This document shows, piece after piece, positions 1-64,000 of a stretch of DNA of 64,000 nt (position 1 is the stretch's first letter; every line of letters begins with the position of its first letter). The stretch is from NCBI GenBank assembly GCA_016193315.1, contig JACPSJ010000001.1, positions 21,935 to 85,934 of the forward strand, given 5' to 3'. The position numbers and the translations under genes were made by a program. The stretch is from Candidatus Kerfeldbacteria bacterium (GTDB taxonomy: Bacteria; Patescibacteriota; Patescibacteriia; SBBC01; CAIJZX01). Below the pieces are notes generated by a model, which saw only the letters and a list, made by a program, of their open reading frames with translations, ran no database searches and was not told the origin of the DNA.

Positions 1-36
1 GAGGGCGGAGTCCAGGCCTGTAATCGGGCGGCCAAG

Positions 37-240
37 TTACTCCTTGAACACGGCTCTCATTTTGTCACCAACGCCGATTTCGGCTGCCATGACAACGTCC
101 ATAAAGCGTGGATTATCATCGAGGCCGATACGAAAGATGGGGCACGCTACATGTTGCCGCCAGACTACCGACCACAGGCCATCATCACTGGCCTGAACAA
201 ATTCAGACTCGAAGAAATCGATCGGCTCACCGAACTGCAT
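37..240 (-). CDS. small hypothetical protein (67 aa). Could also be a spurious ORF at the window edge
   Basis: ORF track only; no recognisable motifs. Confidence 0.2.
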   Translation of the reverse strand: MQFGEPIDFFESEFVQASDDGLWSVVWRQHVACPIFRIGLDDNPRFMDVVMAAEIGVGDKMRAVFKE

Positions 241-333
241 ACATAGTTCAAGACCCGTTAGGAGCCAAGTCGACGGTTGGGGAGCACAAACCCGGCGCGG
301 TTAACAGACGCTCACGTACCGATCAGGCATGTT

Positions 334-1275
334 TTATAGAGTTGTTATCGGCCGCGACTGCAGAATGTAGAAGTTCCCGCGCTGCCACGCCCATTCGATG
401 TCTTGCGGGCGGCGGTAGTGGTTCTCGATTTTGGCGCAGAGTTTGGATAGAGCCAGAATCTGGATTTTAGAAAGTTTCTGTTTCGTTTTTTTGGCCGGCG
501 GTACCGGCCGCTCGATCGTGCCATGCTGGCCACGGACGATGATTTTCTTTTGTTCACTGACATTAATATCAAGGATTTCCCACCCTTTCTTGTGGATGAC
601 GTACGTATCGGGCGTGATTTTCCCGCCGACGATCGCCTCGCCCAGACCCCACCCAGCTTCGATCACCATTTGATCGTAATCTTTGGTGACCGGATGAACG
701 GTGAAGCAAATGCCCGAGACGTCGGACTGGATCATGGCCTGTACCACCACGGCCACGGATACTTTCGTCCGGTGTAATTTATTTTCAAAGCGGTAGAAGA
801 TGGCGCGTGGTGTGAACAGCGATGCCCAGCATTTCTGAACGGCGGAGAGCAAGTCTTTTTTTGTGACGTTGAGATAGCTTTCCAATTCTCCGGCCCATGA
901 GGCGGCGGCGGCGTCTTCGGCCGTGGCCGAACTGCGGACGGCGACCGTTGGTGCTTGGAGCGCCACGAAAGCCAACCGCGTTTCTTTGGCAATGTCAGTC
1001 GGCATATCAACGCTCATGATCTGCCCACGAATGTCTTCAGAAACCCGCTCAATGGAGTTCACGTCGCGGACGTTGATTTTGTGGAGCTGCGCTTCTATTT
1101 CCACGTCGATGTCCGTCTCATCTAAAAAACTTTCAAAAGCCGTAGTCAGCACGACAAAGCCTGACGGCACCGGAATTCCCGCCCTGGCCATTTCACCGAG
1201 GCTCGCGCCCTTGCCGCCCGCGAGAGCAACGTCGGTCCGCGAGAGCAGCCTGAATGGCTTGGTAAACTTAGTCAT
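334..1275 (-). CDS. ATP-grasp nucleotide-binding protein resembling the N-terminal domain of PEP synthase or pyruvate phosphate dikinase (PPDK_N-like)
   Basis: Gly-rich N-terminus VALAGGKGASLGEMARAGIPVPSGFVV and C-terminal DIEWAWQRGNFYILQSRPIT, both typical of PPDK_N; 4-bp overlap with the upstream gene. Confidence 0.75.
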   Translation of the reverse strand: MTKFTKPFRLLSRTDVALAGGKGASLGEMARAGIPVPSGFVVLTTAFESFLDETDIDVEIEAQLHKINVRDVNSIERVSEDIRGQIMSVDMPTDIAKETRLAFVALQAPTVAVRSSATAEDAAAASWAGELESYLNVTKKDLLSAVQKCWASLFTPRAIFYRFENKLHRTKVSVAVVVQAMIQSDVSGICFTVHPVTKDYDQMVIEAGWGLGEAIVGGKITPDTYVIHKKGWEILDINVSEQKKIIVRGQHGTIERPVPPAKKTKQKLSKIQILALSKLCAKIENHYRRPQDIEWAWQRGNFYILQSRPITTL

Positions 1276-2288
1276 CGTCGCGTCAACAGCTTTACCATAC
1301 CTCGATTGCCGTCGACTTCGACTTGATCACCGTCTTGAAAAACCTGCGTGGCATACTTGGTGCCGACGATACAGACGATCCCAAATTCTCGGGCCACGAT
1401 CGCGGCATGGCACATTGCTCCACCCTCGTCGGTCACAATCGCCGCGGCCCGGCGAGCCGCGGTTACGAAATCCGGAGTCGTCATCGGCGCAACCAAGACA
1501 TCACCCGGCCGAACTTTCCGGAGCTGTGAGTGCTCGAACACGACTTTGACGCGGCCACTCGCTTTTTTCTGTATCACACTTGTCCCGCGGAGAGGGCCCG
1601 ACGAGCCAGCCGCGGCATCAAAGGTGATATTGCGGCGACGGGCAAACGTTTCCAGGCGGAGGTCAGCGAATAATTTCCCGCGATAAAAGATGAAGCCGCG
1701 TTTTCGGCGGTTAATGTCTGGCGGCAGGCGGACTGATTCAACTTCCTGTTTAGTCAGGAGCTGGACTATTGGGGAGAAGCTCGCCGGGAGCTTTTTCTTA
1801 GCCATAGATACGAACGTTTTTTCGCCGACACTCAGCAGCTGATCGTATTGGTGGCGCAATCGTTGTGCCTTTTTAGCCAATGGCGGCGAAATTTGATCAG
1901 GGATAAAGCTGCCGAAAATGTCGGCAAAATCTATCAGTGGCCAGATGCTTAGCAGCAAACTGTAGGCTTTCGAAAAATCTTTGGGATTTGCTCGTTCCGA
2001 TAACTCCAAAAATTGTTGCGCCCGCGTCTCGCATTTCACCAGCATTGAATCGACCGCGTGCCGATGTTTGGAATAGTGCTGCTCGAAATGATCGTAATCT
2101 TGCCGGCGATCGGAAAAGTCGAAGTAGAGTGCCGTCCCGCGGCCGGGCCGGTAGTGAAACAGGGGAGCGAAGAAAATACTGCCACCAAATGCTTTCGGTA
2201 AGATGACGCGTTCCCCGCGATCCCAATTTTGACAGAGCAGGAGGGAGATTGATCGATTTTCGACCTTTCGAAAGTGATGAGGCTTCAC
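1272..2288 (-). CDS. PEP-utilizing enzyme mobile (swivel phosphohistidine) domain protein with a ~240-aa N-terminal domain of unknown function
   Basis: C-terminal TTPDFVTAARRAAAIVTDEGGAMCHAAIVAREFGIVCIVG is the PEP-utilisers His motif; 4-bp overlaps at both ends suggest an operon. Confidence 0.7.
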   Translation of the reverse strand: MKPHHFRKVENRSISLLLCQNWDRGERVILPKAFGGSIFFAPLFHYRPGRGTALYFDFSDRRQDYDHFEQHYSKHRHAVDSMLVKCETRAQQFLELSERANPKDFSKAYSLLLSIWPLIDFADIFGSFIPDQISPPLAKKAQRLRHQYDQLLSVGEKTFVSMAKKKLPASFSPIVQLLTKQEVESVRLPPDINRRKRGFIFYRGKLFADLRLETFARRRNITFDAAAGSSGPLRGTSVIQKKASGRVKVVFEHSQLRKVRPGDVLVAPMTTPDFVTAARRAAAIVTDEGGAMCHAAIVAREFGIVCIVGTKYATQVFQDGDQVEVDGNRGMVKLLTRR

Positions 2289-3778
2289 AATATCTTGACT
2301 ACACCTTTCCCGGCATCAACTTCCACTAGATCTCCATCCTTGAGCACTTTTGTAGCCACTCGGGTGCCGATGACGCACGGCTTCTTCAACTCCCGGGCGA
2401 TGATTGCGGCGTGACAAAGCATACCGCCCTCATCAGTGATGATTGCCTTAGCCCGCTTCATCAGCGGCACGAACTCAGGTGAGGTCATCGAGGTGACGAG
2501 GATTTCACCATTTTGAAAGTACCGTCCTTCGTGAATCGGATTGGTGATCGAACGAACCCGGCCAGTAGCTTTTCCCGAAAAGGCGGTTGAGCCTTGGAGT
2601 AGTTTCGCTTGCGCGATTGCTTCCTCGTGCCAATCTTCTTTGCGCACGCCGCTCAAAACTTGAATTTGCTGGCCCACCTGTTTAATGGTAAAACCCTTCA
2701 CCTTGCGCCCGGCGACGATGCGGCGGATCGAATCGCCGCGAAGTCCAGCTATGATTTCCTCCCGCGACAGCCACCATAAATCATTGGGTTCGATACTGAG
2801 GCGTCGGCTGACCTCGTCGTACAGTGGGGCAGCGTGCTGCCAGTAATCGTGGATAAAGAGTGAATCGAGGTTGCGGTAACCCATCATAACCCGCAGCCAA
2901 TGGATGTGTTGACGGACTCGCGGATAGGTACGGAAGCGGGCGAGGATCTTTCGCACCGTCGTGGCTGCTTGCCGTTCTTGAGTTTGGAGAAGTCGTCGGG
3001 CTCGTGGCACCGATAATCCCCGCGACCGAAGAAATCGTTGTTCATAATCAGCCGGGGTAAACGGCCTATTCGTACGCTCGTTGAAAACGCTATGGCCGAA
3101 GTCGTACCATTGTTGGAAAACTACGTTCTGAATGGCCGCCAGGCGACGCTGGCGCTTGATTCGATGGAGACGATGGATCTGTTGCAGGCGGCGGAGGAAA
3201 GCCATGCGCTCGGCGATGAAAATGGAACGGATGCCGACTTGACATAACTGTCGGTAGACCCGCTCTTGTTCTTCGTCCGTGGCGTCAATCAGAACTTCGC
3301 CAATCTCCTGTCTGACAATCCGTGTCAGCAGGTTCACTAGGTCATAGACGATGTAGTATCCCGCTGAAGCAATCTTGCTAGCTAGATGCAGTACTTCGAA
3401 CTCGCGGCGGAGTTGGTTGGTGGACAACCCCAGGTAAAATTCAGGCCCCTTTCGGAAGATTGCATCGGTCATCCGCCTGAGTTGGCGGTACGAGTCGTGG
3501 AAATACCGATCGAGATATTGGAAATAGCGGTGCTCGCGCCGCAGGCGTTTCCAGATTTTTCCCAAAAAAGCATCTTCGACCTTCCGATCCCAATACAAAT
3601 AGACTTGCCGCTTGTTCGGCCCGTCCATCGATACGTACTTGACCCAATTAGGCAAGTTTCGGTACGGCGCGGCGCGCCAGTTGAGCAACGTCACCTGAAG
3701 CGTCTCCTGCTCATGGAGGACTTCAATGGTCCGAACCATTTTTTCGATGTAGCGCTGGTCGGAAAAGGGACGGTACAT
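2285..3778 (-). CDS. second PEP-utilizing mobile-domain protein with a ~390-aa N-terminal domain of unknown function
   Basis: C-terminal TSPEFVPLMKRAKAIITDEGGMLCHAAIIARELKKPCVIG; paralogous to the 1272..2288 gene. Confidence 0.7.
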   Translation of the reverse strand: MYRPFSDQRYIEKMVRTIEVLHEQETLQVTLLNWRAAPYRNLPNWVKYVSMDGPNKRQVYLYWDRKVEDAFLGKIWKRLRREHRYFQYLDRYFHDSYRQLRRMTDAIFRKGPEFYLGLSTNQLRREFEVLHLASKIASAGYYIVYDLVNLLTRIVRQEIGEVLIDATDEEQERVYRQLCQVGIRSIFIAERMAFLRRLQQIHRLHRIKRQRRLAAIQNVVFQQWYDFGHSVFNERTNRPFTPADYEQRFLRSRGLSVPRARRLLQTQERQAATTVRKILARFRTYPRVRQHIHWLRVMMGYRNLDSLFIHDYWQHAAPLYDEVSRRLSIEPNDLWWLSREEIIAGLRGDSIRRIVAGRKVKGFTIKQVGQQIQVLSGVRKEDWHEEAIAQAKLLQGSTAFSGKATGRVRSITNPIHEGRYFQNGEILVTSMTSPEFVPLMKRAKAIITDEGGMLCHAAIIARELKKPCVIGTRVATKVLKDGDLVEVDAGKGVVKIL

Positions 3779-3855
3779 TGTTCTATCGATTCCCGTGTTT
3801 CTGGATGATCGCCTCAGAGACCCCCCGCCGAGGCTCGGGGTGGAGGACGCGGCAG

Positions 3856-6489
3856 CTACCGGTTTCCATGTTTTTGTATGATCGCTTCCGCGTCCTCCAT
3901 CTTGACCGATAGGATTTGTGACACGCCGTCATTCCCCATGGTGACACCGTACAGAATCTGCGATTTTTCCATCGTCGCCCGGTTGTGGGTGATGACGAGG
4001 AACTGGGTTTTCTTGGCCAAGTGGTCGAGGATGGCAGCGAAGCGCTGCGAGTTGGCTTCGTCGAGGGCGGCGTCGACTTCGTCGAGGACGACGAACGGCG
4101 ATGGATTGTTAGAAATAATGGCGCAGAGCAAGGCGATCGAGGTCAGCGCCCGTTCGCCGCCGGAGAGCATGGTAATCGATTGAAGCTTTTTCCCGGGCGG
4201 AGTGGCCTTAATCTCGATACCGGTAATAACCTTCTGGCCCGGATTTTTGCCCGACGGCGGTTCGGATGGAACCGAAACTTCCTCTCCTTCTTCCATCTCT
4301 GGCTGGATGACTTCTTGGGTGAGCGCCAGTTCAGCTCGGCCGCCGCTGAAGAGCGTGCGGAAGTATTGGTGAAACTCCTGGTTGATTTTTTTAAAGGCGC
4401 TGTCGAAGCGTTGTTTAATGGTTGATTCAAGATGGTCAATGGCCTTTTCGAGCGAGGCAATCGCTTGACGAAGGTCGTCGGCCTGATGGCTGAGAAACTC
4501 CCAGCGTTCGTTCGTGCTCCGGTACTCGTCGGTCACTTGCTGGTCAATGCCGCCGATTAGTTGCAGCTGGTGGGTCAAGCGGCCGATCTCTTCGGCTAGC
4601 CGGCCGACGTCGCCATTCAGTTTCTGGTCGGCCGCCTGGGCGATCAGGTCGACCGCCTCCGGGGACATGGCTTGGCGGATTTCTTTTTTTAGATCGTCAA
4701 TCTGTTGCTCGAGCTTGGCCATCTGCACCCGTAAACCGTTGACCGTCGTGGTGGCGTGGTTGAGATGTTGTTGGCTGTCGCGGAAGGCTTTCTGCAAGGT
4801 GAAGAGCCGATCCTTCTTGCTGGTTTCCAGGGCGTTGAAGTTATTGATTTCCTCTCGAGCCGCGGTCAGCGTTTCGTCGAGGGCGGCGATCCGCTGCTCG
4901 ATTTCCTTGGCCTGCTTGGCGTAGGCGGCGTAGGCTTCCTCGGGGTTGGTTTTAGCCAGTTCCTGGATCGACGACTCCTGATGGAGTTTTTCATGCTCGG
5001 CGCCAAGCCGCTCGCGCTCGTCGAGCAGGCGTTGACGGTGGTCGTGAACCCGCTGGCGTTCCGCCCGCGCCTCAGCCAAGCGCTCCGCCGCCCACTGGCG
5101 TTCGGCCATCAGTTTTAAGGCCGATCGTTGGAGCGTTACCAGACTGCGCGTTTCGTCAGAGCCGGCCGAGTCAAGCTGGTCGAGCAAGGTAGTTAGTTCA
5201 ACCGCCAGCGCGTTCGCTTGCTGGCGAAGGGCCGGGAGATCAACCGTTTCCGCTGCCAGGACTTTCTGCCACTGCCGGAATTTCTGCTGCCATCGTCTGA
5301 GCGCCGATTTCCCGGCCGCCAACGACTGTCGTGTCCCATGTCCTTCGATCTGGCTGAGTTGCTGTTCCAGCGCGGCGAACTGCTGGTCCAAGGCGGCCTT
5401 CGACTTTTCCTCACGCTCGACCGAGGTGCCGATACGCTGGCTCATCTGTTCCGCCACATCAAGCTCTTCTTGAATGCGATCGAGCGCCCGCTTCAATTCT
5501 TGGAGTCGATGTTGATGATAGACAACTTCTCCTCGACCCGCTTCTTTGACCGCCACCTCGAGTCGGCCCTTGACCACCGACTGTTCCTGGAGGAGGGCAT
5601 TCTTCTGATCAAGGACGCGATTGTACTTTTTTTGTAGCTCGGCGAAGACCTCCGAGCCGGTTCGTTCCCGCTCGATCTGTTCCAGTTCATCCTGAATAGT
5701 CGAGAGTTCATGTTCAATCGTTCCCCGCCGGCCATCGTTCGACGAATGTGTCGCTTGTCGTTCTTCGAGCTGGCGGTGGAGGGCTTGCCACTGTAACCCG
5801 TAATACAGCCGCTGCTGCTCATGAAGCTGACGTTCGACTTCTTCCCGCCGCTCGAGGCGGCGAACCTGGCGGGTCAAAGAACGAAGCCGCGGCTCAATCT
5901 CCACCATCAGCGTCTCCCCTTGGGCCAGGTTCTCTTTGGCCTGAGCAAGCTTGTGAACCGCCTGATCTTTCTTCAGCTGAAATTGTCGAACACCGGCGGC
6001 TTCGTCGAACAGGTGCTTTCGTTCTTGGGGACTGGAAATGAGGAATGAGTCAATCATCCCTTGGCCGATGACCGAATACGTTCGTTGGCCGAAATTGGCC
6101 TGAGCCAGAAGCAGCTGCATGTCCTGCAAACGGGTGGCTTGGTGGTTCAAAAGATACTCACCCTCGCCGTCGCGGTAGACGCGGCGGGTCAGCACCACCT
6201 CGCTGTACGGCAGTGGGGCACGTTGGTCTTCGTTGTTCAAGTGGAGCGAGACCTCAGCGACCCCGAGCCGCGCCTTCTTATCCGAACCGGCGAAGATGAC
6301 GTCTTCGCTCTTCTTGCCGCGCAGGGCTTTCAGACTTTGCTCGCCAAGGGCCCAACGAATCGCTTCGGCCACATTCGATTTGCCAGAGCCGTTCGGCCCG
6401 ACGATGGCGGTAATGCCGGGCCGAAAGGTGAGGCTGATGCCGTGGGCGAATGATTTGAATCCTTGGAGATCGAGACGAGAGAGGAACAT
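3856..6489 (-). CDS. smc: chromosome segregation protein SMC, short form (~877 aa)
   Basis: N-terminal LDLQGFKSF...GPNGSGKSN (Walker A), long coiled-coil middle, C-terminal LSGGERALTSIALL...VLDEVDAALD signature plus Walker B. Start taken at MFLSRL (6489); the longest ORF start is at 6510. Confidence 0.9.
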   Translation of the reverse strand: MFLSRLDLQGFKSFAHGISLTFRPGITAIVGPNGSGKSNVAEAIRWALGEQSLKALRGKKSEDVIFAGSDKKARLGVAEVSLHLNNEDQRAPLPYSEVVLTRRVYRDGEGEYLLNHQATRLQDMQLLLAQANFGQRTYSVIGQGMIDSFLISSPQERKHLFDEAAGVRQFQLKKDQAVHKLAQAKENLAQGETLMVEIEPRLRSLTRQVRRLERREEVERQLHEQQRLYYGLQWQALHRQLEERQATHSSNDGRRGTIEHELSTIQDELEQIERERTGSEVFAELQKKYNRVLDQKNALLQEQSVVKGRLEVAVKEAGRGEVVYHQHRLQELKRALDRIQEELDVAEQMSQRIGTSVEREEKSKAALDQQFAALEQQLSQIEGHGTRQSLAAGKSALRRWQQKFRQWQKVLAAETVDLPALRQQANALAVELTTLLDQLDSAGSDETRSLVTLQRSALKLMAERQWAAERLAEARAERQRVHDHRQRLLDERERLGAEHEKLHQESSIQELAKTNPEEAYAAYAKQAKEIEQRIAALDETLTAAREEINNFNALETSKKDRLFTLQKAFRDSQQHLNHATTTVNGLRVQMAKLEQQIDDLKKEIRQAMSPEAVDLIAQAADQKLNGDVGRLAEEIGRLTHQLQLIGGIDQQVTDEYRSTNERWEFLSHQADDLRQAIASLEKAIDHLESTIKQRFDSAFKKINQEFHQYFRTLFSGGRAELALTQEVIQPEMEEGEEVSVPSEPPSGKNPGQKVITGIEIKATPPGKKLQSITMLSGGERALTSIALLCAIISNNPSPFVVLDEVDAALDEANSQRFAAILDHLAKKTQFLVITHNRATMEKSQILYGVTMGNDGVSQILSVKMEDAEAIIQKHGNR

Positions 6490-6574
6490 ACGATAGTCAA
6501 TGCCGGGCAAGGTTGCCTGGCCGCAGTCTCATGGTTGAGTCTTCAAACTGGCACCTTCGACCGACCGGAGAGGC

Positions 6575-7069
6575 CTACAACTTTCCCTGAATGCGGAGGA
6601 TGAACAGCCCGATCATGGCGATGGCGGCCAAGAGCTTAACCAGCGTGCCGCCCATGAAAGCGACAATGGTGTAGTTGCCGCTCTGGTAGGAGTAGACGCG
6701 GTCGCGCCCGCGGAACAGTTCGAGGACGATGGCGCCAACCAGCGGTCCGACGAGGTAGGTGGAAATGGGGCCGAAAATCGAGCCGACTAGGCCGCCGACC
6801 ACCGCCCCAATCACGCCCCAGGCGTCGGCCCGCAACGGTTGAACGCCGCTCCGGCTGAGGGTGTAGTCAAGAACGATGGTGGCGACGGCGATGGCCGAGA
6901 TGAGAACCATAAAATTCTCACTCACCGCCACGTAACCGTGCGTCAGGCCGTAGAGGAAGATGCCAAACCAAATGGTCGGGATTGACGGGGCAAAAGGGAA
7001 AACAATGGCCAACAAACCACCGGCCACCAGGAGAAAGCTCAGAATGACACCAAGATTTGCTAGATTCAT
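6575..7069 (-). CDS. DUF456-like small membrane protein
   Basis: 4 predicted TM helices; Gly-rich VGGLVGSIFGP, typical of the YqgC/DUF456 family. Confidence 0.55.
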   Translation of the reverse strand: MNLANLGVILSFLLVAGGLLAIVFPFAPSIPTIWFGIFLYGLTHGYVAVSENFMVLISAIAVATIVLDYTLSRSGVQPLRADAWGVIGAVVGGLVGSIFGPISTYLVGPLVGAIVLELFRGRDRVYSYQSGNYTIVAFMGGTLVKLLAAIAMIGLFILRIQGKL

Positions 7070-7079
7070 CTTCCTAGTC

Positions 7080-7784
7080 TTATGAATTCCAACCTTTGGC
7101 CGCCAACCCGTTGAAGGCGGCCATCACCTGAGCTTCTTGTTTTGAGGCGCCCTCGCCCGCGGCGATTTGATCGTCATCAATGTACAGGCCGACCAAAAAA
7201 TGCTTGTCATGATCCGGCCCCCATTCTTTCAGCACTTTGTAGGACGGCGTGATGCCGAGAATAGCCTGGCTCATTTCCTGAAACTTGCTCTTGGGATCGA
7301 CGTAGAGCTGTTGTTGCAGGATATCCGGCAGCTTGCTTAAGATCCGGGCCATGATGAACGCCTCGGCCGGCGCCAAGCCGCCGTCGAGAAAGAGGGCACC
7401 AATAATGGCTTCGACCGCGTTGGCGTGAATGTTCTGACGGGCCTTGGAGTTTTTTTCTTTGGCTTCGCCGCGGCTCATCATCAGCCAGTGATCGAGATCG
7501 AGTTCGGCGGCCACCGTGGACAGCGACTTGGCGTTGACCAGACTGGCCCGCCAGTTTGTCAGATCGCCCTCCGGGTTGGGGTAGTGATGGAAGAGGTGCT
7601 GGCTGACGACCAGTTCCAAGACGGCGTCGCCGAGGAATTCCAGCCGCTCGTTGTGCCCGAGCGGAAAATCAGGGTGCTCGTTGAGGTAGGAGCGATGGAC
7701 CAGCGCTTGGCGTAGGAGATCGGGATGTAGAAATTGGTGCTTCAGGATAGTTTGGATTTCGTCGATGTCGGCCATAGCCGTCAT
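7080..7784 (-). CDS. rnc: ribonuclease III
   Basis: RNase III signature [15 protein letters not shown]; dsRBD at the C-terminus. Confidence 0.9.
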
Positions 7785-8260
7785 GATTTATGTGGTGGCG
7801 AATGGGCGGAGGTAGCTGCTGGGATTTGATCGCCATACTTCCCCTGGGCGATCAGATCGCGGTAGATCGCGCCGAGCACCCCGTTGACGAACTTACCCGA
7901 CGATTCGCCGCCAAAACCCTTGGCCACCTCGATCGCTTCGTTAATGGCGACTTTCGGCGGCACGTCTGGGCTGTATTTCAGCTCATAAACGCCAATCCGG
8001 AGAATGTTGCGGTCGACAATGGTGATTTGCTCCAGTGGCCATTCTGGTGCGTATTTCGTGATGGTCGCGTCGAGGTCGTTGATGTGGTCGAGGACGCCGC
8101 GAATGACCGACTCCGAAAAACCGTCATCGGCGAAATCCGGGGCGAACTGGTGCAGGTTGTCATGGAGAAGCTTGACCACGTCGATCGGCTGGCGACCATT
8201 AAAGTCCCACTCGTAGAGCGTCTGCATCGCGATGGTCCGCGCCAGGTGGCGGTTGGACAT
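7781..8260 (-). CDS. nusB: transcription antitermination factor NusB
   Basis: [14 protein letters not shown]...[16 protein letters not shown]...FVNGVL matches the NusB family; overlaps rnc by 4 bp. Confidence 0.85.
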
Positions 8261-8263
8261 AGC

Positions 8264-8497
8264 CTAGGCTTCCTTGTGCTCGTGTTTCTCTTTTTGTTTC
8301 TTCTTGGCTGACTCGGCCGCCACCGGCATCTTAACCACCTCCCGGCCCTGGTAGTAGCCGCAATAGGGGCAGACATGGTGCGGTCGGATGCGCCGGTGGC
8401 AATGGGAACAGGCGACCAGTTGGCTGGGTAGGAGGGCGAAATGTGCAGCTCGCTCGCGTTTACTCTGTTTCGTGCGTCGCTTGGCAGGCAGGCCCAT
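8264..8497 (-). CDS. rpmF: 50S ribosomal protein L32
   Basis: MGLPAKRRTKQSKRERAAHFAL...CSHCHRRIRPHHVCPYCGYYQGREVV matches L32 with its zinc ribbon. The longer track ORF (to 9037) has an implausible N-terminal extension. Confidence 0.85.
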   Translation of the reverse strand: MGLPAKRRTKQSKRERAAHFALLPSQLVACSHCHRRIRPHHVCPYCGYYQGREVVKMPVAAESAKKKQKEKHEHKEA

Positions 8498-8647
8498 GGT
8501 GTCGTAGAGTGAGGTGTAGACTGGAAATGGTGTGCTGAAAAGGAGGCAAACCACTACTAGTGTACTAACTTTTCGCCCTTTTGGCAAGCCGTCCCCGACC
8601 TTCCCGCTTAGCGGGGACCGGGGATGACCGGCCGGCAAGGAGGTCCA

Positions 8648-8968
8648 ATGCGCAAGCATACCCCGCCGCCGGCCATGGATGGTCAGCAATTGCTCGCCCT
8701 GGCCAAGCGGATTGCCCGCGCGGCCGAGGTGTTCTACCAACGGTACTGGTACGAACAAAAACTGAAACGTCAGGATCAAGAGCTGCGGTTCGAGGTCCGG
8801 TGGGACGATCTTGTGGCCGCGGCCGAGCGTCTTGATGATGAACCATTCGCGGCGTTGATGGAGCGCCTGGCAGCGGTGGCTGAACAGGACGACGAAACGG
8901 CGGCCAGACTGTTCGCCAGCGCGAAAAGACCGAAAAAGCTCAGACCGCCAGCCGCTCCAAGCACCTAA
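8648..8968 (+). CDS. hypothetical protein (107 aa)
   Basis: AAGGAGG 5 nt upstream of the ATG at 8648; plausible composition; followed by a hairpin and T-run. Confidence 0.45.
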   Translation: MRKHTPPPAMDGQQLLALAKRIARAAEVFYQRYWYEQKLKRQDQELRFEVRWDDLVAAAERLDDEPFAALMERLAAVAEQDDETAARLFASAKRPKKLRPPAAPST

Positions 8969-8971
8969 ACC

Positions 8972-9012
8972 AGCCGAAGGCTGAAGGCTCAGGCTGGGTT
9001 TTCTTTGCGGTG
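8972..9012 (+). terminator. intrinsic terminator candidate
   Basis: ccagccgaaggctgaaggctcaggctgg followed by gttttcttt. Confidence 0.4.
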
Positions 9013-9030
9013 CCGCCGCGTGATTGACCA

Positions 9031-9145
9031 CCCCCACACAAAATCCATCTCACTTTCGGAGAACGGTGGCAGAACTTGGATTTGTGGCCAGTAGAAAACT
9101 TTGGGCCCCTCCTCATGAGAGGAGGGGGAAGTTAAGGAGGCGCCG
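9031..9145 (+). repeat. structured intergenic element, copy A (~115 nt)
   Basis: Aligns with 10022..10134 (cccccacacaaaa...tttcggag...ttgtggccag.agaaa...cctcct/aggagg hairpin...aggcgccg), with compensatory changes in the hairpin loop and stem. Confidence 0.5.
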
Positions 9146-9182
9146 CTGAGTAAGAAAAACCGCCTCGAGTGAGGCGGCGCAG
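9146..9182 (-). terminator. intrinsic terminator of the GNAT gene (minus strand)
   Basis: Reverse complement reads gccgcctcactcgaggcggtttttctt. Confidence 0.5.
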
Positions 9183-9184
9183 AG

Positions 9185-9781
9185 TCATTTCTTGGTGCCG
9201 CGACGAGCAGACACGCGCCGCCGGTATCGTTGCCAGGCGAGGAGCCATTGGCGGCGGAATACCTCGAGGAGGATTTCGTCGTAGAACCGACCGCGGCGGA
9301 AGAACTGTTGTCGACGGCGGCCGATGACCCGATAGCCGCATTTCAAGGAGTAAGCCACGCTCCGGGCGTTAAAGGCGATGACACTGGAAAGAACTTTGCG
9401 GAGACCGAGGGTGTTGAAAGCGTATTCCAGTAGCATCATCTTGGCGTCAGTACCGTAGCCTCGATTCCAGTAGCTCGGCTCGCCGATGAAGGCCCCGGTG
9501 GTGGCAAAGCCGTGACGCCAGTTGATCCGATGGAGCCCGATGATCCCGATCGCCGCACCGTCTTTGGTTTCGATGATCAGGACGATGTCATCAGGATGCT
9601 TGGCTAAACCATCGAACCACTCGATCTCCATCTCCCGAGTCTTCGGGGTGCTCGTCTTGAGGTATTGCCAGACCTGCGGCCGGTTGATCCAGACGGTGAC
9701 GAGCTCAAGGTCGCGTTGCTTGTCGGGCGGACGGAGGTTAACAAATATTCCCTCAAGAAAGACAACTTTTGGCGCGGACAT
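9185..9781 (-). CDS. GNAT family N-acetyltransferase (RimJ/RimL-like)
   Basis: GNAT core motifs ...IGIIGLHRINWRHGFATTGAFIGEPSYWNRGYGTDA...; start at MSAPKVV. Confidence 0.8.
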   Translation of the reverse strand: MSAPKVVFLEGIFVNLRPPDKQRDLELVTVWINRPQVWQYLKTSTPKTREMEIEWFDGLAKHPDDIVLIIETKDGAAIGIIGLHRINWRHGFATTGAFIGEPSYWNRGYGTDAKMMLLEYAFNTLGLRKVLSSVIAFNARSVAYSLKCGYRVIGRRRQQFFRRGRFYDEILLEVFRRQWLLAWQRYRRRVSARRGTKK

Positions 9782-10021
9782 TTGTACCTCCCGCGGTAGG
9801 AATGAACAAAACACCCGGCGGTTCCGCCGGGGCAGTCACTGTCTACGTCGAGAAGTTACTTAGCTCTTAAAGTAAACAAGAATTGGCCCGGCAGAACGCG
9901 TTGAGCGTTCCGGCAGATGATCATGGCGTGGCACTTGGACCAATTCTGGAATTGCATGATGCGAAGAGATTACATGCCTAGTGGCCTACTGTCAAGGGCG
10001 GCGCCGCAGCGTTGTTGGGCT

Positions 10022-10134
10022 CCCCCAACACAAAACCCACCCTATTTTCGGAGGATGATGGTAGTATTGAGACTTGTGGCCAGCAGAAACTCTTAGCTCC
10101 CTCCTAAGGTAGGAGGGGATGACGAGAGGCGCCG
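10022..10134 (+). repeat. structured intergenic element, copy B
   Basis: See copy A. The hairpin ccctcctaaggtaggaggg corresponds to cccctcctcatgagaggagggg in copy A. Confidence 0.5.
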
Positions 10135-10498
10135 TGGGCCGATTACGTCAACTGCAACCGCCGCTTGACTCGCTCAACATCCCGCTCGATCCGGCGAATC
10201 CATTCGGCGGTGAAAACGCGTTCTTGGTCAATACGGGTGACGATGACTAAAGAGTCTGTCCATCACCTCGTGAAATTCATTCTTCGTCAGCATAGTTTTC
10301 TCGATCCGGTCGAATCGCGCATCATGTCGGTCGAACCTAGTATCATGTTCAAAAAGCTTCTTGTATATTGTTGTGAGATCGGGGCGAGCAGCTCGACGCT
10401 TCATTCAGCCACCATACACGAAAAGAGATCGAGCGTCAACTCTAAACGAAAGTTACACTCGCCACCCTTCGACTGGGCTCAGGGTCGCATCAGCTTTG

Positions 10499-12970
10499 TT
10501 AAATAAACGTAACGGATGCGACCCGATCATTCTTCTCCGAGAACCGCATCACCCGCACGCCCTGGGTATCACGGCCCAGCACGGATACTGATTTTAACGG
10601 TGTCCGGATAACTTGCCCCTTCTGTGAGATGACAATCACATCGTTTTGCTCCAATTTGGCATTAACGATGAACCCCGCTACTGTCTTGCCGGTCTTGTCG
10701 GTGATTTTGGCCGTTCGGATACCAATCCCGCCGCGGCCTTGGACCTTGTACTGTTTCAACGGCGTCCGCTTGCCAAAACCATTGGTCATGATGACCAGGA
10801 GTTGTTCGTTTGCTTCGGCCTTACCATCAGTCACTAAATCCATGCCGGCCACCTCGTCGCCCCGGCGGAGCCGAATACCGCGGACGCCGGTGGCAGCCCG
10901 GCCCATGGCCCGAACGTCTTTTTCGCGGAAACGGATAGATTGGCCATTGGCCGAGACAAGAATAATGTCGTCACTGCCGCTCGACGGCTTGACCCAGCGC
11001 AAAGCATCGCCACTTCTGAGCTTAATAGCGATCAGCCCAGAGCGCCGAACACTGGTGAAGGCGTCAATCGCTACTTTCTTGATGACGCCGTTCTTGGTGA
11101 CCATGACCAGGTGTTTGTATGGCTTTAAGTCGGCGACCGACAGAACGGCGGTTACTTTCTCCTCGCTCGTTAACTGCAGGAAGTTGACGAGCGCTTGCCC
11201 GCGGGCCGTGCGTGAGGCGGACGGAATGTCGTAGGCCTTAAGCTGAAAGACGCGGCCGCGGCCGGTAAAAAACAGGATGTCAGCGTGGGTGGTGGTCGAG
11301 AGGAAATGGGTGACCATATCTTCTTCCTTGGTGGTCAAACCGACGACCCCTTTGCCGCCGCGACCTTGGGTTCGGAATAGTTCCGGCGAGACGCGCTTGA
11401 TGTAACCGTCGCGGGTGGTGACGATAATCGTGGCTTCGTTCGGAATCAGATCTTCCTGAGTGAAGGCGCCGACGGCACCGGCCACGATCTCGGTTCGTCG
11501 CGGGTCGGCGTACTGCCGCTTGAGCTCGGTTAGCTCATTCCTGACGAGGCCCAAGATTTTCTTCGGACTGGCCAGCAAGGCTTGTAATTCTTTGATCAGC
11601 GCCAGCTTCTCTTTATGTTCTTGCTCGATCTTCAGGCGTTCAAGGTTAGCCAGCTGCTGCAGGCGCATTTCCAAGATGGCCGTGGCCTGCGGATCGGTGA
11701 GTTTGTATTTTTTGATCAGATTGACCTTGGCCTCGTCGCGGTCCCTTGACTTTTGAATCGTTTTGATAACCTCTTGAATGTGGGCCAGGGCGATGAGTAG
11801 CCCTTGAAGAATGTGGTCGCGCTCCTTGGCGCCTCGGAGCTCAAACTCGGCCCGCCGCCGGGCCACCGTCTGCCGGTGCTTGAGGTACTCTTCCAGCACC
11901 ATCTTCAACGTCAGCACGCGCGGCTGGATACCGTCGACCAAGGCCAGCATGTTGACATGGAACGTCTCTTGCAGCTGGGTCAGCGTGAACAGACGGTTGA
12001 GTACTTTTTTCGGGTAAGCATCTCGCTTCAACTCGATGACGACGCGCACCCCGCCTTTGTTCGATTCATCGCGCAGGTCTTTGATGCCCTCGATTTTCTT
12101 GTCGCGGACGGCGTTAGCGATTTGTTCCAGTAAGGTGGCCTTGTTCACTTGGTAGGGGATGGCGGTGACAATGATATTGAACGCACCACCCTTAGCCTCG
12201 ATGATATCTGTTTTGGCCCGCATCACGATCGCCCCCTTGCCGGTGGCATAGGCGGCTTTGATGTCCTGGCGGTTGTAAATTAAACCGCCGGTCGGGAAAT
12301 CCGGACCCTTGACAAACTCGGTTAGATCATCGGCCGTAGCCTCCGGGCGATCGATCAGATGAATCGAGGCGTCGACCAGTTCACCGAGATTGTGCGGCGG
12401 GATATTGGTGGCCATGCCGACGGCGATGCCGACCGTACCGTTGAGGAGCAGATTCGGCAATTTGGCCGGCAGGACCCGCGGCTCATGCTGCGAACCGTCG
12501 TAGTTGGGAACGAAGTCCACGGTTTGCTTATCGATGTCGACCAGCAGTTCCGCCGCCATCCGATCAAGCCGCGCTTCGGTATAGCGCATGGCGGCCGCCC
12601 CATCACCATCCATCGAGCCGAAATTCCCCTGACCGTCGATCAGGGGGTAGCGCATGGCAAAGTCTTGGGCCAGCCGAACCATGGCGTCATAGACGGCGAT
12701 GTCGCCGTGGGGATGGTACTTACCGAGGACTTCACCGACCACCGTCGCCGACTTGCGGTACTTCGCGCCAGGCCGCAAACCGATGTCCCACATGGCGTAG
12801 AGAATGCGCCGCTGGACCGGCTTCAGGCCGTCGCGAACGTCCGGCAAAGCCCGCGCCACGATGACGCTCATGGCGTAATCGAGGTAGGACTCTTGCATTT
12901 CGGTTACCAACGGCCGGGGCGCAACGGTGCCGATGGCAAACGATGGGCGTGATTCAGGGGTGGTGGGCAT
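10499..12970 (-). CDS. gyrA: DNA gyrase subunit A
   Basis: [22 protein letters not shown]...catalytic-Tyr region AMRYTEARL; C-terminal beta-pinwheel repeats. Confidence 0.95.
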
Positions 12971-12979
12971 GGGAGTCGA

Positions 12980-13429
12980 TTACGGCTGGAATTGCGGGAA
13001 GACTCGTCGCTCCAGTTGGCGGATTTCTTGATCGTTCGCCGAGGAGGTGGTGGCCGGCGGTAGCTTGACGGTCCGGAACAGTTGCGCCAAGTCAGTCAAG
13101 ATGTTCGGCGGTCGGCCGGTCTGACGCAACTCGTTCCCCAGGTTCATCGCCCAGCCCAGGACGACGACCGTCATCACACCCAGAACGAGGCCCCACATCA
13201 GGCGCCGACGGCGTTCGATGGGCCACTGCTCAACTGGTTGCCGTAACGCCGCGGCGACTGGCGCCCGGGGGGCCGGCTTGGGCGACTCAATTCGTTTCGT
13301 GCCCGCGGTCGACAGCCCGGACCGGTTCGTTTTCACCGTCGGCCTAGGGTGGCGTGGAGTCATGGCGACCGTCACCTTGATCGGGACGGCCGCGGGCGAC
13401 GATCGCTTGGTCGATTTTCTGGTAGTCAT
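12980..13429 (-). CDS. hypothetical single-pass membrane protein
   Basis: One TM helix (LMWGLVLGVMTVVVLGWAM); basic N-terminus. Confidence 0.4.
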   Translation of the reverse strand: MTTRKSTKRSSPAAVPIKVTVAMTPRHPRPTVKTNRSGLSTAGTKRIESPKPAPRAPVAAALRQPVEQWPIERRRRLMWGLVLGVMTVVVLGWAMNLGNELRQTGRPPNILTDLAQLFRTVKLPPATTSSANDQEIRQLERRVFPQFQP

Positions 13430-13505
13430 CCCGTTAGAGCGAGCTTTGTTAAGCGGTCAGGAGCTTAATACTGTGAGAGACAATCCATGTCGCGTTCAAA
13501 CGGGA

Positions 13506-14114
13506 TTATGGCTGCAGAACGACAACTTGAGTTTCTTCGGCCGGCAGGTCCTTGGTGGTTATTTTCAATTTCGGTATTGGACTGATGTTCTTGGCCCCGA
13601 ACTCTTTCAGGAACGGATCGACGGCGGCGTAGGAAAAGCGGCTGCCGGCGAAATGGTATTGAATTGGAACGACTACCCGCGGTTCGATTTGGCTGATCAG
13701 CGCCGCCGCTTGCTCGGCATTGAGTACCCGCTTGCCCCCGACCGGTACGAACAGGATGTCGACACCCTCCAGTTGCGACAACTCGCCGTTGTCGAGCTGG
13801 TGGTTAAGGTCGGCCACGTGGCCGAGGCTTAAACCCTCGGCTTCGATCCGCCAGTGCACCCGGCCGGATTCTGAGGGTAATGCCAGGCCGTAGAAAAATA
13901 ACCCCAGCAGTTCGTATTCGCCAGGAGTATTGATGACCAACGGCTGCCCCGTTACCAACGAGCGGTCGCGATGTTCGGCTTGCGACAACGCCACCACGTC
14001 AGCCGCCAGCTGGCCGGGCTTACTTCCGGTCTCGGCTGCCGGCGGGTCGACCACGGCCGAGGCCGCTTTCGTTTGGATCCGTAAACCCGCTTCTCCGAGC
14101 CAAGAAATCAGCAT
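13506..14114 (-). CDS. MBL-fold metallo-hydrolase (Lactamase_B_3-like)
   Basis: MLISWLGEAGLRIQT start and a histidine-rich beta-lactamase-fold pattern (HWRIEAEG..., GHVAD..., ILFVPVGG). Confidence 0.65.
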   Translation of the reverse strand: MLISWLGEAGLRIQTKAASAVVDPPAAETGSKPGQLAADVVALSQAEHRDRSLVTGQPLVINTPGEYELLGLFFYGLALPSESGRVHWRIEAEGLSLGHVADLNHQLDNGELSQLEGVDILFVPVGGKRVLNAEQAAALISQIEPRVVVPIQYHFAGSRFSYAAVDPFLKEFGAKNISPIPKLKITTKDLPAEETQVVVLQP

Positions 14115-14214
14115 AAAAACCAGACAGTCGACATAGCGATAATGCCCTTAGTCTAGCAGAAAAACAGACTTGTGGCAAATGTCTCGCCGTCGTACCGGCC
14201 GGCTAGAAACCTGG

Positions 14215-15075
14215 TTAGATCGGCAGCTCGTGGACCTGGCTTGAGTCAGGTGGTTCCACCGGCTGAGCGGACGGCGGTGTGGCTGGCGGGAGAGTTGAGG
14301 GTCGGGATTCGGCCGCCGGCAATGACGAAGTTGGCGGCCGTACAGTTTCCGTGCCCCGGTCGTCTTTCGTCGGCACCCGGCCAGTTTGAATCCCGCCCAT
14401 CAGCGGAGCGGCCACCGGGCGATGGGTAGACCCGACCGGTTGACCTTGACCGAGGCCCGCACCGGCCGGACCAGGGCGATTTGACCAACCGGTTGGCTGT
14501 CCGGGCAACGGCTCTGGTTCCAGAAACGCCGGCTGAACACCGCTCGTGGCAGCCATCCGGCCATGCTGAATGCCCAGCCGTTCACGGACCATGGCCATCG
14601 CCTGTTCGTGGCTCGGACGGGCCGGGGTAGTTTCGGTTGGCGGCGGAGCCGGAGCGGCCGCGGGTAGCGATTCTTTCAGCAGCCGTTTCGCCTGTTCGGT
14701 CTCATGCCCTGGCGGGTTGAGACCGGAACGCAACTTCGTTCCCTGTTCATGGGCCATCTTTAAAAAACCTCGGCTGTAGCGCCCGATTTCTTCCTTCGTC
14801 TTCAGGGTTCGCTCGTCCTTAAGCTGTCGGAGGAAGTAGGCTTGTTCTTTGTCCTCCACCCGGGCTGGTCGGGTCTGCCGGAGCTGTCGCTTAAACGATT
14901 CGGGAATGTATTTCTCAAACCCCCGCTTGATCAACTCCTGTTTGGCGGCCGGCGTCAACTGCTTCGGCCGATACGACGGTCGGAGCTGACGGGGCGGCTG
15001 CAGACGGCTGGGCACGTAACTTCGTCTCAGTGCCGGCCGACCAGAGAATCGAATGAATCGGTCGAGCATGGTCAA
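14215..15075 (-). CDS. hypothetical Pro/Ala-rich protein
   Basis: Long ORF with a basic structured N-terminal half and a low-complexity Pro-rich C-terminal half. Confidence 0.35.
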   Translation of the reverse strand: MTMLDRFIRFSGRPALRRSYVPSRLQPPRQLRPSYRPKQLTPAAKQELIKRGFEKYIPESFKRQLRQTRPARVEDKEQAYFLRQLKDERTLKTKEEIGRYSRGFLKMAHEQGTKLRSGLNPPGHETEQAKRLLKESLPAAAPAPPPTETTPARPSHEQAMAMVRERLGIQHGRMAATSGVQPAFLEPEPLPGQPTGWSNRPGPAGAGLGQGQPVGSTHRPVAAPLMGGIQTGRVPTKDDRGTETVRPPTSSLPAAESRPSTLPPATPPSAQPVEPPDSSQVHELPI

Positions 15076-15317
15076 AAGAAAAACCCGATATCACAATTAG
15101 ACCAGGACCGCAAGGAATTGTCAAAGGAACGGCCATCCTTGATTGCATAGTTTGTCTATAGTATACTTTCAGCGCTGTTGTTTCTATATCAGACGCTACT
15201 TATCAGCCCCCGGCGGTAACCCAACCTATCGGTTGGTCAGCGTCGCCGGGACCATGGTCGTGTTTTTGCCCAGCCCGTTTGCGGCCGAACAGCACGCCAG
15301 GGTTGAACAATCTATTC

Positions 15318-16532
15318 ATGAACACGCCTTCATCCCTGCCAACATCCGAGATGGAGCGTTTGTTGCACGATGCTTCGCTGCCGCAGCTGCCCAAGGTCGG
15401 CGATATCGTCCAGGGCACGATACTTAGTATCTCGAAGAACGAAGCCATTGTTGATATCGACCGCATCACCACTGGCGTGGTGCGGGGGCGCGAGTTGTTC
15501 GACGAATCAGGGGAGTATACGGACCTGAAAGTTGGGGACGAAGTTCACGCCACGGTTCTCGAATTGGAGAACGAGAACGGCCAGATGGAACTGTCGTTCC
15601 GCTCGGCCGGCCACCAGAAAGCGTGGGACGAGCTGACGCGCCTGATGAACTCCGGCGAAGTGGTTGAGGTGCCGGCGGCCGATGCTAACCGCGGCGGGTT
15701 GATGGTCCTGGTCGGCCGGATCGAAGGCTTCCTACCGGTCTCGCAACTAACGCCCGAGCACTACCCGCGAGTCGAGGGCGGCGACAAATCGCGGATTCTA
15801 GAATTGCTCCAGAAATTCATCGGCCACAACTTGCGGGTCAAGGTGATCGATGTCAACGAAGGCGAGGGAAAGTTGATTGTCTCCGAGAAGTCGGCCTGGG
15901 CGAAGGAACATGCCCAAATCGTGGCTGGCTACAACGTCGGCGACGTGGTCGATGGGGCGGTGACCGGTGTGGTCGACTTCGGCGCCTTCGTTGAATTCGG
16001 CCAGCACCTCGAGGGCTTGATCCACATTTCGGAATTGGCCTGGCAGCGGGTGGAAAACCCGCGCGATCTGGTCAAGCCCGGTGACCGGCTGAAGGCGATG
16101 ATCATCGGCATCGAGGGAACCAAAATCTCCTTGTCGTTGAAACGCCTAAAGGAGGATCCTTGGAAGAAGGCCGTCGAAAAATACCAAGTCGGACAGGTAG
16201 TGACCGGAAAAGTCCTCAAACTCAATCCCTTCGGCGCCTTCGTAGAGCTGGATGCGGAAATTCACGGCCTGGCTCATATCTCCGAGCTGTCTAAAAAAAC
16301 CGTCCACTCACCGGCCGAAGTGCTGAAAGCCGGCGACAGTCGCGAGTTCAAAATCATCTCCATCGAACCGGAAGCGCACCGACTGGGGTTGTCTATCAAG
16401 GCCCTGGAAGAAGAACGCGGGTTGGCGACCGCCGAGGGTGAACGAGTGAGCGATCCGGCCTTGGCCGGCATCAGTCTGGAAGAATCCGTGCCCACGGGAG
16501 CGGCGGAAGAAAACAAGGCTCAAGAAACGTAG
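15318..16532 (+). CDS. rpsA: 30S ribosomal protein S1, short four-S1-domain form
   Basis: Four S1 repeats (VGDIVQGTILSI..., GEVVEVPAAD..., VGDVVDGAVTGVVDFGAFVEF...HISEL, VGQVVTGKVLKLNPFGAFVEL...HISEL). Start uncertain: 15279, 15318 or 15357. Confidence 0.85.
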   Translation: MNTPSSLPTSEMERLLHDASLPQLPKVGDIVQGTILSISKNEAIVDIDRITTGVVRGRELFDESGEYTDLKVGDEVHATVLELENENGQMELSFRSAGHQKAWDELTRLMNSGEVVEVPAADANRGGLMVLVGRIEGFLPVSQLTPEHYPRVEGGDKSRILELLQKFIGHNLRVKVIDVNEGEGKLIVSEKSAWAKEHAQIVAGYNVGDVVDGAVTGVVDFGAFVEFGQHLEGLIHISELAWQRVENPRDLVKPGDRLKAMIIGIEGTKISLSLKRLKEDPWKKAVEKYQVGQVVTGKVLKLNPFGAFVELDAEIHGLAHISELSKKTVHSPAEVLKAGDSREFKIISIEPEAHRLGLSIKALEEERGLATAEGERVSDPALAGISLEESVPTGAAEENKAQET

Positions 16533-16542
16533 GCTGGATAAC

Positions 16543-16616
16543 CCCGCCGCGCCCGTCTTGGACCTCCTCACCTAGCCTCTCCTCTAAGCGGAGAGGAAAT
16601 AGGAGGAGCGCGGCGG
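16543..16616 (+). terminator. large GC hairpin downstream of rpsA, a terminator or structured element
   Basis: ccgccgcgc...cctctcctctaagcggagagg...aggaggagcgcggcgg nested inverted repeats. Confidence 0.35.
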
Positions 16617-16643
16617 ACCAATCTCGCAGAATGTGCTCCTGAC

Positions 16644-17309
16644 ATGTCGTTAATTACGCTCAATCACATCACCAAGTCGTTCGCCGTCGGCGAAAGCCAA
16701 TTTCGAGCACTTGATAACGTTAGCTTGTCGGTTGAACCCGGAGAATTTGTGGCCATCATGGGCCCGTCCGGTTCGGGCAAGTCAACACTGATGAATATCA
16801 TCGGGCTGCTAGATCGCCCCAGCAGTGGCGAGTACCGACTTGACGGCCGGCCGGCGTCAACAACAATGTCTGATCGGCAGCAAGCCAGACTGCGGAGTGA
16901 GTTTATCGGTTTCATTTTTCAGAATTTCAATCTTCTGCCGAACGTCGACGTCCTGGCCAACGTCCTCCTGCCGGCGATGTACAGTCGTGACCAGCGCGAC
17001 AGTAAACAGCGGGCTGAGCGCCTGCTCCAAGAAGTTGGCCTCGGCCACCGACTGCGTTATCAACCGAACAAGTTGTCCGGCGGCGAGAAACAGCGTGTCG
17101 CCATCGCCCGGGCGTTGATGAATAACCCGAAGGTCATCTTGGCTGACGAGCCGACGGGCAACCTTGATTCAAAGTCTGGACAGGAGGTTATGAAACTGCT
17201 GACCGCGCAGCGTCATCGCGGTACGACGCTCCTGCTAGTAACGCACAACCACGATTTGGCTCGCCTGGCCGATCGGGTGATTCAGCTGATGGACGGTCGG
17301 ATTGTTTGA
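16644..17309 (+). CDS. ABC transporter ATP-binding protein (MacB/LolD/FtsE-like)
   Basis: Walker [10 protein letters not shown], signature [15 protein letters not shown], Walker [12 protein letters not shown]. Confidence 0.9.
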
Positions 17310-18532
17310 CCATGTCTTTAGTTCTGGCCACTGCGGTCCGGTCCATCTGGTCGAAGAAGACGAGATCGTTCTTGACCATGCTCGGGGTGATCATCGGCGT
17401 GGCGCAAATTATTGCCCTGATCGGACTCGGGCAGGGCGTAAAACAATCTGTGGCCGATGAAGTAACGCAACTCGGGACTAACGTCTTGTTCGTCTTGCCG
17501 GGCAAACTGCAAGACGCCGAGGGCGGATTCAATCCGGCCGCCTCAGTCGGCGCTTCGACCCTGACCGAGAAAGATCTGGAAAATCTCCGGGCCCTGCCGG
17601 AAATTACAACCCTGACCCCGGTCTCGCTGTTGGCTGGCATTCCAACGGCCGGTCAACGTTCGGCGTTGGGGACACTGACGGTGGCGGTTGAGCCGGATTA
17701 CTTCGAGGTTGTCACCACCATTCGACTGACCGCCGGTCAAAAGTTCAACGCCGACGACAATCGTCAGCAGCGACGCGTGATCATGCTTGGTCGCGCGGCC
17801 CAACGATCACTCTTTCCGAACACCGTGGCCAAAGACATCGTCGGGCGGTCAGTCGCGATCGGCAAAGAAACTTTTGAGGTCATTGGTGTGCTGGCGACTG
17901 ACCAGTCAACTTCGATCTTCGGTGGGCAGACGTTCGACAACATGGTTTTCATGCCCTACCTGACTGGCAAGGCGACCAACGAAAACGTTCAGATTTTTCG
18001 GATGGTCATGAAGATTGATCCCGATCAAGACGTCAAAGCGTTTGCCCAGAAGGTTCATCAGTTGTTGAAGGACGAACACGGCGCTGATGACATTACGGTT
18101 TTCACGCAAGCAGACCTGCTCAAGGTGGTCGATGATATTCTCGGACTCATCACGAAGGCCATCGTCGGCCTGGCTTCGATTTCGCTCATCGTCGGCGGCA
18201 TCGGCATCATGAACATCATGCTGGTGGCGGTGTCCGAACGAACCAAAGAGATCGGCTTGCGAAAAGCTGTGGGCGCTACTCGTCAAGCCATTCTGTGGCA
18301 ATTCCTGGTCGAATCAGCCGCCATCTCCTTGATCGGCGGGGCCATTGGTGTCGGCCTGGCGGCGGTGGGCGGGGTTTTCAGTCAGGCTAAGGCGAACTTG
18401 CCGATCGTCATCAACCTGAATTCGATTGTGATCGCCACCGGCTTTTCGCTTGGCGTCGGCGTGATCTTCGGGCTGCTGCCGGCGATTCGGGCGGCACGTA
18501 AAGACCCGATTGAGGCTCTGCGCTACGAGTAG
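17306..18532 (+). CDS. ABC transporter permease, FtsX/MacB-type
   Basis: N-terminal TM, large periplasmic domain, C-terminal FtsX four-TM region with a conserved ...ERTKEIGLRKAVGA... motif; 4-bp overlap with the ATPase. Confidence 0.9.
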   Translation: MTMSLVLATAVRSIWSKKTRSFLTMLGVIIGVAQIIALIGLGQGVKQSVADEVTQLGTNVLFVLPGKLQDAEGGFNPAASVGASTLTEKDLENLRALPEITTLTPVSLLAGIPTAGQRSALGTLTVAVEPDYFEVVTTIRLTAGQKFNADDNRQQRRVIMLGRAAQRSLFPNTVAKDIVGRSVAIGKETFEVIGVLATDQSTSIFGGQTFDNMVFMPYLTGKATNENVQIFRMVMKIDPDQDVKAFAQKVHQLLKDEHGADDITVFTQADLLKVVDDILGLITKAIVGLASISLIVGGIGIMNIMLVAVSERTKEIGLRKAVGATRQAILWQFLVESAAISLIGGAIGVGLAAVGGVFSQAKANLPIVINLNSIVIATGFSLGVGVIFGLLPAIRAARKDPIEALRYE

Positions 18533-18536
18533 GATA

Positions 18537-18572
18537 CCCCACAGCGTGGGTTTCAAACCCACGCTGTGGGGG
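18537..18572 (+). terminator. hairpin terminator candidate after the ABC permease
   Basis: ccccacagcgtgggtttcaaacccacgctgtggggg, a 14-bp stem. Confidence 0.45.
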
Positions 18573-18597
18573 CCACATGGATTCCTCATCGGCCATA

Positions 18598-18624
18598 GAA
18601 AAACCCCGCTCGATGATGAGCGGG
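18598..18624 (-). terminator. intrinsic terminator of the 18642..19217 gene
   Basis: Reverse complement reads cccgctcatcatcgagcggggttttt. Confidence 0.5.
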
Positions 18625-18641
18625 CCAGGTAGAATCCTAGG

Positions 18642-19217
18642 TTACCACCTGATTCTCCCGGGTGATTGACGCCGCGGTAGGGTGCGTTTTTCTCGGCGCA
18701 GCTGAAGTAGTTCGCGGCGGAGGATGGTCACTTGGCCTCGGCGGCAGACCCTGAGGTACGTGAAGTACTGTGGCGGCACCCAGCGGAGGTACCAGTCCTT
18801 AATCACGGCCAGCGCTTTTCGTTGAGGGAAAAGACGCCGGTAGCGCTCGGCCCGCGGTCGATCGATTGACCGTGGGCAAGGCTTAAGCCGCTGCGGGTCA
18901 AAAGTGCGCCGATACTCCACCCACTGAACGCTACCGGGCGGCAACCACTCGTCGAGGAGCTGCTGTAAGACCTCCTCCGGGGTGGCATTGGCAAACACCG
19001 CATGCCATTCGGCTTCCAGTCGGCGCGGCAGGACGGCCAGATTGGTACCATCCAGACTTGCTCGCGAACGCGGCACGAGGTGATGACGAACATACGACGG
19101 GATTGGCCGGTGAGCCATGACGCCTCCTGGTGGAGAGTAGTGGAGAGTAGAAGTAGGGTGCAACCAAGCGAGTCCGAGGACAGCGTCGATGCTAACAAAC
19201 GTCCTCAACGCCGTCAA
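18642..19217 (-). CDS. hypothetical protein, divergent from the pilus operon
   Basis: ORF of 191 aa; basic, no recognisable motif; true start may be the internal MAHRP. Confidence 0.4.
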   Translation of the reverse strand: MTALRTFVSIDAVLGLAWLHPTSTLHYSPPGGVMAHRPIPSYVRHHLVPRSRASLDGTNLAVLPRRLEAEWHAVFANATPEEVLQQLLDEWLPPGSVQWVEYRRTFDPQRLKPCPRSIDRPRAERYRRLFPQRKALAVIKDWYLRWVPPQYFTYLRVCRRGQVTILRRELLQLRREKRTLPRRQSPGRIRW

Positions 19218-19248
19218 TGAACGCGCTCGCTGGCATCGGGTTGGTGAG

Positions 19249-19283
19249 TTGGAATTGCCCGCGGCCTATGGTAATCTAGAGGC
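19249..19283 (+). promoter_or_regulatory. sigma70-like promoter candidate for the response-regulator/pil operon
   Basis: -35 TTGGAA, 17-nt spacer, TGgTAATCT (TG-extended -10) ending 3 nt before the ATG at 19287. Confidence 0.35.
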
Positions 19284-19286
19284 GCC

Positions 19287-19664
19287 ATGCCGGCTAAAAC
19301 ACCGAAGAACATTCTGATTGTTGAAGACGAAAAACCAACGGCCCAAGCTCTCCAACTGAAGCTGCAACGAAGCGGCTTTGCGGCGGCCATCGTCACTAAC
19401 GGTACCGACGCACTCGAAGCCTTGCTGCAACGCCGGTACTCACTAATCATTCTTGACCTCATCGTCCCGCAGCTAGACGGTTTCAGCTTTCTGGCGGCGA
19501 TGAAAGATCGCGGCGACCCGACGCCGGTCATCGTAGTCAGCAACCTCAGTCAGCCGGAAGATATGGCTCGGGCCGCCGAACTCGGCGCCAAGCATTTCTT
19601 CGTCAAGTCAGAAACAACCCTGGCGGCGATCGTCAACGCCATCAAGAAAACCCTGACGCCATGA
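19287..19664 (+). CDS. single-domain response regulator (CheY-like receiver)
   Basis: Receiver-domain motifs: ILIVEDE acidic pocket, phospho-acceptor IILDL(D), T/S at VIVVS, K at FFVKS. Confidence 0.85.
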   Translation: MPAKTPKNILIVEDEKPTAQALQLKLQRSGFAAAIVTNGTDALEALLQRRYSLIILDLIVPQLDGFSFLAAMKDRGDPTPVIVVSNLSQPEDMARAAELGAKHFFVKSETTLAAIVNAIKKTLTP

Positions 19665-21307
19665 AATTCGACGACGGCAAAATCAAGGACATCCTGCAAG
19701 GCGAAAATTACGTCTCGGCCGAAGATCTGGAAAAGGGGGCGGCCTCGGCGCGAGCCCACCGGGTCAGCCTAGTAGACGCACTGCTGGCCGAGAACCTGAT
19801 CACTAAGGATCTGCTGGGGCAAGCCATCGCCGAGTCGTTCGATGTCGCCTTCCTTGACTTGTCGGCGAACCCGCCGCCGCGTGATCTGGTGACGCGGTTG
19901 CCAGCCGCGATGGCCAAGCAAGAACGAGTCGTGCTGGTGGCCGAAGAACATCACCAGGTGAAGGTGGCAACTGACGACCCGGGACGGTCGACGCTAAAGA
20001 CGAAGCTGAAGAAACTCTGGCCCCGCAAGAAGCTGGTGGTCGTGTATGCGTTGCCAGAAGACATTGATGGCATACTGAAACACTATCGGCCGCCGCTCGG
20101 CAAACGGTTCCTAGCCATTCTCCAGCAACGGCAGCGGGTGGCGCCGGAGCTGATCGATGAAATCATCGAGGACGCAGTTACCAGCCGAGCCTCCGATATC
20201 CACATCGAGCCCCAAGGTCAGGAGATCGTTGTCCGCTTCCGGGTCGATGGCGTCCTCTATGAGGCCGGCCGGATCCCGAAGCGCTACTACGAGATGCTGC
20301 TCAACCGGATCAAGATCGAAGCCCGGTTACGGATCGATGAACATTTCGCCGCCCAAGACGGCGCTATTCGTCACGAACAACGGGATCGGGTGATCGATAT
20401 GCGGGTCTCGATCGTGCCAACCTACGATGGAGAAAAGGTGGCCATCCGGCTGTTGACCGACTATGTCCGCGAGTTCACGCTCGGGCGACTGGGGTTGTCC
20501 GAACGACACCAGCAGCAGTTACTCGAAGCCGCCCGCCAGCCATTCGGCATGATTCTAGTCACTGGCCCGACCGGGTCGGGCAAAACCACCTCGCTCTACG
20601 CGTTGATGAAAGTGCTAAACGCGCCGGAGATTAACATCACCACCATTGAGGACCCCATCGAATACCAGGTCACTGGCATCAACCAAATTCAGGCCAATCC
20701 GAATACCAACTTGACGTTCGCCCAAGGCTTACGGTCGATCATTCGCCAAGACCCAGATGTGGTCTTGGTCGGCGAGATACGTGACCAAGAGACAGCGGAA
20801 ATCGCCATTAACGCCGCTCTCACCGGCCACCTGTTGCTGTCCACTTTCCATGCCAACGACGCCGCCACAGTCATCCCTCGTTTGATCGAGATGGGTGTTG
20901 AGCCGTTCCTGGTCGCCTCGACCCTGGAACTGGTCATTGCCCAGCGTCTGGTCCGGACCATTTGCCGCGTTTGCCGAGTCAGCCAGCCGGTAAACCTCGA
21001 AGCGGTGGCCGAACTATACCCGCAAATCCGACGCTACCTGCGCGGGGCCAAGACGACGCTCTACCATGGCAAGGGATGCGCTGCTTGTAACGGCACCGGC
21101 TATCAAGGTCGGACTGGTCTATTCGAAGTCATTGCCATGACACCAGCGATGGAAGAACTAATTCTTCGCCGGCCAACGACGCAGATGGTCTGGCAACGAG
21201 CCGTCCAGCAAGGATCACGATCGCTGTTCGAGGATGGGATTGATAAAGTTAAAGCCGGGAAGACTACCCTCGAGGAGCTGCTGCGCGTCGCTCCGCCGCC
21301 GTCATAA
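19661..21307 (+). CDS. pilB: type IV pilus / type II secretion assembly ATPase (PilB/GspE family)
   Basis: GSPII_E N-terminal domain, Walker A GPTGSGKTT, Asp box and His box, tetracysteine CRVCRV...CAACNGTG. Confidence 0.9.
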   Translation: MKFDDGKIKDILQGENYVSAEDLEKGAASARAHRVSLVDALLAENLITKDLLGQAIAESFDVAFLDLSANPPPRDLVTRLPAAMAKQERVVLVAEEHHQVKVATDDPGRSTLKTKLKKLWPRKKLVVVYALPEDIDGILKHYRPPLGKRFLAILQQRQRVAPELIDEIIEDAVTSRASDIHIEPQGQEIVVRFRVDGVLYEAGRIPKRYYEMLLNRIKIEARLRIDEHFAAQDGAIRHEQRDRVIDMRVSIVPTYDGEKVAIRLLTDYVREFTLGRLGLSERHQQQLLEAARQPFGMILVTGPTGSGKTTSLYALMKVLNAPEINITTIEDPIEYQVTGINQIQANPNTNLTFAQGLRSIIRQDPDVVLVGEIRDQETAEIAINAALTGHLLLSTFHANDAATVIPRLIEMGVEPFLVASTLELVIAQRLVRTICRVCRVSQPVNLEAVAELYPQIRRYLRGAKTTLYHGKGCAACNGTGYQGRTGLFEVIAMTPAMEELILRRPTTQMVWQRAVQQGSRSLFEDGIDKVKAGKTTLEELLRVAPPPS

Positions 21308-21313
21308 TCAACC

Positions 21314-22900
21314 ATGAGGAAAAACCGCGCCAGCAACGACAGCGGTTCAGGCCGGCGGACGAAGACGCGGCATCACGACTGGCCGAGTCGCACGCGGGCA
21401 CCAGGCCGACTCGGATGGTGGCGGCGTGGCTGGGGCAAGGAGCGAGAGTATCTGATTGAGAACTTAGCGATGCTCGTCGCTTCGGGGCTGGACTTAGTGT
21501 TGGCTCTCCAGTCGCTGGTCGAAGAAACACGTTCGCCGGCTGCGCGTCGAGCCCTGGTGGCTGTCCGGAGCGAGGTGGAGACCGGCCAACCGCTGTGGCG
21601 AGCGCTCGCCGGCAGCCGAGCTTTTTCAGACTACGTCATTTCGTTGATCCGCGTGGGTGAAGAAAGCGGTCGGCTGGCCGAACATCTTCAGGTGGTGGCC
21701 GAACAACTAGCCAAGGACCGGCAGTTCGCCGAGCGGGTGCGCTCGGCCATGATGTATCCGCTGATTGTATTATCGCTCACCATTGTGGTCGGCACGGGCG
21801 TGGCTTGGTTTATCTTGCCTCGTCTGGCCACAATTTTCACCCAACTCCACCGCGACCTGCCGGTGGTGACAAGGGTAATGATCGCCAGCGGTCAGTTCCT
21901 AGGGACATTTGGGTGGTTGGCGGTGCCCTTGTTCCTGTTGGCGGTGGTTGGTGTGGGGTACCTCGTCTTTGTCCATCCCAAAACAAAATTCATCGGCGAA
22001 GGGCTGCTCGATCGAATTCCTCCCCTGCGTCGCCTGACGCAGGAGGTGGAATTGGCACGGGCGGGGTACCTGTTTGGACACTTGCTGGAGGCGGGCGTGC
22101 CGATCATCGAGTCGCTGGAATCGCTCAGCCAGGCGACGACCACTCGTAAATACCGACAGTTTTACCAGCACCTGCGAGGCAGCATCGCCGATGGGCATTC
22201 CTTCCGCCATAGCTTCCGCGTCATTCCGGCCGCCAACGCCATCGTCCCAACGCCCATCCAACAGATGATTGTGGCCGGCGAGCAATCCGGTCGCCTAGCC
22301 TCGACGTGGCTCGGTATTGGCCAGCGCTTCGAAGCCAAGACGGAAACGACGGCCAAAAACCTAGCGGTCGTCATCGAGCCCGGTTTGCTTGTCGTCGTTT
22401 GGTTGGGCGTGGTCTTTGTGGCGGTGGCCGTCATTCTGCCGATCTACTCGCTGATCGGCAGCTTGGATGAGCCGCCGGCCGTGAATGGCACGTCTCGGAA
22501 CGTCACGTCTCAGCCGCCGACCGCTGAGGCCAATACCAATACCGCGCCGCCGGCCGACGATAACGTCAATGTTACGGTCAATGCCCCGAGTGAGCCCGAA
22601 CCCACACCCAACCCGCCGGTCGGCGATTCGAATGAAAATACGAATCAAAATGTGACTCCGGAGACGCCGACGACTCCGACGGCCGGCAACCAACTGACGA
22701 TTAACCAGACCAGCACTGGCTATCTTAATGTCCGACAAGGGCCGGGCCTCGGATACACGGTCCTCACCCGGGCCAAGCCTGGCCAGACGTACCCCTGGCT
22801 CCGTCTCGAAGCCGGCTGGTATGAAATCGAATTGGCCGAGGGTCAAACCGGTTGGGTTATCGGCCGGTACGTAACCGTGGCATCGAGTCAGGAACCTTGA
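21314..22900 (+). CDS. pilC: PilC/GspF-type platform protein fused to a C-terminal Pro/Thr-rich linker and an SH3b-like domain
   Basis: Two T2SSF repeats with 3 TM segments (residues ~45-370), a PT-rich low-complexity stretch, then GYLNVRQGPGLGYTVLTRAKPGQTYPWLRLEAGWYEIELAEGQTGWVIGRYV, which resembles a bacterial SH3 domain. Confidence 0.8.
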   Translation: MRKNRASNDSGSGRRTKTRHHDWPSRTRAPGRLGWWRRGWGKEREYLIENLAMLVASGLDLVLALQSLVEETRSPAARRALVAVRSEVETGQPLWRALAGSRAFSDYVISLIRVGEESGRLAEHLQVVAEQLAKDRQFAERVRSAMMYPLIVLSLTIVVGTGVAWFILPRLATIFTQLHRDLPVVTRVMIASGQFLGTFGWLAVPLFLLAVVGVGYLVFVHPKTKFIGEGLLDRIPPLRRLTQEVELARAGYLFGHLLEAGVPIIESLESLSQATTTRKYRQFYQHLRGSIADGHSFRHSFRVIPAANAIVPTPIQQMIVAGEQSGRLASTWLGIGQRFEAKTETTAKNLAVVIEPGLLVVVWLGVVFVAVAVILPIYSLIGSLDEPPAVNGTSRNVTSQPPTAEANTNTAPPADDNVNVTVNAPSEPEPTPNPPVGDSNENTNQNVTPETPTTPTAGNQLTINQTSTGYLNVRQGPGLGYTVLTRAKPGQTYPWLRLEAGWYEIELAEGQTGWVIGRYVTVASSQEP

Positions 22901-22902
22901 GT

Positions 22903-23343
22903 ATGCTGAAAGCTATGCGGTCAGGAATTACTCTGATCGAGGTCCTGTTAAGTCTCACCGTGATCGGGTTGCTCGTCGGCCTGGCCGCACCGGTCATGCA
23001 GTCCCTCCAAGCGCGTAACGACCTCGACGTGGCCGCCAACATCACCGCGCAAACGCTGCGGCGAGCGCAAGCCTTAGCTGTGGCCGTGGACGGGGACATG
23101 ATGTGGGGAGTTGTCCTCCAACCAGGGTCGGTAGTTTTGTTTCGCGGGTCGTCGTATGCGGCTCGCGAGCCGACTTTCGACGAGCAGTATGATCTCGCCC
23201 CGGCCATTACGCCGAGCGGGTTGACGGAGGTCGTATTTGCCAAGCTGACCGGTCGACCACAGGCGGTCGGCACGATCACCCTGGCTAATCCGGAGACGAG
23301 CCGGACGCTGACGGTCAACGAACTGGGGATGATTGAATACTAG
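22903..23343 (+). CDS. prepilin-type minor pilin / pseudopilin
   Basis: Class III signal MLKAMRSG|ITLIEVLLSLTVIGLL with Glu at +5. Confidence 0.7.
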   Translation: MLKAMRSGITLIEVLLSLTVIGLLVGLAAPVMQSLQARNDLDVAANITAQTLRRAQALAVAVDGDMMWGVVLQPGSVVLFRGSSYAAREPTFDEQYDLAPAITPSGLTEVVFAKLTGRPQAVGTITLANPETSRTLTVNELGMIEY

Positions 23344-23496
23344 CCTTGGCGACCCAGACGTGCTATGCCCCGGCACACGTTACCTGACCGACCCACCGCA
23401 GGTCAGATCAAACACTCCGGCTTTATCAGACACCTCGCTTTTAGTGTGATGCGACGCTCGCGAGTAAAGAGGAGAATCAACCAGCAGTCCAATACT

Positions 23497-25227
23497 ATGG
23501 TCAGGCACAGACGGCAAAATGGCTCTAGCGCGGGGTTTTCGGTGGTTGAAGTTTTGCTGGGCGTCAGCGTCTTTAGCTTATTAGTGACAGTTTTCGTTGG
23601 GGCTTACATCTACGGCCGCGAAAGCTCGCTTTTGGCCGGCCACCGTGGCCGGGCCGCGTTGGTGGCCGAGGAAGCAATGGAGGGCGTTCGCAGCATTCGT
23701 GACGGCAGTTTCGTTGACCTGACGGCCGGTGATCATGGCGTCCTCCCGATCGGCGGCCAGTGGCAGTTCTTCGGGACTAGTGTCCTGAATGATATCTTCA
23801 CCCAGCAGGTGACGATCAACGACGTCAGTCCGACGGCCAAATCAGCTGTCGCTCAAGCCACCTGGACGCAGAATCTGCAGCGGCCAGGATCCGTCAGTCT
23901 GAGCACTCGTTTGACCGACTGGCGGCGAACTGTCCGGCGAGGTGGGATGCTTATTTATGGCGATTACTCTGGGAATGACGACGTTATTCAGTACCGCCTG
24001 TTCAGCCGCGCCGGCACCTGGGGCGCCGTACAAACGGTTCCAGATTTCGGTGTACCGCTGCACCGACCGACACGCCGAGTCGAACTGTATTCCAACCCTT
24101 CGTCACGTGATGAGAAGGTGTTGGTAACGAAACATTTTGGCGGCGGGGCGGGAGATGACCTTTATCTGTATGCCCAAGTTTGGAACGGCACGACTTGGGG
24201 CAATGCCACTCAACTCGCCACTCGGAAAGACACGAACTTCCCGAGCAGTCGCGAGTTCGACGGCGACTATCTCGACGACGGTCGGTTTCTCTTGGTCTAC
24301 GGCGATGACACCAGAATCCCAAAATTCAGATTCTGGGACGGTACGGCGTGGTCATCAGCCGCCCCAACCGTTGATATCCGCGGCCGACCAGTCTGGATTG
24401 TCGTTCGGTCCCGCTCAGGGACGAACGAAGCCATGGTCGTCATTCTCGACGACCAGCGGGATACGAACACCATCTACTGGAACGGCAGCAGCTGGCTCGG
24501 CCCGGTTGAACACGGCAATAACGGGCCGGGAGCGGAATTCGACATGGTCAACTTCGTTTGGCGGCCGACCAACCCGACGCTCGGCGCGCTCGTCTACAAC
24601 GAAGGGAATGACAACCATCCAAACATCAAAGTGTGGGACAATGGAATTTGGGGCCCCAGCGTGGAAAACATCAACCTGGGGAAATCTATCCGCGCGATGC
24701 AGACCACCAGCGATCCGACGAGTGGCGATTGGCTACTCGGCGTCAAGGACAACGGCGATCGTATCAACAGCTTACTGAGTGACACCACGCCATCGTGGCA
24801 TACATTGACCAACGGACAACTGGCGGTCAAGACCGACAACGGTCCGCAGCGGAGTTTTTCGCTGGCCTTTGAAACCAACGCCGGCCAGCGGGCCATCGCC
24901 GTCTACGCCGATGGGCCGAACGCTGATGCCCTGGGGATTCCTAAGTACCGGACGTATGACCCGGCTACGAAAACCTGGGGTGCCGCCGGGAACTTGGCCG
25001 ATCTTGGTGGTCGGGCCGCAGCGCTCGAGAGCGTGGGGTTAATTCCCGACCCAGGAGGGGAGGATATCATGACGCTGATGGCCACCACCAACCAGCAGCT
25101 GTGGACGGTGCGGTGGAACGGTGCGACGCACGCTTTTTACTCGACCGGCGACGAGGCGCAGATTCGTCAAGCCACGAACGGATCTAGCGACGAAGATTTT
25201 TGGTTTGATTATGCCTGGGACAATTAA
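23497..25227 (+). CDS. large prepilin-like protein (577 aa) with a PilY1-like C-terminal repeat (putative beta-propeller) domain
   Basis: Leader MVRHRRQNGSSAG|FSVVEVLLGVSVF. The C-terminal half carries ~6 repeats of a W(N/D)G..W motif (VWNGTTWGNA, FWDGTAWSSA, YWNGSSWLGP, VWDNGIWGPS, KTWGAAGN, VRWNGATHAF). Confidence 0.65.
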   Translation: MVRHRRQNGSSAGFSVVEVLLGVSVFSLLVTVFVGAYIYGRESSLLAGHRGRAALVAEEAMEGVRSIRDGSFVDLTAGDHGVLPIGGQWQFFGTSVLNDIFTQQVTINDVSPTAKSAVAQATWTQNLQRPGSVSLSTRLTDWRRTVRRGGMLIYGDYSGNDDVIQYRLFSRAGTWGAVQTVPDFGVPLHRPTRRVELYSNPSSRDEKVLVTKHFGGGAGDDLYLYAQVWNGTTWGNATQLATRKDTNFPSSREFDGDYLDDGRFLLVYGDDTRIPKFRFWDGTAWSSAAPTVDIRGRPVWIVVRSRSGTNEAMVVILDDQRDTNTIYWNGSSWLGPVEHGNNGPGAEFDMVNFVWRPTNPTLGALVYNEGNDNHPNIKVWDNGIWGPSVENINLGKSIRAMQTTSDPTSGDWLLGVKDNGDRINSLLSDTTPSWHTLTNGQLAVKTDNGPQRSFSLAFETNAGQRAIAVYADGPNADALGIPKYRTYDPATKTWGAAGNLADLGGRAAALESVGLIPDPGGEDIMTLMATTNQQLWTVRWNGATHAFYSTGDEAQIRQATNGSSDEDFWFDYAWDN

Positions 25228-25273
25228 CTACACTCGGCCGCGACCCAGGACCCAGCCTGACAAGGTTTCAGGA

Positions 25274-25777
25274 TTGAAATCCCGGCCCAGCTTTACCCTG
25301 ATTGAACTCCTCCTCTACATCTCGCTGACCGCCATCATTACCTTCTCGGTCAGCTCCTTTCTGGTCGTGACTATCGATGCGCGGGTAAAAAACCAAACGG
25401 TAGCCGAGGTCGAGCAACAGGGTCAGACGGCGATGGTCATGATGACGCAGGCGATCAGGAACGCTCAAGGCATCAACAGCCCCGCCCTGGGAGAGGTCAC
25501 TAACACATTGTCGCTCGACGTGATCGAGGTGAGCAAAGACCCGACGACATTCACTTTGGCTGCCGGACAGCTGTGGGTGCAGGAAGGTGTAGCCCCGGCA
25601 GTGGCCCTGACGAATACCCGCATCCGGGTCATGGACATGTCGTTCATAGACTTATCACGCTCGAGCCAATCGCGCTCCGTCCGTATCAACCTCGTTCTCA
25701 ACTACTTCAATACTAGCGGCCGCAACATCCACACCTACACCAAGGTCTTTCAAGCCGCGGCTAACCCACGACCATGA
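25274..25777 (+). CDS. prepilin-like minor pilin, probably TTG-initiated
   Basis: TTG at 25274 gives MKSRPS|FTLIELLLYISL, a short leader with Glu+5. The in-frame ATG at 25211 would overlap the upstream gene by 17 nt. Confidence 0.5.
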   Translation: MKSRPSFTLIELLLYISLTAIITFSVSSFLVVTIDARVKNQTVAEVEQQGQTAMVMMTQAIRNAQGINSPALGEVTNTLSLDVIEVSKDPTTFTLAAGQLWVQEGVAPAVALTNTRIRVMDMSFIDLSRSSQSRSVRINLVLNYFNTSGRNIHTYTKVFQAAANPRP

Positions 25778-26172
25778 ACCAACGACGAAAGGGCATGATT
25801 ACGCTGATCAGCATCCTCGTCCTGGCCGCGGTCGGCGGCGCGGTGGCGGTGTCACTACTGCTGCTCGGGGTGGATGCCACCAGGACGAGTTCCAGCCGCG
25901 AGTTCTCGGCCGCGGCCCGGGCCCTGGCCAACGCCTGTGTCGAGACAGCCCTCGAGGAAATTCGTTCTTATACTCCCTTCACCACCGCCGGCACAAACCT
26001 GAACATTGGTTCTGGCACCTGCACCTACGTCGTGGCAAACACTGGCGGCTTCCGTCGCACCATCCAGGCGAGCGGGAGCATGGGGTCAGTCAGCCGCAAG
26101 GTCTTGGTCACCGTTGACCGAATCAACCCTACTATTCGGGTCACGTCTTGGCAGGAAGTGGGGGATTTCTAG
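25774..26172 (+). CDS. prepilin-like minor pilin (PilX/ComGG-like)
   Basis: MNQRRKG|MITLISILVLAAVGGAVAV; 4-bp overlap with the upstream pilin. Confidence 0.6.
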   Translation: MNQRRKGMITLISILVLAAVGGAVAVSLLLLGVDATRTSSSREFSAAARALANACVETALEEIRSYTPFTTAGTNLNIGSGTCTYVVANTGGFRRTIQASGSMGSVSRKVLVTVDRINPTIRVTSWQEVGDF

Positions 26173-26220
26173 GTCGGCGCCATACCGCTGGCCCGCCCAA
26201 TCAGGCTGTGTACAGCTCTT

Positions 26221-26253
26221 TGCTTCACAGACGAGCGCGGGTGTGCTATAATA
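26221..26253 (+). promoter_or_regulatory. extended -10 promoter upstream of the major pilin gene
   Basis: gtgTGcTATAAT at 26245..26253 (TGnTATAAT consensus); TTGCTT 21 nt upstream. Confidence 0.45.
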
Positions 26254-26308
26254 GGTGTGGTCGAGCCAGTACCTAACATCCAGATCTAGATAATCTCTCC
26301 AAACGAAA

Positions 26309-26818
26309 ATGAAACTAACCATGCCGACGCTTTCGTTACAAACCCGCCGCCATCTCCCCCGCGGGCGGGCAGGACGGGCCGGTTTTACGCTGCTCGAAAT
26401 TCTACTCGTCGTGGCGGCCATCGGTATTTTAGCGGGGATTGTCATCATAGCCATTAATCCTACCAAACAGCTCGGTGACACTCGGAACGCCCAGCGCAAA
26501 ACGGACGTCAATACGATCCTCAATGCGGTGTACCAGTACGCGGTTGACAGCGGTTCAATCCCATCGACGATCACGGACACCGCTACCGAGATTTGCGCCA
26601 CCGGCGTGGCCGCCGCTGATTGTACCACCGCCGGGCTGATTGATCTCTCAGTTCTGACCACGGCCGAGAAATACTTAGTCTCCATGCCCCAGGATCCGCA
26701 GTGTAGCACCGTTTGCGCGACCGACGGCGTCGACTACCAAATCCTCAAGACGGCCAATAACCGCGTGACGGTCAGCGCGCCGGGAGCTGAAGGAACGACC
26801 GTTTCGGTCACCCGATAA
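26309..26818 (+). CDS. pilA: type IVa major pilin candidate
   Basis: ...RAGRAG|FTLLEILLVVAAIGILAGIVIIAINP classical pilin N-terminus; Cys pairs in the C-terminal part; own promoter. Confidence 0.75.
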   Translation: MKLTMPTLSLQTRRHLPRGRAGRAGFTLLEILLVVAAIGILAGIVIIAINPTKQLGDTRNAQRKTDVNTILNAVYQYAVDSGSIPSTITDTATEICATGVAAADCTTAGLIDLSVLTTAEKYLVSMPQDPQCSTVCATDGVDYQILKTANNRVTVSAPGAEGTTVSVTR

Positions 26819-26884
26819 GTCAGGCGGCTTAAACCCACCAGATTCTCTCCGGAAAATAGCTCTCCCTGACGGGCGAGCTAGTGA

Positions 26885-29800
26885 TTGCATGCCATGTTTC
26901 CCTCCACCACCGTCCACCATCCTCCGTCATCAACACTTTCCGCGCCTCAGGTAAGCCGCCAACCGTTGACCGGCCGACAAGTGATCGTGCGCTTAGCCAG
27001 CGCCGCGGTTTCTTATCTGGGCTTGTTTACCTTGATCGGCTGGGCGGGGGAACTCGAAACATTCAAGAGCGTCTTACCCGGGACGTTACCAACGAACCCG
27101 TTGCTGGCCGTGTCCTTAATCTTTCTCGGCGGCGCGATGTGGCTAGCGGAAGATCGTTCCCGGGCCGAGCTGCAGCGGCTAAGCGGCGTTTTGTCTGGCA
27201 CAGTGGTGGCCGTGGCGATACTGCGGCTGGTGGCCTGGCTGGGGCTCGATCTGGGTATCGATCAAGCCATCTTCCCCAGAGCGGTTAGCTCGTATGTCCC
27301 GCCCATCCGGATCGGCATCGCCACCGCGGTTGGTCTCCTCACGGGGTCGACGGCGCTGGCCTTCCTCCGCCTCGGCCACCAACGGTGGTTGCGGCCGGCG
27401 CAGTGGTTATCGTTCCTAACGGCAACATTGGCCAGCCTGGCCCTGATCGGACATCTTTACGGCGTCACCGCACCCGTACCGATCGGTCTAGTTTCCGCTG
27501 TCGGCCTGTTGATTGTTGGTCTCGGCCTGCTGGCCAGCGATCCACTCCGCCAGCTGCCAGGCTTAGGTCTGGCCACGAAAGTCAGTCTAGCCGTCGGATT
27601 CTTCGGCCTGGTCAGCATGGCCGTCGCCAGCTACTCGGTCTACGGCAAGACGATTCGTGATCTCGAGCAGTCGCTCGGCCAGCAACAAGAAGTCGCGGCG
27701 GCTAACACGATGCAGAAGATTGACCGTTTGCTGGAAGAGGCGTTGGAGGATATCGAATTGATCAGCACTGATAACGCCCTAGTCGCGTCCTTGTCTAGTT
27801 CGCCAACAGACACAGACGTTAGCTCTCGTCTCAGCACGCTGGCCGGCGCCACTGGGCCGTGGTCGATGTTGAGTGTCGTCGGATCGGACTTTCAGCTGGT
27901 GTCCTCGACGAGCCCTTCGTTTTCATCAACCTCGACGGCCCTCACGACCGAAGGCCGGCGTGTCTTGACGTCGGCGCGGCTGCGATTGGTATCTTACAGC
28001 GATGTCATCCCACCCACCCGCCAGCGCTCACCAACCGTTATCCTGGCCGCGCCAGTCTTGGCCACTGCTCCTGATCGCCCCCTCCTCGGGGTGGCGGTCG
28101 GCGAGATAGATTGGTCCGGGGTGACCAAGACGTTACGCGACGTCCGTGATGGCACGGTCCAGCTCTACGACCGCCGCGGGATCATGGTGGCCACGAATGA
28201 TGTCGGTCGGCAGCGCTTGGCGTGGCGAGCAAATTTTCGCGGCCACCGGGCGGTGGATCAAGCGCTGCGCGGGCGAGTCGGGTCAGAGATTGGTTCGGGG
28301 CTAGTCCCGGAGTCGATTGGTCAAGCCCCACCAACGCTCGCGGTAGGCGAATTAACTGCCGGTTCGGAAGCAACGTCACAACAAACACTCGTTTCCTACG
28401 TGCCGCAGCGTGGGTACCTCGAGTATCGCGGCAGTGGCTGGGCTTTGACCCTGGAGACGAAAACCGGCTCCGTGGTGACGGCGGCGCTGCAGACCGCTTC
28501 CCAAGTAGCTCTGACCACTGCGGTTTTAGTCAGCCTACTGATTGTGTCCTTGCTACTCGTGCTGCGGACGTTCCTTCATCCCGTGGCCCGACTGACCGCC
28601 GGCGCCCGCGGCTTAGCGGCTGGCAATTTTGCTCAGCGAGTGGCGGCCGACACTGATGACGAACTCGGCCAGCTAGCGGCGGCATTTAACACCATGGCCA
28701 CCCGCCTCCAGGAGCTCTACCGACGACTTGATGATAAAGTCCATCGGCGGACGGCACAGCTGGTGGAGAAAGTAGAGTTCATCTCCCGCCAAAATCTCCT
28801 GCTACAGGAAGCACGTCGAGCGATGTCAAAGGTGGTCCAAGAATTACAAACCGACAAGGCGAGGATCGCCGAAGAGCAGGCCAAAGACCAAGCCATGCTA
28901 GCCAGCATCGGCGATGGGGTGGCCATCACCGATGCCGAGGGGAAGGTAGTAATGTTGAATCAGTCCGCGGAACGACTGCTGGGGTGGACCGTCGCCGAAG
29001 CGATCGGCCAGCGTTACGATCAGGTGGCCCCGCTGGTTGACGACCGTGGTCGAGAAGTCCCGCTCCTGGAACGGCATTTCTACCAATCGCTGCAAACCGG
29101 CGCGGTCACGTCGTTACCAGTCATCGCTTCCCGCTCATTCTATCGGCGGAGAGATGGGACCAAGTTTCCGATGGCGGGCATTACCACCCCGATCCATCTC
29201 CACCATCGAATCATCGGCGCCATTACCGTCTTCCGCGACATTACCCAGGAAAAAGCTGTTGATCGCGCCAAGACGGAATTTGTGTCCCTCGTCTCACATC
29301 AACTCCGGACCCCGATTTCATCAATCAATTGGCTGACCGAGCTACTCCTGACCGGTGAAATTGGTCGCCTGACTCGAGACCAACGTCAAGTGGTCGGCGA
29401 AATCGCTTCCGCCAGCCACCGCGTGATCGAGATGGTCACGACGTTCCTCAACGCGACACGATTAGAACTCGGTACGCTGGTGGTCGAACCGGAGCCGGTC
29501 GACGTCAGCCGCCTGGTGACATCGATTTTCCAGGAGCTGGAGCCGGTCGTCAAGCACAAGCGTTTGCAGATGGAACAACGCCAGGTCGGTCCAGGGACGC
29601 CGGTGCCGGCCGATCCGACCCTGATGCGCATCATCGTTCAGAATTTGCTCACCAACGCCGTCGTCTACTCCCGCCCCGGTGGCAAGGTTCGGGTGACCGT
29701 AACGAACCGTAGTCCCCAGGCCAGGCCGGCGCCGGACGCCCAGGGAGTGATGATCTTGGAAGTAGCCGATAATGGCATCGGCATCCCGACCGAACAACAG

Positions 29801-30127
29801 CCCCAAATCTTCGATAAGCTTTTTCGGGCAGATAACGCTCGGACGGCTGAACCGAACGGTACCGGTCTCGGATTATACATCGTCAAGTCTATCCTCGACC
29901 ACGTCGGCGGTACCATCTCGTTCACCTCTCCAGCCGGGCGGGGCACAACCTTTACGGTCACCTTGCCGCTGAGCGGCATGAAGCGACAGGCCGGCACCAA
30001 GCCGCTCCAGATCAGTCCGCGCAAACAAGTATCTCTGGACACGAGTAACAAAAAACCCCGATCCCCGCGATCCCCAATTGAATCGGGGCGGGGAGATCGG
30101 AGACAGCCTGTTGGCATCAGGCGGTAA
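26885..30127 (+). CDS. sensor histidine kinase (1080 aa): N-terminal multi-TM sensor, ~300-aa extracytoplasmic domain, HAMP, PAS, HisKA, HATPase_c
   Basis: ~7 N-terminal TM helices, HAMP (LTAGARGLAAGNFAQRVAADTDDELGQLAAAFNTMATRLQ), PAS (ASIGDGVAITDAEGKVVMLNQSAERLLGWT), H-box EFVSLVSHQLRTPISSI, N/G boxes (LLTNAVVYS, GTGLGLYIV). Confidence 0.85.
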   Translation: MHAMFPSTTVHHPPSSTLSAPQVSRQPLTGRQVIVRLASAAVSYLGLFTLIGWAGELETFKSVLPGTLPTNPLLAVSLIFLGGAMWLAEDRSRAELQRLSGVLSGTVVAVAILRLVAWLGLDLGIDQAIFPRAVSSYVPPIRIGIATAVGLLTGSTALAFLRLGHQRWLRPAQWLSFLTATLASLALIGHLYGVTAPVPIGLVSAVGLLIVGLGLLASDPLRQLPGLGLATKVSLAVGFFGLVSMAVASYSVYGKTIRDLEQSLGQQQEVAAANTMQKIDRLLEEALEDIELISTDNALVASLSSSPTDTDVSSRLSTLAGATGPWSMLSVVGSDFQLVSSTSPSFSSTSTALTTEGRRVLTSARLRLVSYSDVIPPTRQRSPTVILAAPVLATAPDRPLLGVAVGEIDWSGVTKTLRDVRDGTVQLYDRRGIMVATNDVGRQRLAWRANFRGHRAVDQALRGRVGSEIGSGLVPESIGQAPPTLAVGELTAGSEATSQQTLVSYVPQRGYLEYRGSGWALTLETKTGSVVTAALQTASQVALTTAVLVSLLIVSLLLVLRTFLHPVARLTAGARGLAAGNFAQRVAADTDDELGQLAAAFNTMATRLQELYRRLDDKVHRRTAQLVEKVEFISRQNLLLQEARRAMSKVVQELQTDKARIAEEQAKDQAMLASIGDGVAITDAEGKVVMLNQSAERLLGWTVAEAIGQRYDQVAPLVDDRGREVPLLERHFYQSLQTGAVTSLPVIASRSFYRRRDGTKFPMAGITTPIHLHHRIIGAITVFRDITQEKAVDRAKTEFVSLVSHQLRTPISSINWLTELLLTGEIGRLTRDQRQVVGEIASASHRVIEMVTTFLNATRLELGTLVVEPEPVDVSRLVTSIFQELEPVVKHKRLQMEQRQVGPGTPVPADPTLMRIIVQNLLTNAVVYSRPGGKVRVTVTNRSPQARPAPDAQGVMILEVADNGIGIPTEQQPQIFDKLFRADNARTAEPNGTGLGLYIVKSILDHVGGTISFTSPAGRGTTFTVTLPLSGMKRQAGTKPLQISPRKQVSLDTSNKKPRSPRSPIESGRGDRRQPVGIRR

Positions 30128-31976
30128 TGGTGCATTTCATGTGGTGGATGAACGTCAGTAACCGACGGGTGATTTCCTGTCCCGGGCCGACGGCTTGACG
30201 TGCGTGCGGATTGAGGCCGACGGTGTCCTGGTGTTTCTTCCGCTTCTCGAGCAAGACCCGCGTCCGGACTAAGAACTGCAGCGCCGCGCGGAACTGCCAA
30301 GGATCGTAGGCGCCCCCCAAGGTTCCTTGGACCCGCTGCCGCACCTGGTTGACGGCTTCATATCGGTCTTTCACGGCCAGCTGGTCGCGCTTGCCGAGCT
30401 GGTACAAACCGTGGATGAGGATGGCCCGGGCGTGGCAGTGGTCGATGTCAGGGGGTAGGCAGTCGCGGACGTCGAATAGCTCCTCGGCTTCGGCGAAGTT
30501 ACGAATTGCCGCCCCGTTGGTCGGTGCGACGGCGGTAGTCTTGCTTTCCAGCGGAGGTTCCGTTTCCTCGGGAGCTAAAGCCGCCTCCAGTGCCTGACCG
30601 AGCCAGTAATCGCCGATAGCCCGTCGGGGATTTGTCTCTTCCTCTCGGAAGCTGTGCAGATACTGCCTGAACCGCTCGAGTTGTGCCGGTGGGATGTCCT
30701 CTCGGCGAATCAGCGCCAGCCGGCCGAGTAAGCGCTGACGGTAATCGGGGCTCTGTGGAGATAGCGCTTCGCGCCGCGGGTGGTCCTGGCGCTCAGCCCA
30801 GCCTCGAACGTCCCACATCGCCCGCACGCGAACTTCCAACGCGCAGCTTGGATCGTTGGCTGTTCGCCAGAGCTGGTTTGCTTCCCCGGTCATTGCCCGA
30901 TCTCGAAGCTGAGCGTCGACCTGCGGCAAGAGCCGGTGTTCGAGGTCATCGACCAGCCGGCGCACCACCCCGGCCTGGCGCGCCTCCTTTCGATTCTTCG
31001 TCAGCTCGACCGCGGCGGCGCTTAGCAGCCGGGCGTAGTGCTGACGATACCATTCGATCCGCGGTGACAGATTCAATAGCCACAAGCTCGGCCGCCTGAC
31101 TCGGCGTCCGATCGCCCGGTGTTGACGGTAGAGAATGTACAGATAGCGGTAGGCGCGCCGGGTTTGACGGAAGTGGTAGCCGATCGCCACGACGATGATC
31201 GTCAGCCCGACGGCGATGAGGATCCTCGGTCGGGTGGCTTCAAGCAGGTGGGCGAAGTGGTAGTCGATGGTGCCGGTGGCTTTTGTCAGCGTTAGTCCGG
31301 GCGAGAAGCCGGGGAACATCGATCCCGCCCGGGCCGCCAGCCGCTGGTAAAGATGTTCGAGATTCGCCAGGTTGTCGGCGCGTTGGTCTGACTCCGGGTA
31401 GCGAATCCAGAGCTGCGGGTACTCTTTGTACCCCAGGCTTCTCTCTTTCTTCGCGTCGATGCCGGCGTTCGGTCCGACACCGAGCACCTCGTGCGGCACA
31501 AACATCGTCGTCAAGATGCCCGGCCCCCGCCACCAGTGAAACTGGACGTAGCCGAGCGGCTTGCCGCGGAGCGGATCGAAAGCAGTGATCACGCTATCGG
31601 ATAGGCTTCTCCAACGGAGGCCGAGGGCCCGCTCATCTGCTTTCTTGCCGAGGCTTCCCAAGCGGTGGTTTTCGAGATAGACTTTGATGCCGGTCGCGCG
31701 CCGGAACTCACCGACGCCGGAGTCAAGAACGTATTCGGCGTTGCCGGCGTGATTGGGGCACCGCCACTTGTGGAGCGGCGGCCAGCAGGAGAAGAGGACG
31801 AGATACAGTCCCAGCAGAAGCGGCACCAAGATGACTGGCCAGCCGTAGTTCCGCTGCGACCACGAGAGTTGCGTTGGCGGTTGGGCCATGACACGAATCT
31901 CCTTTCGGAGTTGGGGGTGGGATGTCAAACAGCGTTCAAGATCTGCGGCAGCAAGGCCTTGTAGCATTTTTTCCAA
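30117..31976 (-). CDS. hypothetical membrane protein (619 aa), 2 TM helices
   Basis: Only long ORF in this 1.9-kb very GC-rich stretch; plus-strand ORFs are all under 140 aa; no recognisable domain; overlaps the HK stop by 11 nt. Confidence 0.4.
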   Translation of the reverse strand: MEKMLQGLAAADLERCLTSHPQLRKEIRVMAQPPTQLSWSQRNYGWPVILVPLLLGLYLVLFSCWPPLHKWRCPNHAGNAEYVLDSGVGEFRRATGIKVYLENHRLGSLGKKADERALGLRWRSLSDSVITAFDPLRGKPLGYVQFHWWRGPGILTTMFVPHEVLGVGPNAGIDAKKERSLGYKEYPQLWIRYPESDQRADNLANLEHLYQRLAARAGSMFPGFSPGLTLTKATGTIDYHFAHLLEATRPRILIAVGLTIIVVAIGYHFRQTRRAYRYLYILYRQHRAIGRRVRRPSLWLLNLSPRIEWYRQHYARLLSAAAVELTKNRKEARQAGVVRRLVDDLEHRLLPQVDAQLRDRAMTGEANQLWRTANDPSCALEVRVRAMWDVRGWAERQDHPRREALSPQSPDYRQRLLGRLALIRREDIPPAQLERFRQYLHSFREEETNPRRAIGDYWLGQALEAALAPEETEPPLESKTTAVAPTNGAAIRNFAEAEELFDVRDCLPPDIDHCHARAILIHGLYQLGKRDQLAVKDRYEAVNQVRQRVQGTLGGAYDPWQFRAALQFLVRTRVLLEKRKKHQDTVGLNPHARQAVGPGQEITRRLLTFIHHMKCTITA

Positions 31977-32094
31977 GCGGTGTCAACCCCGGACGGGGTC
32001 GGTCTTGACGCGTTGCACTTTTTGTGTTACCGTGCCTTGTCCTTCACGGACACTCACGTCGAACATTTTTCAACCAGTTCCATGAGGAGGCAGC

Positions 32095-32634
32095 GTGGAA
32101 AGCTCAGTTGCGTCCCTGAAACTCGGCCCACCCGAACTCGTCGAAGCCCGCATCTGGGGGACCCTGGCCGCCGGCATTCTCATTGGTCACCTCAAGGATC
32201 CGGCTCGGAACTCCGGACGGCTACTGGTCATGACCGACAGCGGCACGAGCGAGTGGAACGTCGGGATCGTCCCCGACGACAAGCTGGCGAAACGCAAGGA
32301 CATCGTTCGCGAGAAGGCTGCGAGGCTGAGGCGGATGAACAACCAGCGCGGTGACGTCTTATCCTGGCAGTCGAAGGATGAGGCCAACGAGCAGTTTGGT
32401 GGTGCGGCTTTCGCCCGGGACGTGATCGTCGCCTTCACCGGCCTGCCGCAGTTGGCTGACGAAGCGGTCAGCCTGGCCGTGCTCGTCCGGCTCAGGGCAC
32501 TGTCGGTCGCGCCGGCCCGCCAGTACAGCCTGATCAGTGGCAGCACCGAGTTCTTCGACCTCCTGGCGCGTCTGTTCTGGCCGAATGAGTTCGCGGCGCT
32601 CGGAGCGCCGGCCGCCAGCCCCGTTCCCGCCTAA
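32095..32634 (+). CDS. hypothetical protein, GTG start
   Basis: GAGGAGG 4 nt upstream of the GTG at 32095. Confidence 0.45.
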   Translation: MESSVASLKLGPPELVEARIWGTLAAGILIGHLKDPARNSGRLLVMTDSGTSEWNVGIVPDDKLAKRKDIVREKAARLRRMNNQRGDVLSWQSKDEANEQFGGAAFARDVIVAFTGLPQLADEAVSLAVLVRLRALSVAPARQYSLISGSTEFFDLLARLFWPNEFAALGAPAASPVPA

Positions 32635-32649
32635 GCAGTCAGACCTTTT

Positions 32650-33140
32650 TCAGACCGCGGGCACGTCAGTGCCCCGGTTTTTTGTCGATTCGCTGGGCGC
32701 CGATTGCCAGGCGCGTCTCGCCGCGAGCGCGGTTCCAAACAAAAAAATTGAAATCCCAGCTGAGATGAGGCAGTAGAAACAATAAGCTTTCAACACGAAT
32801 GCTTGCAGCCAGAGTAGATACAGGCTAAAGAGGAACCCCACCACGGTCAGAAGCATCAGGATCCGTAGCCACCGGACCTGTCCAGTATCCAGAACCATGA
32901 TGCTGAGAACGACAATGACCAGGTAGTAGCCCGCGCCCAGGAGCGAAATCGGAACCGGGCCGATGGTAGCGTAGACGCTATTGGTCACTACGTCGCAGCC
33001 GGTGGTGACCAGGCAGGGGATTGGCCCGTGCGTTAACTTCTCGACCGTCAGGAATGTGGCGTCGGCAAAGCCAAGCACGCCCAGGACGAGAAAGACAATG
33101 ACCCAGGTTTTTGGTTGACGCGCCGCCAGACCGTTAGTCA
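32650..33140 (-). CDS. vitamin K epoxide reductase (VKOR) family protein
   Basis: 4 TM helices, loop Cys pair CLVTTGC and active-site CFYC in TM4. Proposed GTG start at 33140 overlaps the TAA of the upstream DsbA-like ORF (gtgactaa). Confidence 0.7.
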
Positions 33141-34272
33141 CATCCCGTTCCCAAGCCCCCGACGCAGTTCTCGGTCGGCGGTTGACCGCGCTCCGGGCAC
33201 TTCTCCGAGTAGATACAGGCTTTGTCCGTGACGTTGGCCACCTGATCTTGGGTTTCGGCCGGCGTGTAGGTGCCAAAGAGAACAAGAATCCTGTCCAGGT
33301 CGTTCGGCTGATAGGCGCCAAACTGTGTATTCGCTTGGCCATTGACGAACAGTTGAAGTTTCTGGTCGCCGCTGGTGCATTTGTCCTGGCCGGTGTCGAG
33401 TTTCAAACATTGCGCGGTCAAGCCCATGCCGAAGGAGGTCAAGAGATCACTGAGGCTGACGTCAGCGGCGTGGATGTGCACCACCTCGCCATTGCCGTCG
33501 TGGAAATGGATGCCGGGGTGGAGGTGGTTGGCTTCGGTGGCTTGGAATTTATCCTGGGAGAAGTCGATGGCTTGACCATCGACGACCAGGCGAAAATCAA
33601 AGTGGTTGTGCACGGTGGCCGGGCTGGTGTTTGTCAACGGCCGCTTAGCAATTGCTTCTTCAATCAGCTTCTGGAAGTCTTCCAGACTGCGCGGGTTCTG
33701 AAGACGTTCGCCGTTGAGAAAGAAGGTCGGTGTACCGTTGACTTGGGCGCGGCGGCCGCTGGCGGCGTCGGTATCGACGACACTCGATACGGCGGTAGAA
33801 TCCAGATCAAGAGATCGTGCATCGGCCAGAACGCATCCTGTTTGGCCGCGGCCTCGGAGGCTTCGGCCGAGGCTTCAGCGTTTAGATGCGACTGGGTCAG
33901 CGGGAAGTGGCGGTAGGCGAGGCCAAGCCGGTCACCGAACTTGTCCGTCAATGATTGCAGGACCGATTCGTAGGCGGCGCAGGCCGGACACTGGAAGTCG
34001 CCGTATTCGATCAGAATCGCTGGTGCCTGGGCTGAACCACGAACATGATCAGTGGCTTTGATGGCATCAACCGATGAGTTAGTGTTGTTATCCGGTTGGC
34101 CCTTGGCCAAGTAGACGAGGCCCCAGACGATGAGGCCTAACCCAAGAATCGTCCCCCCCCAAGTGAGGATGCGCCGCGGGGCCACCGGTTTCTTGACCGA
34201 CTCATTGGTCGGCAACAGTCCTTGCCGGCGTAACTCGCGACGCTGCTTCTTGGTCAAATGTTGGTCGTCCAT
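33134..34272 (-). pseudogene. DsbA-family thiol:disulfide oxidoreductase with an N-terminal TM anchor and a C-terminal Cys-rich extension, interrupted by a frameshift near 33760..33810
   Basis: Upstream ORF: TM anchor, then FQCPAC...FWPMHDLL (DsbA-like). A different frame continues with ...RRAQVNGTPTFFLNGERLQNPRSLEDFQKLIEEAI... (classic DsbA C-terminal motif) into ORF 33134..33637. Confidence 0.5.
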
Positions 34273-34291
34273 AGGTGAACGGTTAGGTTAC

Positions 34292-34501
34292 TCAAGTGTC
34301 GTCTGGCGCGCTATATTTCTCTGGATCGTCGAGGAATTGTCGAAAGCAATCGGCGGAGTGAAAATAATACGTGGTTTGGTGGTAGTCATATGTCTGAGCC
34401 GCTTGTCGAGGGTCGAGGGCGACATCACAAACGGGATCAACAACCGAGCCGATGGATGCGTCGTCGACTTCTGTCGATGCTGCATATGGACCAATGACCA
34501 C
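34292..34501 (-). CDS. YHS-domain small metal-binding protein
   Basis: DPVCDVALDPRQAAQTYDYHQTTYYFHSADCFRQFLDDPEKY fits the YHS motif (DPVCxM...YYFCS..C...F..nPekY). Confidence 0.6.
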   Translation of the reverse strand: MVIGPYAASTEVDDASIGSVVDPVCDVALDPRQAAQTYDYHQTTYYFHSADCFRQFLDDPEKYSAPDDT

Positions 34502-34519
34502 GGCGATAGGCAGGTGCTG

Positions 34520-35458
34520 TTATTGGCACACCGGCGGCGATTCGTAACTGACCGATTCATAGGTTAGGCCCAGACTAGCGATTAAGCCAGCTTTTTCTAA
34601 CTCGCCATCGCACTTATGATCGCCCGAAGGTCGTTTCCCAACGTTCCCGACGCAGTAGTACTGCATTTCGGTGCCGGTCCAGGGCCAATACTGGTCTCCG
34701 CACATGACCAGTGGACCGTCATCCGGCCAAAATCCTCCTCCGGCACAGTTACAGCAAGTCCCATAATAGGTGCTATTTGACGAGAAGGAATGACTAGTTT
34801 CAGTGGTGTTGCCATTTGGGGAGCGGTAGCGGCGCAATTGACCCTTAATTGCTTTGCTGGAGTTCAAGAACGCTCGGCTGCCGCTTTTTTCCAGTTCAAT
34901 CTGAATGACATAGTGTTGGAAGTTGTCGAGTTCGCCGCTCACCAGATAGTGCCAGTGCTGCCGGTGCCAAGTGCTGCTCGGCCCACCCTCATATCTGGGC
35001 GTACCCGGAATTATTTTGTTAACAATCGGGTCATCGGGGATGGAACCGATAAGGTAGGGCTGTAAGATATCTTCCAACTGTTTCCATCCGCTCGGTAAGT
35101 CGCCCCCGGAGGCGGAAGAGATACACTCGGTATGAGGGTAAGTACCGTGGGCCGTATAGTACCGTTCGAGAGCCAGCTGAATCTCGGCCGCATCGGCTGC
35201 CCGCTGGGCATTCCTCGCTCGCACCCGCGCGCCGGAGGCGTAGTTGATGCCGATCAGGCTAATAATGCCGAGCACGCCGATGGTGATGACTATTTCGATC
35301 AAGGTGAAACCGAAAATTCGCCGTACTTTCTTGGTCGGAAGGTGTGGGGTTTGTAGAAGGTTGGACGGAGCCCGGCGGCTCGACCGGGCGACTGGGGGTG
35401 AAGCGGTTATTGCCGGCCGGGTGGCGGTGGGCTTAGGGTCTCGTGGTGTCACTAGCAA
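34520..35458 (-). CDS. prepilin-type N-terminal domain protein with a Cys-rich C-terminal domain
   Basis: ...KKVRRIFG|[16 protein letters not shown] prepilin motif. The C-terminus has a CCNC...C...C...C cluster. Start unclear: the conceptual leader is ~49 aa and the ORF overlaps the copA 3' end. Confidence 0.6.
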
Positions 35459-37868
35459 GGCGGAAACGTTTTAGCCGCAGTGAGTTTAGCACGACGAAGA
35501 GCGACGAGCCAGCCATGGCGCCGGAAGCGATGATCGGGCTGAGCAACAGATGAAACGCCGGGTACAGGACACCAGCGGCGATCGGCAGGCCGAGAATATT
35601 GTAGATGAATGCCCAGAAGAGATTCTGCTTGATATTCCGGAGCGTAGCTTTTGATAGGCGGATGGCGGTTACCACCTGACGGAGGTCATTGCCGACGATG
35701 GTGATATCCGACGCTTCCCGCGCCACGTCCGTGCCCGAGCCCATGGCCATGCCGACATCGGCTTGGGCCAGAGCTGGTGCATCATTGACGCCATCGCCGA
35801 CCATGGCCACGCGGTGTCCAGCAGCCTGGAGTTCTTTGACCTTGGCCGCTTTGTCGCCCGGCAGAATATTGGCCAGCACCCGATCGCGGTCAATGCCGAC
35901 TAGCTGAGCGATGCGGGCGGCCGTCACTTCGTGGTCGCCGGTGATCATGAAGACGGTTAGCCCGAGGCGACGTAATTGCGCGATGGCCGCCTGGCTGGTT
36001 GGCTTGATTTTGTCGCCGACGCCAATCAGCCCAGCCGTGTCTGCCTCAACCGCCACCATGATCGGCGTCAACCCACGCCTGGTGTAGGCTTGATGGTCGA
36101 ATCGGTCACCCGTAGTGAAAACGCCGAGGTTGTGCACCAGCCGTGGGGAACCGACAATCACTCGCTGTCCATTGATCACACCACTGACTCCTTGTCCGGG
36201 ATGGTTGTTGAAACCCACGACCGGCTGGAGAGTTAAACCCCGCTTCTTGGCTTCGGCCACGATCGCTTTGGCCATCGGGTGCTCGCTTTTTGCTTCGACT
36301 GAGGCGGCGTACTGCAGCGTGTAGTCTCGCCCGACGACATCGATCACGGCCATCTGCCCGCTGGTGACGGTGCCGGTCTTGTCCAGCACGATCGTGTCGA
36401 CCCGCTGAAGCAATTCCAAAGCCTCGGCATCGCGCACCAGCACGCCTTGTTCAGCGCCGCGACCAACACCAATCATAACCGCCGTCGGCGTGGCTAAGCC
36501 AAGGGCGCAGGGGCAGGCAATGATCAGCACCGTGACCGCGGCGATCAAGCTGAAGTTCAGGGCCAGGACGCCAGCCGGCGGGAAAATCATCCAGACGGTA
36601 AACGCCACCAGCGCGATGGCGATGACAATCGGCACAAAAACTCCAGAAATCTTGTCGGCCAAACGCTGAATTGGAGCTTGCGAGCTCTGGGCCTCCTCCA
36701 CCAGCTGGATGATCTGTGACAACATCGTTTGCTTCCCGACCTTCGTGGCGCGGAAGGTGAAGCTGCCGTGAGTATTGATGGTACTGCCGTAGACGATACT
36801 GCCCGGACTTTTCTCCCGCGGCAGGCTTTCGCCAGTGACCATCGCCTCGTCAACCGCCGACTGCCCGTCGACCACCTCGCCATCAACGGCTATTTTTTCA
36901 CCCGGCCGGACGACGATCACATCGCCCACCACGACTTGGTCAAGCGGTACTTCTCGTTCTTGCCCATGGCGGATAACGCGCGCCACTTTGGCGGCCAATT
37001 GGGCCAGTTTGCGGATCGCTTCATTGGCGCCGGCCTTAGCCCTGGCTTCAAGATACTTACCGAGCAGAATGAGCGTGATGATGACGACGGTCACGTCAAA
37101 GTAGGTGGCTGGTTGCTGCCCACTGCCGGCAAAAGCCGCTGGCCAGACCACTGCGACCAGGCTGAAAAAGTATGCGGCGCTGGTGCCGAGAGCGATGAGC
37201 GTATCCATGTTCGCTTGCCAGAAGCGCAGCGATTTCCAGGTGCTGACGAAAAACTGCGATCCAGCCCAGAAGAGGACCGGCGTGGCCAGAAGAAGTTGAA
37301 TCGGTCGAATGGTTGATTCGGGAGCGATGGTTGCTCCGAACAACATCAATGCGTCCGGCAGCATGACCATGATCGAAGTAACCACCCCGAACCTCAACTT
37401 GCGTTTTAAGATAAGGAGTTCTTCCTGTCGCAACATCCGGGCGTGATCGTGGACGCTGTGTTCCATTGAGCCGGTTTCACCGGTGTGTTCGTGGGCCGAT
37501 GGTTCGTGTTCGTCATGGTGGTCGTGGGCGGCCGCGGCTCCTCCCCTGCCCGACCGCTCGGCCATGAGCTCGCGGCCGAATGGGGGGAGGTGTCCCGAGC
37601 TTCGTCGAGGGGCGGAGGGGTGGGAGCCGCGGCCGCCCTCAATAACGGCCGTGTATCCCAGCTTGTCGATTTGCTCGGCGATCCGTGTTGGTGAGCATTG
37701 CTGTGAATCGAAAGTCACCCGACCCTGCTCGGTGGCGTAATTGACGTTAACCTCAGCCACGCCTGGTAGCTTTTTGACCACCCGCTCAATGTTCTTGGCG
37801 CACGAAGCACAGTGCATGCCGACGATGGGAAAACGAAGGCTGGTGGTCATACCCTGGTCACTGAACAA
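35433..37868 (-). CDS. copA: copper-translocating P1B-type ATPase
   Basis: N-terminal HMA ([12 protein letters not shown]), His-rich stretch, CPC in the TM region, [15 protein letters not shown]. Confidence 0.9.
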
Positions 37869-38859
37869 TGTTCACCGGCTGACCGTGCTCAAAAGCCTCG
37901 ATGTTCTTTATCGTTGTGTCTAGAATGCGCTGGAGCGCCTCGCCGGAGTTAAAGGCGTTGTGTGGTGTGATGATCACTTTCGGGTGGTTGAGGAGCAGGT
38001 GATCGGCCAAGACCGTCTTGAGGTCACACTTCGTCTGGAAAACCTTTGACAGCAACTCCCGCTCTTCCTTGATGGTGCATTCTTCTTCCAAAACATCTAG
38101 GCCGACGCCAGCCAGGTGTCCTTCGCCCAACACCTTCAAGAGTGCCTGCGTATCAATCAGTTGACCACGGGCGGTGTTGATCAGCCAGGCAGTCGGCTTC
38201 ATCAACCGCAATCGTGCTTCGTTGAGGAGATGCTGATTGTCCGGCGTGGCTGGCGCGTGGAGGGAAACGACGTCGCTCCGTCGCAACAGATCGTCCAGCG
38301 GGACGTACTGGAATTCAAGCCGTCGGGCCTGCTCTTGATTCGGGCGTGGGTCATAAGCGATGACCGACATTTCCAGCCCCCGCCCCATTTTGATCAGCCG
38401 TTGACCGATCCGACCGGCACCGACCACGCCCATGGTTTTACCGGCCAAGTCCACGCCACGCAGGTCGTCGAGACGAAAATCGCCATGCTGAGTTCGGACC
38501 ACGCTGGGGATGATTTTTCTCGACAGGGCGAGGAGCAGGGCCAAAGCATGTTCAGCCACAGTGTTCTCGCCGTACGACGGCACGTTGCAAACGGTGATGC
38601 CGTGGCTGTGGCAGGCGGCCAAGTCAATGTGGTCGTACCCGGTCGACATGGTGGCGATCAGCCTCAGTGCCGGGTAGCGGTCGAGGACGTCTTTGGTGAT
38701 CGGGCTGTAGATAAAGATGGCCAACACGTCGGGTTGCCCGATATCACCGGCTTCATCAAGATGCTTGGTGGAAAACTGCCCGTTGGGGAAAACCCGCCGT
38801 AGATAATCGATTTCCCATTGTTCCAGCTCGACCGCCGCCAGGCGCATGGTTTGATTCAT
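37858..38859 (-). CDS. D-isomer-specific 2-hydroxyacid dehydrogenase family protein
   Basis: NAD-binding [12 protein letters not shown], catalytic R/E/H region (NTARGQLID...PHNAF). Confidence 0.85.
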
Positions 38860-39131
38860 AGTCGGTCAAAAACCTGCATTAGTTCAGCGATCGTTTTTTC
38901 GGCCGCCCCGCCTCTGGTGTCCCGCATGTCCCGGGCGACGCAGGTACGGAGGTGATGCTGCAGCACTTGCTCGTCAAACTTTCGCAGCGCCTGCTGGATG
39001 GCCCGCGATTGGTGGATGATGTCGATGCAGTAGGCGCCTTCATCGAGCATGCGGCGAACTTTCCGCAGGTGTCCCTCGACGATGGCCAGACGGTGAGCCG
39101 TGGTTTTTCGCTTATCTTGGAGGGTTTTCAT
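38856..39131 (-). CDS. csoR: CsoR/RcnR-family metal-sensing transcriptional repressor
   Basis: HRLAIVEGHLRKVRRMLDEGAYCIDIIHQSRAIQQAL...HL (W-X-Y-Z Cys/His positions of the CsoR family); 4-bp overlap with the dehydrogenase gene. Confidence 0.75.
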   Translation of the reverse strand: MKTLQDKRKTTAHRLAIVEGHLRKVRRMLDEGAYCIDIIHQSRAIQQALRKFDEQVLQHHLRTCVARDMRDTRGGAAEKTIAELMQVFDRL

Positions 39132-39157
39132 GGTTATCCAACCTTCGTCCACAAGTC

Positions 39158-39216
39158 TGGTATGGGGGATTGAGGAATCATGGTGTGGATAGTCCTAATC
39201 CCCTATGGGGGGATTA
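39158..39216. promoter_or_regulatory. candidate CsoR operator(s) in the csoR promoter region
   Basis: GC-tract pseudo-palindrome taatcccctatggggggatta (39196..39216) plus a second tggtatgggggattg half-copy (39158..39172). Resembles known CsoR boxes (TACCC-n-GGGTA type). Confidence 0.4.
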
Positions 39217-39332
39217 TAACAGTCCACAGGCCGGGGCACAATCCCCTCTATCTACGGACCTACTTCGCGAGGTTTTTGCTTGTCGCTTGACATTGAAATA
39301 GCGGCTGGTGTAGGGTGTGTTTACAACCGAAT

Positions 39333-39510
39333 ACGCATCAAGAGAGGGTGATAGCGCACGCTCAACGTGCCGCGGGTGTACTGGACCCGCCAAGCGCCCC
39401 CACAACCTACCTCAAGCTTGTCGAGAGGCAAGGTGCGAACCCAGCCCTGTCCGGCGGAGGGACGTAGTACGTCCCGGAGCCGGATCCGGCTCGGCCGGAA
39501 AAGGGACAGA
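39333..39510 (+). promoter_or_regulatory. SAM-I (S-box) riboswitch-like element, variant with insertions (upstream copy)
   Basis: P1 acgcatc...gatgc; core ATCAAGAGAGGGTGA...ACTGGaCCCG...AACC...GGTGCGAAccCAGCC...GGACAGATG; resembles the RF00162 consensus. Confidence 0.4.
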
Positions 39511-39575
39511 TGCAAAGAATCTCTTTGCAGTCCGTCCTGAACAGGGGCGGTTGTTTCATGCACATTGACAATTGA

Positions 39576-39683
39576 ATAACATCAAGAGCGAGTGCTAGGG
39601 TCCTGGCCCAGTGATCACTCCCCCAACCAATTCCGCTATCCAGCGGAAGAACGGTGGGACTTCCAGCCTGAAATGGACAGATG
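39576..39683 (+). promoter_or_regulatory. SAM-I (S-box) riboswitch (downstream copy)
   Basis: aacATCAAGAGcGAGtGCTAGGGtCCTGGCCCAgTGAtCACtCcCCCAACC..TTCCGC..GCGGAA..GGTGGGActTCCAGCC..GGacAGATGtt; P1 aacatc/gatgtt, P3 ttccgc/gcggaa; 68 nt upstream of the ATG at 39752. Confidence 0.6.
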
Positions 39684-39751
39684 TTGTATTCGAACTGCAG
39701 CCGCCTTTTCGGGCGGTTGTTTTGTCCTGCTGGCACCAAAAGGAGCAAACT

Positions 39752-40579
39752 ATGCCATCGAAAGTAGAGAAGCAAGACCGCCACGCGAAAGAAGTATCGG
39801 CCATCGTGGCTGGGGCGCGTGAAGAGCTGGAACGCGCCAGCCAAACGCTCCAGCGCATGGTCGAGTTCGTTCACCAGCCGTTGTTCCTCCAATTCCGCAA
39901 CCGGGCCGCCCAGATGATCGCCACCGCTCACCCTAAACTGGTGACGGCCATGCAGATCATCGAAGCGGCAGTCGAACAGGTGCAGGTGACCGGCAAGCTG
40001 GCGCCGCACAATCCGTGGCCCGGGCCGTGGCCGGAAACGTGGGACTGCCTACGCTTGCCGACCGGCGCGGTCGACTACGCGAACATCGTGTGCGCCAACT
40101 ACCTGACCCGGCTTGAGGGCGACCTCGAGTATCACGAGGAAGGCTGGATGTACGCACTGCTGCCCTGCCTGCAATTCGCTCACGATCGGTTGGTTGCCGT
40201 TCGCGGAGAATTCCTCAGCCAGTTCGGCGAACCGTTTGATCGGGCGGCCGTGGATAGGCAGTACGACCGAGTCCCCCGGGTTCGCTTCGAGCACGTAGCC
40301 GACGTGCTGCGGGAGTGCGATGAGCGATCCCAGGGGCAGGCGCTCAGGGACTGGCTCAAGCGCCATGCCAACACGGATGTCACGCTAGCCGGCGGCCACG
40401 GCGTCCGGTTCATGCTTTGGGACCAGGGCGAAGAAATTATTCCCATGTATTACCTGGACCACGAGAAGCGGCCTGGTCGGAGCGATTGGAAGCATTGGCG
40501 GGACGCGATCAAACTGGTCATTGCCCGCCGGTCTCCGGCGCGACCGGACAATCCACAGTCGTGGCAGGAATTCTTCTGA
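39752..40579 (+). CDS. hypothetical protein (276 aa) downstream of the SAM riboswitches
   Basis: AAAGGAG 6 nt upstream of the ATG at 39752; no recognisable motif (Trp/His-rich). Confidence 0.5.
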   Translation: MPSKVEKQDRHAKEVSAIVAGAREELERASQTLQRMVEFVHQPLFLQFRNRAAQMIATAHPKLVTAMQIIEAAVEQVQVTGKLAPHNPWPGPWPETWDCLRLPTGAVDYANIVCANYLTRLEGDLEYHEEGWMYALLPCLQFAHDRLVAVRGEFLSQFGEPFDRAAVDRQYDRVPRVRFEHVADVLRECDERSQGQALRDWLKRHANTDVTLAGGHGVRFMLWDQGEEIIPMYYLDHEKRPGRSDWKHWRDAIKLVIARRSPARPDNPQSWQEFF

Positions 40580-40963
40580 AAGGAGGTGAACCAATGACCA
40601 CTCGTGCGCAGCGGCAAAAACTCCGCAATCGACTTGAGGATGTCCTGGAAATTCGCCAGGAGGTCCGGCGCTGTCTCCGTTGCCGGGGGAGGGTTATCTC
40701 CCTTATCAGGAGGCGAGAGCGCTGCTTGGCGACGAGCTAGGCAAAATCGGTTGGGGCTGGCTCGATCTCCTCCACCTCCGTCGTGAACTTCAGACTGAGC
40801 GACGGTTGTGGATGGAGTGCCAGGGGACCAGCGACCCTCGCTGGATTGCCTGGCAGAACGGGGAATCCTTCTCTGCCCCGATGGGCGTGGAGGTGTAGTT
40901 CCTGTTCAACCCGCCGCCCCGAGCGAAGTCGAGGGGCGGCGGCGCGCCAATCAAGGAGCCATC

Positions 40964-41428
40964 ATGAACCAGAGCACAGACGAATTCAAAGTCTTCCGTT
41001 TGGAGAAGTTCATTCCCACCCATTGCCCGAAGTGCGCCCATCCGTTCCGATCGAACGCGGATCGCGACTTCCTGTTCGACCACCGCCTCCTGCATCCGCA
41101 GGAAACGCCGGCCGAGTGGCTAGCCGTGTTTCCGGAAGCGGCTGCGACCGAGGGGCTGCACGCCGAGCCGATCTGGTGCGGCCGATGCCAGAACATCACC
41201 TTGCGCGTCGTGACCGCCGTTCGACATGTGACCACCGAGGCGGAGGCGGTCGAGCTCGAATCCCTCGGTTACGCCAACCGGCGGGTGCTCGAGTGCTCCG
41301 GGGAAAGTTTCTCGCAGCTACCGGAGTACACGTTAGCCGTTCTGGTAGATCCAGAAACAGAGCGCGGCCCGATTACGTTCTTTCCGAAGGCCATGCATCG
41401 ACCTGGCCCACCCCGCCCCTCACAGTGA
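40964..41428 (+). CDS. hypothetical zinc-ribbon protein (154 aa)
   Basis: AAGGAG plus ATG at 40964; CPKC...CGRC; followed by a hairpin and T-run. Confidence 0.45.
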   Translation: MNQSTDEFKVFRLEKFIPTHCPKCAHPFRSNADRDFLFDHRLLHPQETPAEWLAVFPEAAATEGLHAEPIWCGRCQNITLRVVTAVRHVTTEAEAVELESLGYANRRVLECSGESFSQLPEYTLAVLVDPETERGPITFFPKAMHRPGPPRPSQ

Positions 41429-41550
41429 GGCGGGTTTTGTTTTGGCCGACGCTCAGCTCCGGAGATCAGCGTTGACACCTCTACACGCTGTCTGTTACAG
41501 TAGCTTCCCCTTGCAATATCTCGGATGGGTTGACCGTCCGTGAGGAGGAT

Positions 41551-41769
41551 ACGGTGGAAAAGCGAACCTTGATCGTCGTCAAGCCGCGGCCATGTCCACA
41601 CTGCAAGGCGCCGGCCGGGTATGGCGACACCGACTACCGGTGTCCAAGTTGCGGCCAAGGATTCTGCAGCCTGTGTTACAAGACGGATCCTGACGGGCCG
41701 GGAGATTACGTCTTCTGTCCCAGCTGCAAAGCCACGCTGTACTTTCCGATAACGCTCCTGACCGCTTAG
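41551..41769 (+). CDS. small double zinc-ribbon protein (~72 aa)
   Basis: Four CxxC motifs (CPHC, CPSC, CSLC, CPSC); GAGGAGG before the GTG at 41551 (the ORF could also start at 41530). Confidence 0.45.
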   Translation, partial: TVEKRTLIVVKPRPCPHCKAPAGYGDTDYRCPSCGQGFCSLCYKTDPDGPGDYVFCPSCKATLYFPITLLTA

Positions 41770-41770
41770 C

Positions 41771-41800
41771 CGCTCCTCGTCGAGCGGTTTTTTGTATGGC
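41771..41800 (+). terminator. intrinsic terminator
   Basis: ccgctcctcgtcgagcgg followed by ttttttgt. Confidence 0.5.
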
Positions 41801-41820
41801 TGGAATGGGCGCGGCGGCGC

Positions 41821-42027
41821 CTAAACTAATTCCACCGGGTAACCCTCCGAGTCGAGCGCGGTCTTGAGAGCCGCCGATTGGACGCTGTCGTCATGCTCAA
41901 CCGTCAACGTTTTCTGCCGGACATTGACTTCAGCCTTTTTCACTCCCGGCGTATCTTCGCAGATGCCTTCCATCACCAAAGCGCAGGAGGCGCAGTCGTA
42001 CTTGAGAACCTTGAATGTCGTCGTCAT
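41821..42027 (-). CDS. copZ: heavy-metal-associated (HMA) copper chaperone, CopZ-like
   Basis: MTTTFKVLKYDCASCALVMEGICEDTPGVKKAEVNV, a ferredoxin-like HMA fold with a CxxC metal site; the start overlaps the upstream stop (TAATG). Confidence 0.7.
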   Translation of the reverse strand: MTTTFKVLKYDCASCALVMEGICEDTPGVKKAEVNVRQKTLTVEHDDSVQSAALKTALDSEGYPVELV

Positions 42028-43025
42028 TAGACCGCCTGGATCGTCCCGCGGAACATGCCCATGCCGCAACTAAACGTATACTCGCCCGGCGCGGGGAAGA
42101 TCGCACTTACCAGCGTGGTACCGGTTCGCGGCAGGGATCGTTCAATCTGGAGCTTCGGGATGCGAAAGAGCTGGGTGCAGCCGGCGTTGTTGTTCGTTAC
42201 CAAACTCAACTCGACAGGTTGGCCGGCTGGGACAGTAACGATGTTCGGTTCGTAGCCATTGTTAAGAACATTGATAGTTAGACTAGTTTCCCCGGCAGTC
42301 GAAGTCTGAGTGGTGCCGTAGGCCAAGGCTCGGAAGGCGGCGATTTCGTTTTGAATGGAGTAAGGCGAATCGACCATCACCAGCACGCCGTTGAGCGTGT
42401 AGAGTCCTAACGCCACCACCACCGCGGCGGCGGCATAGGCCAACCGCCGTTGCAACAATGCTGTGCCCTTAGCCAGAATCCCGACGGTAAAGAACAACGG
42501 CGCCGTCCCCAGGACAAAAGCGAGCATCACGCTCGCGCCTTGCCAAGGGCTGGCCGTGGCGATGGCCGCCACCTCCATCGCCTGCGTCGTCCCGCAGGGG
42601 ATGAGCACCGTCAGCAGACCGAGGATGGCGGGCGCGATCAGGAGTTGACTCTTGGCGCTCCGCCGAATCAGACGGCGGGCCGAGGCCGGCGGATGAATGG
42701 TTAACCATGGTAACCAGTGGGGGAAGATCAATCGAACGCCGGCTACCAACATAAACAAACCGGCTAACGTCTGCAGCCAAATACGAACGGTGGTGGTCAA
42801 TTGGATGGTATCGCCGAGCCAGCCGAGGCCGAATCCAAGGACCGTATGGATAATCAGCTTGGCCACCAGGAAAGCGGTTACCGGCAAGATCAACAGTTGC
42901 CATCGCTGCAGGTGGGGTTCCTCTCGGCGGCGGGCCAAAAGTCCGAGTAGCAGCCCGCCCTGGACGGCCAGGCAGGTCAGGCCCCCGGTACTGAGGCCAG
43001 TCAAGAAAGCAGTCAGCGGCGTCAT
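42027..43025 (-). CDS. membrane protein: CcdA/DsbD-like six-TM core fused to a C-terminal cupredoxin-like domain
   Basis: TM1 FLTGLSTGGLTCLAV and TM4 LIPCGTTQ resemble the two Cys-containing helices of CcdA/DsbD. The C-terminal ~90 aa ends in GEYTFSCGMGMFRGTIQAV, a Cupredoxin_1-like motif. Confidence 0.6.
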   Translation of the reverse strand: MTPLTAFLTGLSTGGLTCLAVQGGLLLGLLARRREEPHLQRWQLLILPVTAFLVAKLIIHTVLGFGLGWLGDTIQLTTTVRIWLQTLAGLFMLVAGVRLIFPHWLPWLTIHPPASARRLIRRSAKSQLLIAPAILGLLTVLIPCGTTQAMEVAAIATASPWQGASVMLAFVLGTAPLFFTVGILAKGTALLQRRLAYAAAAVVVALGLYTLNGVLVMVDSPYSIQNEIAAFRALAYGTTQTSTAGETSLTINVLNNGYEPNIVTVPAGQPVELSLVTNNNAGCTQLFRIPKLQIERSLPRTGTTLVSAIFPAPGEYTFSCGMGMFRGTIQAV

Positions 43026-43277
43026 GGTCTTTCTACTACATACTGTAGTACCTTGGGCCGAGTGTCAACCCCGCACCACTTTTTGGTATTCTCACGGCCG
43101 CGGATGCCGCCGACGTCGAAGCCGCCTCTCATTGTATACCAAGAGGCGAATCTGATTGGCGGAAAAGTGGTGCGGGGTGCCCGGCCCCCGGGGCCAGCGC
43201 TATGGCCGGACCGAAAAGCGCTTGTCAAATGGGGTAACCTTGGCTATACTTCGCCTGCTTCGTTTGGTCGACCAGCT

Positions 43278-45143
43278 ATGGCTAAGACTCCCAGCGTCAG
43301 CCCATTGTTCAAGAAGATCCTCGGTTTCTTCGTCTCTTTAATTGTCCTCAGCTTAATCCTGAGCTCGTTCTCCTTGCCCGAGTCGAGAGCCAAGGCCGTC
43401 ACCCTCGGCTTCGTGGTCGAGCAGATCAAAGCCGGCAAGGTGAAGGTGGTCGACATCAACGGCGACCGTCTCGAGGTCACACTCAAGGATGGGACAAAAC
43501 TTATCTCCCGGAAGGAACCAACGGTCGACTGGACCACCGCCGCGACCAATCTGGGCGTTAAGCCAGAGCAGTTGATCGCCGTCACCGGCACGGTCCGTGA
43601 CAACACCACGGCCGCGTTCTGGCTCAATACCTTGCTGCCCATTTTAGTACCAATTCTGTTCGTCGGTGGTTTTATCTGGTTGACGTACCGACAGGTCCAA
43701 GGCCAAAACACCCGAGCCTTGTCCTTTGGTCAGGTGCCGACGAAAGAACCAGAGACAGCGAAGAAGAAACGGATCACTTTTCGTGATGTGGCTGGCGCGG
43801 CGGAGGCAAAGGAAGAGCTCCAGGAGATCGTCGAATTCCTCAAGAACCCCAAACGTTTCACCGACCTCGGGGCGCGAATCCCTAAAGGCGCTCTCCTCGT
43901 TGGCCCACCGGGGACCGGCAAAACCCTGCTGGCAAAGGCGGTGGCTGGCGAGGCCGATGTCCCGTTCTTCAACATCTCCGGTTCAGAATTCGTGGAGATG
44001 TTCGTTGGGGTTGGCGCGTCGAGGGTGCGTGACCTGTTTCGCCGGGCCAAGAAAACCGCGCCGAGTATCGTCTTCATCGATGAAATTGATGCCGTCGGGC
44101 GGCAGCGCGGCGCCGGTTTAGGCGGCGGTCACGACGAACGGGAACAGACGTTGAATCAGATCTTGGTCGAGATGGATGGTTTTGATACCGATACGCACGT
44201 CATCGTCGTCGCGGCCACCAATCGACCAGACACGCTTGATCCAGCTCTGCTCCGGCCGGGGCGATTCGACCGGCGCATCACCATCGACCTGCCAGACATC
44301 AACGAACGGGAAGCGATCCTCAAAGTCCACGCCCAGCAAAAACCGCTCGGCCCGGATGTTAACTTGCGGCGCTTGGGGGAACGGACGGCTGGGTTCTCCG
44401 GTGCTGATCTCGAGAACATGCTGAATGAAGCGGCCATCATCGCTGCCCGACAGCATCGAACCCTGATCACCTTCCTCGACTGCGTCAACGCCATGGAAAA
44501 AGTCCTGCTCGGTCCGGAGCGAAAGTCGAAGGTCATGAGCGAGGAAGAAAAGAAAATCACCGCCTACCACGAAGCCGGACATGCGGTGGTGGCGCATTTC
44601 CTGCCACACACTGACCCGGTTCAGAAAGTCTCGATCATTGCCCGTGGTCGGGCCGGCGGCTTCACCCTCAAGACGCCCGAGCAGGACCGCAGCTACCGCC
44701 GGTACCGCGAGTTCATGTCCGAGTTATCGGTCATGCTAGCTGGTCAATTGGCCGAGCAACTTGTCTTTAATGAAATCTCCACCGGCGCCGCCAACGACCT
44801 GCAAAGCGCGACGCGCCTGGTCCGCCAACTGATCACCCGTTTCGGGATGAGCAAGCTGGGACCGCGGACGTTCGGCGAGCGCGAGGAACTCATCTTTCTC
44901 GGTCGAGAGATCCACGAGCAGCGTGACTATTCGGAAAAAGTGGCGCAAGAGATCGACCGCGAGATTGATCGTCTCCTCGGCCAGGCCCGGCTGGTGGCGG
45001 AACGGATCCTCCGCGATCACCGGTCCGATCTGGACAAGGTGGCCGGAGAATTGCTGGTCAAGGAGACTATTGAACGGGAGGATTTTGAAAAGTTGCTCGG
45101 CCCGAAGCCGACGCCGACCAAGGTCGCGACCGCTCGCACATAG
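43278..45143 (+). CDS. ftsH: ATP-dependent zinc metalloprotease FtsH
   Basis: TM anchor, AAA Walker [19 protein letters not shown], second region of homology, Zn-binding HEAGHAVV. Confidence 0.9.
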
Positions 45144-45189
45144 ACACGACCGCTGATTCCTGCTATAGTTAGGAGGGAAAAACAAAGCC

Positions 45190-46152
45190 ATGCCGTACTT
45201 CTACCGTCGCGAGGTGTTCCAGCAAGCGCTGGATATCATCTGGCGAAAAAAATACCTCTGGTTTCTCGGTTTCTTTGCTGGCCTGGCCGCCCATGGCGGC
45301 GAACCGGATTTGTTGTTCCGCAACACGAATTCACTCCGCTGGCTTCAGGATAGCGTCGCTATTCTCCGCGATGTCGTCCGCGGCGGTCAAGCCGATCAAT
45401 TCCTGGCTAACCTCCGGCTCTTCTTCAACAACTACACGCTCAACGCGGTGGGATACCTGGCCGTTCTGATCCTGATCTTAGTCGTTATCTTGTGGCTGGT
45501 GATCGTTTCCCAATCAGCCATCGTCCGGGTGGTCGGTCGGGCCAGCCAAAAGAAGCAGACTAGTCTATTTGACGGGTTGGCTACGGGGACGGAAAAATTC
45601 TGGTCGCTACTGACCGTCAACGTGGTAACTAAACTGTTCACGTGGGCACTCTGGATCATTGTGGCCGGCATCCCAGCCATCGCTTTTTTTGTTACTGGCC
45701 AGGCCGCCTGGGCCATAACATTCAGTCTTGGCTCGCTCTTGGTCACCCTCCCGATCAGCATCGTCGTCTCCTTCCTGACCAAGTATGCCATCGCCGCCAT
45801 TACGCTTGGCGGAACGGACACCATTGGCGGCCTGCGGCAGGCCTGGAAGATATTCCGCGACAATTGGTTGGTCAGTATTGAGCTGGCCGTGCTCATCTAT
45901 CTGTTCAACTTGGCCGTCGTTTTGGTCGTGGCTGGGGTAACGCTGCTGGTAGTGCAAACAGTCACCTCATTCCGCGAGTTCTTCACGCTCTTAACGGTCC
46001 TCGCCATCGTTCACAGTTTTGTCAGCGCCTTCAGCTATGCGGCTTGGACTACGGTCTATCAAAAGTTACTGATTAGCAAAGGCGAAAGCCAGCTCGGCTA
46101 CTGGACCACGAAGCTGACCAATTTCATCCAACCGAAGCGATCACTAGGATAG
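45190..46152 (+). CDS. hypothetical polytopic membrane protein
   Basis: ~6 TM helices; AGGAGGG RBS. Confidence 0.5.
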   Translation: MPYFYRREVFQQALDIIWRKKYLWFLGFFAGLAAHGGEPDLLFRNTNSLRWLQDSVAILRDVVRGGQADQFLANLRLFFNNYTLNAVGYLAVLILILVVILWLVIVSQSAIVRVVGRASQKKQTSLFDGLATGTEKFWSLLTVNVVTKLFTWALWIIVAGIPAIAFFVTGQAAWAITFSLGSLLVTLPISIVVSFLTKYAIAAITLGGTDTIGGLRQAWKIFRDNWLVSIELAVLIYLFNLAVVLVVAGVTLLVVQTVTSFREFFTLLTVLAIVHSFVSAFSYAAWTTVYQKLLISKGESQLGYWTTKLTNFIQPKRSLG

Positions 46153-46168
46153 GGTTGTCGCGATGATA

Positions 46169-46198
46169 GAACGGTGGTAGAGTGAGACCGTTGTTTTT
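46169..46198 (+). terminator. intrinsic terminator
   Basis: gaacggtggtagagtgagaccgttgttttt. Confidence 0.5.
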
Positions 46199-46315
46199 CC
46201 AATCCTGATGCCCGTGCCCACCGCGCGCCGCTTGCCTGGTCGGTCCTTAGCTCCTCGTAAAGACCGGCGAAGCCGGTCCACGGGGCAGGCAATGTACGTA
46301 CGGTCCCGCCCCGGT

Positions 46316-46387
46316 TCGGTCCCTAGCTCAATGGTAGAGCACTCGTCTTATACACGAGCGGTTGCAGGTTCGAGTCCTGCGGGACCG
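46316..46387 (+). tRNA. tRNA with anticodon TAT (would read AUA; Ile-like), no encoded CCA
   Basis: Cloverleaf: acceptor CGGTCCC/GGGACCG, D-arm GCTC..GAGC, anticodon stem CTCGT/ACGAG, loop CTTATAC, T-arm GCAGG TTCGAGT CCTGC. Confidence 0.6.
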
Positions 46388-46548
46388 AGTTTGGGCGGGA
46401 CAGGTACACGAGCGGTCGCGGGACTGCCCCGAAAACGAGGAACTACGTGACAAGTTGTACGGGACTCGAATCCTGGCGGGCCGACCATGGAAAGGGTGTA
46501 TCGCCTCAGCGCTTAAGGCACCCGGTGTGAAAGATTCAACCGAAAACT

Positions 46549-47574
46549 ATGAAAGCAGTTTTCTTTGAGCGGCCTGGCGGGCTGGAAGTTCTTCGGTACG
46601 GAGATTTCGATGATCCGATTCCGAATGAAGGCGAAGCTTTGGTTCGAGTCAAAGCTGGTGGCCTGAATCGACTGGATATTTGGCTGCGCGAAGACCGGGA
46701 CAACATTCGGAACATACCGATGCCTCACATCCCCGGGTCAGATGTATCGGGCACGGTGGAGAAGATCGTAGGTCAGGCGGGTTTCCGAATCGGTCAGGAC
46801 GTGGTGCTGAATCCGGCCATTCCGTGCGGCCTCTGTCCGCGTTGCAAAAAAGGACAGCCGTGCGAGCTGGTGAAGATATTCGGCGTCAAGAATCAAGGTG
46901 GGTACGCTGAGTACGTGGTAGCACCAATCGCGCAGCTGTATCCAAAACCGCCCCACCTTTCTTTCATCGAAGCTGCGGCATTTCCCCTGACGATGCTGAC
47001 CGCTTGGCACATGCTGGCCGGTCGGGCTCACGTGCAGCCGGGTGAAACGGTCTTTATCTGGGGCGCCTCCGGTGGCCTAGGATCGGCGGCCATTCCTGTA
47101 GCTAGATATCTGGGGGCCAGGATTATCGCCGCGGCCAAGTCTGAAGAACAGGCCCGCCGCATCCGTGAGTTGGGCGTGGATGAAACCGTGGTCTATACGA
47201 GGGATGACGTTGATCAAAAAGTAAAGAGTCTGACACATGGCCAAGGAGTCGATGTCGTCTTTGAAAGTGTCGGTCAGAAGACTTGGCCGACAACGCTGGC
47301 CATGCTTAGACCGTTCGGCCGCGTGGTGATTGCCGGCACCACCACTGGTGACGTGGGGACGCAAGATTTGAGTGATTTGTACGTTCGCCAACTGTCTATG
47401 CTAGGCGCCAGGATGGGCACCAAAGAAGAATTCGAAACGGTCTTGAGATTAATCGCCAGCGGTCACTTGAAACCGATTATTGATCGGACCTTCCCACTCA
47501 GCCAAGCGGCTGAAGCCCAACGAAGGATGGTAGACGGAAAACACATAGGGAAGATCGTTCTAGAAATTCCGTAA
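46549..47574 (+). CDS. zinc-type alcohol dehydrogenase / quinone oxidoreductase (MDR family)
   Basis: GroES-like N-terminus, Rossmann motif FIWGASGGLGSAAI. Confidence 0.85.
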   Translation: MKAVFFERPGGLEVLRYGDFDDPIPNEGEALVRVKAGGLNRLDIWLREDRDNIRNIPMPHIPGSDVSGTVEKIVGQAGFRIGQDVVLNPAIPCGLCPRCKKGQPCELVKIFGVKNQGGYAEYVVAPIAQLYPKPPHLSFIEAAAFPLTMLTAWHMLAGRAHVQPGETVFIWGASGGLGSAAIPVARYLGARIIAAAKSEEQARRIRELGVDETVVYTRDDVDQKVKSLTHGQGVDVVFESVGQKTWPTTLAMLRPFGRVVIAGTTTGDVGTQDLSDLYVRQLSMLGARMGTKEEFETVLRLIASGHLKPIIDRTFPLSQAAEAQRRMVDGKHIGKIVLEIP

Positions 47575-47686
47575 GTCAGGTCTGGCGGGACGCCGGTGAC
47601 CTCGATCCACGTGATTCGGGGCGAAAAGCCTAGCTCGCCTGCCAAGGTCGCTGACAGTGTGATAAACTATAACGAGATCAATTATC

Positions 47687-47938
47687 ATGACCCTGCCGGT
47701 GACGACCAAAACCAAGGTTACCTCGACACTCACCCCGGTCATCATTCTGACGACCGCGGGCAGCCTGCTGGAGCTCCAGACAGTTGGGGTGGCGATGTTG
47801 ATGGCTGTGTCAGCGTTGTTTATTCTCCTGCTGGCGCCGGCACCATCACTGTTCGGCTTGATCTGGCTCTTCAGCGCCGTGCTGATGGTCATCCGCGCGG
47901 CCCAGGGTTTCTTCGCCTGGCAGGCTGGGCTACGCTGA
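47687..47938 (+). CDS. small hydrophobic protein (2 TM)
   Basis: ORF only. Confidence 0.35.
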   Translation: MTLPVTTKTKVTSTLTPVIILTTAGSLLELQTVGVAMLMAVSALFILLLAPAPSLFGLIWLFSAVLMVIRAAQGFFAWQAGLR

Positions 47939-48032
47939 CATTGACGTCCCTGTAACTCGCCGCGACGAATAGAATAGCAGGTTTCACTGCACTGTCGAAT
48001 ACCACTTGAGCCGCCCAAAGGAGGTGGGGTTG

Positions 48033-48290
48033 ATGCCGCTACAGCTCCTTGAGACGTCAGGTCGCGAGGCCGGAGTGCTGATGCCCGACGATGAAGCCTT
48101 CACGCAACTAGGCGTGATGATCAGGCGACGGACTCGTTGGGTCCTGACCAGCTACGCACCGCAACGGGTCAGAGTCGGTGGTCAGCCGGCACCAATCGGC
48201 GTGGCGCGCGGCCTGCGGTCGCAAGACCTGGTCATCATTGGCGATCTGCCGTTCCGGTTTCGTCCGGTCAAGCCGGGCTCAAGACATTAA
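48033..48290 (+). CDS. hypothetical small protein
   Basis: AAGGAGG before the ATG at 48033. Confidence 0.35.
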   Translation: MPLQLLETSGREAGVLMPDDEAFTQLGVMIRRRTRWVLTSYAPQRVRVGGQPAPIGVARGLRSQDLVIIGDLPFRFRPVKPGSRH

Positions 48291-48504
48291 TCTTAGCCCG
48301 GTATTTCTTACTTGAACTATTGGGGTCGGCGTGCTACCCTCCATCGCGCGAGTTTCCTGTACTTTCTGGTTTACGAGTTCGTAGCTCTCGCCCGCTAGCG
48401 CCTTCGGCGCAAGCCGTGGCGAGCGGGCAGCCCGGTTAGACCCGCCCGCCGGCTTCGCCCGATTCTGTCAAATTATCGTCTTGGTTTAAAGAAAAGCTGC
48501 TGTT

Positions 48505-48581
48505 GGGTTCGTAGCTCAGTTGGTTAGAGCGCCACATTGACATTGTGGAGGTCAGAGGTTCAAATCCTCTCGGACCCACCA
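48505..48581 (+). tRNA. tRNA-Val (GAC), CCA encoded
   Basis: Cloverleaf GGGTTCG..anticodon loop TTGACAT..TTCAAAT..CGGACCCACCA. Confidence 0.85.
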
Positions 48582-48617
48582 AGAGCTTTTCTTACGCCGG
48601 CGAAGCGGGCCGGGGCG

Positions 48618-48665
48618 CTACGTTGACATCGTGAAGGCCAGAGGTTCAAATCCGGGCGTGGTACG
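48618..48665 (+). repeat. degenerate partial copy of the tRNA-Val anticodon/T-arm region
   Basis: cgttgacatcgtgaaggccagaggttcaaatcc versus tRNA cattgacattgtggaggtcagaggttcaaatcc; the T-stem is not complementary. Confidence 0.3.
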
Positions 48666-48690
48666 TAGAACGTGCCGCGCGGACCGGAGG

Positions 48691-49590
48691 ATGGTGGGAG
48701 ATGAGTGGTATACTGTGGACGTGGAACAGGAGGATTTGGGCCGGAATCCCGAACGTCGTGAACGAGAATTCCAGTTTCGAATTGGCCAGCGCACCAGGCC
48801 GAGCGCCCGACACCCGGAGCGAAATGAGGACGCCATACTGGTTGACCAGGAAGCTGGCGTGTTTGCGGTTTTTGATGGCGTCAGTGGCCTGGAAAACGGA
48901 GCTGGCGGATCGGCCGCCCAAATGGCCAAAGAACACATCGCCCGACTGGTTCGAGAAATGCCCAGGCAGATGTCGCTGGTCGATGTCCGAGATTACTTGG
49001 TGTTAGCGGCACACCACACCAACGAAACACTGTGGAAACATCAACGTGAACGCAACCTCGAGGGCCTTGAAACGACGATGACGCTCGGCTGTATCGTTGA
49101 GGAACATGGTTCACGCTGTCTCCTGACCGTTCATGTCGGGGATAGCCGAGCGTATGTATTAAGAGGCCGGTCAACTCTGGAAACGGTCACTCTTGATGAC
49201 AGCTTGATTCGGAGCATGGGTCTCGATGAGGCCGGAATGAAACAGGTGCAGAAGAGGCTCAGCAACGCCCAAACTGCCGCCGGGCTGTCGCCCGAAGAAA
49301 GACGCGCGTTTAGATTTCGGAACCTAATCACTCAGGGACTCGGTTATGAATCGATCGAACCACACACGACCGCTACCGAGATTCAGCCCGGTGATCGCGT
49401 CCTGCTTACGACCGACGGTATCCACGATAATCTGATTCAGGACGAAATGGAAGGAACTCTTAAATCGTCAGCCGACGTCCAGCAATCCGCCGACAACATG
49501 GTTGAGGCCGCCGCGCAACGCAGCGCGGAAAAAGGCGATCGTGCTAACCCGGACGATATGACGACGTTGGTGGTTGAGGTGGTGGAATAA
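48691..49590 (+). CDS. PP2C-family Ser/Thr protein phosphatase
   Basis: PP2C motifs EDAILVDQEAGVFAVFDGVSG, TMTLGCIVEEHG, HVGDSRAYV, LLTTDGIHDNL. Confidence 0.8.
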   Translation: MVGDEWYTVDVEQEDLGRNPERREREFQFRIGQRTRPSARHPERNEDAILVDQEAGVFAVFDGVSGLENGAGGSAAQMAKEHIARLVREMPRQMSLVDVRDYLVLAAHHTNETLWKHQRERNLEGLETTMTLGCIVEEHGSRCLLTVHVGDSRAYVLRGRSTLETVTLDDSLIRSMGLDEAGMKQVQKRLSNAQTAAGLSPEERRAFRFRNLITQGLGYESIEPHTTATEIQPGDRVLLTTDGIHDNLIQDEMEGTLKSSADVQQSADNMVEAAAQRSAEKGDRANPDDMTTLVVEVVE

Positions 49591-49630
49591 CAATCACCCC
49601 CCAACGGGGGGGGTGATTGCGTTGATGGTT

Positions 49631-52600
49631 CTAACTTTCCAACCCGAGCTCGCGGCGATTGCGTCGCAGGAGGACGTATCCAGCCGTCAGGGCGGCCACC
49701 CCGAGACTGAAGAGCACGTAGTCGCTAGCCGAGACGCCAGTTTCGGCCAGACCCAGCACCTGCGGCACCTTGACCGTGATGGTAGCTTGAGCGGTGATTG
49801 GATCGACGTCGTCGGCCGTCGCCACTGCCGTATTGACGTAGTTGCCAGCCTTAACGTCTTGACCGACGGTTACCTGGTAGGTGATCGTCTTTGCATCGCC
49901 GGGCGCGATCAAGTCGTAAGTCCATTCCTTGGTGCTAGTGCCATCGGGATAGGAGAACCCGGCTGGCAACTTGTCGGTCACCACGACGTTTCGGGCCTGG
50001 CCGTCACCGTGGTTGGAAACCACCAGGGTATAGGTCACGGTCTTACCTGGATTGGTGACGGTCGGGTCGGCCGTTTTCTCCAGGCTGAGTTCAGGAGTAG
50101 CGACGCCGAGGACTTGGGGTACTCTGACCACGATGTCCGAAGTGTCGCTGACCGGATCAGTGTTGGTGGCGTCAGCGGTGGCCGTGTTGGTGTAGGTGCC
50201 GGCCGTCGCGCCGGGGTCGATATTGACGACATAGGTGAAGGTTTTTGATTTGCCCGGCGCCAAGTCACCGATGACGAAATCCTTGGCTGTACCGCCGCCG
50301 TCGTTGAACGTCAGGTTAGCTGGCAGGACATCCTTGAGCGTTACGTCCTCAGCCGCAGCGGTGGCGGATGAAGCGTTGCTCACCGATACCGTGTAGGTGA
50401 TAGCGCTGTTGGGATTGACGAAGGCCGGGGCGTTGTTTGACTTGGACACCCGCAGAGCCGGAGCTGATTTGACGGTGGTGGTGGCGGTGTCTTCGACCGC
50501 GTCGGTCTCGTCGCTGTCAAAGGTGGCGGTGTTCTCTAGGATCGTACCAGTAGCCAGCGGCGATTTGACTTTCACCGTGACGGCCACGCGGCCGCGGTCG
50601 CCGGGATTCTTGGTGCCGAGATCCCAGGTGACGGTGCCGTCGGCAAAGGCGCCGCCGTGGTCAGCACTGACGAACGTTGTGTCGGACGGAATCGGGTCAG
50701 TGATGACGGCCTGGGTGGCCGGCGTGTTGCCGTCGACGGACCAATCCAGGGTGTAAGTCAGGTTATCGCCAGCGTCGATGGTAGCGGGCCCGGTCTTGTC
50801 GAGATCGATGGTGGTCACCAGTTTCCGGTTGGTGAACGTGCACTGGTATTCAGCCCCCGGCGAGGCCCGGAAGGTGACACTCGTATCCTGGTCGACGTCC
50901 AATGGGTCCCCGTTGACGCGACACTCGACGCCGACGAACTCATAGCCAGCCTTGACATCTTCACGGACGGTCGTCGAGCCCGGACTGATGGTGCGCGTCG
51001 AACCCGTGGCGAAGTTTTGATTGCCACCGTTGAGATCCCACGTCCAGTTCGTGGCTCCAACCACGTCGCTGGCATCTTCCAGGTCGCCGTCACCGTTCTG
51101 ATCGACGTTCTTGTTGACGGTCAGCGAGGCGGTGGGTAGAAGACGATTGCAGAGCGTAATGGCTGTATTCTGGAACGGCTCGACGTCAACCATGATCGGT
51201 AAGGTTGTGCCTTCAAAACTCTCGGCATCGTCACACGAGGCCTCTCGGTCGCTGAAGAACCAGCCCACGAATCCGTAACCGGCGGCTAGTTTTTCATTGA
51301 CCGAATGGGAACCCGGGTTAGCCACGACGGTGTTGCCCATGGCGTTGGCGCTGCCGCCATCGACGGCCCAGGTGAATCCGAGTTGGTTGGCCTGGTCATT
51401 ACCGCCCTCGAATTGTTGATCGAAGTCGGAGTTAACCTGCTTGTTGACCCGAATCGAGCCGGGGCAGAGCGCACGCGCATAACCGGTCAAGGCGTCGCCG
51501 ATGCCGTCGAAGTCGGCGACCTTGATGACATCAGTGTTCGTGGTGATGGCGTCTGGGCTAGTGGCGATGGCCGGGCCAGAGATAGCCGACAACTTATAGT
51601 TATTCCAGCTTGAGTCACCGCTATCGAATTCCGGATCAGTGTCATCCTCGCCGATGCCGATGACGACAATGCGAGTACCGCTCTGTTTGATGGTGTTGGC
51701 ACGCTCGATCGCTTTTTCCAATCCGTCGTTCCAGTCAAACGGTTCGGCGGCGGGATACCCCCAGCGATTCGGTGATCCGTCGGTAGCGATGACCATCAGG
51801 TTTGGGTTCGGACGCGGGTCGAAGCTGTCCCCACTCTGGGCCAGCCCGGCATCCCAGTTGGTATGACCGTCACCACTCGACGGCAAGGCGTTGATCGCGG
51901 CCGCTGCTTGCGCCGCGGTCATGGGAAAACCCTGCTCGAGATTTGAACTGGTGGCAAACGAGGCCAGGCTGAAGACCGTTGGCGTGTCGTCGAAGGCGTT
52001 AACGAAGGTGGTCATCGCCTCCTTGATCTGCGTCATGTCGCTGCTGCTGACGCTGTCCGAGGCGTCGACAATCAATCCCACATCGAGACCACAGGATTGC
52101 CCGAGGCCCGGATTCGCCGTGGGCATCAAGTAGTTGACCCTGACCGCCACCGAGTCGACGCCCACCCGATTCGGAGTCTGGAGGCTGCCCGGGAAGCTCG
52201 CCCGGAGGCGGACGGCGAATGAATCGTTGTCCAAGTCGGTGGCCGGCCACTGGTCACGGCCCCATTCGTCGTTCGGTCCACCCACGATGAGTGTGGTGTA
52301 GTCGGCACCGAAGTTGTCAGCGTCTCGCCGGTCCTCCCAACCCGACGTGCCAGCCGGATTGTCGGCGCTGACATAAACGTCGAGATCGAGTTCGCCGCTG
52401 CCGCTGGTGCGGTGAGCTTTGATTTGTACCTCCAGACCGGTGACGACCGCGCCGGACGGGATGGAAATGTTAAAACCGCCATACTTCTCTTGGCCATCGT
52501 GGTCGAAGACTGCATCCTCGCCATCGGCGGCGTAGGCTTTGGATGGGTTGGATACGATGGTATGAATATTGGCGTTCGATGTTGGCGCTTTCCAGCTCGT

Positions 52601-52852
52601 GGTGGCCGCGTTGGCCACCGCTGGTACGAACAACGCCGTCAGTGAACTGATGTTAATCATGGTGGCGATGGCCACCAAGATATTGAAAACTTTCCACGTG
52701 CGCCGGCGCGCGGCTTTCCGGCGGAGCGTGGCCCAGCCAATGATTGTGCCACTGATCATGAGAAAAACCCTGGTTAGCTTATGAAAACGGCCAAGGGGTT
52801 TTCTACTACCCCCCATAGCCGGTGCATGTTTTTGACCATGTTTCATTACCAT
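49631..52852 (-). CDS. large surface protein: signal/TM N-terminus, vWA domain, DUF11-type repeats, C-terminal LAETG sortase-type sorting signal
   Basis: vWA MIDAS region GLDVGLIVDASDSV...VIATDGSPN; repeated Thr/Val-rich Ig-like repeats; C-terminus LAETGVSASDYVLFSLGVAALTAGYVLLRRNRRE (LPXTG-like motif, TM helix, basic tail). Confidence 0.8.
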   Translation of the reverse strand: MVMKHGQKHAPAMGGSRKPLGRFHKLTRVFLMISGTIIGWATLRRKAARRRTWKVFNILVAIATMINISSLTALFVPAVANAATTSWKAPTSNANIHTIVSNPSKAYAADGEDAVFDHDGQEKYGGFNISIPSGAVVTGLEVQIKAHRTSGSGELDLDVYVSADNPAGTSGWEDRRDADNFGADYTTLIVGGPNDEWGRDQWPATDLDNDSFAVRLRASFPGSLQTPNRVGVDSVAVRVNYLMPTANPGLGQSCGLDVGLIVDASDSVSSSDMTQIKEAMTTFVNAFDDTPTVFSLASFATSSNLEQGFPMTAAQAAAAINALPSSGDGHTNWDAGLAQSGDSFDPRPNPNLMVIATDGSPNRWGYPAAEPFDWNDGLEKAIERANTIKQSGTRIVVIGIGEDDTDPEFDSGDSSWNNYKLSAISGPAIATSPDAITTNTDVIKVADFDGIGDALTGYARALCPGSIRVNKQVNSDFDQQFEGGNDQANQLGFTWAVDGGSANAMGNTVVANPGSHSVNEKLAAGYGFVGWFFSDREASCDDAESFEGTTLPIMVDVEPFQNTAITLCNRLLPTASLTVNKNVDQNGDGDLEDASDVVGATNWTWDLNGGNQNFATGSTRTISPGSTTVREDVKAGYEFVGVECRVNGDPLDVDQDTSVTFRASPGAEYQCTFTNRKLVTTIDLDKTGPATIDAGDNLTYTLDWSVDGNTPATQAVITDPIPSDTTFVSADHGGAFADGTVTWDLGTKNPGDRGRVAVTVKVKSPLATGTILENTATFDSDETDAVEDTATTTVKSAPALRVSKSNNAPAFVNPNSAITYTVSVSNASSATAAAEDVTLKDVLPANLTFNDGGGTAKDFVIGDLAPGKSKTFTYVVNIDPGATAGTYTNTATADATNTDPVSDTSDIVVRVPQVLGVATPELSLEKTADPTVTNPGKTVTYTLVVSNHGDGQARNVVVTDKLPAGFSYPDGTSTKEWTYDLIAPGDAKTITYQVTVGQDVKAGNYVNTAVATADDVDPITAQATITVKVPQVLGLAETGVSASDYVLFSLGVAALTAGYVLLRRNRRELGLES

Positions 52853-53001
52853 GTTGATCCAGAGGTGTCAAATCGGTCCAAGATCTCTTGATCTGGTTGT
52901 GGACAGACCCTGTTGGTGATTCTGTCGAACGCCTACTTTAGGGGCCTCTACGCTGCATTAGGTATGCACAAGTTATCCACCATTTTTCATCACCGAAATA
53001 T

Positions 53002-53964
53002 GTGGTCTGGGTTCATGATATGCTGAGCAGTGCTATGAGCAACCAGTCGATTGTAGTCCCAGCCGGGACGCCGCCAGTCCGCCTCGATGTCTTTCTGACG
53101 CAACACACTGATCTATCCCGGTCGCAACTCCAAAAACACATCAAGTCTGGCGCCGTATTACTGAATGGCCGGGCCGTTTCCGCCCACCACCAGGTACATC
53201 CTGGCGATGCCGTCGTCCTGCAGGAAATCAGTGCCACCTACCACGAGCAGCCGATCACCGCTGATACCGCTGACCCAGTGGTGGTGTTTGAAGATGACAA
53301 TCTGCTGGTCATCAACAAGCCCAGCGGCCTGGTGGTTCATCCCGCACCCGGCATCCGTGAACGTACGGTTTACGACTGGGCCGTACAGCATGCTCCGGCC
53401 ATTGGCGGCATTGGCGATCAACCACAATTGCGGGGAGGTATTGTGCACCGTCTCGATCGCGATGTCTCCGGGCTGATGGTGATCGCCAAGTCACAACCAA
53501 TGTTCGATTTTCTGAAGTCTCGGTTTCAGGAGCACGCTGTGGAGAAGGAGTACCTAGCCCTTGTCCATGGCCGCTTGACTGACACCAGTGGCCGGATTGA
53601 CTTTGCCATCGCCCGTAAAGCCGATCATTCTGGGTTAATGGTGGCGCGACCGAAGTCACAGGAAGGGAAAGAGGCGGCGACACTGTTTACGGTCGAGCGC
53701 CACATCAAGAATCTCACGCTCGTTCGGGTCCGAACGTTGACTGGTCGCAGTCACCAAATCCGCGTTCACTTCAAGGCCATTGGTCATCCACTGGTTGGCG
53801 ACCCGCTGTATCGAATCCGGGGCCAAAAACGATTGCGGATCACTCCGCCCCGCCCGTTTCTCCATGCCACGGTGCTCGGCTTCACCGATCTTGCCGGGCA
53901 GCGCAGAAAATTCGAAGCGCCGTTGCCGAATGATTTGCAGCAGTACTTGGCTCGGGTTGGATAA
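53002..53964 (+). CDS. rluD: RluA-family 23S rRNA pseudouridine synthase (RluD-like)
   Basis: S4 domain at the N-terminus; catalytic HRLDRDVSGLMVIAKS. Confidence 0.85.
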   Translation: MVWVHDMLSSAMSNQSIVVPAGTPPVRLDVFLTQHTDLSRSQLQKHIKSGAVLLNGRAVSAHHQVHPGDAVVLQEISATYHEQPITADTADPVVVFEDDNLLVINKPSGLVVHPAPGIRERTVYDWAVQHAPAIGGIGDQPQLRGGIVHRLDRDVSGLMVIAKSQPMFDFLKSRFQEHAVEKEYLALVHGRLTDTSGRIDFAIARKADHSGLMVARPKSQEGKEAATLFTVERHIKNLTLVRVRTLTGRSHQIRVHFKAIGHPLVGDPLYRIRGQKRLRITPPRPFLHATVLGFTDLAGQRRKFEAPLPNDLQQYLARVG

Positions 53965-54054
53965 GGCCGCCGCTCCGGACCGTGACCACCCCGTCTCCGC
54001 CAAAGGCGGAGCCACCCCTCCTTATCAAGGAGGGGATGGGCCGGAGCGGCGGCC
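53965..54054 (+). promoter_or_regulatory. highly structured element between rluD and rplS (possible L19 leader or terminator)
   Basis: 14-bp outer stem ggccgccgctccgg/ccggagcggcggcc enclosing hairpins ccgtctccgccaaaggcggagcc and cccctccttatcaaggagggg. Confidence 0.4.
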
Positions 54055-54083
54055 TTGACCGCAATGGTCTACCGCGCTAGACT
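54055..54083 (+). promoter_or_regulatory. promoter candidate for rplS
   Basis: TTGACC, 17 nt, TAGACT. Confidence 0.35.
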
Positions 54084-54105
54084 GTCGTGGTCCTCAGTAA
54101 TTCTT

Positions 54106-54417
54106 ATGCCCCACGAACTCCCACGCACCGACATCAAGCCCGGCCAAACCGTTCGGGTCCACCAGAAAATCAAAGAAGGCGACAAAGAGCGTCTTCAGGT
54201 TTTTGAAGGTGTGGTTATCTCGCGACGGCACGGCACCGGACCGACCAGCACTTTCACGGTGCGTAAGGTCAGTGAGGGCGTGGCGGTGGAACGGATTTTC
54301 CCGCTCCACTCGCCGATCATCGCCAAGCTCGATCTGGTTCGGAGTGCCAAGATCCGACGAGCCAAACTGTATTATCTGCGCCACCCGGGCGCCAAGCCGC
54401 TGAAGGAAAAGAGGTAA
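54106..54417 (+). CDS. rplS: 50S ribosomal protein L19
   Basis: [62 protein letters not shown] matches L19. Confidence 0.85.
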
Positions 54418-54452
54418 AACGTTACACTGTCTGTCAGGCCGGAATCTTGATC

Positions 54453-54483
54453 CGGCCTGATTGTGGGTGAGTAAAAAAAGCGA
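54453..54483 (-). terminator. intrinsic terminator (minus strand)
   Basis: Reverse complement reads gcgacccctaggggtcgcttttttt. Confidence 0.5.
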
Positions 54484-54486
54484 CCC

Positions 54487-54744
54487 CTAGGGGTCGCTCA
54501 ACCACGGGCCGTCGTAGACGGTGGTGTACCCGCCGAATCGGCACGAGGCCTCTTTGTAGACCTCGCGGTTGGTGGTCGTCAGGCCGCAGCGGAGGCATTG
54601 GAATTCACGACCTTTGGCGGTCCGGAGGCGGACTGGAGTTTTTCCTACCAGCGTAGCCTCAGGATCCTGGTCAGTGACGGTGATGACAAAGTGTTCGCCG
54701 TCACGGGACGTCGCCGTCCCTCCATAGAAGGCGTGGACAGACAT
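54487..54744 (-). CDS. small Cys-containing protein, possibly the C-terminal part of a frameshifted secreted protein (with ORF 54645..55031)
   Basis: ORF 54645..55031 has a signal-peptide-like N-terminus and overlaps this ORF by ~100 nt in another frame. Confidence 0.3.
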   Translation of the reverse strand: MSVHAFYGGTATSRDGEHFVITVTDQDPEATLVGKTPVRLRTAKGREFQCLRCGLTTTNREVYKEASCRFGGYTTVYDGPWLSDP

Positions 54745-55677
54745 GGTTCACCTCTTTCAGTTCGCTTCACGCGAGTGAAGTCGTAGTGGAAAGTTGATTC
54801 GGCCAGGACATGGGCACCGCTCAAATAGCGACCGGCTCGACCATTTGCTGTGACCGGGCGGCAAGACATTATCGTGACACTGGTCCTGTCGCCAGGGTTT
54901 GAAGTCATCTGGTTAGTCAAGACGTGTCCGTTGACGAACAGTTCCGGGCCAGGTTCATGATCCGCCATCGGGCCTCCGGCAAAGATGGAAAGGGCGAAGA
55001 TAACGAAACAAGCTCCCGGTCGGGAGCTCATGTCTTGGCGTCGAGTAGTGGGTGGATTTATGGCGACAACACAGGAACTCCCGATCGGCTGGAGCCGGTC
55101 AGAATCAGACTAAGCGTGATGGTCAGAATCTGGGAGTAGACTGTGGTGTCCATACAAGAATAACCTAGCGCAAAACCGCCAAGGTGTCAATACCCCCCCT
55201 GGAACATTAGTCGTTCCCCCGCCTGCGCGTCTACCCAATTAGGCGCCCAGGTGGGGGAGCGGCCGCGTAGATGGCTTGCACCTTACGCGGCCGCCTCGTC
55301 TTGACCGCCATTCCGGTTTTCCGGAACGGCTTCCAAGGGTTTGGACTTGGCTGGCTCGCCGCGGTGGTTTTGGCGCCGGCCGGAATAGACCATCCCAGCC
55401 GCCAAAAGAATCGGGGTCGCGACCACCAGCGCGATCATCCACACCCAGGCAGGTACTGGCACTAGATTCACCTCCTTTGGTTTAGGTGCGGCTTTCCACG
55501 TGATCCGGACTGGCACGTATTACGTGGTGCTGCGGCCGGACTTACGTGGTCCCGGTCAGCTGCGGCGCAAAATGAGCGTTGGCCTAGGCATAGCACAAAG
55601 GCCTTCCGTTGTAAAGAGTGTGCTTGTCCGGACAATAGTTATGGCTAACGAGTGTGACAGTCAAGCTTGTAAGCAGC

Positions 55678-55765
55678 TGGTGCGGCCGAGAGGACTCGAA
55701 CCTCCAATCCCTTGCGGGAACTAGCACCTCAAGCTAGCGCGTATACCAAATTCCGCCACGGCCGC
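55678..55765 (-). tRNA. tRNA-Leu (GAG), class II, CCA encoded
   Basis: Reverse complement GCGGCCG...CTAGC TTGAGGT GCTAG, long variable arm, GGAGG TTCGAGT CCTCT CGGCCGCACCA. Confidence 0.8.
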
Positions 55766-55965
55766 ACCAGCTGCTGACAAAGTTTCAAGGTGCTGCGTCC
55801 CTCTTGGTAGGTTGAGATTGTGCCATAAAAATTTGTCCTCGGCAAGCGATCATTCCAACTTGCCCTTCCTTGCTTTTTCCGCTAGGGTAGTCGCGGCCGG
55901 TCGAGGAATCGGTTATATGAGAAGCTCTTTGACACATCGGCCAACAACCGAAAGGAGGTTTCGGC

Positions 55966-56847
55966 ATGCTCGACTGGATCCTGCGGCGCATTCCGCGCTG
56001 GCTGGTCTGGAAGATCGCCCAACGGTACATCGCCGGGACCTCGCTAGAGGGGGCGGTGGCTGTGGTACGACGAATGAATGATGAAGGTTTCGTCGTTGCC
56101 CTATCGTATCTCGGTGAACACTCGACTCGAGCCGAACAGTGTGACCAGGCGCTGACTCAGTACCTGGAAATTCTTGAGACCATCCATCGTCTCAAGCTCC
56201 GCGCCCAGTTGTCGGTCAAACCATCGCAGCTCGGCTTACCGCTCGACTTCGGCACCTTCCTCCAGCGAACCGTTGCCTTACTGACCCGCGCGTCGGCGCT
56301 CGGCATCTTCGTCCGCTTGGATATGGAGGATTCGAAGCATACGCAATCGACACTCTTAGCCTACCGTATTCTCCGCCGTCGCTTCCCGAACATTGGGACC
56401 GCCCTCCAGGCGACGCTCCATCGGAGCAAGACCGATGCTGCCAGCCTGCTTGACGGTGAGACGAATCTCCGTGTCTGCAAAGGGATTTATCCCGAACCAA
56501 GGTCCATCGCCTGGCAACGCCCGCCCGAAATCTGGCGCCACTATCTGCAAATCGTTTTACTCCTGATGCGCCGCCGCGCGTTCGTGGCCTTGGCCACGCA
56601 CAACGAGCGGATGCTGCGCCGGTTGGAAAAGCTGGTGGCCCAAGTCGGGCTTCCGCCAGAGCGGTACATTTTTGAGATGCTGCTGGGCGTCCGATTCACC
56701 CGCGCCCGCCAACTACTGGCCGCCGGGCATCCGGTTCTTCTCTACGTGGGGTTCGGGGCTGAGTGGTATGAATTCGCCCTGCGGCGGATGCACGAAAGCC
56801 CGCAACTCATCTGGTTAGGTATTCGTGGTCTGTTCTCCCGCACCTGA
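55966..56847 (+). CDS. proline dehydrogenase family protein
   Basis: Pro_dh-like: ...ALSYLGEHS...LSVKPSQLGL...LRVCKGIY. Confidence 0.75.
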   Translation: MLDWILRRIPRWLVWKIAQRYIAGTSLEGAVAVVRRMNDEGFVVALSYLGEHSTRAEQCDQALTQYLEILETIHRLKLRAQLSVKPSQLGLPLDFGTFLQRTVALLTRASALGIFVRLDMEDSKHTQSTLLAYRILRRRFPNIGTALQATLHRSKTDAASLLDGETNLRVCKGIYPEPRSIAWQRPPEIWRHYLQIVLLLMRRRAFVALATHNERMLRRLEKLVAQVGLPPERYIFEMLLGVRFTRARQLLAAGHPVLLYVGFGAEWYEFALRRMHESPQLIWLGIRGLFSRT

Positions 56848-56911
56848 AGTATCCGGTCCCGGCATGCAAGATGTGCTGAACCGGATTTTTTATAAGTCGA
56901 ATTGGCCTTGA

Positions 56912-56951
56912 CCCAGCACCACTTTTGTATGGAAACAAAAGTGGTGCTGGG
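56912..56951. promoter_or_regulatory. 16-bp perfect inverted repeat (operator or bidirectional hairpin)
   Basis: cccagcaccacttttg-(tatggaaa)-caaaagtggtgctggg, flanked on both sides by TTGAC. Confidence 0.4.
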
Positions 56952-57083
56952 TTGACAAATCCATCGGCCAGGAGAATGGTAAAGACAGTAGTCGTCCTTT
57001 CCCAATCATGGCCGATATCCATAGCCTGGAGATTTACTACCCAAAACCATGGAGCACATGACCGGGAAGAAAGTGAGGTTGTC

Positions 57084-57797
57084 ATGTCTCCCGTTGTCCT
57101 GTCGGTCGGCCCCGGGATGCCATACGGAGCTCCGGAGCTGAAGGCCGTGCGACGCAAGTACATGGCCCGGGCCACCGTGTTCGCTTCCGGGCTGTGGTCG
57201 GGGGTGTATTTGTTGGGGCTAGCCTTGGGCGTTTTGGTGATTGCCCGATTGCCGGCGACGAGAATCATCACCCTGCCGTATCAGCTCTTACCAACGCCGC
57301 CGCCGCTGACCCAGCAAATCCCGCCGCCGGCCATCGCCATTGCCAAGCCGGCCGTGGCCACAGCCGGCGTGGCCGTGCCAGTGCCGGATGCCAAAGCCGA
57401 GCCAGAACGGACGATCGCCACCCAGCAGGAGATGTCGATTCAGGGTCCCACCCCTGGAGCTTTGGGCGACAGCCTCGTGGTCGCACCACCAGCTGAGGGA
57501 GATCTGCCCAAGCTCGACGATTACGTGTATCGCGAAGAAGAACCAGCCTTGATTACTGACGCCGCACCGGTTTACCCAGACATCGCCCGCGAGGCGCAGG
57601 TCGAAGGCACGGTCCTGTTGCGGGTATTGGTCGGCAAGAACGGACGTGTCATCGAGGTCCACATCGATCATTCCATCCCGATGCTGGACCAGGCCGCTGT
57701 CGAAGCCGCTCGGAAATGGGTGTTCAAGCCGGCCCTCAACAACAACCGGCCGGTACCGGTGTGGGTGGCTCGACAAGTTCGGTTTTCGCTCCACTAG
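57084..57797 (+). CDS. TonB C-terminal domain protein with TM anchor and Pro-rich linker
   Basis: TM helix, PPPLTQQIPPPAIAIAKPAV linker, C-terminal PVYPDIAREAQVEGTVLLRVLVGKNGRV...AAVEAARKWVFKP (TonB_C). Confidence 0.7.
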   Translation: MSPVVLSVGPGMPYGAPELKAVRRKYMARATVFASGLWSGVYLLGLALGVLVIARLPATRIITLPYQLLPTPPPLTQQIPPPAIAIAKPAVATAGVAVPVPDAKAEPERTIATQQEMSIQGPTPGALGDSLVVAPPAEGDLPKLDDYVYREEEPALITDAAPVYPDIAREAQVEGTVLLRVLVGKNGRVIEVHIDHSIPMLDQAAVEAARKWVFKPALNNNRPVPVWVARQVRFSLH

Positions 57798-58116
57798 CGT
57801 TCAGCCGCAGGCCCGCGGCACCACGTTAGCCTCGATTATGTCGGGGCTTTTTTCAAAGTCTTGGACGAAGAGTGGGCTGACCGGCCGGGCCCAAGTGCCT
57901 TGAAATGGACGGCCGATTCTGGTAAAGTAGCGCTGCTCCTGAAGCGCACGGCGGTCACTTGTCCGAGATGCACTGCGTCCCCGCCGTGGCCGATGACGAT
58001 TAGCTCCGCGTAAAGCCCGAAACAAATTCGGGCCACGCGCCGCCGCAGCTAGTCAGAGCGCTCCGCTTATCCCGTACCACTTGTCGCTGCGTTCCTTGGA
58101 TGCGGGGCAGGCATCG

Positions 58117-58191
58117 AGGACGGTTAGCTCAGCGGGAGAGCACTCGGCTTACATCCGAGGGGTCGCAGGTTCGATCCCTGCACCGTCCACC
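58117..58191 (+). tRNA. tRNA-Val (TAC), CCA encoded
   Basis: GGACGGT..anticodon loop CTTACAT..TTCGATC..ACCGTCCACCA. Confidence 0.85.
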
Positions 58192-58306
58192 AAGAAGTCT
58201 GACGGGGTACGCCGAGGAAGTCGCCCCGCCAAAAGGCGGGGCATCGTCCACGGCTTCGGCCGGCGGGTCCGAAAGGCCGTCCCGCCGAATGGCGGGACAC
58301 CGTCCA
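58180..58306 (+). repeat. 10-nt direct repeat (caccgtccac) of the tRNA-Val 3' end, flanking a 107-nt segment made of two GC hairpins
   Basis: caccgtccac at 58180..58189 and 58297..58306; between them cgccccgccaaaaggcggggc and gtcccgccgaatggcgggac. Confidence 0.45.
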
Positions 58307-58318
58307 CTAAAGCAAACC

Positions 58319-58576
58319 ATGACATTCTTCATCATTCTCGGAGTCATCGGCCTGGGCGCGTTGCTGGTCATCAAGACCCAGTGGTTCTACAACTTCACCG
58401 GCCCGATCGACTGGGCCGAACAGCATCTCGGCACGGAAGGCGGCACCCGGCTGTTCATCAAACTGATTGGCATCGCCATCATTCTTGGCGCCTTCCTGTG
58501 GGTGACCGGCGGGTTGCAGGCCATCCTGAACGGGATTTTCAAGCCTTTTGCGCAGACGTTGAATCCGGGGAAGTAA
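58319..58576 (+). CDS. small membrane protein (85 aa, 2 TM)
   Basis: ATG at 58319 after the repeat; hydrophobic. Confidence 0.4.
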   Translation: MTFFIILGVIGLGALLVIKTQWFYNFTGPIDWAEQHLGTEGGTRLFIKLIGIAIILGAFLWVTGGLQAILNGIFKPFAQTLNPGK

Positions 58577-58598
58577 TTCTCCGCCTCGCACCACGGTA

Positions 58599-58635
58599 GG
58601 GGTGTAGCTCAGCGGCAGAGTCCCGCTCCATATAT
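58599..58635 (+). repeat. tRNA 5'-half-like fragment (acceptor plus D-arm) followed by the palindrome ccatatatgg
   Basis: ggggtgtagctcagcggcagag resembles a tRNA acceptor and D-arm, abutting tRNA-Ala. Confidence 0.3.
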
Positions 58636-58708
58636 GGGCTGTTAGCTCAATTGGTAGAGCACCTCATTTGCAATGAGGAGGTCACCGGTTCGAGTCCGGT
58701 ACAGTCCA
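58636..58708 (+). tRNA. tRNA-Ala (TGC), no encoded CCA
   Basis: GGGCTGT (G3:U70)...anticodon loop TTTGCAA...TTCGAGT...ACAGTCCA. Confidence 0.8.
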
Positions 58709-58847
58709 TATCTAGTGCGGGACGAGGGTCAAGGGGCGAGCGAGGCGAGCGGGCAGCCGGTGGCTGCCCCGGGCGCGAAGCGTGACTCCCTTCATCTCCA
58801 TTTTGGTGCGGGACGACCCTCCTCAGGTCTAGAGTCCTCGAAAATGC

Positions 58848-59159
58848 ATGAAAAGACTATACATCATCAACATCAAAAGAGTGTACGCAAAGCCGCAAAA
58901 GAATGACGGATTTAGGATACTTGTTAACTGCCTCTGGCCAAGAGGTGTATCTAAGGAGAATACAAAAGTCGATCTTTCGCTCAAAGACATCGCCCCAAGT
59001 AACAAACTGAGGAAGTGGTTTAGGCATGATCCGAAAAAATGGATAAGGTTCCAAAGCAAATACAGGAAGGAGCTCGCCAAGAATAAGAAAGCCGTCACGC
59101 TTCTGAAAGATATTATCAAAAAAAAAGAGGGACGCGGCCTTGCTTTATTCGGCTTCTGA
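58848..59159 (+). CDS. DUF488 (YeaO-like) family protein in an AT-rich islet
   Basis: KRVYAKPQKNDGFRILVNCLWPRGVSKE...LSLKDIAPSNKLRKWF matches the E. coli YeaO pattern (RVYDP...DGYRVLVDRLWPRG); local GC much lower than the surroundings. Confidence 0.7.
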   Translation: MKRLYIINIKRVYAKPQKNDGFRILVNCLWPRGVSKENTKVDLSLKDIAPSNKLRKWFRHDPKKWIRFQSKYRKELAKNKKAVTLLKDIIKKKEGRGLALFGF

Positions 59160-59227
59160 CGAGTAACATAACCATGCTGTCGTGCTTAAGAAGTTCTTGA
59201 AATCATGAGCCCGCACTTTCCCATGCA

Positions 59228-59590
59228 ATGAAAGCTGAAATCGATCACCTCCAGAAGATCTTAACCGCCGGCGTTGTCATCGCCATCGGCTTGATCGTCC
59301 TAAAATACATCCCCATGGCCATCTGGGGGCCGAGTATTCTATTCGATGCCTCTGGGCACTTGTCCGGTGCGATCTTTGTGCTTTACGTGCTGTGGTTCTT
59401 CGTCGATCAGAACAAGCGATGGCGGTTGCCGTTCATCATCTTTGCCGCTTTTGTGCTGGTGGTAATTTCGCTGCAGCGGATCGTGGCCAATGCGCACAAT
59501 GATGTTGGTTTGTTGCTTGGCTTACTGGTCGGGCTGTCAGCGATCGGCGTGGCCGAATGGAAAACCATTAGGAAGCGGCTGGATTTCTAA
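59228..59590 (+). CDS. small PAP2-like membrane protein
   Basis: 4 TM helices; DASGH and R-x5-H-x2-D (QRIVANAHND), reminiscent of PAP2 motifs 2 and 3. Confidence 0.45.
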   Translation: MKAEIDHLQKILTAGVVIAIGLIVLKYIPMAIWGPSILFDASGHLSGAIFVLYVLWFFVDQNKRWRLPFIIFAAFVLVVISLQRIVANAHNDVGLLLGLLVGLSAIGVAEWKTIRKRLDF

Positions 59591-59604
59591 AATAAAGAAA
59601 AACT

Positions 59605-59632
59605 CCACGGACCGTAGCCCGTGGAGCCTCGA
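59605..59632 (+). terminator. hairpin terminator candidate
   Basis: aaaaactccacggaccgtagcccgtggag. Confidence 0.4.
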
Positions 59633-60123
59633 CTCTCTTGCCGCTCACGCCGCGACTGGTTCCAGCACTCGGCTGGGTTGCGATACCGGCACGGTGTCGG
59701 TGCGGCATTCCCGCAGCTGGGCCGGGACAGCGAGCTTGCCGTCCGGTCGGACCAACCGCTGCCGCAAGAAGCTGAGCAGGCCGCGGGGCAGAGGAGCGTC
59801 GTGGGGCCGATGGCCGCGCAAATGGGCGGCTTCGGCCGCGTTCAGTGAGCCGAGTAAGTGATCGGAGAGCATTGGGGGACCTCCGAGGAGAAGAAAAGGG
59901 GGGACTCGAAATACCTGGCTTTATGTGCAGCACACGGCGCGGCCGGCCGCGAGGGAGAGGGGGAAAGTACGACTTTTATTATTCTAGCTAACCCTCCGAT
60001 CTGGTGCAAGAAACCAACCATCGGCATCTTGGTTGAGATTCCGTTGCCGGCCGATCATCTTGACTCACCGCTAACGGCATGTTACATTCGGCCTGATTTG
60101 GCGTTTCGAAAGGAGGGCAGCGC

Positions 60124-60349
60124 CGTGACTGAACGTTACCAGGGGTTACTGGCCGAGATTCAAGCCGAGCTGGAACGGCGCCGGGCGATCCACCATCCAA
60201 CGAGAATCACCAGCGTCGAGCTCGTGGGTCAGCAGTTCGTTTTCACCATCACCGAAGACAGTAATCGGCGTCAGATCTCTGTTGACTTTGACCAGGCGCA
60301 ACTCGTGTTGGTCGGGATGAAGTCGTCTGGCCCACCCAAGCCGCCCTAG
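60124..60349 (+). CDS. hypothetical small protein (GTG start)
   Basis: AAGGAGGG 8 nt before the GTG. Confidence 0.3.
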
Positions 60350-60462
60350 TATCCTAGATCCCAGGCCGGCTTTTCTTTCACCAACGGGAATCTTGAACGA
60401 TTCTATGATATACGCTATTCTATCGAAGCATTTTTCTATTTCCTGATTGCTTGACATCGATC

Positions 60463-60548
60463 GATCGCACAGTGCCGCGGTAGCTCAGTGGTAGAGCGCA
60501 GGCCTGCCCGGCGGAGCCGGGTCCGGCTCTGCCGGAAAGAACCTGGCC
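60463..60548 (+). other. tRNA-Phe-like 5' half (acceptor, D-arm, 5' anticodon stem) followed by a ~42-nt GC-rich insert. Its first 18 nt form the outer inverted repeat
   Basis: GCCGCGGTAGCTCAGTGGTAGAGCGCAGGCCTG then cccggcggagccgggtccggctctgccggaaagaacctggcc; compare intact tRNA-Phe GCCTGGGTAGCTCAGTGGTAGAGCGCAGCCCTG. Confidence 0.45.
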
Positions 60549-60631
60549 CTTCGCTGCGGCTCAGGGTAAACTCTATCAGTTCGACTTGCCCCGCACCTCA
60601 CAAACAGTAGTTTTTTTCTCGCCTGGTGCCT

Positions 60632-60706
60632 GCCTGGGTAGCTCAGTGGTAGAGCGCAGCCCTGAAGAGGTTGGCGTCATCAGTTCGATTCTGATCCCAG
60701 GCACCA
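60632..60706 (+). tRNA. tRNA-Phe (GAA), CCA encoded
   Basis: GCCTGGG..anticodon stem CAGCC/GGTTG loop CTGAAGA..ATCAG TTCGATT CTGAT CCCAGGCACCA. Confidence 0.85.
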
Positions 60707-60916
60707 GGCGAGAACGGAATGAATGAGGTGCGGGGTTCTGACCCGCGGCACTGTGCGATCTTGGTAGCGAAGTGGGTCGAGCCGGTCTCGCGAAGCGAGA
60801 GCGACAGAACTGCTTCTGTCGCGGCCGGCGAGACGGGCAATCCCATGTTCCGAAGGAACGGGATTGCCCCGGAAGAGCGCCGGGCACGTAAAGGCACGCT
60901 TCGCGTCTCCACGTGC

Positions 60917-61027
60917 CAGGCCTGCCCGGCGAAGCCGGGTCCGGCTCCGGAACGTATAACGTTCCTCCGCCGGAAAGAGCCTGGCGTCGTCAGTTCTGCC
61001 GGACTCCGATCGGGGCTGATCCCAGAT
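60917..61027 (+). other. tRNA-Phe-like 3' half (anticodon arm onward) carrying two inserts
   Basis: CAGGC CTG [49-nt insert homologous to 60507..60548] AAAGA GCCTG GCGTC GTCAG TTC [20-nt insert] TGAT CCCAG; compare tRNA-Phe ...CTGAAGAGGTTGGCGTCATCAGTTCGATTCTGATCCCAGGCACCA. Confidence 0.45.
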
Positions 61028-61179
61028 ACTGAGCAGGGTAATGCGGCGAGGAGCGGGGCCCTGTCTCCCGGCGCCAGAAACCGGTGCCAAATAATTTTTG
61101 AGCAGCGCACCCATTGACCGGCGCCGAGTGTGTGATACCGTGTCTGAAGACAACATGGTGGCTTTCGACAGGAGACACC

Positions 61180-61485
61180 ATGTCCAACATATTAACCATG
61201 AGAGAGCTCAAAGCATCTATCGAAGAGGTAAAAGGCCAGATTCGAGGGCTTGATCTTCGTGTGCAAGGAGTTGAGTTAGAGGTCAAAGACCTGCGGCAGG
61301 AAATGCGTCATGGCTTTCATGATGTTGACCAGAAATTTTCAAGTCTTCAGTCTTCTGTCGACCGGTATTTTAGGAAAACCGAGAGTTGGCACGACGAACA
61401 GGTGATACTGAAAGCCCGGCATGATCGGCTCAGCACCCCCCTGATCGATAGGGGAATTTTGACTAAAGAAGAAACGCTGTTGTAA
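61180..61485 (+). CDS. small coiled-coil protein in an AT-rich islet
   Basis: AGGAGA RBS; heptad-like LKASIEEVKGQIRGLDLRVQGVELEVKDLRQEM; local GC ~45%. Confidence 0.45.
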   Translation: MSNILTMRELKASIEEVKGQIRGLDLRVQGVELEVKDLRQEMRHGFHDVDQKFSSLQSSVDRYFRKTESWHDEQVILKARHDRLSTPLIDRGILTKEETLL

Positions 61486-61653
61486 GGTGATTCCCTAATT
61501 CCTCCCAAGCGATGGAACCTAGAGAGGCTCTTGCTTTTTATTACGTTTTACGATAATTTATTGATCTGTTACGGCCCGCTCCCCCGCACCGCTTTCTTCT
61601 CGCTCGTTCGGGTGCCGGGCGAGACTCAATACACATACATCCGCGGCCCACGT

Positions 61654-61729
61654 GGGCCGTTAGCTCAGCTGGTAGAGCAGCTGCCTCTTAAGCAGCGGGT
61701 CGCAGGTTCGAATCCTGCACGGCTCACCA
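61654..61729 (+). tRNA. tRNA-Lys (CTT), CCA encoded
   Basis: GGGCCGT..anticodon loop CTCTTAA..TTCGAAT..ACGGCTCACCA. Confidence 0.85.
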
Positions 61730-61861
61730 CGCGAGCCGCGGAATGGTAATCGCTAGCTCAATTGGGTCCGGCGAAGGGACGTATTACGTCCCGAAGCCGG
61801 ACGGGCAGAAGCGATCCCGCCGTACGGCGGGAGAGCGATCGGCGAGTTGCCAGTGGCAAGT

Positions 61862-61932
61862 CGCCGCTGCCCAGGAAGAGCAATTGCCTCTTAAGCAATG
61901 GGTTGGAGGTTCGAATCCTAGGCTGGTCACCA
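61862..61932 (+). repeat. degenerate tRNA-Lys(CTT)-like sequence (pseudo-tRNA)
   Basis: ...GCAATTGCCTCTTAAGCAATGGGTTGGAGGTTCGAATCCTAGGCTGGTCACCA has the anticodon and T-loop, but the D-arm/acceptor and T-stem are disrupted. Confidence 0.3.
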
Positions 61933-62325
61933 GCATTTTCACACGCAAGAAGCGCTCGTAGAAAAACTCATCATGGCAGAGCCAGATCCGGCGCCGCCGG
62001 AAAATTGACAACGATCGCGGCGGAACCGCCGGCGGATTTCTAAGGAGCGGCCTGCCCTGAGCCTGCCGAATGGGTCGAACCCTTTTCAAAATAGTTCACC
62101 AGCGGTGGCGCTTGAGGTTAACTCAATCGGGCCCGCGCCCGGCGGATCCGTATGTAACGCGGGGGCATTCTGCCAGACTTGACGTTTTTCCGGGATGATG
62201 TAGTATTGGGCGCGGGTATTCGTTTATTAGACAGATGAACAAGCTGGAGGGAGCTGCCACCAGGGTTGTTGATGTTAGGTTCCACGCCCGGTCAGGCGGT
62301 GTTGTTCTCGTGAACCGGACGTTCT

Positions 62326-63039
62326 ATGATGCGCTTTTCCGATCAAACTATCCTGGTCATCGCCCCCCATCCCGACGATGAGGTTTTTGGTTGTGGCGGT
62401 TTGATCTCTCGCGCCAAGCGCGAAGGCGCCAAAGTCCACGTTTTGTACATGACGGTCGGGACCACTCAAGATTTTTCGCGCCGGGGCGTCTCCACCCAAG
62501 ATGAACGGCTAGCAGAAATTGAACGAGTGGCCAAACGCCTGGGCTTTGATAACTACCGCATCGCCTTTCCCGGCAACAACTTTCATCTCCGACTCGATAT
62601 GGTGCCACAAAAAGACCTGATTCACGCCATTGAGCGGGGCGCGGAAATATCGTTGGAGTCGCTCCAGCCCTCGATGGTCATCACCTGCTCACCCCATGAC
62701 TACAACCAGGACCACCGGGCCGTCCATGAAGCCACCATCACGGCCACCCGACCGGCGGCTCCGGACGTCAAGAGTTTTCAGCCGTTGGTCCTGATGTACG
62801 ATCATCCGTCGAATGGCTGGACCGGCCGAGAGACGGTTCATGCCAAGAATCTATTTATCGCTCTCGACGAACAGGATCTGACCGCCAAACTTGAAGCGTT
62901 GAAGCTCTACCCGTCACAGCTGAAACACTCGAATAACCCCTTGTCAGTAGACGCGGTCCATACCCTGGCGACGCTGAACGGATTCATGTGCGGCACTCGT
63001 TATGCTGAAGCCTTCTTCGTCAAGCGGATCGTGGTATGA
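62326..63039 (+). CDS. PIG-L/LmbE-family N-acetylglucosaminyl deacetylase
   Basis: ILVIAPHPDDEVFGCGGLISRA...HVLYMT signature. Confidence 0.85.
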   Translation: MMRFSDQTILVIAPHPDDEVFGCGGLISRAKREGAKVHVLYMTVGTTQDFSRRGVSTQDERLAEIERVAKRLGFDNYRIAFPGNNFHLRLDMVPQKDLIHAIERGAEISLESLQPSMVITCSPHDYNQDHRAVHEATITATRPAAPDVKSFQPLVLMYDHPSNGWTGRETVHAKNLFIALDEQDLTAKLEALKLYPSQLKHSNNPLSVDAVHTLATLNGFMCGTRYAEAFFVKRIVV

Positions 63040-63114
63040 CCCGGTTAGAGCGTTCATGACCAAAGCATGGCGCCTCTTCAGACTGCCACCCCCGACACCC
63101 AGCGCTCTAACAAG

Positions 63115-63945
63115 ATGAGCCCAGTTCGGCTGTGCGGATATCAGCCGCAGTACTTTCCGCGGCTGCACTATTTCGCTCGGATTCTGGACGCCGAGATCTT
63201 TAAGGTTTCTGATGCTGTCCAATACGTCCGGCGCCATGTTTACGCCACCGCCGAGGGGCGGGGGAAAACTGATGTTTCGTACCAATCCCATACGGTCATC
63301 AAGTCTGCCCACGGGCCGCAACGGCTCGGTCTGCCGATCCTCCACGACGGAAAAGTACCGATTTTTCAAACCAAACTCGACTACCATTGGCCGTGGGTGC
63401 ACGACCACAGTCAAGCTATTCTCCTGTCGTACAGCAAGGCTCGTTTCGGACCCAGAATTGTCTCTCAAGCATCAGACCTCCTGCAAGTATCCTATCAGAG
63501 CTTGGCTGATCTCAGCCTGGCCACTATCCTCTGGGCCCTGAGCCGGATTTTGGACATGACCGAACTTCCCCGTGGATCAATTGCTCTCGACCACCTCAAC
63601 CGACGTCTGGCTGAACCTCATCCGTTCCGACTGAAACGAATCATCATCGCTTCCCAGGCCCCGCTGCCACCACCACAAGATTTTCCCGACGCCACGGAGT
63701 GGATCATTGCCTTTTGTCGACAGTACGGCGCAGACGAATACTACTACGGCGGGACGGCCGCCGCCGCTTACCTCGATCTGGATCGACTGATCAAGGCGGG
63801 AATTACTCCCGTCATCCAGGACTGGAAATGCCAGGAGTATTCCCAGCGCTATCCCCAGGCCGGGTTCATTCCGAACCTGTCGATCATCGACCTGCTGGCC
63901 AACGAGGATCGAACCCGGGTTGTACAGATTCTTCAGGGCGCCTAG
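63115..63945 (+). CDS. WbqC-like family protein
   Basis: MSPVRLCGYQPQYFPRLHYFARILDAEIFKVSDAVQY resembles the WbqC N-terminal motif (QPnYlPwlGYF..i..aD.fv..DdVqf). Confidence 0.7.
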   Translation: MSPVRLCGYQPQYFPRLHYFARILDAEIFKVSDAVQYVRRHVYATAEGRGKTDVSYQSHTVIKSAHGPQRLGLPILHDGKVPIFQTKLDYHWPWVHDHSQAILLSYSKARFGPRIVSQASDLLQVSYQSLADLSLATILWALSRILDMTELPRGSIALDHLNRRLAEPHPFRLKRIIIASQAPLPPPQDFPDATEWIIAFCRQYGADEYYYGGTAAAAYLDLDRLIKAGITPVIQDWKCQEYSQRYPQAGFIPNLSIIDLLANEDRTRVVQILQGA

Positions 63946-64000
63946 AATAGCGAAATGAAAACGAGGAGGTATCTTATCGTCGTCGTGGGCCTAGTGGCGG

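What the first reader, a model, noticed from the sequence alone, without database searches (positions are those of the whole stretch)
46300..46440. tRNA with TAT anticodon embedded in a long processing stem and followed by a degenerate partial copy
The cloverleaf at 46316..46387 has anticodon loop CTTATAC. UAU would decode AUA (Ile), whereas most bacteria use a lysidine-modified CAU tRNA. The gene is enclosed by the complementary pair gtacggtcccgcccc (5') / gggcgggacaggtac (3'). 46400..46440 repeats part of it (acacgagcggtcgcggg...). Further on (46470..46500) is a T-arm/acceptor-like gggactcgaatcctggcgggccgacca.
Basis: seen in the sequence. Interest (0 to 1): 0.5.

Follow-up and report, generated by a model that had tools for sequence, protein, structure and literature searches.

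The report
Nested tRNA-Ile(UAU) gene in CPR bacterium
This is a genuine isoleucine tRNA with a UAU anticodon in an uncultivated Candidatus Kerfeldbacteria (CPR) bacterium, and the "stem" and "partial copies" around it appear to be wreckage of older copies of the same gene that were split in the anticodon loop when a new, inverted-repeat-flanked copy was inserted, a pattern that recurs in this group of bacteria.

Summary
Window 46317..46388 is a well-formed tRNA-Ile(UAU): ARAGORN calls it and Rfam scores it 71 bits. The contig comes from a Candidatus Kerfeldbacteria (Patescibacteria/CPR) MAG.

This tRNA is not an oddity in that clade. It sits at the same place (ftsH, DUF7847, tRNA-Ile(UAU), tRNA-Val) in every relative that could be checked. 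Tens of further CPR-type tRNA-Ile(UAU) genes turned up in metagenome contigs.

The flanking stem is not special to this gene. All 7 tRNA genes in the window have complementary leader and trailer sequences.

The partial copies are remnants of older tRNA-Ile genes. One 3' remnant starts exactly at anticodon position 36, directly after the right arm of the stem.

Cleaner cases show the pattern:
- An intact tRNA plus inverted repeats lies inside an older copy of the same tRNA that is split at 35/36 (L036, L041, L064, L093, L012).
- L008 and L173 are an empty-site/filled-site pair.
- The window's own allele is itself a broken middle copy in L173.

Best reading: tRNA cassettes repeatedly insert into, and replace, the resident tRNA gene. 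No recombinase was found. Whether tilS is absent could not be tested.

The parts
46317..46388 (+). Intact tRNA-Ile(UAU) gene (innermost copy): C1-G72, A73, U12-A23, C29-G41, loop CUUAUAC, no encoded CCA.
   Evidence: ARAGORN. Rfam 71.2 bits. 65.7 bits, E=1e-19 against an HMM of CPR tRNA-Ile(UAU). The same allele occurs in L173 as a disrupted copy, with 33 of 35 nt of the 5' half identical.
46298..46316 (+). Left arm of the inverted repeat (leader): GTAC GGTCCCGCCCC GGTT. It extends the acceptor stem.
   Evidence: Minimum-free-energy fold. Inverted repeat I1. Resembles the cassette leader CCCCGCCCTGGT in L173.
46389..46404 (+). Right arm of the inverted repeat (trailer): GTTT GGGCGGGAC AGG. It ends directly at the start of the 3' remnant.
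   Evidence: The right-end motif GGGCGGGACAGG|TAC resembles GCGGGCAGG|TAC in L021 and L095 and GGCAGGCGGG|TAC in L041.
46405..46423 (+). 3' remnant of an older tRNA-Ile copy (level 2), starting exactly at anticodon position 36: TAC ACGAG CGGTC GCGGG A.
   Evidence: Direct repeat D2, 16 of 18. BLAST 12 of 12, e=0.003. The variable region CGGTC matches the L008 type rather than the inner copy's CGGTT.
46281..46288 (+). Left arm of a second, outer inverted repeat (CGGGGCAG). It lies within the motif ACGGGGCAGG|CA(A)T, which elsewhere forms the right end of anticodon-loop inserts in tRNA-Val genes.
   Evidence: Pairs with 46424-46431 in the fold. The same 11-mer occurs at 58103 before tRNA-Val(tac) and in L095 and L008.
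46424..46431 (+). Right arm of the second inverted repeat (CTGCCCCG).
   Evidence: Fold.
46240..46258 (+). 5' remnant of the outermost decayed tRNA-Ile: acceptor 5' strand TCGGTCC, TT, D-stem AGCTC, then anticodon-stem 5' strand CTCGT. The D-loop is deleted.
   Evidence: Direct repeat D1. BLAST 13 of 14. Pairs with 46477-46486 (I3) and 46435-46445 (I5).
46262..46278 (+). GC-rich hairpin GACCGGCGAAGCCGGTC inside the insert. Similar hairpins accompany other tRNA remnants in this genome.
   Evidence: Fold. Related copies at 48445-48461(-) and 48597-48613.
46435..46439 (+). ACGAG: the anticodon-stem 3' strand of the outermost decayed copy.
   Evidence: Inverted repeat I5. Fold.
46460..46487 (+). 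3' end of the outermost decayed tRNA-Ile: degenerate T-arm, acceptor 3' strand CGGGCCG, A73, and an encoded CCA.
   Evidence: nhmmer HMM positions 51-73, E=1.2. 95% identity over 20 nt to the L012 7932-7951 fragment. Complementary to 46240-46246.

Best explanation
The gene at 46317..46388 is the working tRNA-Ile(UAU) of a Candidatus Kerfeldbacteria (CPR) bacterium. It decodes the rare AUA codon.

It sits at the ancestral tRNA-Ile locus downstream of ftsH, but it is not the original copy. It arrived as a short cassette. The cassette consists of a GC-rich leader, the tRNA, and a trailer complementary to the leader, so the two arms prolong the acceptor stem.

The cassette was inserted into the anticodon loop of the resident tRNA-Ile gene, between positions 35 and 36. 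That killed the resident copy and replaced its function. This happened more than once, so older copies survive as decaying half-genes nested around the live one, like Russian dolls.

Shown here: the tRNA, its conserved synteny, the nested remnants, the 35/36 junction, and the empty-site versus filled-site pair in relatives.

Inferred: that insertion is an active, site- or structure-specific process, that the cassettes move between lineages, and the enzyme responsible, which is unknown. The leader/trailer helix may additionally help release the inner tRNA from a transcript that carries homologous outer halves.
For: 1. The tRNA is real. A73 is found in 75 of 75 family members. C1-G72 (15 of 75), a missing CCA (49 of 75) and C38 (56 of 75) all fall within the family's range.

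2. Organism and synteny: the neighbouring protein is 100% identical to a Ca. Kerfeldbacteria MAG protein. tRNA-Ile(tat) follows the DUF7847 gene in L008, L010, L012, L174 and L175. It follows ftsH in the distant CPR loci L036, L064, L082 and L093.

3. AUA is in use: 24 of 11470 codons, in 14 of 23 genes.

4. Clean nests: L036, L041/L044, L064, L093, L012 (two levels) and L095 have 5' half, inverted repeat, intact tRNA, inverted repeat, 3' half. Removing the inserts in silico restores an ARAGORN-detectable tRNA in L036, L041 and L064, and in L093 once three loop bases are supplied.

5. Junction position: 14 of 19 upstream partial copies end at tRNA positions 33-38, and 7 of 18 downstream copies start at 29-36. 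The window's remnant starts at position 36, abutting the right arm.

6. Insertion polymorphism: L008 has the GGGCGGG-type tRNA-Ile intact. L173 has the same leader and an 82%-identical neighbouring protein, but there the gene is broken after CTTA by two successive cassettes. The middle cassette is the window's allele.

7. Independent origin of copies: by my reading of the sequences printed, inner and outer acceptor stems differ by 1-4 fully compensated pairs. Both were therefore functional genes before the insertion.

8. Shared insert ends: CTTA|CCCGCCTGCC...GCGGGCAGG|TAC in L021 and L095, and GGGCGGGACAGG|TAC in the window.

9. Generality within the window: all 7 tRNAs have leader/trailer duplexes below -12 kcal/mol, against 8.5% of 236 other tRNAs. 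Val(gac), Val(tac), Ala, Phe and Lys also carry remnants.
Against: - No recombinase, transposase or homing endonuclease lies near any nest.
- Inverted-repeat sequences differ between tRNA species, so a single transposase-binding end is not evident.
- No consistent target-site duplication is seen.
- In the window's Ile locus the outer copies are heavily decayed. ARAGORN finds no tRNA after in-silico repair.
- Part of the upstream sequence (46259-46312) resembles a decayed tRNA-Val remnant of L008 rather than a tRNA-Ile half, so the exact order of events here is uncertain.
- The nest survey used loci retrieved with a tRNA-Ile(UAU) pattern, so the frequencies are not genome-wide.
- Expression, aminoacylation and U34 modification are untested.
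Confidence: 0.65

Rival explanations
1. The leader/trailer helix is a selected pre-tRNA processing or protection structure, for example a double-strand-specific RNase site. The nearby tRNA-like pieces are unrelated debris. This is compatible with the cassette model as an added function.
For: All 7 tRNAs in the window have strong helices continuous with the acceptor stem. These often pair across the encoded CCA, with different sequences but the same geometry. tRNA-Leu has an 11-bp extension with no detectable remnants. L174's tRNA-Ile has 13 of 14 complementary flanks and no visible outer copy.
Against: The orthologous tRNA-Ile genes in L008, L010 and L012 have no significant helix (-8.4, -8.4 and -2.6 kcal/mol). 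It is therefore not required for this tRNA. Remnants abut the helix arms at position 36 here and at 35/36 in the clean nests. No orthologous covariation could be tested, because only identical copies of the window were found.
Confidence: 0.2
2. The fragments are ordinary att-site scars. Integrase-bearing islands integrated into the tRNA gene, duplicated its 3' part, and were later deleted.
For: Integration into tRNA genes, including the anticodon loop, with duplicated 3' segments is well known (general knowledge; tRNA fragments from integrated elements are discussed in PMC9897764). In L012 a 263-aa ORF lies between tRNA-Ile and a 3' fragment. In L095 4.3 kb lies between the inner tRNA-Ile and a right end plus 3' half. 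The Ile-Val spacer holds extra genes in the window (ADH plus 2 small ORFs) but is only 70-71 nt in L010 and L174.
Against: Classical integration duplicates only the 3' part. Here 5' halves pile up upstream in mirror order with 3' halves downstream, and a complete tRNA with inverted-repeat flanks lies between them. No integrase was found in the window or next to the nests.
Confidence: 0.1
3. The inserts are introns and the outer tRNA is still functional. The whole insert, inner tRNA included, is removed from the transcript and the outer halves are ligated.
For: [quoted passage not shown] Several outer genes are perfect cloverleaves once the inserts are removed. Conserved structured inserts also occupy D- and T-loops of outer copies.
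Against: No group I intron or any other Rfam family was found in the window or in 13 nest loci. Position 35 is A rather than the U that normally precedes a group I 5' splice site. Many outer copies have broken stems or deletions: L041's T-stem, L012 level 2, and the window's copies. The inner tRNA would be redundant.
Confidence: 0.04
4. It is a Y RNA-like (YrlA-type) non-coding RNA: a tRNA-like module on a long stem that binds a Ro protein.
For: Weak Rfam match to Deinococcus_Y_RNA over 46303-46404 (22.3 bits, E=0.14). The architecture is similar, with a stem carrying a tRNA-like domain.
Against: The score is far below the gathering score of 80. The cloverleaf is complete, with a normal anticodon arm (71 bits as tRNA). 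No TROVE/Ro protein was found among the 30 ORFs scanned, which include all ORFs of at least 400 aa. The gene is syntenic with ordinary tRNA-Ile genes.
Confidence: 0.01

Closest known systems
tRNA-Ile2(UAU) of bacteria lacking tilS (Mycoplasma mobile; also Bifidobacterium and Neorickettsia; PMC3575796)
   Same: It is a bacterial tRNA with a genomically encoded UAU anticodon that reads AUA in place of the lysidine-modified CAU tRNA. A37 and A73 are present.
   Different: The phylum differs (CPR/Patescibacteria), and here the gene is widespread and linked to ftsH. C1-G72 occurs in a fifth of family members. Absence of tilS, the IleRS type and the state of U34 were not tested.
Integrative elements that target tRNA genes and restore them (anticodon-loop, T-loop and 3'-end sublocations; general knowledge, see also PMC9897764)
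   Same: The tRNA gene is the insertion target, the crossover lies in the anticodon loop, function is preserved, and leftover tRNA fragments mark past events.
   Different: Here the insert carries a complete tRNA gene with inverted-repeat flanks. Both halves of the old gene remain and are nested. The insert can be as short as about 100 nt, and no integrase is present.
[quoted passage not shown]
   Same: Same phylum and the same unusual insertion point in the anticodon loop.
   Different: There is no group I core (Rfam negative). Position 35 is A, not U. The insert contains a tRNA gene, and many interrupted genes have decayed.
Archaeal split and multi-intron tRNA genes (Nanoarchaeum split tRNAs, Thermoproteales introns; PMC4033280, PMC4090602, titles and abstracts only)
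   Same: A GC-rich sequence after the 5' half is complementary to a sequence before the 3' half. Short structured inserts occur in the D, anticodon and T loops.
   Different: This is a bacterial genome. No splicing endonuclease is known for it. The outer copies are degenerate and a full tRNA lies inside.
E. coli tyrT-associated rtT repeats (Rfam RF00391)
   Same: Partial tRNA 3' copies are repeated downstream of a tRNA gene. There is a weak Rfam hit (15.2 bits).
   Different: The arrangement here is nested rather than tandem, and there is no real sequence or structure match (gathering score 45).

Membership tests
tRNA (Rfam RF00005) | Cloverleaf scoring above the family's gathering score. | tested here: met
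   71.2 bits against 29, model positions 1-71. ARAGORN also calls it.
tRNA-Ile(UAU), the AUA decoder | Anticodon UAU in a 7-nt loop with U33 and A37. | tested here: met
   The loop is CTTATAC.
tRNA-Ile(UAU), the AUA decoder | Bacterial tRNA-Ile identity elements known from E. coli (A73, U12-A23, C29-G41; from memory of the literature, not re-read here). | tested here: met
   A73, T12-A23 and C29-G41 can be read directly from the sequence (alignment). A73 is present in 75 of 75 family members. A38 is replaced by C38, as in 56 of 75 members.
tRNA-Ile(UAU), the AUA decoder | Membership of a conserved orthologous family of tRNA-Ile(UAU) genes. | tested here: met
   65.7 bits, E=1e-19 against an HMM built from 90 unique sequences. 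Syntenic in 5 or more Kerfeldbacteria contigs. The identical anticodon arm occurs in 5 Patescibacteria species genomes.
tilS-independent AUA decoding system | Absence of tilS and of tRNA-Ile(CAU) from the genome, and an IleRS adapted to UAU. | not testable with these tools
   Only the 64-kb window is held. No PF01171 hit among the 30 ORFs scanned. tilS is not upstream of ftsH in the window, L008, L010, L012 or L175. That is only a hint.
tRNA-targeting integrative element (integrase type) | An integrase gene inside the element, next to the tRNA. | tested here: not met
   No integrase or recombinase Pfam hit in the window's 30 ORFs or in ORFs beside nests in L095, L036, L041, L064, L082 and L093.
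tRNA-targeting integrative element (integrase type) | Only the 3' part of the tRNA is duplicated, as direct repeats at the two ends of the element. | tested here: not met
   A complete inner tRNA plus both outer halves are present.
Group I intron in a tRNA anticodon loop | Conserved catalytic core detectable by the covariance model, with U preceding the 5' splice site. | tested here: not met
   No Intron_gpI hit in the window or in 13 nest loci. The base before the insert is A35.
Bacterial Y RNA (YrlA / Deinococcus Y RNA) | Score above the Rfam gathering score, and a linked rsr (TROVE) gene. | tested here: not met
   22.3 bits against 80. No TROVE protein found.
Nested tRNA cassette (pattern defined in this report) | An intact tRNA flanked by mutually complementary arms, with a remnant of a cognate tRNA starting at position 36 directly after the right arm. 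| tested here: met
   Window 46298-46316 / 46389-46404 / 46405-46423. The same layout occurs in L036, L041, L021, L012 and L093.
Nested tRNA cassette (pattern defined in this report) | A matching 5' half ending at position 35 directly before the left arm. | tested here: inconclusive
   In the window the sequence before the left arm (…GGCAGGCAATGTAC) is not a recognisable 5' half. The only 5' remnant lies further out (46240-46258) and has lost its D-loop.

The most novel reading that the evidence does not exclude
CPR bacteria may harbour a previously undescribed class of tiny, non-autonomous mobile cassettes. Each would be a complete tRNA gene held between complementary GC-rich arms. Each would insert at position 35/36 of the anticodon loop of the resident gene for the same tRNA. 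The cassette would escape counter-selection because it brings its own replacement, and it would spread between lineages. Repeated hits would produce Russian-doll tRNA genes. Related cargo-less hairpin elements would colonise the D, anticodon and T loops of the dead copies.
Probability: 0.4. Interest if true: 0.85.

Novelty: new variant of a known kind. Interest (0 to 1): 0.66.

Why it matters
Three reasons.

1. **AUA decoding.** tRNA-Ile(UAU) appears to be a standard, ftsH-linked gene across CPR lineages. If tilS is absent, a very large branch of bacteria would read AUA without lysidine. That bears on IleRS evolution and on how AUA and AUG are kept apart.

2. **tRNA gene turnover.** The nested copies point to a way of replacing tRNA genes in place, by insertion into the anticodon loop together with a spare copy. 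This would be a neat strategy for a selfish element. It would also be a route for horizontal exchange of tRNA alleles in bacteria with very small genomes.

3. **Annotation.** Half-genes and structured inserts of this kind can mislead tRNA annotation and break metagenome assemblies. L173 ends inside its nest.

The insertion point coincides with the 35/36 hotspot of Patescibacteria group I introns. This suggests that position is unusually accessible in this phylum.

Tried and rejected
- **Y RNA/YrlA reading.** Weak Rfam hit only and no Ro gene. Rejected.
- **Phage origin of the tRNA.** 39 viral contigs carry a tRNA(UAU) with the same D-arm, but none is of the CPR type (at most 51 of 72 identical). 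Rejected.
- **Group I intron or any other known RNA in the inserts.** Nothing found.
- **Sigma-70 promoter or intrinsic terminator around the gene.** None found.
- **One transposase-type terminal repeat for all cassettes.** TCCCGCNCC occurs 10 times against 5.2 expected. Paired CCCGCNCC...GGNGCGGG sites flank tRNA-Ala, tRNA-Phe and L012's tRNA-Val, but also two places without a tRNA. Suggestive, not conclusive.
- **A decayed tRNA at 46165-46225.** It has T-loop-like TTCCAATCC and CCCACC, but nhmmer gave no hit. Left as speculation.
- **Closer relatives for a covariation test of the stem.** Only identical copies exist (Logan SRR12113419 and SRR12113425). The next relative has 66% protein identity.
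- **Recombinase near nests.** None.
- **Literature.** No paper describing nested tRNA genes in bacteria was found in the library searched.
- **tilS in CPR.** No paper in the library connects them.

Full report
**1. Observation**

The sequence at 46300-46500 is as described.
- ARAGORN reports tRNA-Ile(tat) at 46316..46389.
- Rfam's tRNA model matches 46317..46388 end to end with 71.2 bits against a gathering score of 29.
- The anticodon loop is CTTATAC. Pair 1-72 is C-G, the discriminator is A, and no CCA is encoded.
- The flanking arms GTACGGTCCCGCCCC (46298-46312) and GGGCGGGACAGGTAC (46393-46407) pair in the minimum-free-energy fold and prolong the acceptor stem (z=-4.3).
- The leader/trailer duplex alone is -26.4 kcal/mol, z=-3.25 against shuffled trailers.
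- 46405-46422 repeats tRNA positions 36-53 at 16 of 18 bases.
- The T-arm/acceptor/CCA-like piece lies at 46460-46487.
- The whole 46230-46495 stretch folds into four concentric long-range helices around the cloverleaf (z=-5.0).

**2. Organism and gene context**

The window is an ordinary bacterial chromosome segment. Pfam scans of 30 ORFs found gyrA, smc, S1, ftsH, type IV pilus genes and others. They found no TROVE/Ro, TilS or integrase protein.

The protein encoded just upstream (DUF7847, 45190..46152) is 100% identical to a protein of a Candidatus Kerfeldbacteria MAG. The organism is therefore a member of the CPR/Patescibacteria. Identical copies of the region occur in two independent Logan assemblies. 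This argues against misassembly.

**3. The tRNA is a normal member of a large family**

- The exact 25-nt anticodon arm occurs in 5 GTDB species genomes, all Patescibacteria.
Part of these are other tRNA(UAU) types rather than the CPR type.
- In Kerfeldbacteria relatives a tRNA-Ile(tat) follows the DUF7847 gene and is usually followed by tRNA-Val(gac). These relatives have 42-66% protein identity to the window's DUF7847 protein.
- In distant CPR contigs it follows ftsH directly.
- Among 75 unique well-formed family members, A73 is invariant, C1-G72 occurs in 15, CCA is not encoded in 49, and C38 occurs in 56. The window gene's oddities are therefore family traits.
- AUA makes up 2.1 per 1000 codons and occurs in 14 of 23 window genes, so a decoder is needed.
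- Known precedents for UAU decoders are bacteria without tilS (PMC3575796).
- Whether this genome lacks tilS could not be tested.

**4. The stem is not specific to this gene**

All seven tRNA genes in the window have complementary leaders and trailers. The mean duplex is -18.9 kcal/mol and all seven are below -12. Only 8.5% of 236 other tRNAs, mostly from the retrieved contigs, reach that level.

The orthologous tRNA-Ile genes of L008, L010 and L012 have no such helix.

**5. What the partial copies are**

Several related loci show the pattern cleanly.

- **L036.** A perfect outer tRNA-Ile(UAU) is interrupted between A35 and T36. The insert is 31 nt, an intact inner tRNA-Ile(UAU), then 62 nt. 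The flanks of the inner tRNA are long inverted repeats.
- **Same layout elsewhere.** L041/L044, L064, L045 and L021 (Ile), L093 (Val), and twice over in L012's tRNA-Val.
- **In-silico repair.** Deleting the inserts restores ARAGORN-detectable tRNAs in L036, L041 and L064, and in L093 once three loop bases are supplied.
- **Junction position.** Across 249 non-redundant tRNAs, 14 of 19 upstream partial copies end at positions 33-38. Of 18 downstream copies, 7 start at 29-36.
- **Separate histories.** Reading the sequences, inner and outer acceptor stems differ by one to four pairs, always compensated. Both copies had therefore been functional genes with separate histories.
- **Shared insert ends.** They run CTTA|CCCGCCTGCC…GCGGGCAGG|TAC in L021 and L095. 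L041 has …GGCAGGCGGG|TAC and the window has …GGGCGGGACAGG|TAC.

The strongest single piece of evidence is a pair of close relatives. Their neighbouring proteins are 82% identical and the tRNA leader is the same.
- L008 has the GGGCGGG-type tRNA-Ile intact.
- L173 has that same gene broken after CTTA by a cassette: CCCCACACCAAGT followed by a CGGTCCC-type tRNA.
- That cassette's tRNA is itself broken after CTTA by a second cassette: CCCCGCCCTGGT followed by a CGGCCTG-type tRNA.
- The middle copy in L173 is the window's allele, with 33 of 35 nt of the 5' half identical.

**6. Reading of the window locus**

| Level | Coordinates | Content |
|---|---|---|
| Innermost | 46317-46388 | Live tRNA-Ile(UAU), between arms 46298-46316 and 46389-46404 |
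| Level 2 | 46405-46423 | Only a 3' remnant, starting at position 36 |
| Second inverted repeat | 46281-46288 / 46424-46431 | CGGGGCAG / CTGCCCCG |
| Outermost, 5' part | 46240-46258 | Acceptor strand, D-stem and CTCGT |
| Outermost, 3' part | 46435-46439, 46460-46487 | ACGAG, then degenerate T-arm, CGGGCCG, A, CCA |

The outermost 3' end is 95% identical over 20 nt to a tRNA-Ile 3' fragment in L012.

The reading is not clean. ARAGORN does not recover the outer copy after in-silico repair. The stretch 46259-46312 resembles a decayed tRNA-Val remnant seen in L008 (…ACGGGGCAGG|CA(A)T…CCCGCCC). The order of events cannot be fully reconstructed.

**7. The same litter surrounds the other tRNA genes in the window**

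- **Val(gac).** It has an outer 5' piece at 48375-48387 and a 3' piece at 48623-48653.
- **Val(tac).** It lies in an older copy (58000-58307). That copy carries a 42-nt hairpin insert at 35/36 (58070-58111).
- **Ala.** It is preceded by a 5' fragment (58601-58620) and flanked by TCCCGCTCC…GTGCGGGA.
- **Phe.** It lies inside an older Phe gene, with the 5' half ending at 60506, the 3' acceptor strand at 60743-60749, and an 18-nt perfect inverted repeat.
- **Lys.** It is followed by a decayed Lys gene with a D-loop insert of about 105 nt.

**8. Mechanism**

The best-supported account is repeated insertion of a tRNA-bearing, inverted-repeat-flanked cassette into the anticodon loop of the resident cognate gene. 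The outer halves then decay.

- Insertion itself is shown by the L008/L173 pair.
- Site preference is shown by the junction statistics.
- Transfer between lineages is inferred from the compensated acceptor differences.
- The enzyme is unknown. No recombinase lies nearby, the arms differ between tRNA species, and there is no consistent target duplication.
- The helix may also serve RNA processing. That is a compatible rival rather than an exclusive one.

Classical integrase scars, an intron reading and a Y RNA reading were considered. They fit less well, for the reasons given under the rival explanations.

**9. Comparison with the known**

- The tRNA itself is a new member of a known kind, a UAU AUA-decoder.
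- The nested arrangement resembles tRNA-targeted integrative elements.
- It shares its 35/36 site with the Patescibacteria group I introns (PMC13011429).
- It fails the defining tests of both: no integrase with partial-tRNA repeats, and no group I core.
- Searches of the paper library found no description of nested bacterial tRNA genes. That library is incomplete.

**10. Verdict**

The interesting part is different from what was proposed. The UAU anticodon is ordinary for this clade. The stem and the copies point to a recurrent, apparently undescribed mode of tRNA gene replacement in CPR bacteria.

Noticed in passing
window 48505, 55681(-), 58118, 58636, 60632, 61654 (with 46317): Every tRNA gene in the window has a leader complementary to its trailer. 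The pairing often crosses the encoded CCA and extends the acceptor stem by about 8-13 bp. All 7 are below -12 kcal/mol, against 8.5% of 236 other tRNAs.
   Followed up: partly
window 61754-61932; L021 about 1500-1645(-): A decayed tRNA-Lys(CUU) lies downstream of the live one and carries a structured insert of about 105 nt in its D-loop. The insert is homologous (76% identity overall, with long identical runs) to one at the same D-loop position (TAGCTCAATTGG|…|GAAGAGCA) in the outer tRNA-Ile of L021. It therefore looks like a conserved D-loop element shared by different tRNAs and genomes. No Rfam family matches it.
   Followed up: partly
window 58070-58111; L095 about 3308-3347(-); L008 about 7125-7170: A hairpin element of about 40 nt, (T/C)CCCGTAC…CGGGGCAGG, sits exactly between A35 and C36 of decayed tRNA-Val genes. 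It looks like a cassette without cargo. Its right-end motif also occurs at window 46280-46289.
   Followed up: partly
L041 about 2100-2350; L045; L064; window 46424-46459 and 48388-48432: Outer (dead) tRNA copies often carry extra hairpin inserts of 20-35 nt in the D-loop and T-loop. All three loops of the cloverleaf therefore seem to attract small palindromic elements.
   Followed up: no
window 43069-43177: A 15-bp perfect inverted repeat, CCCCGCACCACTTTT…AAAAGTGGTGCGGGG, encloses about 79 nt in the intergenic region upstream of ftsH. Its ends resemble the tRNA cassette arms, but no tRNA lies inside. A similar pair occurs at 62132-62216.
   Followed up: no
window 43278-46388; L036, L064, L082, L093: tRNA-Ile(UAU) lies directly or nearly directly downstream of ftsH in distant CPR lineages. 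In many other bacteria tilS is linked to ftsH (from memory). No tilS precedes ftsH in the Kerfeldbacteria contigs examined.
   Followed up: partly
window 46549-48290, compared with L010 7100-7171 and L174: tRNA-Ile and tRNA-Val are 70-71 nt apart in L010 and L174. In the window they are separated by a zinc-type alcohol dehydrogenase and two small ORFs. In L012 a 263-aa putative lipoprotein lies between them, and in L095 4.3 kb of hypothetical genes. The spacer is a hotspot for gene insertion.
   Followed up: partly
L173 3151-3382 (contig end): The NCBI contig ends inside the innermost tRNA of a three-level nest. Such nests probably break assemblies and hide from tRNA annotation.
   Followed up: no
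window 46262-46278, 48445-48461(-), 48597-48613, 61766-61802; L036, L095: GC-rich hairpins closed by a GCGAAGC-like or CGAAG loop recur next to tRNA remnants.
   Followed up: no
window 43053-45143 and 48631-49590: The mechanical ORF starts are probably too far upstream. The ftsH ORF (696 aa from TTG) is called as 621 aa in the identical Logan contig. The PP2C ORF's GTG start overlaps a tRNA-Val remnant.
   Followed up: no
L095 1559-3076(-): A CCA-adding enzyme gene (PolyA_pol head plus HD domains) lies next to the tRNA-Val nest in a Kerfeldbacteria-like contig. This fits the many tRNA genes in this group that do not encode CCA.
   Followed up: no

What the first reader, a model, noticed from the sequence alone, without database searches (positions are those of the whole stretch)
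48490..48600. Pre-tRNA leader-trailer complementarity spanning the encoded CCA is a general feature of tRNA genes in this window
For tRNA-Val(GAC), the leader gaaaagct pairs with the trailer agcttttc. For tRNA-Leu(GAG) at 55674..55773, it is cagctggtgc/gcaccagctg. For tRNA-Phe at 60617..60720, it is tctcgcctggtgcc/ggcaccaggcgaga. For tRNA-Lys at 61641..61745, it is ccgcggcccacgtgg/ccacgcgagccgcgg. For the TAT tRNA see above. In each case the 5' leader is complementary to the 3' CCA plus trailer and extends the acceptor stem by 8..14 bp. This is a systematic leader/trailer (anti-CCA) processing stem. It resembles the extended processing stems of rRNA precursors and the circumstances under which split or permuted tRNAs are matured.
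Basis: seen in the sequence. Interest (0 to 1): 0.55.

Follow-up and report, generated by a model that had tools for sequence, protein, structure and literature searches.

The report
Replacement tRNA genes on hairpin cassettes
The matching sequences on either side of these tRNA genes are the two arms of small DNA hairpin cassettes that each carry a complete tRNA gene and sit inside a broken older copy of the same gene, an arrangement found across several ultra-small (CPR) bacteria and not described in any paper I could find.

Summary
The leader/trailer complementarity is real. It beats shuffled controls (p<=0.008) for 5 of the 7 tRNA genes, is marginal for Ala, and is only distal for Val-TAC. 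It does not depend on CCA, because two of the genes encode no CCA.

The window comes from a Candidatus Kerfeldbacteria (CPR) genome. Seven related genomes carry the same tRNA set in the same order. Genes without the stem are ordinary intact genes. Genes with the stem usually sit inside the loops of a disrupted older copy with the same anticodon, up to three deep.

The stem belongs to a palindromic cassette. Many copies share a 9-bp terminal inverted repeat, TCCCGCACC...GGTGCGGGA. A private, covarying stem then runs into the acceptor stem. A metagenome scan found about 23 such cassettes carrying at least 12 tRNA identities. Small empty hairpin relatives occur only at tRNA loci.

My best reading (0.55) is a protein-less insertion cassette that overwrites the resident tRNA gene and supplies the replacement. 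An RNA-level role for the stem as a folding clamp or RNase III site is possible but unproven. Orthologues manage without the stem, and leader-CCA pairing is known to inhibit RNase P. No transposase or integrase was found, so mobility and mechanism are inferred.

The parts
46304..46404 (+). Ile cassette: TCCCGCCCCGGT, then the inner tRNA-Ile(TAT) at 46316-46389 (no CCA, C1-G72), then ..GGGCGGGACAGG.
   Evidence: A homologous cassette sits at 35|36 of an intact outer tRNA-Ile in L091.
46241..46487 (+). Broken outer tRNA-Ile(TAT). Exon pieces are 46241-46253, 46405-46415 and 46466-46487 (the last ends ...GGGCCGACCA).
   Evidence: Alignment to the intact tRNA-Ile of L092, L094 and L096 gives 11-12/13, 10/11 and 21/22 identities. 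The whole 46225-46500 stretch folds as one nested stem, -137.8 kcal/mol.
46254..46291 (+). Empty hairpin element E, inserted after TAGCTC (D-arm) of the outer tRNA-Ile.
   Evidence: Covariance model R1, 40.6 bits, E=1.4e-6. Context.
46421..46463 (-). Inverted copy of element E in the T-loop region of the outer tRNA-Ile.
   Evidence: R1, 24.4 bits, E=0.005.
48491..48591 (+). tRNA-Val(GAC) at 48505-48581, with leader arm 48491-48498 and trailer arm 48584-48591. These are the finding's coordinates.
   Evidence: (p=0.008).
48615..48653 (+). 3' fragment of an older tRNA-Val(GAC), covering the anticodon arm to the T-arm, 87% identical to the live gene.
   Evidence: (family D2).
55668..55780 (-). tRNA-Leu(GAG) at 55678-55765 with a roughly 15-bp leader/trailer helix, TTGTCAGCAGCTGGT / ACCAGCTGCTTACAA. 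No outer remnant was detected.
   Evidence: (p=0.001). The L088 homologue is nested in an old-type Leu.
57994..58309 (+). Val-TAC nest. The inner tRNA is at 58118-58192. Outer remnants are 57995-58006 (GACGATTAGCTC), 58054-58069 (CAGAGCGCTCCGCTTA) and the 3' acceptor relics 58243-58251 and 58299-58309. Element E lies at 58071-58113, in the outer anticodon loop. The distal arms are 58071-58075 and 58203-58207.
58599..58800 (+). Ala nest. Outer pieces are 58599-58620, 58723-58736 and 58784-58800. The cassette is 58621-58722: TCCCGCTCC, then tRNA-Ala(TGC) at 58635-58709 (G3:U70, no CCA), then AGTGCGGGA.
   Evidence: Right half confirmed by independent contig L221.
60463..60760 (+). Broken outer tRNA-Phe. 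Exons are 60474-60506, 60537-60546, 60576-60584 and 60736-60751. It has its own 11-bp leader/trailer pair, 60463-60473 with 60750-60760. It carries a 30-nt insert inside the anticodon (60507-60536) and an insert in the variable region.
   Evidence: Alignment to the intact L086 tRNA-Phe gives 31/33, 8/10, 9/9 and 16/16. Rfam gives a weak tRNA hit, 24.2 bits. See also (D11).
60585..60735 (+). Phe cassette in the T-loop (A58|U59) of the outer Phe. The outer arms are CCCCGCACCTCA at 60589-60600 and TGAGGTGCGGGG at 60724-60735. The inner arms are 60617-60630 and 60700-60713. The live tRNA-Phe(GAA) is at 60632-60706.
   Evidence: Left half confirmed by L221.
60917..60996 (+). Second tRNA-Phe relic. 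Its anticodon arm is split at the same 34|35 site by an enlarged copy of the same insert.
   Evidence: (D13).
61640..61742 (+). tRNA-Lys(CTT) at 61654-61729, with arms TCCGCGGC at 61640-61647 and GCCGCGGA at 61735-61742.
   Evidence: (p=0.000). The L088 homologue has arms tccgtcgctcgct / agcgagcgacgga.
61751..61932 (+). Decayed old-type tRNA-Lys(CTT), pieces 61751-61765 and 61873-61932, with a 107-nt D-loop insert at 61766-61872.
   Evidence: (D1, 80%). A homologous insert occurs in L086 Lys copies 2 and 3.
43069..43177 (+). Cassette-type palindrome, CCCCGCACCACTTTT ... AAAAGTGGTGCGGGG, with no recognisable tRNA inside. It lies upstream of ftsH.
   Evidence: MFE -56.2 kcal/mol, z=-3.6.
7080..7784 (-). 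RNase III gene, a candidate enzyme for cutting long leader/trailer helices. This role is inferred only.
   Evidence: Pfam Ribonucleas_3_3 at 1.6e-38 plus dsrm.

Best explanation
Each live tRNA gene sits at the tip of a small palindromic insertion cassette. The leader and trailer are the two arms of that cassette.

In its clearest form the cassette starts and ends with a conserved 9-bp inverted repeat, TCCCGCACC ... GGTGCGGGA. A private stem follows, whose sequence differs from copy to copy but stays paired. That stem stacks directly on the acceptor stem and covers N73 and CCA only when CCA happens to be encoded.

The cassettes lie in the D, anticodon, variable or T loop of an older copy of the same tRNA gene. 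That older copy is interrupted. It then decays and collects further small hairpin insertions, the roughly 43-nt E elements.

Resident tRNA genes in these small genomes are therefore being overwritten by hairpin-borne replacements, sometimes three layers deep.

Shown directly:
- the cassette architecture;
- the nesting inside a copy with the same anticodon;
- filled and empty orthologous sites;
- conservation of the terminal repeat and covariation of the private stem;
- restriction of these elements to tRNA loci.

Inferred:
- The cassettes are non-autonomous mobile DNA that targets the loops of tRNA genes, probably as a folded single strand.
- An insertion into an essential single-copy tRNA gene survives only if its cargo replaces the gene it destroys. 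That filter would explain the same-anticodon rule.
- The new gene is transcribed from the old gene's promoter.
- In the transcript, the stem clamps the new tRNA as a separate folding unit, away from the near-identical outer halves. It must then be cut or unwound, for example by RNase III, before RNase P can act.
For: Pairing is non-random.

The same tRNA set and order occur in 7 related genomes that are only about 70-75% identical in the ftsH region. The pairing is frequent here, 16 of 33, against 6 of 80 in other CPR and Chloroflexi loci.

Pairing goes with nesting. Among tRNAs with significant pairing, 23 of 61 have outer fragments of themselves in the flanks, against 14 of 360 without pairing (Fisher p=1e-12).

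Filled versus empty sites:
- The intact L083 tRNA-Ile aligns to the L091 outer copy as 1-36 plus 37-77, with a 103-nt insert exactly at 35|36.
- The intact L092 tRNA-Val(GAC) equals the L091 outer copy at 77 of 77 positions across 3 precise inserts.
- The intact L086 tRNA-Phe matches the window's outer Phe exons.
- L094 holds a triple Val-GAC nest in which both inner layers are flanked by TCCCGCACC...GGTGCGG(G)A. L015 holds another triple nest.

The metagenome scan gave about 23 cassettes with the conserved repeat. They carry Thr, Ala, Lys, Asn, Gly, Cys, Pro, Arg, Ser, Val, Ile and Phe. Positions 1-9 are near-invariant, position 7 covaries between A-T and C-G, and positions 10-14 are 88% paired against 47% in the partner-shuffle control.

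In every case where the outer anticodon is readable (about 25, counted by eye) it equals the inner one.

Outer copies range from intact (L091, L086) to heavily degraded. Eight of 11 cannot form a tRNA after the inserts are removed, though the L091 Ile entry was truncated in that test.

Element E matches only at tRNA loci: 12 hits in 182 kb, none in window 1-44 kb, and none at E<=0.1 in 1.3 Mb of other loci.

Independent assemblies reproduce the sequence.
Against: No transposase, integrase or reverse transcriptase was found in the window or next to the cassettes.

There is no consistent target-site duplication.

Several stems in the window (Leu, Val-GAC, Lys) lack the conserved terminal repeat.

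The L091 outer Val-GAC has three inserts, yet its exons are 77/77 identical to a functional gene in a genome only about 71% identical. That needs either very recent insertions or continued selection on the outer copy.

Homologous window and L088 stems differ by compensatory changes. That fits selection on the stem in place, at the RNA level, as well as or better than selection for mobility.

Stems show no sense/antisense asymmetry, so the DNA and RNA levels cannot be told apart.

Only 7 tRNA genes of this genome could be examined. The roughly 5 kb of extra sequence recovered on each side holds none.
Confidence: 0.55

Rival explanations
1. The stems are pure RNA processing stems. The leader and trailer evolved in place to form an rRNA-like helix, cut by RNase III or a similar enzyme, that releases the pre-tRNA. 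The nesting is incidental.
For: Pairing is kept by compensatory changes between homologous window and L088 stems whose flanks are conserved. An RNase III gene is present. The helix of 13-17 bp stacks on the acceptor stem. Stems persist where no terminal repeat is left, as in the window's Leu and Val-GAC.
Against: Orthologous tRNAs in L086, L092 and L083 have no stem and are intact. A 9-bp terminal sequence conserved across at least 12 tRNA identities and genomes of 35-58% G+C points to common descent of an element. Pairing is strongly associated with nesting. Leader-RCCA pairing slows bacterial RNase P (PMC9433436).
Confidence: 0.17
2. The outer tRNAs are still functional. The cassettes and E hairpins are intervening sequences removed from the RNA, giving a tRNA-in-tRNA precursor. 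After the inner tRNA is excised, the leader/trailer duplex holds the outer halves together, much as in archaeal split tRNAs.
For: Inserts are precise and sit in loops. The L091 outer Ile is a complete cloverleaf with CCA, interrupted only at 35|36. The L091 outer Val-GAC exons are 77/77 identical to a functional orthologue despite 3 inserts. The L086 outer Val-TAC exons are identical to the inner gene. Position 35/36 is also the favoured site of group I introns in Patescibacteria tRNAs (PMC13011429).
Against: Most outer copies have deletions or stem mismatches and cannot form a tRNA once the inserts are removed (8 of 11). E elements occur in both orientations. No ribozyme or group I core is found. 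No bulge-helix-bulge geometry is seen by inspection. No splicing endonuclease is known in bacteria, which rests on my own knowledge.
Confidence: 0.1
3. The fragments are scars of integrase-mediated integration and excision at tRNA genes. They would be old att sites left by decayed islands or prophages.
For: tRNA genes are classic integration targets. Val-GAC and Lys in the window are followed by a 3' partial copy, as at attR sites.
Against: The layout is nested, with the 5' piece upstream and the 3' piece downstream of a complete inner gene, rather than direct 3' repeats. Inserts are only 40-150 nt and have inverted, not direct, terminal repeats. No integrase is present.
Confidence: 0.05
4. 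The complementarity is chance, or reflects generic G+C-rich terminator hairpins, in a 58% G+C genome.
For: Intergenic regions are rich in hairpins.
Against: Shuffle tests, the background rate of 7.5% against 48%, and conserved termini with covariation.
Confidence: 0.02

Closest known systems
Miniature inverted-repeat transposable elements (MITEs) and other small palindromic repeats such as REP/REPIN and Rickettsia palindromic elements
   Same: They are short and protein-less, have conserved terminal inverted repeats, fold into a hairpin, occur in many copies, and show filled versus empty orthologous sites.
   Different: Here the cargo is a complete functional tRNA gene. The targets are the loops of tRNA genes with the same anticodon. 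There is no consistent target-site duplication, and no partner transposase or RAYT was found. The copies are essential to the host.
Integrative elements (islands, prophages) that insert into tRNA genes and restore the gene with their own copy of its 3' part
   Same: They target tRNA genes, often at the anticodon or T loop, and keep a working tRNA after insertion. They also leave tRNA fragments behind.
   Different: Those elements are kilobases long, encode an integrase, and duplicate only the 3' segment as a direct repeat. Here a whole tRNA on a 100-150 nt palindrome sits nested inside the old gene.
Mobile tRNA introns, split tRNAs and permuted tRNAs of archaea (Thermoproteales intron transposition, Nanoarchaeum split tRNAs); cited from my own knowledge
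   Same: Related short sequences are inserted at many loop positions of different tRNA genes. Complementary leader and trailer segments bring tRNA pieces together.
   Different: The archaeal elements depend on a bulge-helix-bulge motif, a splicing endonuclease and functional exons. Here there is no such motif, the host is a bacterium, most outer exons are decayed, and the insert itself carries the working tRNA.
rRNA operon processing stems (leader/trailer helices cut by RNase III)
   Same: A long helix forms between sequences flanking a structured RNA. RNase III is encoded in the window.
   Different: rRNA stems are conserved at orthologous loci. These stems are absent from orthologous tRNA genes in sister genomes and come with conserved terminal repeats and nesting.
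Short 5' leader to 3' RCCA pairing in E. coli pre-tRNAs (PMC9433436)
   Same: The leader pairs with RCCA and so extends the acceptor stem.
   Different: In E. coli this is 2-3 bp, and it acts as an anti-determinant that RNase P must unwind. Here the helix is 8-17 bp and continues well beyond CCA.
Group I introns at 35/36 in Patescibacteria tRNA genes (PMC13011429)
   Same: The same phylum is involved, and several cassettes use the same favoured insertion site, 35|36.
   Different: There is no catalytic core, since the inserts are 40-150 nt and Rfam gives no intron match. The outer exons decay.

Membership tests
MITE / TIR-type non-autonomous transposon | Terminal inverted repeats conserved among copies | tested here: met
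   TCCCGC(A)CC...GG(T)GCGGGA in 23 cassettes. Positions 1-9 are 21-23 of 23 paired and nearly invariant. Not met for the window's Leu, Val-GAC and Lys.
MITE / TIR-type non-autonomous transposon | Target-site duplication of fixed length | tested here: not met
   Junctions were inspected. Inserts are precise with no duplication (L091 Ile, L091 Val-GAC). Only the Ser-CGA cassettes show a possible CGAA repeat.
MITE / TIR-type non-autonomous transposon | Filled and empty orthologous sites | tested here: met
   L083 versus L091 (Ile), L092 versus L091 (Val-GAC), L086 versus window (Phe) and L086 versus L088 (Leu).
MITE / TIR-type non-autonomous transposon | A related autonomous element or transposase in the genome | tested here: inconclusive
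   None in the 64-kb window or in the flanks of cassette loci. The whole genomes were not available.
Integrase-type integrative element at a tRNA gene | Direct repeat of the tRNA 3' segment bounding an element that encodes an integrase | tested here: not met
   The layout is nested, with inverted termini, inserts of 40-150 nt and no integrase.
RNase III processing stem of the rRNA type | Leader/trailer helix conserved at orthologous genes | tested here: not met
   Absent from the orthologous Ile, Val-GAC, Leu and Phe genes of L086 and from L092 and L083.
RNase III processing stem of the rRNA type | RNase III present and cutting the helix | not testable with these tools
   The gene is present at 7080-7784. 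Cleavage needs RNA-end mapping.
Archaeal-type intron / split or permuted tRNA (bulge-helix-bulge) | Two 3-nt bulges separated by a 4-bp helix at the junctions | tested here: not met
   By inspection only. Cassette ends pair from the first to the last nucleotide and stack on the host stem, so no symmetric bulges are seen.
Archaeal-type intron / split or permuted tRNA (bulge-helix-bulge) | Exons give a functional tRNA after removal of the insert | tested here: not met
   Eight of 11 reconstructed outer genes are not recognised as tRNA. The L091 Ile entry was truncated in that test and is in fact intact. L086 Val-TAC and L091 Val-GAC are also intact.
Group I intron in tRNA | Catalytic core detectable by covariance model | tested here: not met
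   No Intron_gpI match at the gathering threshold or at E<=10 in 44-64 kb. The inserts are too short.
Bacterial Y RNA (YrlA-like tRNA mimic on a long stem) | Match to the family model, with a tRNA-like domain that is not a decoding tRNA | tested here: not met
   Deinococcus_Y_RNA scores 22.3 bits against a gathering score of 80. The inner genes are canonical tRNAs (53-74 bits) with orthologues.

The most novel reading that the evidence does not exclude
This would be a previously undescribed class of selfish overwrite elements in CPR bacteria. They are protein-less palindromic cassettes that carry a complete tRNA gene and insert into the loops of the resident single-copy tRNA gene. They become indispensable by destroying the copy they replace. 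Successive waves leave Russian-doll tRNA loci, and empty relatives colonise the dead copies.
Probability: 0.4. Interest if true: 0.9.

Novelty: categorically new. Interest (0 to 1): 0.8.

Why it matters
If this is right, essential tRNA genes in some of the smallest bacterial genomes turn over by a gene-overwriting mechanism nobody has described. A hairpin element would kill the resident gene and supply the antidote in the same stroke.

It would also show a mobile element that recognises tRNA-gene loops in bacteria. That bears on the old proposal that introns and split tRNA genes arose from conflict between tRNA genes and mobile DNA.

There are practical consequences too:
- These loci break short-read assemblies inside the tRNAs.
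- They leave fragments that tRNA finders can miscall. ARAGORN calls an insert-bearing Lys relic in L086 a gene.
- They give pre-tRNAs whose 8-17 bp leader/trailer helices should block RNase P, which implies an extra maturation step that can be tested.

Tried and rejected
Rfam over the window and at relaxed thresholds. It found only tRNAs, with no intron, ribozyme, CRISPR-repeat or Y RNA match at the cassettes.

Pfam over 58 ORFs of the window. No transposase, integrase, reverse transcriptase, HUH or GIY-YIG protein was found.

Small GIY-YIG genes of 82-91 aa lie in or near tRNA nests in L086, L088/L089, L130 and L173. They are absent from the window and from L091, L092, L094 and L096, so they remain an unproven candidate nuclease.

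I reused those loci as a background set.

About half of the metagenome pattern hits were artefacts. They were tRNA-Gly (3' end TCCCGCTCCA), tRNA-Cys, tRNA-Gly (5' GCGGGA) arrays, and I filtered them out.

A sense-versus-antisense energy test, meant to separate RNA-level from DNA-level selection, gave no signal (p=0.19).

The promoter scan was uninformative: 8 sites against 6.1 expected. One site at 57900-57928 lies upstream of the Val-TAC nest.

The extra sequence recovered beyond each end of the window (about 5 kb per side) holds no more tRNAs, so genome-wide generality remains untested.

Literature searches found no description of nested tRNA cassettes.

Two resemblances come from memory only and were not tested. 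The cassette 3' end GGTGCGGGATAAAC looks like the 3' half of type I-E CRISPR repeats and like the XerC arm of E. coli dif.
Full report
**Checking the observation**

ARAGORN and Rfam agree on seven tRNA genes, all between 46 and 62 kb: Ile-TAT, Val-GAC, Leu-GAG, Val-TAC, Ala-TGC, Phe-GAA and Lys-CTT, scoring 53.6-73.9 bits.

I compared the duplex energy of the 25-nt leader against N73(CCA) plus 25 nt of trailer with 1000 leader shuffles.
- Significant: Ile 0.007, Val-GAC 0.008, Leu 0.001, Phe 0.001, Lys 0.000.
- Not significant: Ala 0.067, Val-TAC 0.133.

- Ile-TAT and Ala-TGC encode no CCA.
- The Val-GAC stem is separated from the acceptor stem by an internal loop.
- The Phe leader (CTGGTGCC) pairs with positions 69-76 plus the trailer, in a register that competes with positions 1-4 of the tRNA.
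- Val-TAC has only a distal pairing.

So the complementarity is real and far from chance, but "anti-CCA" is incidental to it.

**Whose genome this is, and its relatives**

The proteins are bacterial housekeeping proteins such as FtsH, RluD-like, L19 and TonB. The DUF7847 protein at 45190-46152 is 100% identical to a protein of a Candidatus Kerfeldbacteria MAG (CPR/Patescibacteria) on an 857-kb contig.

Using its homologues I fetched seven related loci. They are only about 70-75% identical to one another in the ftsH region. Even so, the longer contigs carry the same tRNA genes in the same order, and the shorter contigs carry the first members of the set.

**Stems go with nesting**

Within this lineage 16 of 33 tRNAs have significant leader/trailer pairing. 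In 1.3 Mb of other CPR and Chloroflexi loci the figure is 6 of 80.

Orthologues differ. L086 has ordinary Ile, Val-GAC, Leu and Phe genes with no stem. The window and L088 have versions with stems and different acceptor stems.

Reading the flanks shows why. The genes with stems lie inside pieces of an older copy of the same tRNA.

In the window, the outer tRNA-Phe has these exons: 60474-60506, 60537-60546, 60576-60584 and 60736-60751. They match the intact L086 tRNA-Phe at 31/33, 8/10, 9/9 and 16/16 positions. This outer gene is interrupted three times:
- inside the anticodon, by a 30-nt hairpin insert;
- in the variable region;
- in the T-loop, by a 151-nt insert that carries the live tRNA-Phe.

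The outer tRNA-Ile (46241-46487) carries an E hairpin after TAGCTC, the Ile cassette in its anticodon region, and an inverted E hairpin in its T-loop. Ala and Val-TAC are nested in the same way. Val-GAC and Lys are each followed by a decayed older copy.

Across all loci, tRNAs with significant pairing have outer fragments of themselves in the flanks in 23 of 61 cases. Those without pairing do so in 14 of 360 cases (Fisher p=1e-12).

**Filled versus empty sites**

- The intact L083 tRNA-Ile aligns to L091 as two blocks, 1-36 and 37-77. A 103-nt insert sits exactly between anticodon positions 35 and 36, and the L091 outer gene is otherwise a complete cloverleaf with CCA.
- The intact L092 tRNA-Val(GAC) equals the L091 outer copy at 77 of 77 positions across three precise inserts of 23, 130 and 50 nt.
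- L094 has a triple nest of three different tRNA-Val(GAC) genes. Both inner layers are bounded by TCCCGCACC...GGTGCGG(G)A.
- L015, another Patescibacteria MAG, has a further triple nest. L019 (candidate division Kazan, Met) and L070 (Nomurabacteria, Ile) have single nests.

**The cassette family**

A pattern search of metagenome contigs for TCCCGCNCC, a T-loop and GCGGGA returned many hits. About half were artefacts from Gly-Cys-Gly tRNA arrays. About 23 were true cassettes. Together with the Kerfeldbacteria cases they carry Thr (three anticodons), Ala (three), Lys, Asn, Gly, Cys, Pro (two), Arg, Ser, Val, Ile and Phe.

The outermost nine positions are nearly invariant: T-A, C-G, C-G, C-G, G-C, C-G, then A-T or C-G, then C-G, C-G. 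Position 7 covaries between A-T and C-G. The next five positions vary freely in sequence but are 88% paired. When partners are shuffled the mean is 47% and the maximum over 1000 trials is 69%.

Only about 9 of the 23 encode CCA.

In every case where the outer anticodon can still be read, about 25 by eye, it equals the inner one.

The neighbours of these cassettes are housekeeping genes such as RF, FtsEX, S2 and EF-Ts, so these are chromosomal loci.

A cassette-type palindrome without a tRNA lies at window 43069-43177.

**Empty relatives**

A roughly 43-nt hairpin, which I call E, shares its arms with the cargo cassettes. Its layout is CCCG(C/T)A, a covarying stem, the loop TCGCnnnnCTCG, the return stem, then TACGGGGCAGGC(A/G).

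E is inserted precisely, leaving the exons contiguous, as in TAGCTC|E|A(N)TTGG. It occurs in either orientation.

A covariance model built from six copies finds 12 matches in 182 kb of Kerfeldbacteria loci. All lie at tRNA nests, and none lies in window 1-44 kb. It finds none at E<=0.1 in 1.3 Mb of other loci, and weaker variants beside cassettes elsewhere.

**How it most likely works**

These points are shown directly:
- the palindromic cassette, with conserved termini and a private stem that runs into the acceptor stem;
- insertion in loops of an older gene with the same anticodon;
- filled and empty orthologous sites;
- a continuum of outer copies from intact to badly decayed. Eight of 11 cannot form a tRNA even with the inserts removed, although the L091 Ile entry in that test was truncated and is actually intact.

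These points are inferred:
- The cassettes are non-autonomous mobile DNA that recognises tRNA-gene loops.
- The same-anticodon rule is a survival filter. Hitting an essential single-copy tRNA gene is tolerated only if the cargo replaces it.
- Empty E elements persist only in copies that are already dead.
- Short cassettes have no room for a promoter, so they probably use the old gene's promoter.
- In the transcript the stem may clamp the new tRNA away from the near-identical outer halves.

Even 2-3 bp of leader-RCCA pairing slows bacterial RNase P (PMC9433436). An 8-17 bp helix therefore implies a prior cut or unwinding step. An RNase III gene lies at 7080-7784.

**What argues against this, and the rivals**

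- No recombinase was found.
- There is no regular target-site duplication.
- The window's Leu, Val-GAC and Lys stems lack the conserved termini.
- Homologous window and L088 stems differ by compensatory changes within conserved flanks. That favours ongoing selection on pairing, possibly at the RNA level.
- The L091 outer Val-GAC is 77/77 identical to a functional orthologue in a genome about 71% identical. That keeps alive the rival that some outer genes are still used and the inserts behave like introns.
- Stem energies show no strand asymmetry, so RNA-level and DNA-level selection cannot be separated.
- Integrase scars and chance are poorly supported.

**Comparison with known systems, and novelty**

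The cassettes work like MITEs in having terminal inverted repeats, no coding capacity and filled versus empty sites. They work like tRNA-targeting integrative elements in that the gene is restored after insertion.

They fail defining tests for both families:
- no target-site duplication and no transposase found;
- no integrase and no direct repeats.

They also fail the tests for group I introns, bulge-helix-bulge introns, rRNA-type processing stems and Y RNAs (see the membership table).

Full-text searches found no description of tRNA genes nested in copies of themselves on palindromic cassettes. The closest paper reports group I introns at 35/36 in Patescibacteria tRNAs (PMC13011429).

I therefore rate the architecture as new. 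The mechanism and the mobility remain unproven.

**Reliability**

Independent Logan contigs from other sequencing runs are 100% identical to the window over the Ile nest, the left half of the Phe nest, the right half of the Ala nest and the Lys relic. They end inside tRNAs, as expected for repeat-induced breaks.

Only seven tRNA genes of this genome could be examined.

Noticed in passing
window 43069-43177: A 109-nt palindrome with cassette-type termini (CCCCGCACCACTTTT ... AAAAGTGGTGCGGGG, 16 bp) lies upstream of ftsH. It has no recognisable tRNA inside. It may be a cassette whose cargo has decayed.
   Followed up: partly
window 46316-46389, and all relatives (L083, L086, L088, L091, L092, L094, L096): A tRNA-Ile with anticodon TAT (UAU) is conserved next to DUF7847 throughout this lineage. 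From my own knowledge this anticodon is uncommon in bacteria. The window's live copy starts with C1-G72 and lacks CCA.
   Followed up: partly
L086 16939-17208; L088 14611-14883 (L089 13375-13650); L130 8655-8903; L173 29-349: Small stand-alone GIY-YIG nuclease-domain genes (82-91 aa) lie inside or near tRNA nests in several genomes. None is present in the window. They are a possible trans-acting nuclease, or the association may be coincidence.
   Followed up: partly
window 61766-61872 and L086 18337-18424: The decayed tRNA-Lys carries a roughly 100-nt D-loop insert. It consists of a GTC..GAC hairpin followed by a GGGCAG ... gccagtggca ... CTGCCC stem. The insert is homologous between two genomes only about 69% identical, and in L086 it is tandemly repeated three times.
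   Followed up: partly
window 62050-62070 (- strand) and L091 near 13167 (- strand): The 21-mer TTCGGCAGGCTCAGGGCAGGC is identical in both genomes. In the window it sits next to a T-arm-like remnant (GGGTTCGACCC). In L091 it is the insert after the anticodon of the outer Val-GAC.
   Followed up: no
window 334-3778 (- strand): A pyruvate phosphate dikinase / PEP-utilising enzyme appears split into three consecutive ORFs: PPDK_N, PEP-utilizers and PEP-utilizers.
   Followed up: no
window 48536/48550, 58671, 60660 and 61694: Short-read (Logan) contigs of the same organism all end inside tRNA genes. The nested repeats break assemblies. ARAGORN also calls an insert-bearing Lys relic in L086 (18422-18495) a tRNA gene.
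   Followed up: yes
L088 11006-11316 compared with window, L086 and L092: Ile-TAT and Val-GAC are on the opposite strand in L088/L089, while the flanking protein genes keep their order and orientation.
   Followed up: no
window 46266-46274, 48451-48459, 60928-60936 and others: GCGAAGC-type mini-hairpins such as CCGGCGAAGCCGG recur in the hairpin inserts around the tRNAs. There are 12 GCGAAGC sites in the window, 8 of them between 46 and 61 kb.
   Followed up: no
cassette 3' ends, e.g. L112, L130, L133, L138; window 60564-60571: GCGGGA is often followed by TAAAC, even where that is not exon sequence. From memory only, GGTGCGGGATAAAC resembles the 3' half of type I-E CRISPR repeats and the XerC arm of E. 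coli dif. This was not tested.
   Followed up: no
window 46303-46404: There is a weak Rfam match to Deinococcus Y RNA, 22.3 bits against a gathering score of 80. It probably reflects the tRNA-on-a-long-stem shape.
   Followed up: yes

What the first reader, a model, noticed from the sequence alone, without database searches (positions are those of the whole stretch)
60463..61030. tRNA-Phe locus embedded in nested inverted repeats with split tRNA-Phe-like halves sharing a ~45-nt insert
An intact tRNA-Phe(GAA) (60632..60706) sits at the centre of nested inverted repeats. Its own leader/trailer pair around it. Outside that is a 13-bp pair (gccccgcacctca 60588..60600 / tgaggtgcggggt 60724..60736). 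Outside that is an 18-bp perfect pair (gatcgcacagtgccgcgg 60463..60480 / ccgcggcactgtgcgatc 60743..60760). The left outer repeat is itself the acceptor 5' strand of a second tRNA-Phe-like 5' half (acceptor, D-arm, anticodon 5' stem), which is interrupted after CAGGC-CTG by a GC-rich insert. 440 nt downstream, a matching tRNA-Phe-like 3' half (CAGGC CTG [insert] AAAGA GCCTG ... TCAGTTC [insert] TGATCCCAG) carries a homologous insert at exactly the same anticodon-loop position. Together this looks like an intron-containing or split tRNA-Phe gene disrupted or replaced by a segment that brought an intact tRNA-Phe. It could equally be a remnant of an integrative element that targeted tRNA-Phe. The right outer repeat supplies the complementary acceptor 3' strand (CCGCGGC), so a trans- or long-range-paired split tRNA cannot be excluded.
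Basis: seen in the sequence. Interest (0 to 1): 0.75.

Follow-up and report, generated by a model that had tools for sequence, protein, structure and literature searches.

The report
tRNA-Phe gene nested inside tRNA-like copies
A working phenylalanine tRNA gene sits inside the T-loop of an older, disabled copy of itself and is followed by a third copy full of hairpin inserts; related Patescibacteria genomes share this layout and repeat it at other tRNAs, which is unusual for bacteria, but no function is shown.

Summary
tRNA-Phe(GAA) at 60632-60706 lies within three nested perfect inverted repeats of 17, 12 and 18 bp, and independent assemblies reproduce the sequence.

The "two halves" reading is wrong in detail. 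There are three full-length units:
- **A (60474-60750)** is a complete tRNA-Phe gene interrupted in three places: the anticodon loop, the variable region and the T-loop.
- **B** is the intact gene. It rides on a 152-bp segment bounded by inverted repeats, inserted between A58 and U59 of A.
- **C (60758-61028)** is a third tRNA-Phe-like copy with four hairpin inserts.

The nested repeats are B's leader-trailer stalk, the boundary of the inserted segment, and A's acceptor stem plus its own stalk.

The shared anticodon-loop insert belongs to a dispersed double-hairpin family. Relative L037 has the same nested layout with compensatory changes. L028 keeps only a relic, and L024, L033 and L035 have a simple gene.

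Nested or expanded tRNA-like copies recur at Ile, Val, Lys, Leu and Ala loci across this lineage. No group I intron, bulge-helix-bulge motif, integrase or known RNA family was found.

Only B can decode. Whether A and C are relics or selected RNA scaffolds remains open. I found no published precedent.

The parts
60463..60473 (+). 5' arm of unit A's leader-trailer stalk (GATCGCACAGT). It pairs with 60750-60760.
   Evidence: Part of the 18/18 inverted repeat. L037 has an unrelated sequence here that still pairs: GTTCCCTGGT / ACCAGGGAAT.
60474..60506 (+). Unit A, 5' part: acceptor 5' strand GCCGCGG, D-arm, anticodon-stem 5' strand CAGGC, then C32 U33 G34.
   Evidence: 34 nt are 91% identical to the intact tRNA. 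Weak Rfam tRNA hit at 60474-60561, 24.2 bits. The acceptor sequence equals that of the only tRNA-Phe in relative L024.
60507..60536 (+). Double-hairpin insert after G34 of A. hp1 is CCCGGC-GGA-GCCGGG and hp2 is TCCGGC-TCT-GCCGGA.
   Evidence: Covariance model R1 scores it 54.5 bits and finds about 10 family members in 205 kb. An orthologous copy sits at the same position in L037 with a C-G to U-A change.
60537..60574 (+). Unit A: AAGA plus the anticodon-stem 3' strand ACCTG, then a hairpin in the variable region (GCCCT...AGGGT, 60546-60567) followed by AAACT.
   Evidence: Read from the sequence. The hairpin and the GGGTAAACT box are conserved in L037 and L028 with a U-A to C-G change.
60575..60584 (+). 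Unit A: T-stem 5' strand ATCAG and the first five T-loop bases TTCGA.
   Evidence: 10/10 identical to the intact tRNA (D8). Pairs with CTGAC at 60738-60742 (4 of 5 pairs).
60585..60735 (+). Inserted segment in A's T-loop, between A58 and U59. It comprises CTTG, the boundary repeat CCCCGCACCTCA (60589-60600), a spacer, unit B with its stalk, a spacer, and the boundary repeat TGAGGTGCGGGG (60724-60735).
   Evidence: 12/12 inverted repeat. The core CCNGCACC...GGTGCNGG is a family: 11 pairs in 205 kb against 1.0 in shuffles. L037 has CCCCGTACCAGCCG / CGGCTGGTGCGGGG at the same place.
60616..60714 (+). Unit B with its own stalk: leader TTCTCGCCTGGTGCC, the tRNA, and trailer GGCACCAGGCGAGAA.
   Evidence: 17/17 inverted repeat. 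Duplex -26.7 kcal/mol, z = -4.1. L028's orthologue keeps the helix through three changes on both sides.
60632..60706 (+). Unit B: intact tRNA-Phe(GAA) with encoded CCA. It is the only unit able to decode.
   Evidence: ARAGORN; Rfam 63.5 bits. One base differs from the inner tRNA-Phe of L037.
60736..60750 (+). Unit A, 3' part: T-loop UU, T-stem 3' strand CTGAC, acceptor 3' strand CCGCGGC, discriminator A73. No CCA is encoded.
   Evidence: Identical to the 3' end of L024's tRNA-Phe (TTCTGACCCGCGGCA). Joining A's pieces in silico gives a sequence that ARAGORN calls tRNA-Phe(GAA).
60750..60760 (+). 3' arm of unit A's stalk (ACTGTGCGATC).
   Evidence: 18/18 inverted repeat.
60758..61028 (+). Unit C: a third tRNA-Phe-like copy with acceptor ATCTTGG / CCCAGAT. 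It carries four inserts: D-loop module M1 (60776-60872), a hairpin at position 26 (60880-60916), a long double hairpin after G34 (60925-60974), and a T-loop insert (60997-61015).
   Evidence: Block alignment to the tRNA. M1 is homologous to the D-loop module of the outer tRNA-Val-like in L033: 38 pairs, 9 changed on both sides. R1 scores the double hairpin 49.9 bits. The in-silico spliced form is called tRNA-Phe, but only after I added 4 filler bases in the T-loop.
61070..61098 (+). Terminator-like hairpin followed by a T run, after unit C.
   Evidence: Consensus scan only.

Best explanation
The locus holds three paralogous tRNA-Phe units, and only one of them works.

**What the units are**
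- Unit A is an older tRNA-Phe gene. Its acceptor stem and 3' end match the sole tRNA-Phe of relative L024.
- A was inactivated by a 152-bp segment bounded by inverted repeats, lying exactly between A58 and U59 of its T-loop. That segment carries unit B.
- Unit B is a complete tRNA-Phe(GAA) with encoded CCA. It has its own leader-trailer stalk, in which the leader's TGGT pairs with ACCA, and probably its own promoter.
- A also carries a dispersed-family double hairpin after G34 and a hairpin in its variable region.
- Unit C is a third copy with hairpin modules in the D-loop, at position 26, after G34 and in the T-loop.

**What the nested repeats are**
- The innermost is B's stalk.
- The middle one is the boundary repeat of the inserted segment.
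- The outermost is A's acceptor stem plus A's own stalk.

**How it works**
- B supplies tRNA-Phe.
- Its stalk holds the leader and trailer together in the precursor. This would suit RNase P plus a cut by a duplex-specific nuclease, and an RNase III gene lies in the window.
- A and C cannot decode because their anticodon loops are interrupted.

**Shown:** the anatomy, the homology to relatives, and the preservation of the helices.
**Inferred:** that the nesting arose by insertion, the promoter, the processing route, and that A and C are mainly relics. Their conserved parts would persist because they overlap B's expression signals or are self-maintaining hairpin elements.
For: **Anatomy**
- Searches give the layout.
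- A's pieces joined in silico, using genomic bases only, are called tRNA-Phe(GAA).
- A keeps 19 of 21 stem pairs.
- A differs from B by changes on both sides at pairs 4:69, 5:68 and 30:40, read directly from the sequence.

**Orthology**
- A's acceptor GCCGCGG/CCGCGGC and the string TTCTGACCCGCGGCA equal L024's only tRNA-Phe.
- B's acceptor and the leader CTGGTGCCT equal L028's gene.

**Inheritance of the layout**
- L037 has the same layout: insert after G34, variable-region hairpin, TTCGA|CTTGCCCCG...GGTGCGGGG|TTCTGAC.
- Mean column identity to the window is 82%. The outer helices show 7 changes on both sides and the inner tRNA shows none.
- L028 keeps only a relic of A. L024, L033 and L035 have simple genes.

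**Exact complementarity of the interrupted pieces recurs elsewhere**
- L024 tRNA-Val(tac): fragment 1-19, modules plus the full tRNA, then fragment 22-77.
- L026 tRNA-Val(gac): nested in the anticodon loop.
- L028 Val(tac).
- Window tRNA-Ile.

**Expression and processing signals**
- The boundary-repeat family is enriched 11 against 1.0.
- A sigma-70-like promoter, TTGAGA-18-TACAAT, lies inside L037's segment 27 nt upstream of the inner tRNA.
- A terminator-like site follows C.
- Leader-trailer duplexes are significant at 24 of 47 tRNAs of the lineage.
- RNase III is encoded at 7080-7784.
Against: - No enzyme or mechanism is known that would insert a tRNA-bearing segment into a loop of the cognate tRNA gene. 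No target-site duplication is visible.
- Nested cases at other tRNAs have unrelated stalk sequences, so a single transposon-type terminal repeat is not supported.
- Modules inside C (M1) and inside the Lys-like copy (M2) are as conserved as tRNAs between genomes whose proteins are about 55-70% identical. They show 9 and 7 compensatory pairs and conserved loops. Pure relics are unlikely to do that.
- The window itself has no strong promoter match inside the segment.
- The stalks show no excess of G.U pairs on the sense strand (42 against 49). RNA-level selection on them is therefore unproven.
Confidence: 0.55

Rival explanations
1. Functional tRNA scaffolds. The whole A[B]C region is one precursor, and A and C are selected, non-decoding structured RNAs. 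The tRNA body provides folding, processing by RNase P and 3' nucleases, and stability. The loop modules (double hairpin, M1, or even a whole tRNA on a stalk) are the cargo. The engineered 'tRNA scaffold' used to express recombinant RNA is a man-made analogue (from my own knowledge).
For: - All inserts sit in loops, never in stems.
- M1 is conserved between a Phe-like host in the window and a Val-like host in L033, with 9 of 38 pairs changed on both sides and conserved loops.
- M2 has 7 of 30 such pairs across 4 copies.
- The outer helices are preserved between the window and L037.
- In M1 and M2, sense-strand G.U pairs outnumber A.C mismatches 7 to 1.
- A single terminator-like site lies after C.
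- No coding signal overlaps the region.
Against: - L028 has lost most of A. L024, L033 and L035 lack nesting at Phe altogether.
- Acceptor or T stems are degenerate in several copies (L037's outer T-stem, the window's Lys-like acceptor).
- A promoter-like site inside L037's segment would leave A's 5' part out of the tRNA transcript.
- Folding energies and G.U counts show no clear strand bias overall.
- Compensatory changes in inverted repeats can also arise from template-switch correction of quasi-palindromes, without any selection.
Confidence: 0.25
2. Tandem duplication followed only by decay. Three tandem tRNA-Phe copies were truncated and filled with hairpins by a palindrome-generating mutational process. 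Under this reading the nesting is only apparent.
For: - Tandem full or partial copies are common in the lineage, for example the L024 Lys-like repeats and the L037 Leu array.
- The helices are almost all perfect Watson-Crick pairs without strand bias, as expected for inverted repeats maintained at the DNA level.
Against: - A's two parts meet exactly at 58|59 and together rebuild a full cloverleaf with a 7/7 acceptor stem plus an 11-bp stalk.
- The same exact complementarity of fragments is seen at four other nested loci.
- The layout is shared with L037.
Confidence: 0.1
3. Footprint of an integrative element (phage or island) that targeted tRNA-Phe and brought a replacement copy.
For: - tRNA loops are the classic crossover sites for integrases (from my own knowledge; Williams 2002).
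- A 10-nt copy of the tRNA 3' end, GATCCCAGGC, lies at 60357-60366.
- A low-GC stretch lies upstream at 58.8-59.6 kb.
Against: - Pfam found no integrase, transposase or phage gene in the proteins scanned.
- The inserted segment is only 152 bp and is flanked by inverted repeats, not direct repeats.
- The copies are full length and nested rather than 3' fragments.
- A 10-nt direct repeat is at chance level.
Confidence: 0.06
4. An intron-containing or split tRNA-Phe that is spliced or assembled in trans into a second functional tRNA-Phe.
For: - Removing the inserts in silico restores a canonical tRNA-Phe for A.
- An 18-bp helix would hold A's two parts together once B is excised.
Against: - No group I intron or ribozyme match was found, and ARAGORN's intron mode finds nothing.
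- The insert junctions do not form a bulge-helix-bulge.
- No bacterial enzyme is known to excise three different hairpin inserts.
- An intact gene lies inside the locus.
- The T-stem is degenerate in L037, and A has been lost in L028.
Confidence: 0.04

Closest known systems
Disrupted tRNA genes of Archaea: multi-intron, split, tri-split and permuted genes in Nanoarchaeum equitans, Caldivirga maquilingensis and the Thermoproteales (PMC4033280, PMC4090602, PMC3978253)
   Same: A tRNA gene is interrupted at loop positions, including non-canonical D-loop and T-loop sites. Long complementary flanks bring the pieces together.
   Different: - This is a bacterium.
- There is no bulge-helix-bulge motif at the junctions.
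- The interrupting sequence is itself a complete tRNA gene of the same isotype, and that inner gene is the functional one.
- Nothing suggests that the outer gene is ever reassembled.
Group I introns in bacterial tRNA anticodon loops, including the 35/36 introns of Patescibacteria (PMC13011429)
   Same: The phylum is the same, and the insertion lies within the anticodon loop.
   Different: - The inserts are 30-50 nt double hairpins, or a 152-bp segment bearing a tRNA, with no ribozyme core.
- Rfam finds no match.
- The position is 34/35.
rRNA leader-trailer processing stems cut by RNase III, and rRNA intervening sequences (PMC10250234 for the leader-trailer helix)
   Same: A mature RNA is enclosed by a long helix formed from its leader and trailer. 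The helix is conserved through compensatory change, and RNase III is encoded in the genome.
   Different: - Here the enclosed RNA is a single tRNA.
- About half of the lineage's tRNAs have such a helix.
- Cleavage has not been tested.
REP/BIME/REPIN-type repetitive extragenic palindromes and MITEs (from my own knowledge)
   Same: Both the double hairpin and the CCNGCACC...GGTGCNGG repeats are short, GC-rich, dispersed palindromic families in intergenic DNA. They sometimes nest within one another.
   Different: - Copy number in the sampled DNA is low.
- Several copies sit in loops of tRNA-like genes or enclose a tRNA gene.
- No RAYT or transposase gene was seen, though the whole genome could not be searched.
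tRNA-like non-coding RNAs such as bacterial Y RNAs (YrlA; PMC4201824), and tRNA pseudogenes or footprints of islands at tRNA genes (PMC3399842)
   Same: These are tRNA-derived, non-decoding sequences next to true tRNA genes. Y RNAs combine a tRNA-like module with extra helices.
   Different: - Rfam's YrlA and Y RNA models give only sub-threshold hits (17.9 and 22.3 bits against gathering scores of 69 and 80).
- The copies here are full length and nested.
- They share conserved loop modules across isotypes and genomes.

Membership tests
Archaeal-type intron-containing or split tRNA | Bulge-helix-bulge motif at each exon-intron junction: two 3-nt bulges on opposite strands separated by a 4-bp helix. 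| tested here: not met
   Read from the sequence. After G34 the insert forms its own hairpin or hairpins. Its flanks CTG(C) and AAAGA lie directly opposite each other as an internal loop. The D-loop and T-loop inserts are independent hairpins.
Archaeal-type intron-containing or split tRNA | Splicing endonuclease (EndA) and RtcB ligase are encoded. | not testable with these tools
   Only 64 kb of the genome is available. The window proteins scanned with Pfam contain neither.
Archaeal-type intron-containing or split tRNA | The disrupted gene is the only source of that tRNA. | tested here: not met
   An intact tRNA-Phe(GAA) lies inside the disrupted one.
Group I intron in a tRNA | A catalytic core detectable with the Rfam group I intron model, and a length of roughly 200 nt or more. 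| tested here: not met
   No intron or ribozyme family appears at gathering threshold or at E up to 10. The inserts measure 30, 22, 152, 97, 37, 50 and 19 nt.
Integrative-element attachment-site footprint at a tRNA gene | Direct repeats of the tRNA 3' segment flank an element that encodes an integrase. | tested here: not met
   The flanks are inverted repeats. The only direct 3'-end copy is 10 nt long (60357-60366). Pfam hits include no integrase.
Dispersed palindromic element (REP- or MITE-like), for the anticodon-loop insert and the boundary repeat | Several copies in unrelated intergenic contexts that share sequence and hairpin structure. | tested here: met
   R1 finds about 10 loci in 205 kb, including positions just upstream of the hup gene's ribosome-binding site in L033 and L035. 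Boundary-repeat family: 11 pairs against 1.0 expected.
Dispersed palindromic element (REP- or MITE-like), for the anticodon-loop insert and the boundary repeat | A cognate transposase (RAYT or other) in the genome, and target-site duplications. | tested here: inconclusive
   No transposase in the window. TTGAC occurs on both sides of two 'empty' copies (window 56913-56950 and L037 4265-4366) but not at the Phe locus. The full genome was not available.
Leader-trailer processing stalk (rRNA-like) | The 5' leader and 3' trailer form a helix of about 10 bp or more that encloses the mature RNA and is kept through compensatory change. | tested here: met
   The window's Phe stalk is 17 bp, z = -4.1. 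24 of 47 tRNAs have z below -2. Window against L028: three pairs changed on both sides.
Leader-trailer processing stalk (rRNA-like) | Cleavage of the helix by RNase III or another nuclease in vivo. | not testable with these tools
   An RNase III gene is present at 7080-7784. No transcript data are available.
Canonical tRNA gene (for units A and C) | Continuous cloverleaf with a 7-nt anticodon loop, detected by tRNA finders. | tested here: not met
   ARAGORN does not call them, with or without intron mode. Rfam gives 24.2 bits for A, below the threshold of 29. Only the in-silico spliced forms are called.

The most novel reading that the evidence does not exclude
In this Patescibacteria clade, tRNA genes carried on inverted-repeat stalks are units that enter loops of cognate tRNA genes, giving 'tRNA within tRNA'. 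The resulting tRNA-derived shells, together with conserved loop modules (M1, M2, the double hairpin), are selected RNA scaffolds or a new kind of loop-targeting mobile element. Either would be a category of disrupted tRNA gene or tRNA-scaffold RNA not yet described in Bacteria.
Probability: 0.25. Interest if true: 0.85.

Novelty: new variant of a known kind. Interest (0 to 1): 0.68.

Why it matters
Disrupted tRNA genes (split, permuted, multi-intron) are considered an archaeal speciality. Bacterial tRNA interruptions are thought to be limited to group I introns.

Here a bacterial lineage repeatedly carries a working tRNA gene inside a loop of a same-isotype tRNA-like gene. It also carries tRNA-like copies whose loops hold structured modules conserved across genomes and across isotypes.

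- If the shells are functional, they are natural tRNA scaffolds and a new class of non-coding RNA in reduced genomes.
- If they are selfish or mutational products, they reveal an unusual way of generating and keeping palindromes in Patescibacteria.

Either way there are practical consequences. tRNA finders make spurious or truncated calls at some of these loci (for example L024 18422-18495 and L033 5914-5985). Gene callers place ORFs over them. Assemblies break at them.

Tried and rejected
- **Genome-contig scan.** I scanned with the hairpin pattern CCGGRACGTANNACGTYCCTCCGCC.
- **Metagenome-contig scan.** I searched with the neighbouring PIG-L protein. Only relatives at 58% identity or less came back, without synteny or tRNAs.
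- **ProDH homologues.** The nearest relative is 48% identical, so they were useless for locus comparison. Relatives were eventually reached through the DUF7847 protein and an 85-aa membrane protein.
- **ARAGORN with introns up to 300 nt.** No extra gene was called.
- **Rfam at E up to 10 on 1.6 kb.** Only sub-threshold noise appeared.
- **blastn-short with the modules.** It was too insensitive and missed the L033 homologue of M1.
- **Covariance model R2 for M1.** It found only its two training sequences.
- **Viral-contig scans with three module patterns.** They returned nothing or chance hits in coding DNA.
- **Strand test.** I compared G.U pairs and folding energy on the sense and antisense strands. 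There was no clear asymmetry: 119 against 93 G.U pairs in whole regions and 42 against 49 in the stalks. RNA-level and DNA-level maintenance therefore cannot be separated.
- **Sigma-70 promoter inside the window's segment.** The scan found none. The TGGCCC-17-TAAACT and TTGCCC-16-TAGTTT boxes that I read by eye are weak.
- **Single transposon-type terminal repeat.** I considered and dropped this idea because nested loci at Val(tac) in L024 and L033 have unrelated stalk sequences.
- **ORFs overlapping the locus.** They have no Pfam hits.
- **Literature.** None turned up a description of nested tRNA genes or D-loop modules in Patescibacteria.
Full report
**1. The observation**

- ARAGORN finds seven tRNAs in the window, including tRNA-Phe(GAA) at 60632-60706. 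Rfam scores it 63.5 bits.
- The repeat finder on 60300-61200 confirms three nested perfect inverted repeats: 60616-32/60698-714 (17 bp), 60589-600/60724-35 (12 bp) and 60463-80/60743-60 (18 bp).
- It also confirms direct repeats that tie the intact tRNA to sequence upstream (34 nt, 91%) and downstream (22 nt, 86%). The upstream and downstream pieces match each other across the insert (31 nt at 97%; 21 nt at 90%).
- The region 60455-60770 folds to -171.4 kcal/mol, z = -8.46.
- Independent Logan assemblies match the window at 100% (53360-60660) and 99.9% (60649-61695).
- The contigs end in the 23-nt stretch that A and B share, which is why assemblers break there. The leader in one contig pairs with the trailer in the other, so the join is sound.

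**2. Anatomy**

Reading the sequence against the intact tRNA gives three full-length units rather than two halves.

*Unit A:*

GCCGCGG UA GCUC AGUGGUA GAGC G CAGGC CUG [30-nt double hairpin] AAGA ACCUG G[hairpin GCCCU..AGGGU]AAACUCU AUCAG UUCGA [152 nt] UU CUGAC CCGCGGC A

- A is flanked by an 11-bp leader-trailer helix.
- The 152 nt consist of CUUG, then CCCCGCACCUCA, a spacer, B's stalk with unit B, a spacer, and UGAGGUGCGGGG.
- Joining A's genomic pieces gives a 75-nt sequence that ARAGORN calls tRNA-Phe(GAA).

*Unit C (60758-61028):*

- C has an acceptor stem ATCTTGG/CCCAGAT.
- It carries inserts in the D-loop (97 nt), at position 26 (37 nt), after G34 (50 nt) and in the T-loop (19 nt).
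- Its spliced form is also called tRNA-Phe, but only after I added four filler bases.

A terminator-like hairpin follows at 61070-61098. The ORFs over the region have no Pfam match.

**3. Who the organism is, and its relatives**

- The window's proteins are identical to those of an NCBI MAG labelled Candidatus Kerfeldbacteria, on an 857-kb contig. This places it in the Patescibacteria.
- The conserved neighbours, a DUF7847 protein and an 85-aa membrane protein, led to loci from five further genomes: L024, L028/29, L033/34, L035/L030 and L037/38. L021, L026 and L031 cover only part of the cluster.
- All share the tRNA set Ile(tat), Val(gac), Leu(gag), Val(tac), Ala(tgc), Phe(gaa), Lys(ctt). Gene orientation varies between genomes.

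**4. The Phe locus in the relatives**

- *L037* has the same nested design:
  - an outer tRNA-Phe with a homologous double hairpin after G34;
  - the same variable-region hairpin followed by GGGGTAAACT;
  - TTCGA|CTTGCCCCGTACCAGCCG ... inner tRNA ... CGGCTGGTGCGGGG|TTCTGAC, then the acceptor 3' strand and ACCA;
  - a different but still pairing outer stalk;
  - 82% mean column identity to the window, with seven pairs in the outer helices changed on both sides and none in the inner tRNA, which differs by one base.
- *L028* has only the B-type gene. It keeps the same leader, CTGGTGCCT, and its stalk is maintained through three double changes. A relic of A's middle part lies upstream.
- *L024* has only an A-type gene, with acceptor GCCGCGG/CCGCGGC and no stalk.
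- *L033 and L035* have simple genes. L033's stalk, AATTCCCTGGT/ACCAGGGAATT, is the one used by L037's outer gene.
- The nested state is therefore inherited, not a private accident of this genome. The outer gene is at different stages of decay in different lineages.

**5. The phenomenon is general in the clade**

- In the window, tRNA-Ile(tat) is nested in an outer Ile-like gene. tRNA-Lys is followed by a Lys-like copy with a 110-nt D-loop insert. tRNA-Val(gac) is followed by a partial copy.
- In L024 and L033, tRNA-Val(tac) sits on a 17-20-bp stalk inside the D-loop insert of an outer Val-like gene.
- In L028 it sits in the anticodon loop of an outer Val-like gene.
- In L026, tRNA-Val(gac) sits in the anticodon loop of an outer Val-like gene.
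- In every case the outer fragments are exactly complementary, for example 1-19 and 22-77 in L024. Independent truncation of tandem copies would not produce that.

**6. The inserts are families**

- *Double hairpin.* A covariance model built from five copies finds about ten loci in 205 kb. They lie in anticodon loops of Phe-like genes, in T-loops of Ala-like genes, downstream of the window's Lys-like copy, at window 39447-39502, and just upstream of the hup gene's ribosome-binding site in two genomes.
- *D-loop module M1 of unit C.* It is homologous to the module in L033's outer Val-like gene: 38 predicted pairs, 9 changed on both sides, conserved loops.
- *Module M2 of the Lys-like copies.* It has 7 such pairs among 30 across four copies, one of them in a Val-like host.
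- *Boundary repeat of the inserted segment.* It belongs to a family with core CC(C/A)GCACC...GGTGC(G/T)GG, found 11 times against 1.0 in shuffles. It sometimes encloses a tRNA (Phe in the window and L037, Val in L026; a related repeat with core CAGCACC encloses Ala in L033, read by eye) and is sometimes 'empty'.

**7. Stalks**

- Leader-trailer duplexes are significant (z below -2) for 24 of 47 tRNAs.
- Their sequences are idiosyncratic to each tRNA and change in a compensatory way between genomes.
- They are almost perfectly Watson-Crick and show no excess of G.U on the sense strand (42 against 49). Whole-region folds give 119 against 93.
- I therefore cannot tell selection on an RNA helix from DNA-level maintenance of inverted repeats, for instance by template-switch correction of quasi-palindromes.
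- RNase III is encoded in the window, so a duplex-cutting enzyme is available. That is as far as the evidence goes.

**8. What it is not**

- No Rfam family other than tRNA reaches threshold, and no intron or ribozyme appears even at E up to 10.
- The junctions lack bulge-helix-bulge geometry.
- Pfam found no integrase, transposase, reverse transcriptase or homing endonuclease in the window proteins scanned. GIY-YIG ORFs do lie beside tRNA or tRNA-like pieces in L024 and L029.
- The modules are absent from viral contigs.

**9. Most likely explanation, and its weak points**

- I commit to the following. B, on its repeat-bounded segment with its own stalk, interrupts the older gene A. B alone decodes. 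A and C are non-decoding paralogues.
- A sigma-70-like promoter inside L037's segment supports B being a self-contained unit.
- The origin by insertion is inferred from the exact 58|59 junction and from the boundary-repeat family. No enzyme can be named.
- The main tension is the tRNA-like degree of conservation of M1, M2 and parts of A. This argues that at least the modules are selected or selfishly maintained.
- I give the functional-scaffold reading 0.25 and splicing or trans-assembly 0.04.

**10. Novelty**

- Five literature searches found archaeal disrupted tRNAs, Patescibacteria group I tRNA introns (PMC13011429) and tRNA-like Y RNAs. None describes nested tRNA genes or D-loop modules in bacteria.
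- I file the locus as a new variant of the disrupted or duplicated tRNA gene theme. There is a real chance it marks something new.

Noticed in passing
window 46240-46490: tRNA-Ile(TAT) at 46316-46389 has no encoded CCA. It is nested inside an outer Ile-like gene: 5' CGGTCCTTAGCTC at 46243-55, and 3' pieces at 46405-22 and 46465-87 ending in GGGCCGACCA. Nested inverted repeats surround it (GTCCCGCCC/GGGCGGGAC and GGGGCAG/CTGCCCC).
   Followed up: partly
window 61745-61932: A tRNA-Lys(CTT)-like copy lies directly after the real tRNA-Lys. It has a 110-nt D-loop module (GUCC..GGAC, then GGGCAG...GCCAGUGGC...GCGCUGCCC). The module is conserved in L024 and L033, including in a Val-like host, with 7 compensatory pairs.
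   Followed up: partly
window 48615-48685: A partial copy of tRNA-Val(GAC), 87% identical over 39 nt, lies 34 nt after the real gene and overlaps the predicted start of the PP2C-like ORF at 48631.
   Followed up: no
window 58590-59600: tRNA-Ala(TGC) at 58635-58709 lacks CCA and is only 52% GC. A 5' tRNA fragment (GGGGTGTAGCTCAGCGGCAGAG) precedes it, and the sequence CCATAT lies on both sides. A lower-GC stretch follows, encoding DUF488 and PAP2 proteins. This may be a small foreign insertion.
   Followed up: no
window 43070-43176, 56913-56950, 61583-61618; L037 4265-4366, 7215-7244, 8147-8167: 'Empty' members of the CC(C/A)GCACC...GGTGC(G/T)GG inverted-repeat family lie upstream of ftsH, tonB-like, tRNA-Lys and rplS. 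Two of them have TTGAC on both sides.
   Followed up: partly
window 39447-39502 (minus strand) and 61968-62004: Further copies of the double-hairpin element lie outside any recognisable tRNA. In L033 and L035 the element sits just upstream of the hup gene's ribosome-binding site.
   Followed up: partly
L024 16939-17237; L029 13375-13650 (= L028 about 14611-14886): Small GIY-YIG ORFs sit next to tRNA pieces. In L024 the ORF is followed by a 3' fragment of tRNA-Leu that starts in the T-loop. In L028/L029 the ORF lies inside an Ala-like shell whose acceptor arms GGGCTGT/ACAGCCC flank it, directly upstream of the real tRNA-Ala.
   Followed up: no
L037 4879-5270: A tandem array of three copies of the 3' two-thirds of tRNA-Leu(GAG) follows the real gene. 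Each copy has a roughly 35-50-nt insert after G34.
   Followed up: no
L028, L033 and L037 compared with the window: tRNA genes of the conserved cluster differ in orientation between genomes. Ile and Val(gac) are on the minus strand in L028, Ala-Lys-Phe are on the minus strand in L033, and Lys and Phe are on the minus strand in L037. This suggests frequent inversions around stalk-flanked tRNAs.
   Followed up: no
L033 4560-5450: About 0.9 kb of GC-rich sequence between tRNA-Leu and the nested tRNA-Val has no called gene. It may be a large structured RNA or an intron remnant.
   Followed up: no
window 60616-60714 and L028 19333-19436: The leader of tRNA-Phe repeats GCCTGG, so two exclusive folds exist. 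One is the cloverleaf with a 4-nt bulge and a 12-bp stalk. The other is a continuous 16-17-bp helix that unpairs the 5' acceptor strand. Both options are conserved in L028.
   Followed up: no
window 60680-61156 (minus strand): A 158-aa ORF over unit C is called as a gene in the Logan annotation. It has no Pfam hit and is probably spurious. ARAGORN also makes truncated tRNA calls at expanded copies in the relatives (L024 18422-18495, L033 5914-5985).
   Followed up: partly
many hairpins at the locus and in the relatives: Hairpin loops are very often C-GAA-G (GCGAAGC, CGCGAAGCG). From my own knowledge this motif forms exceptionally stable mini-hairpins in DNA as well as RNA.
   Followed up: no
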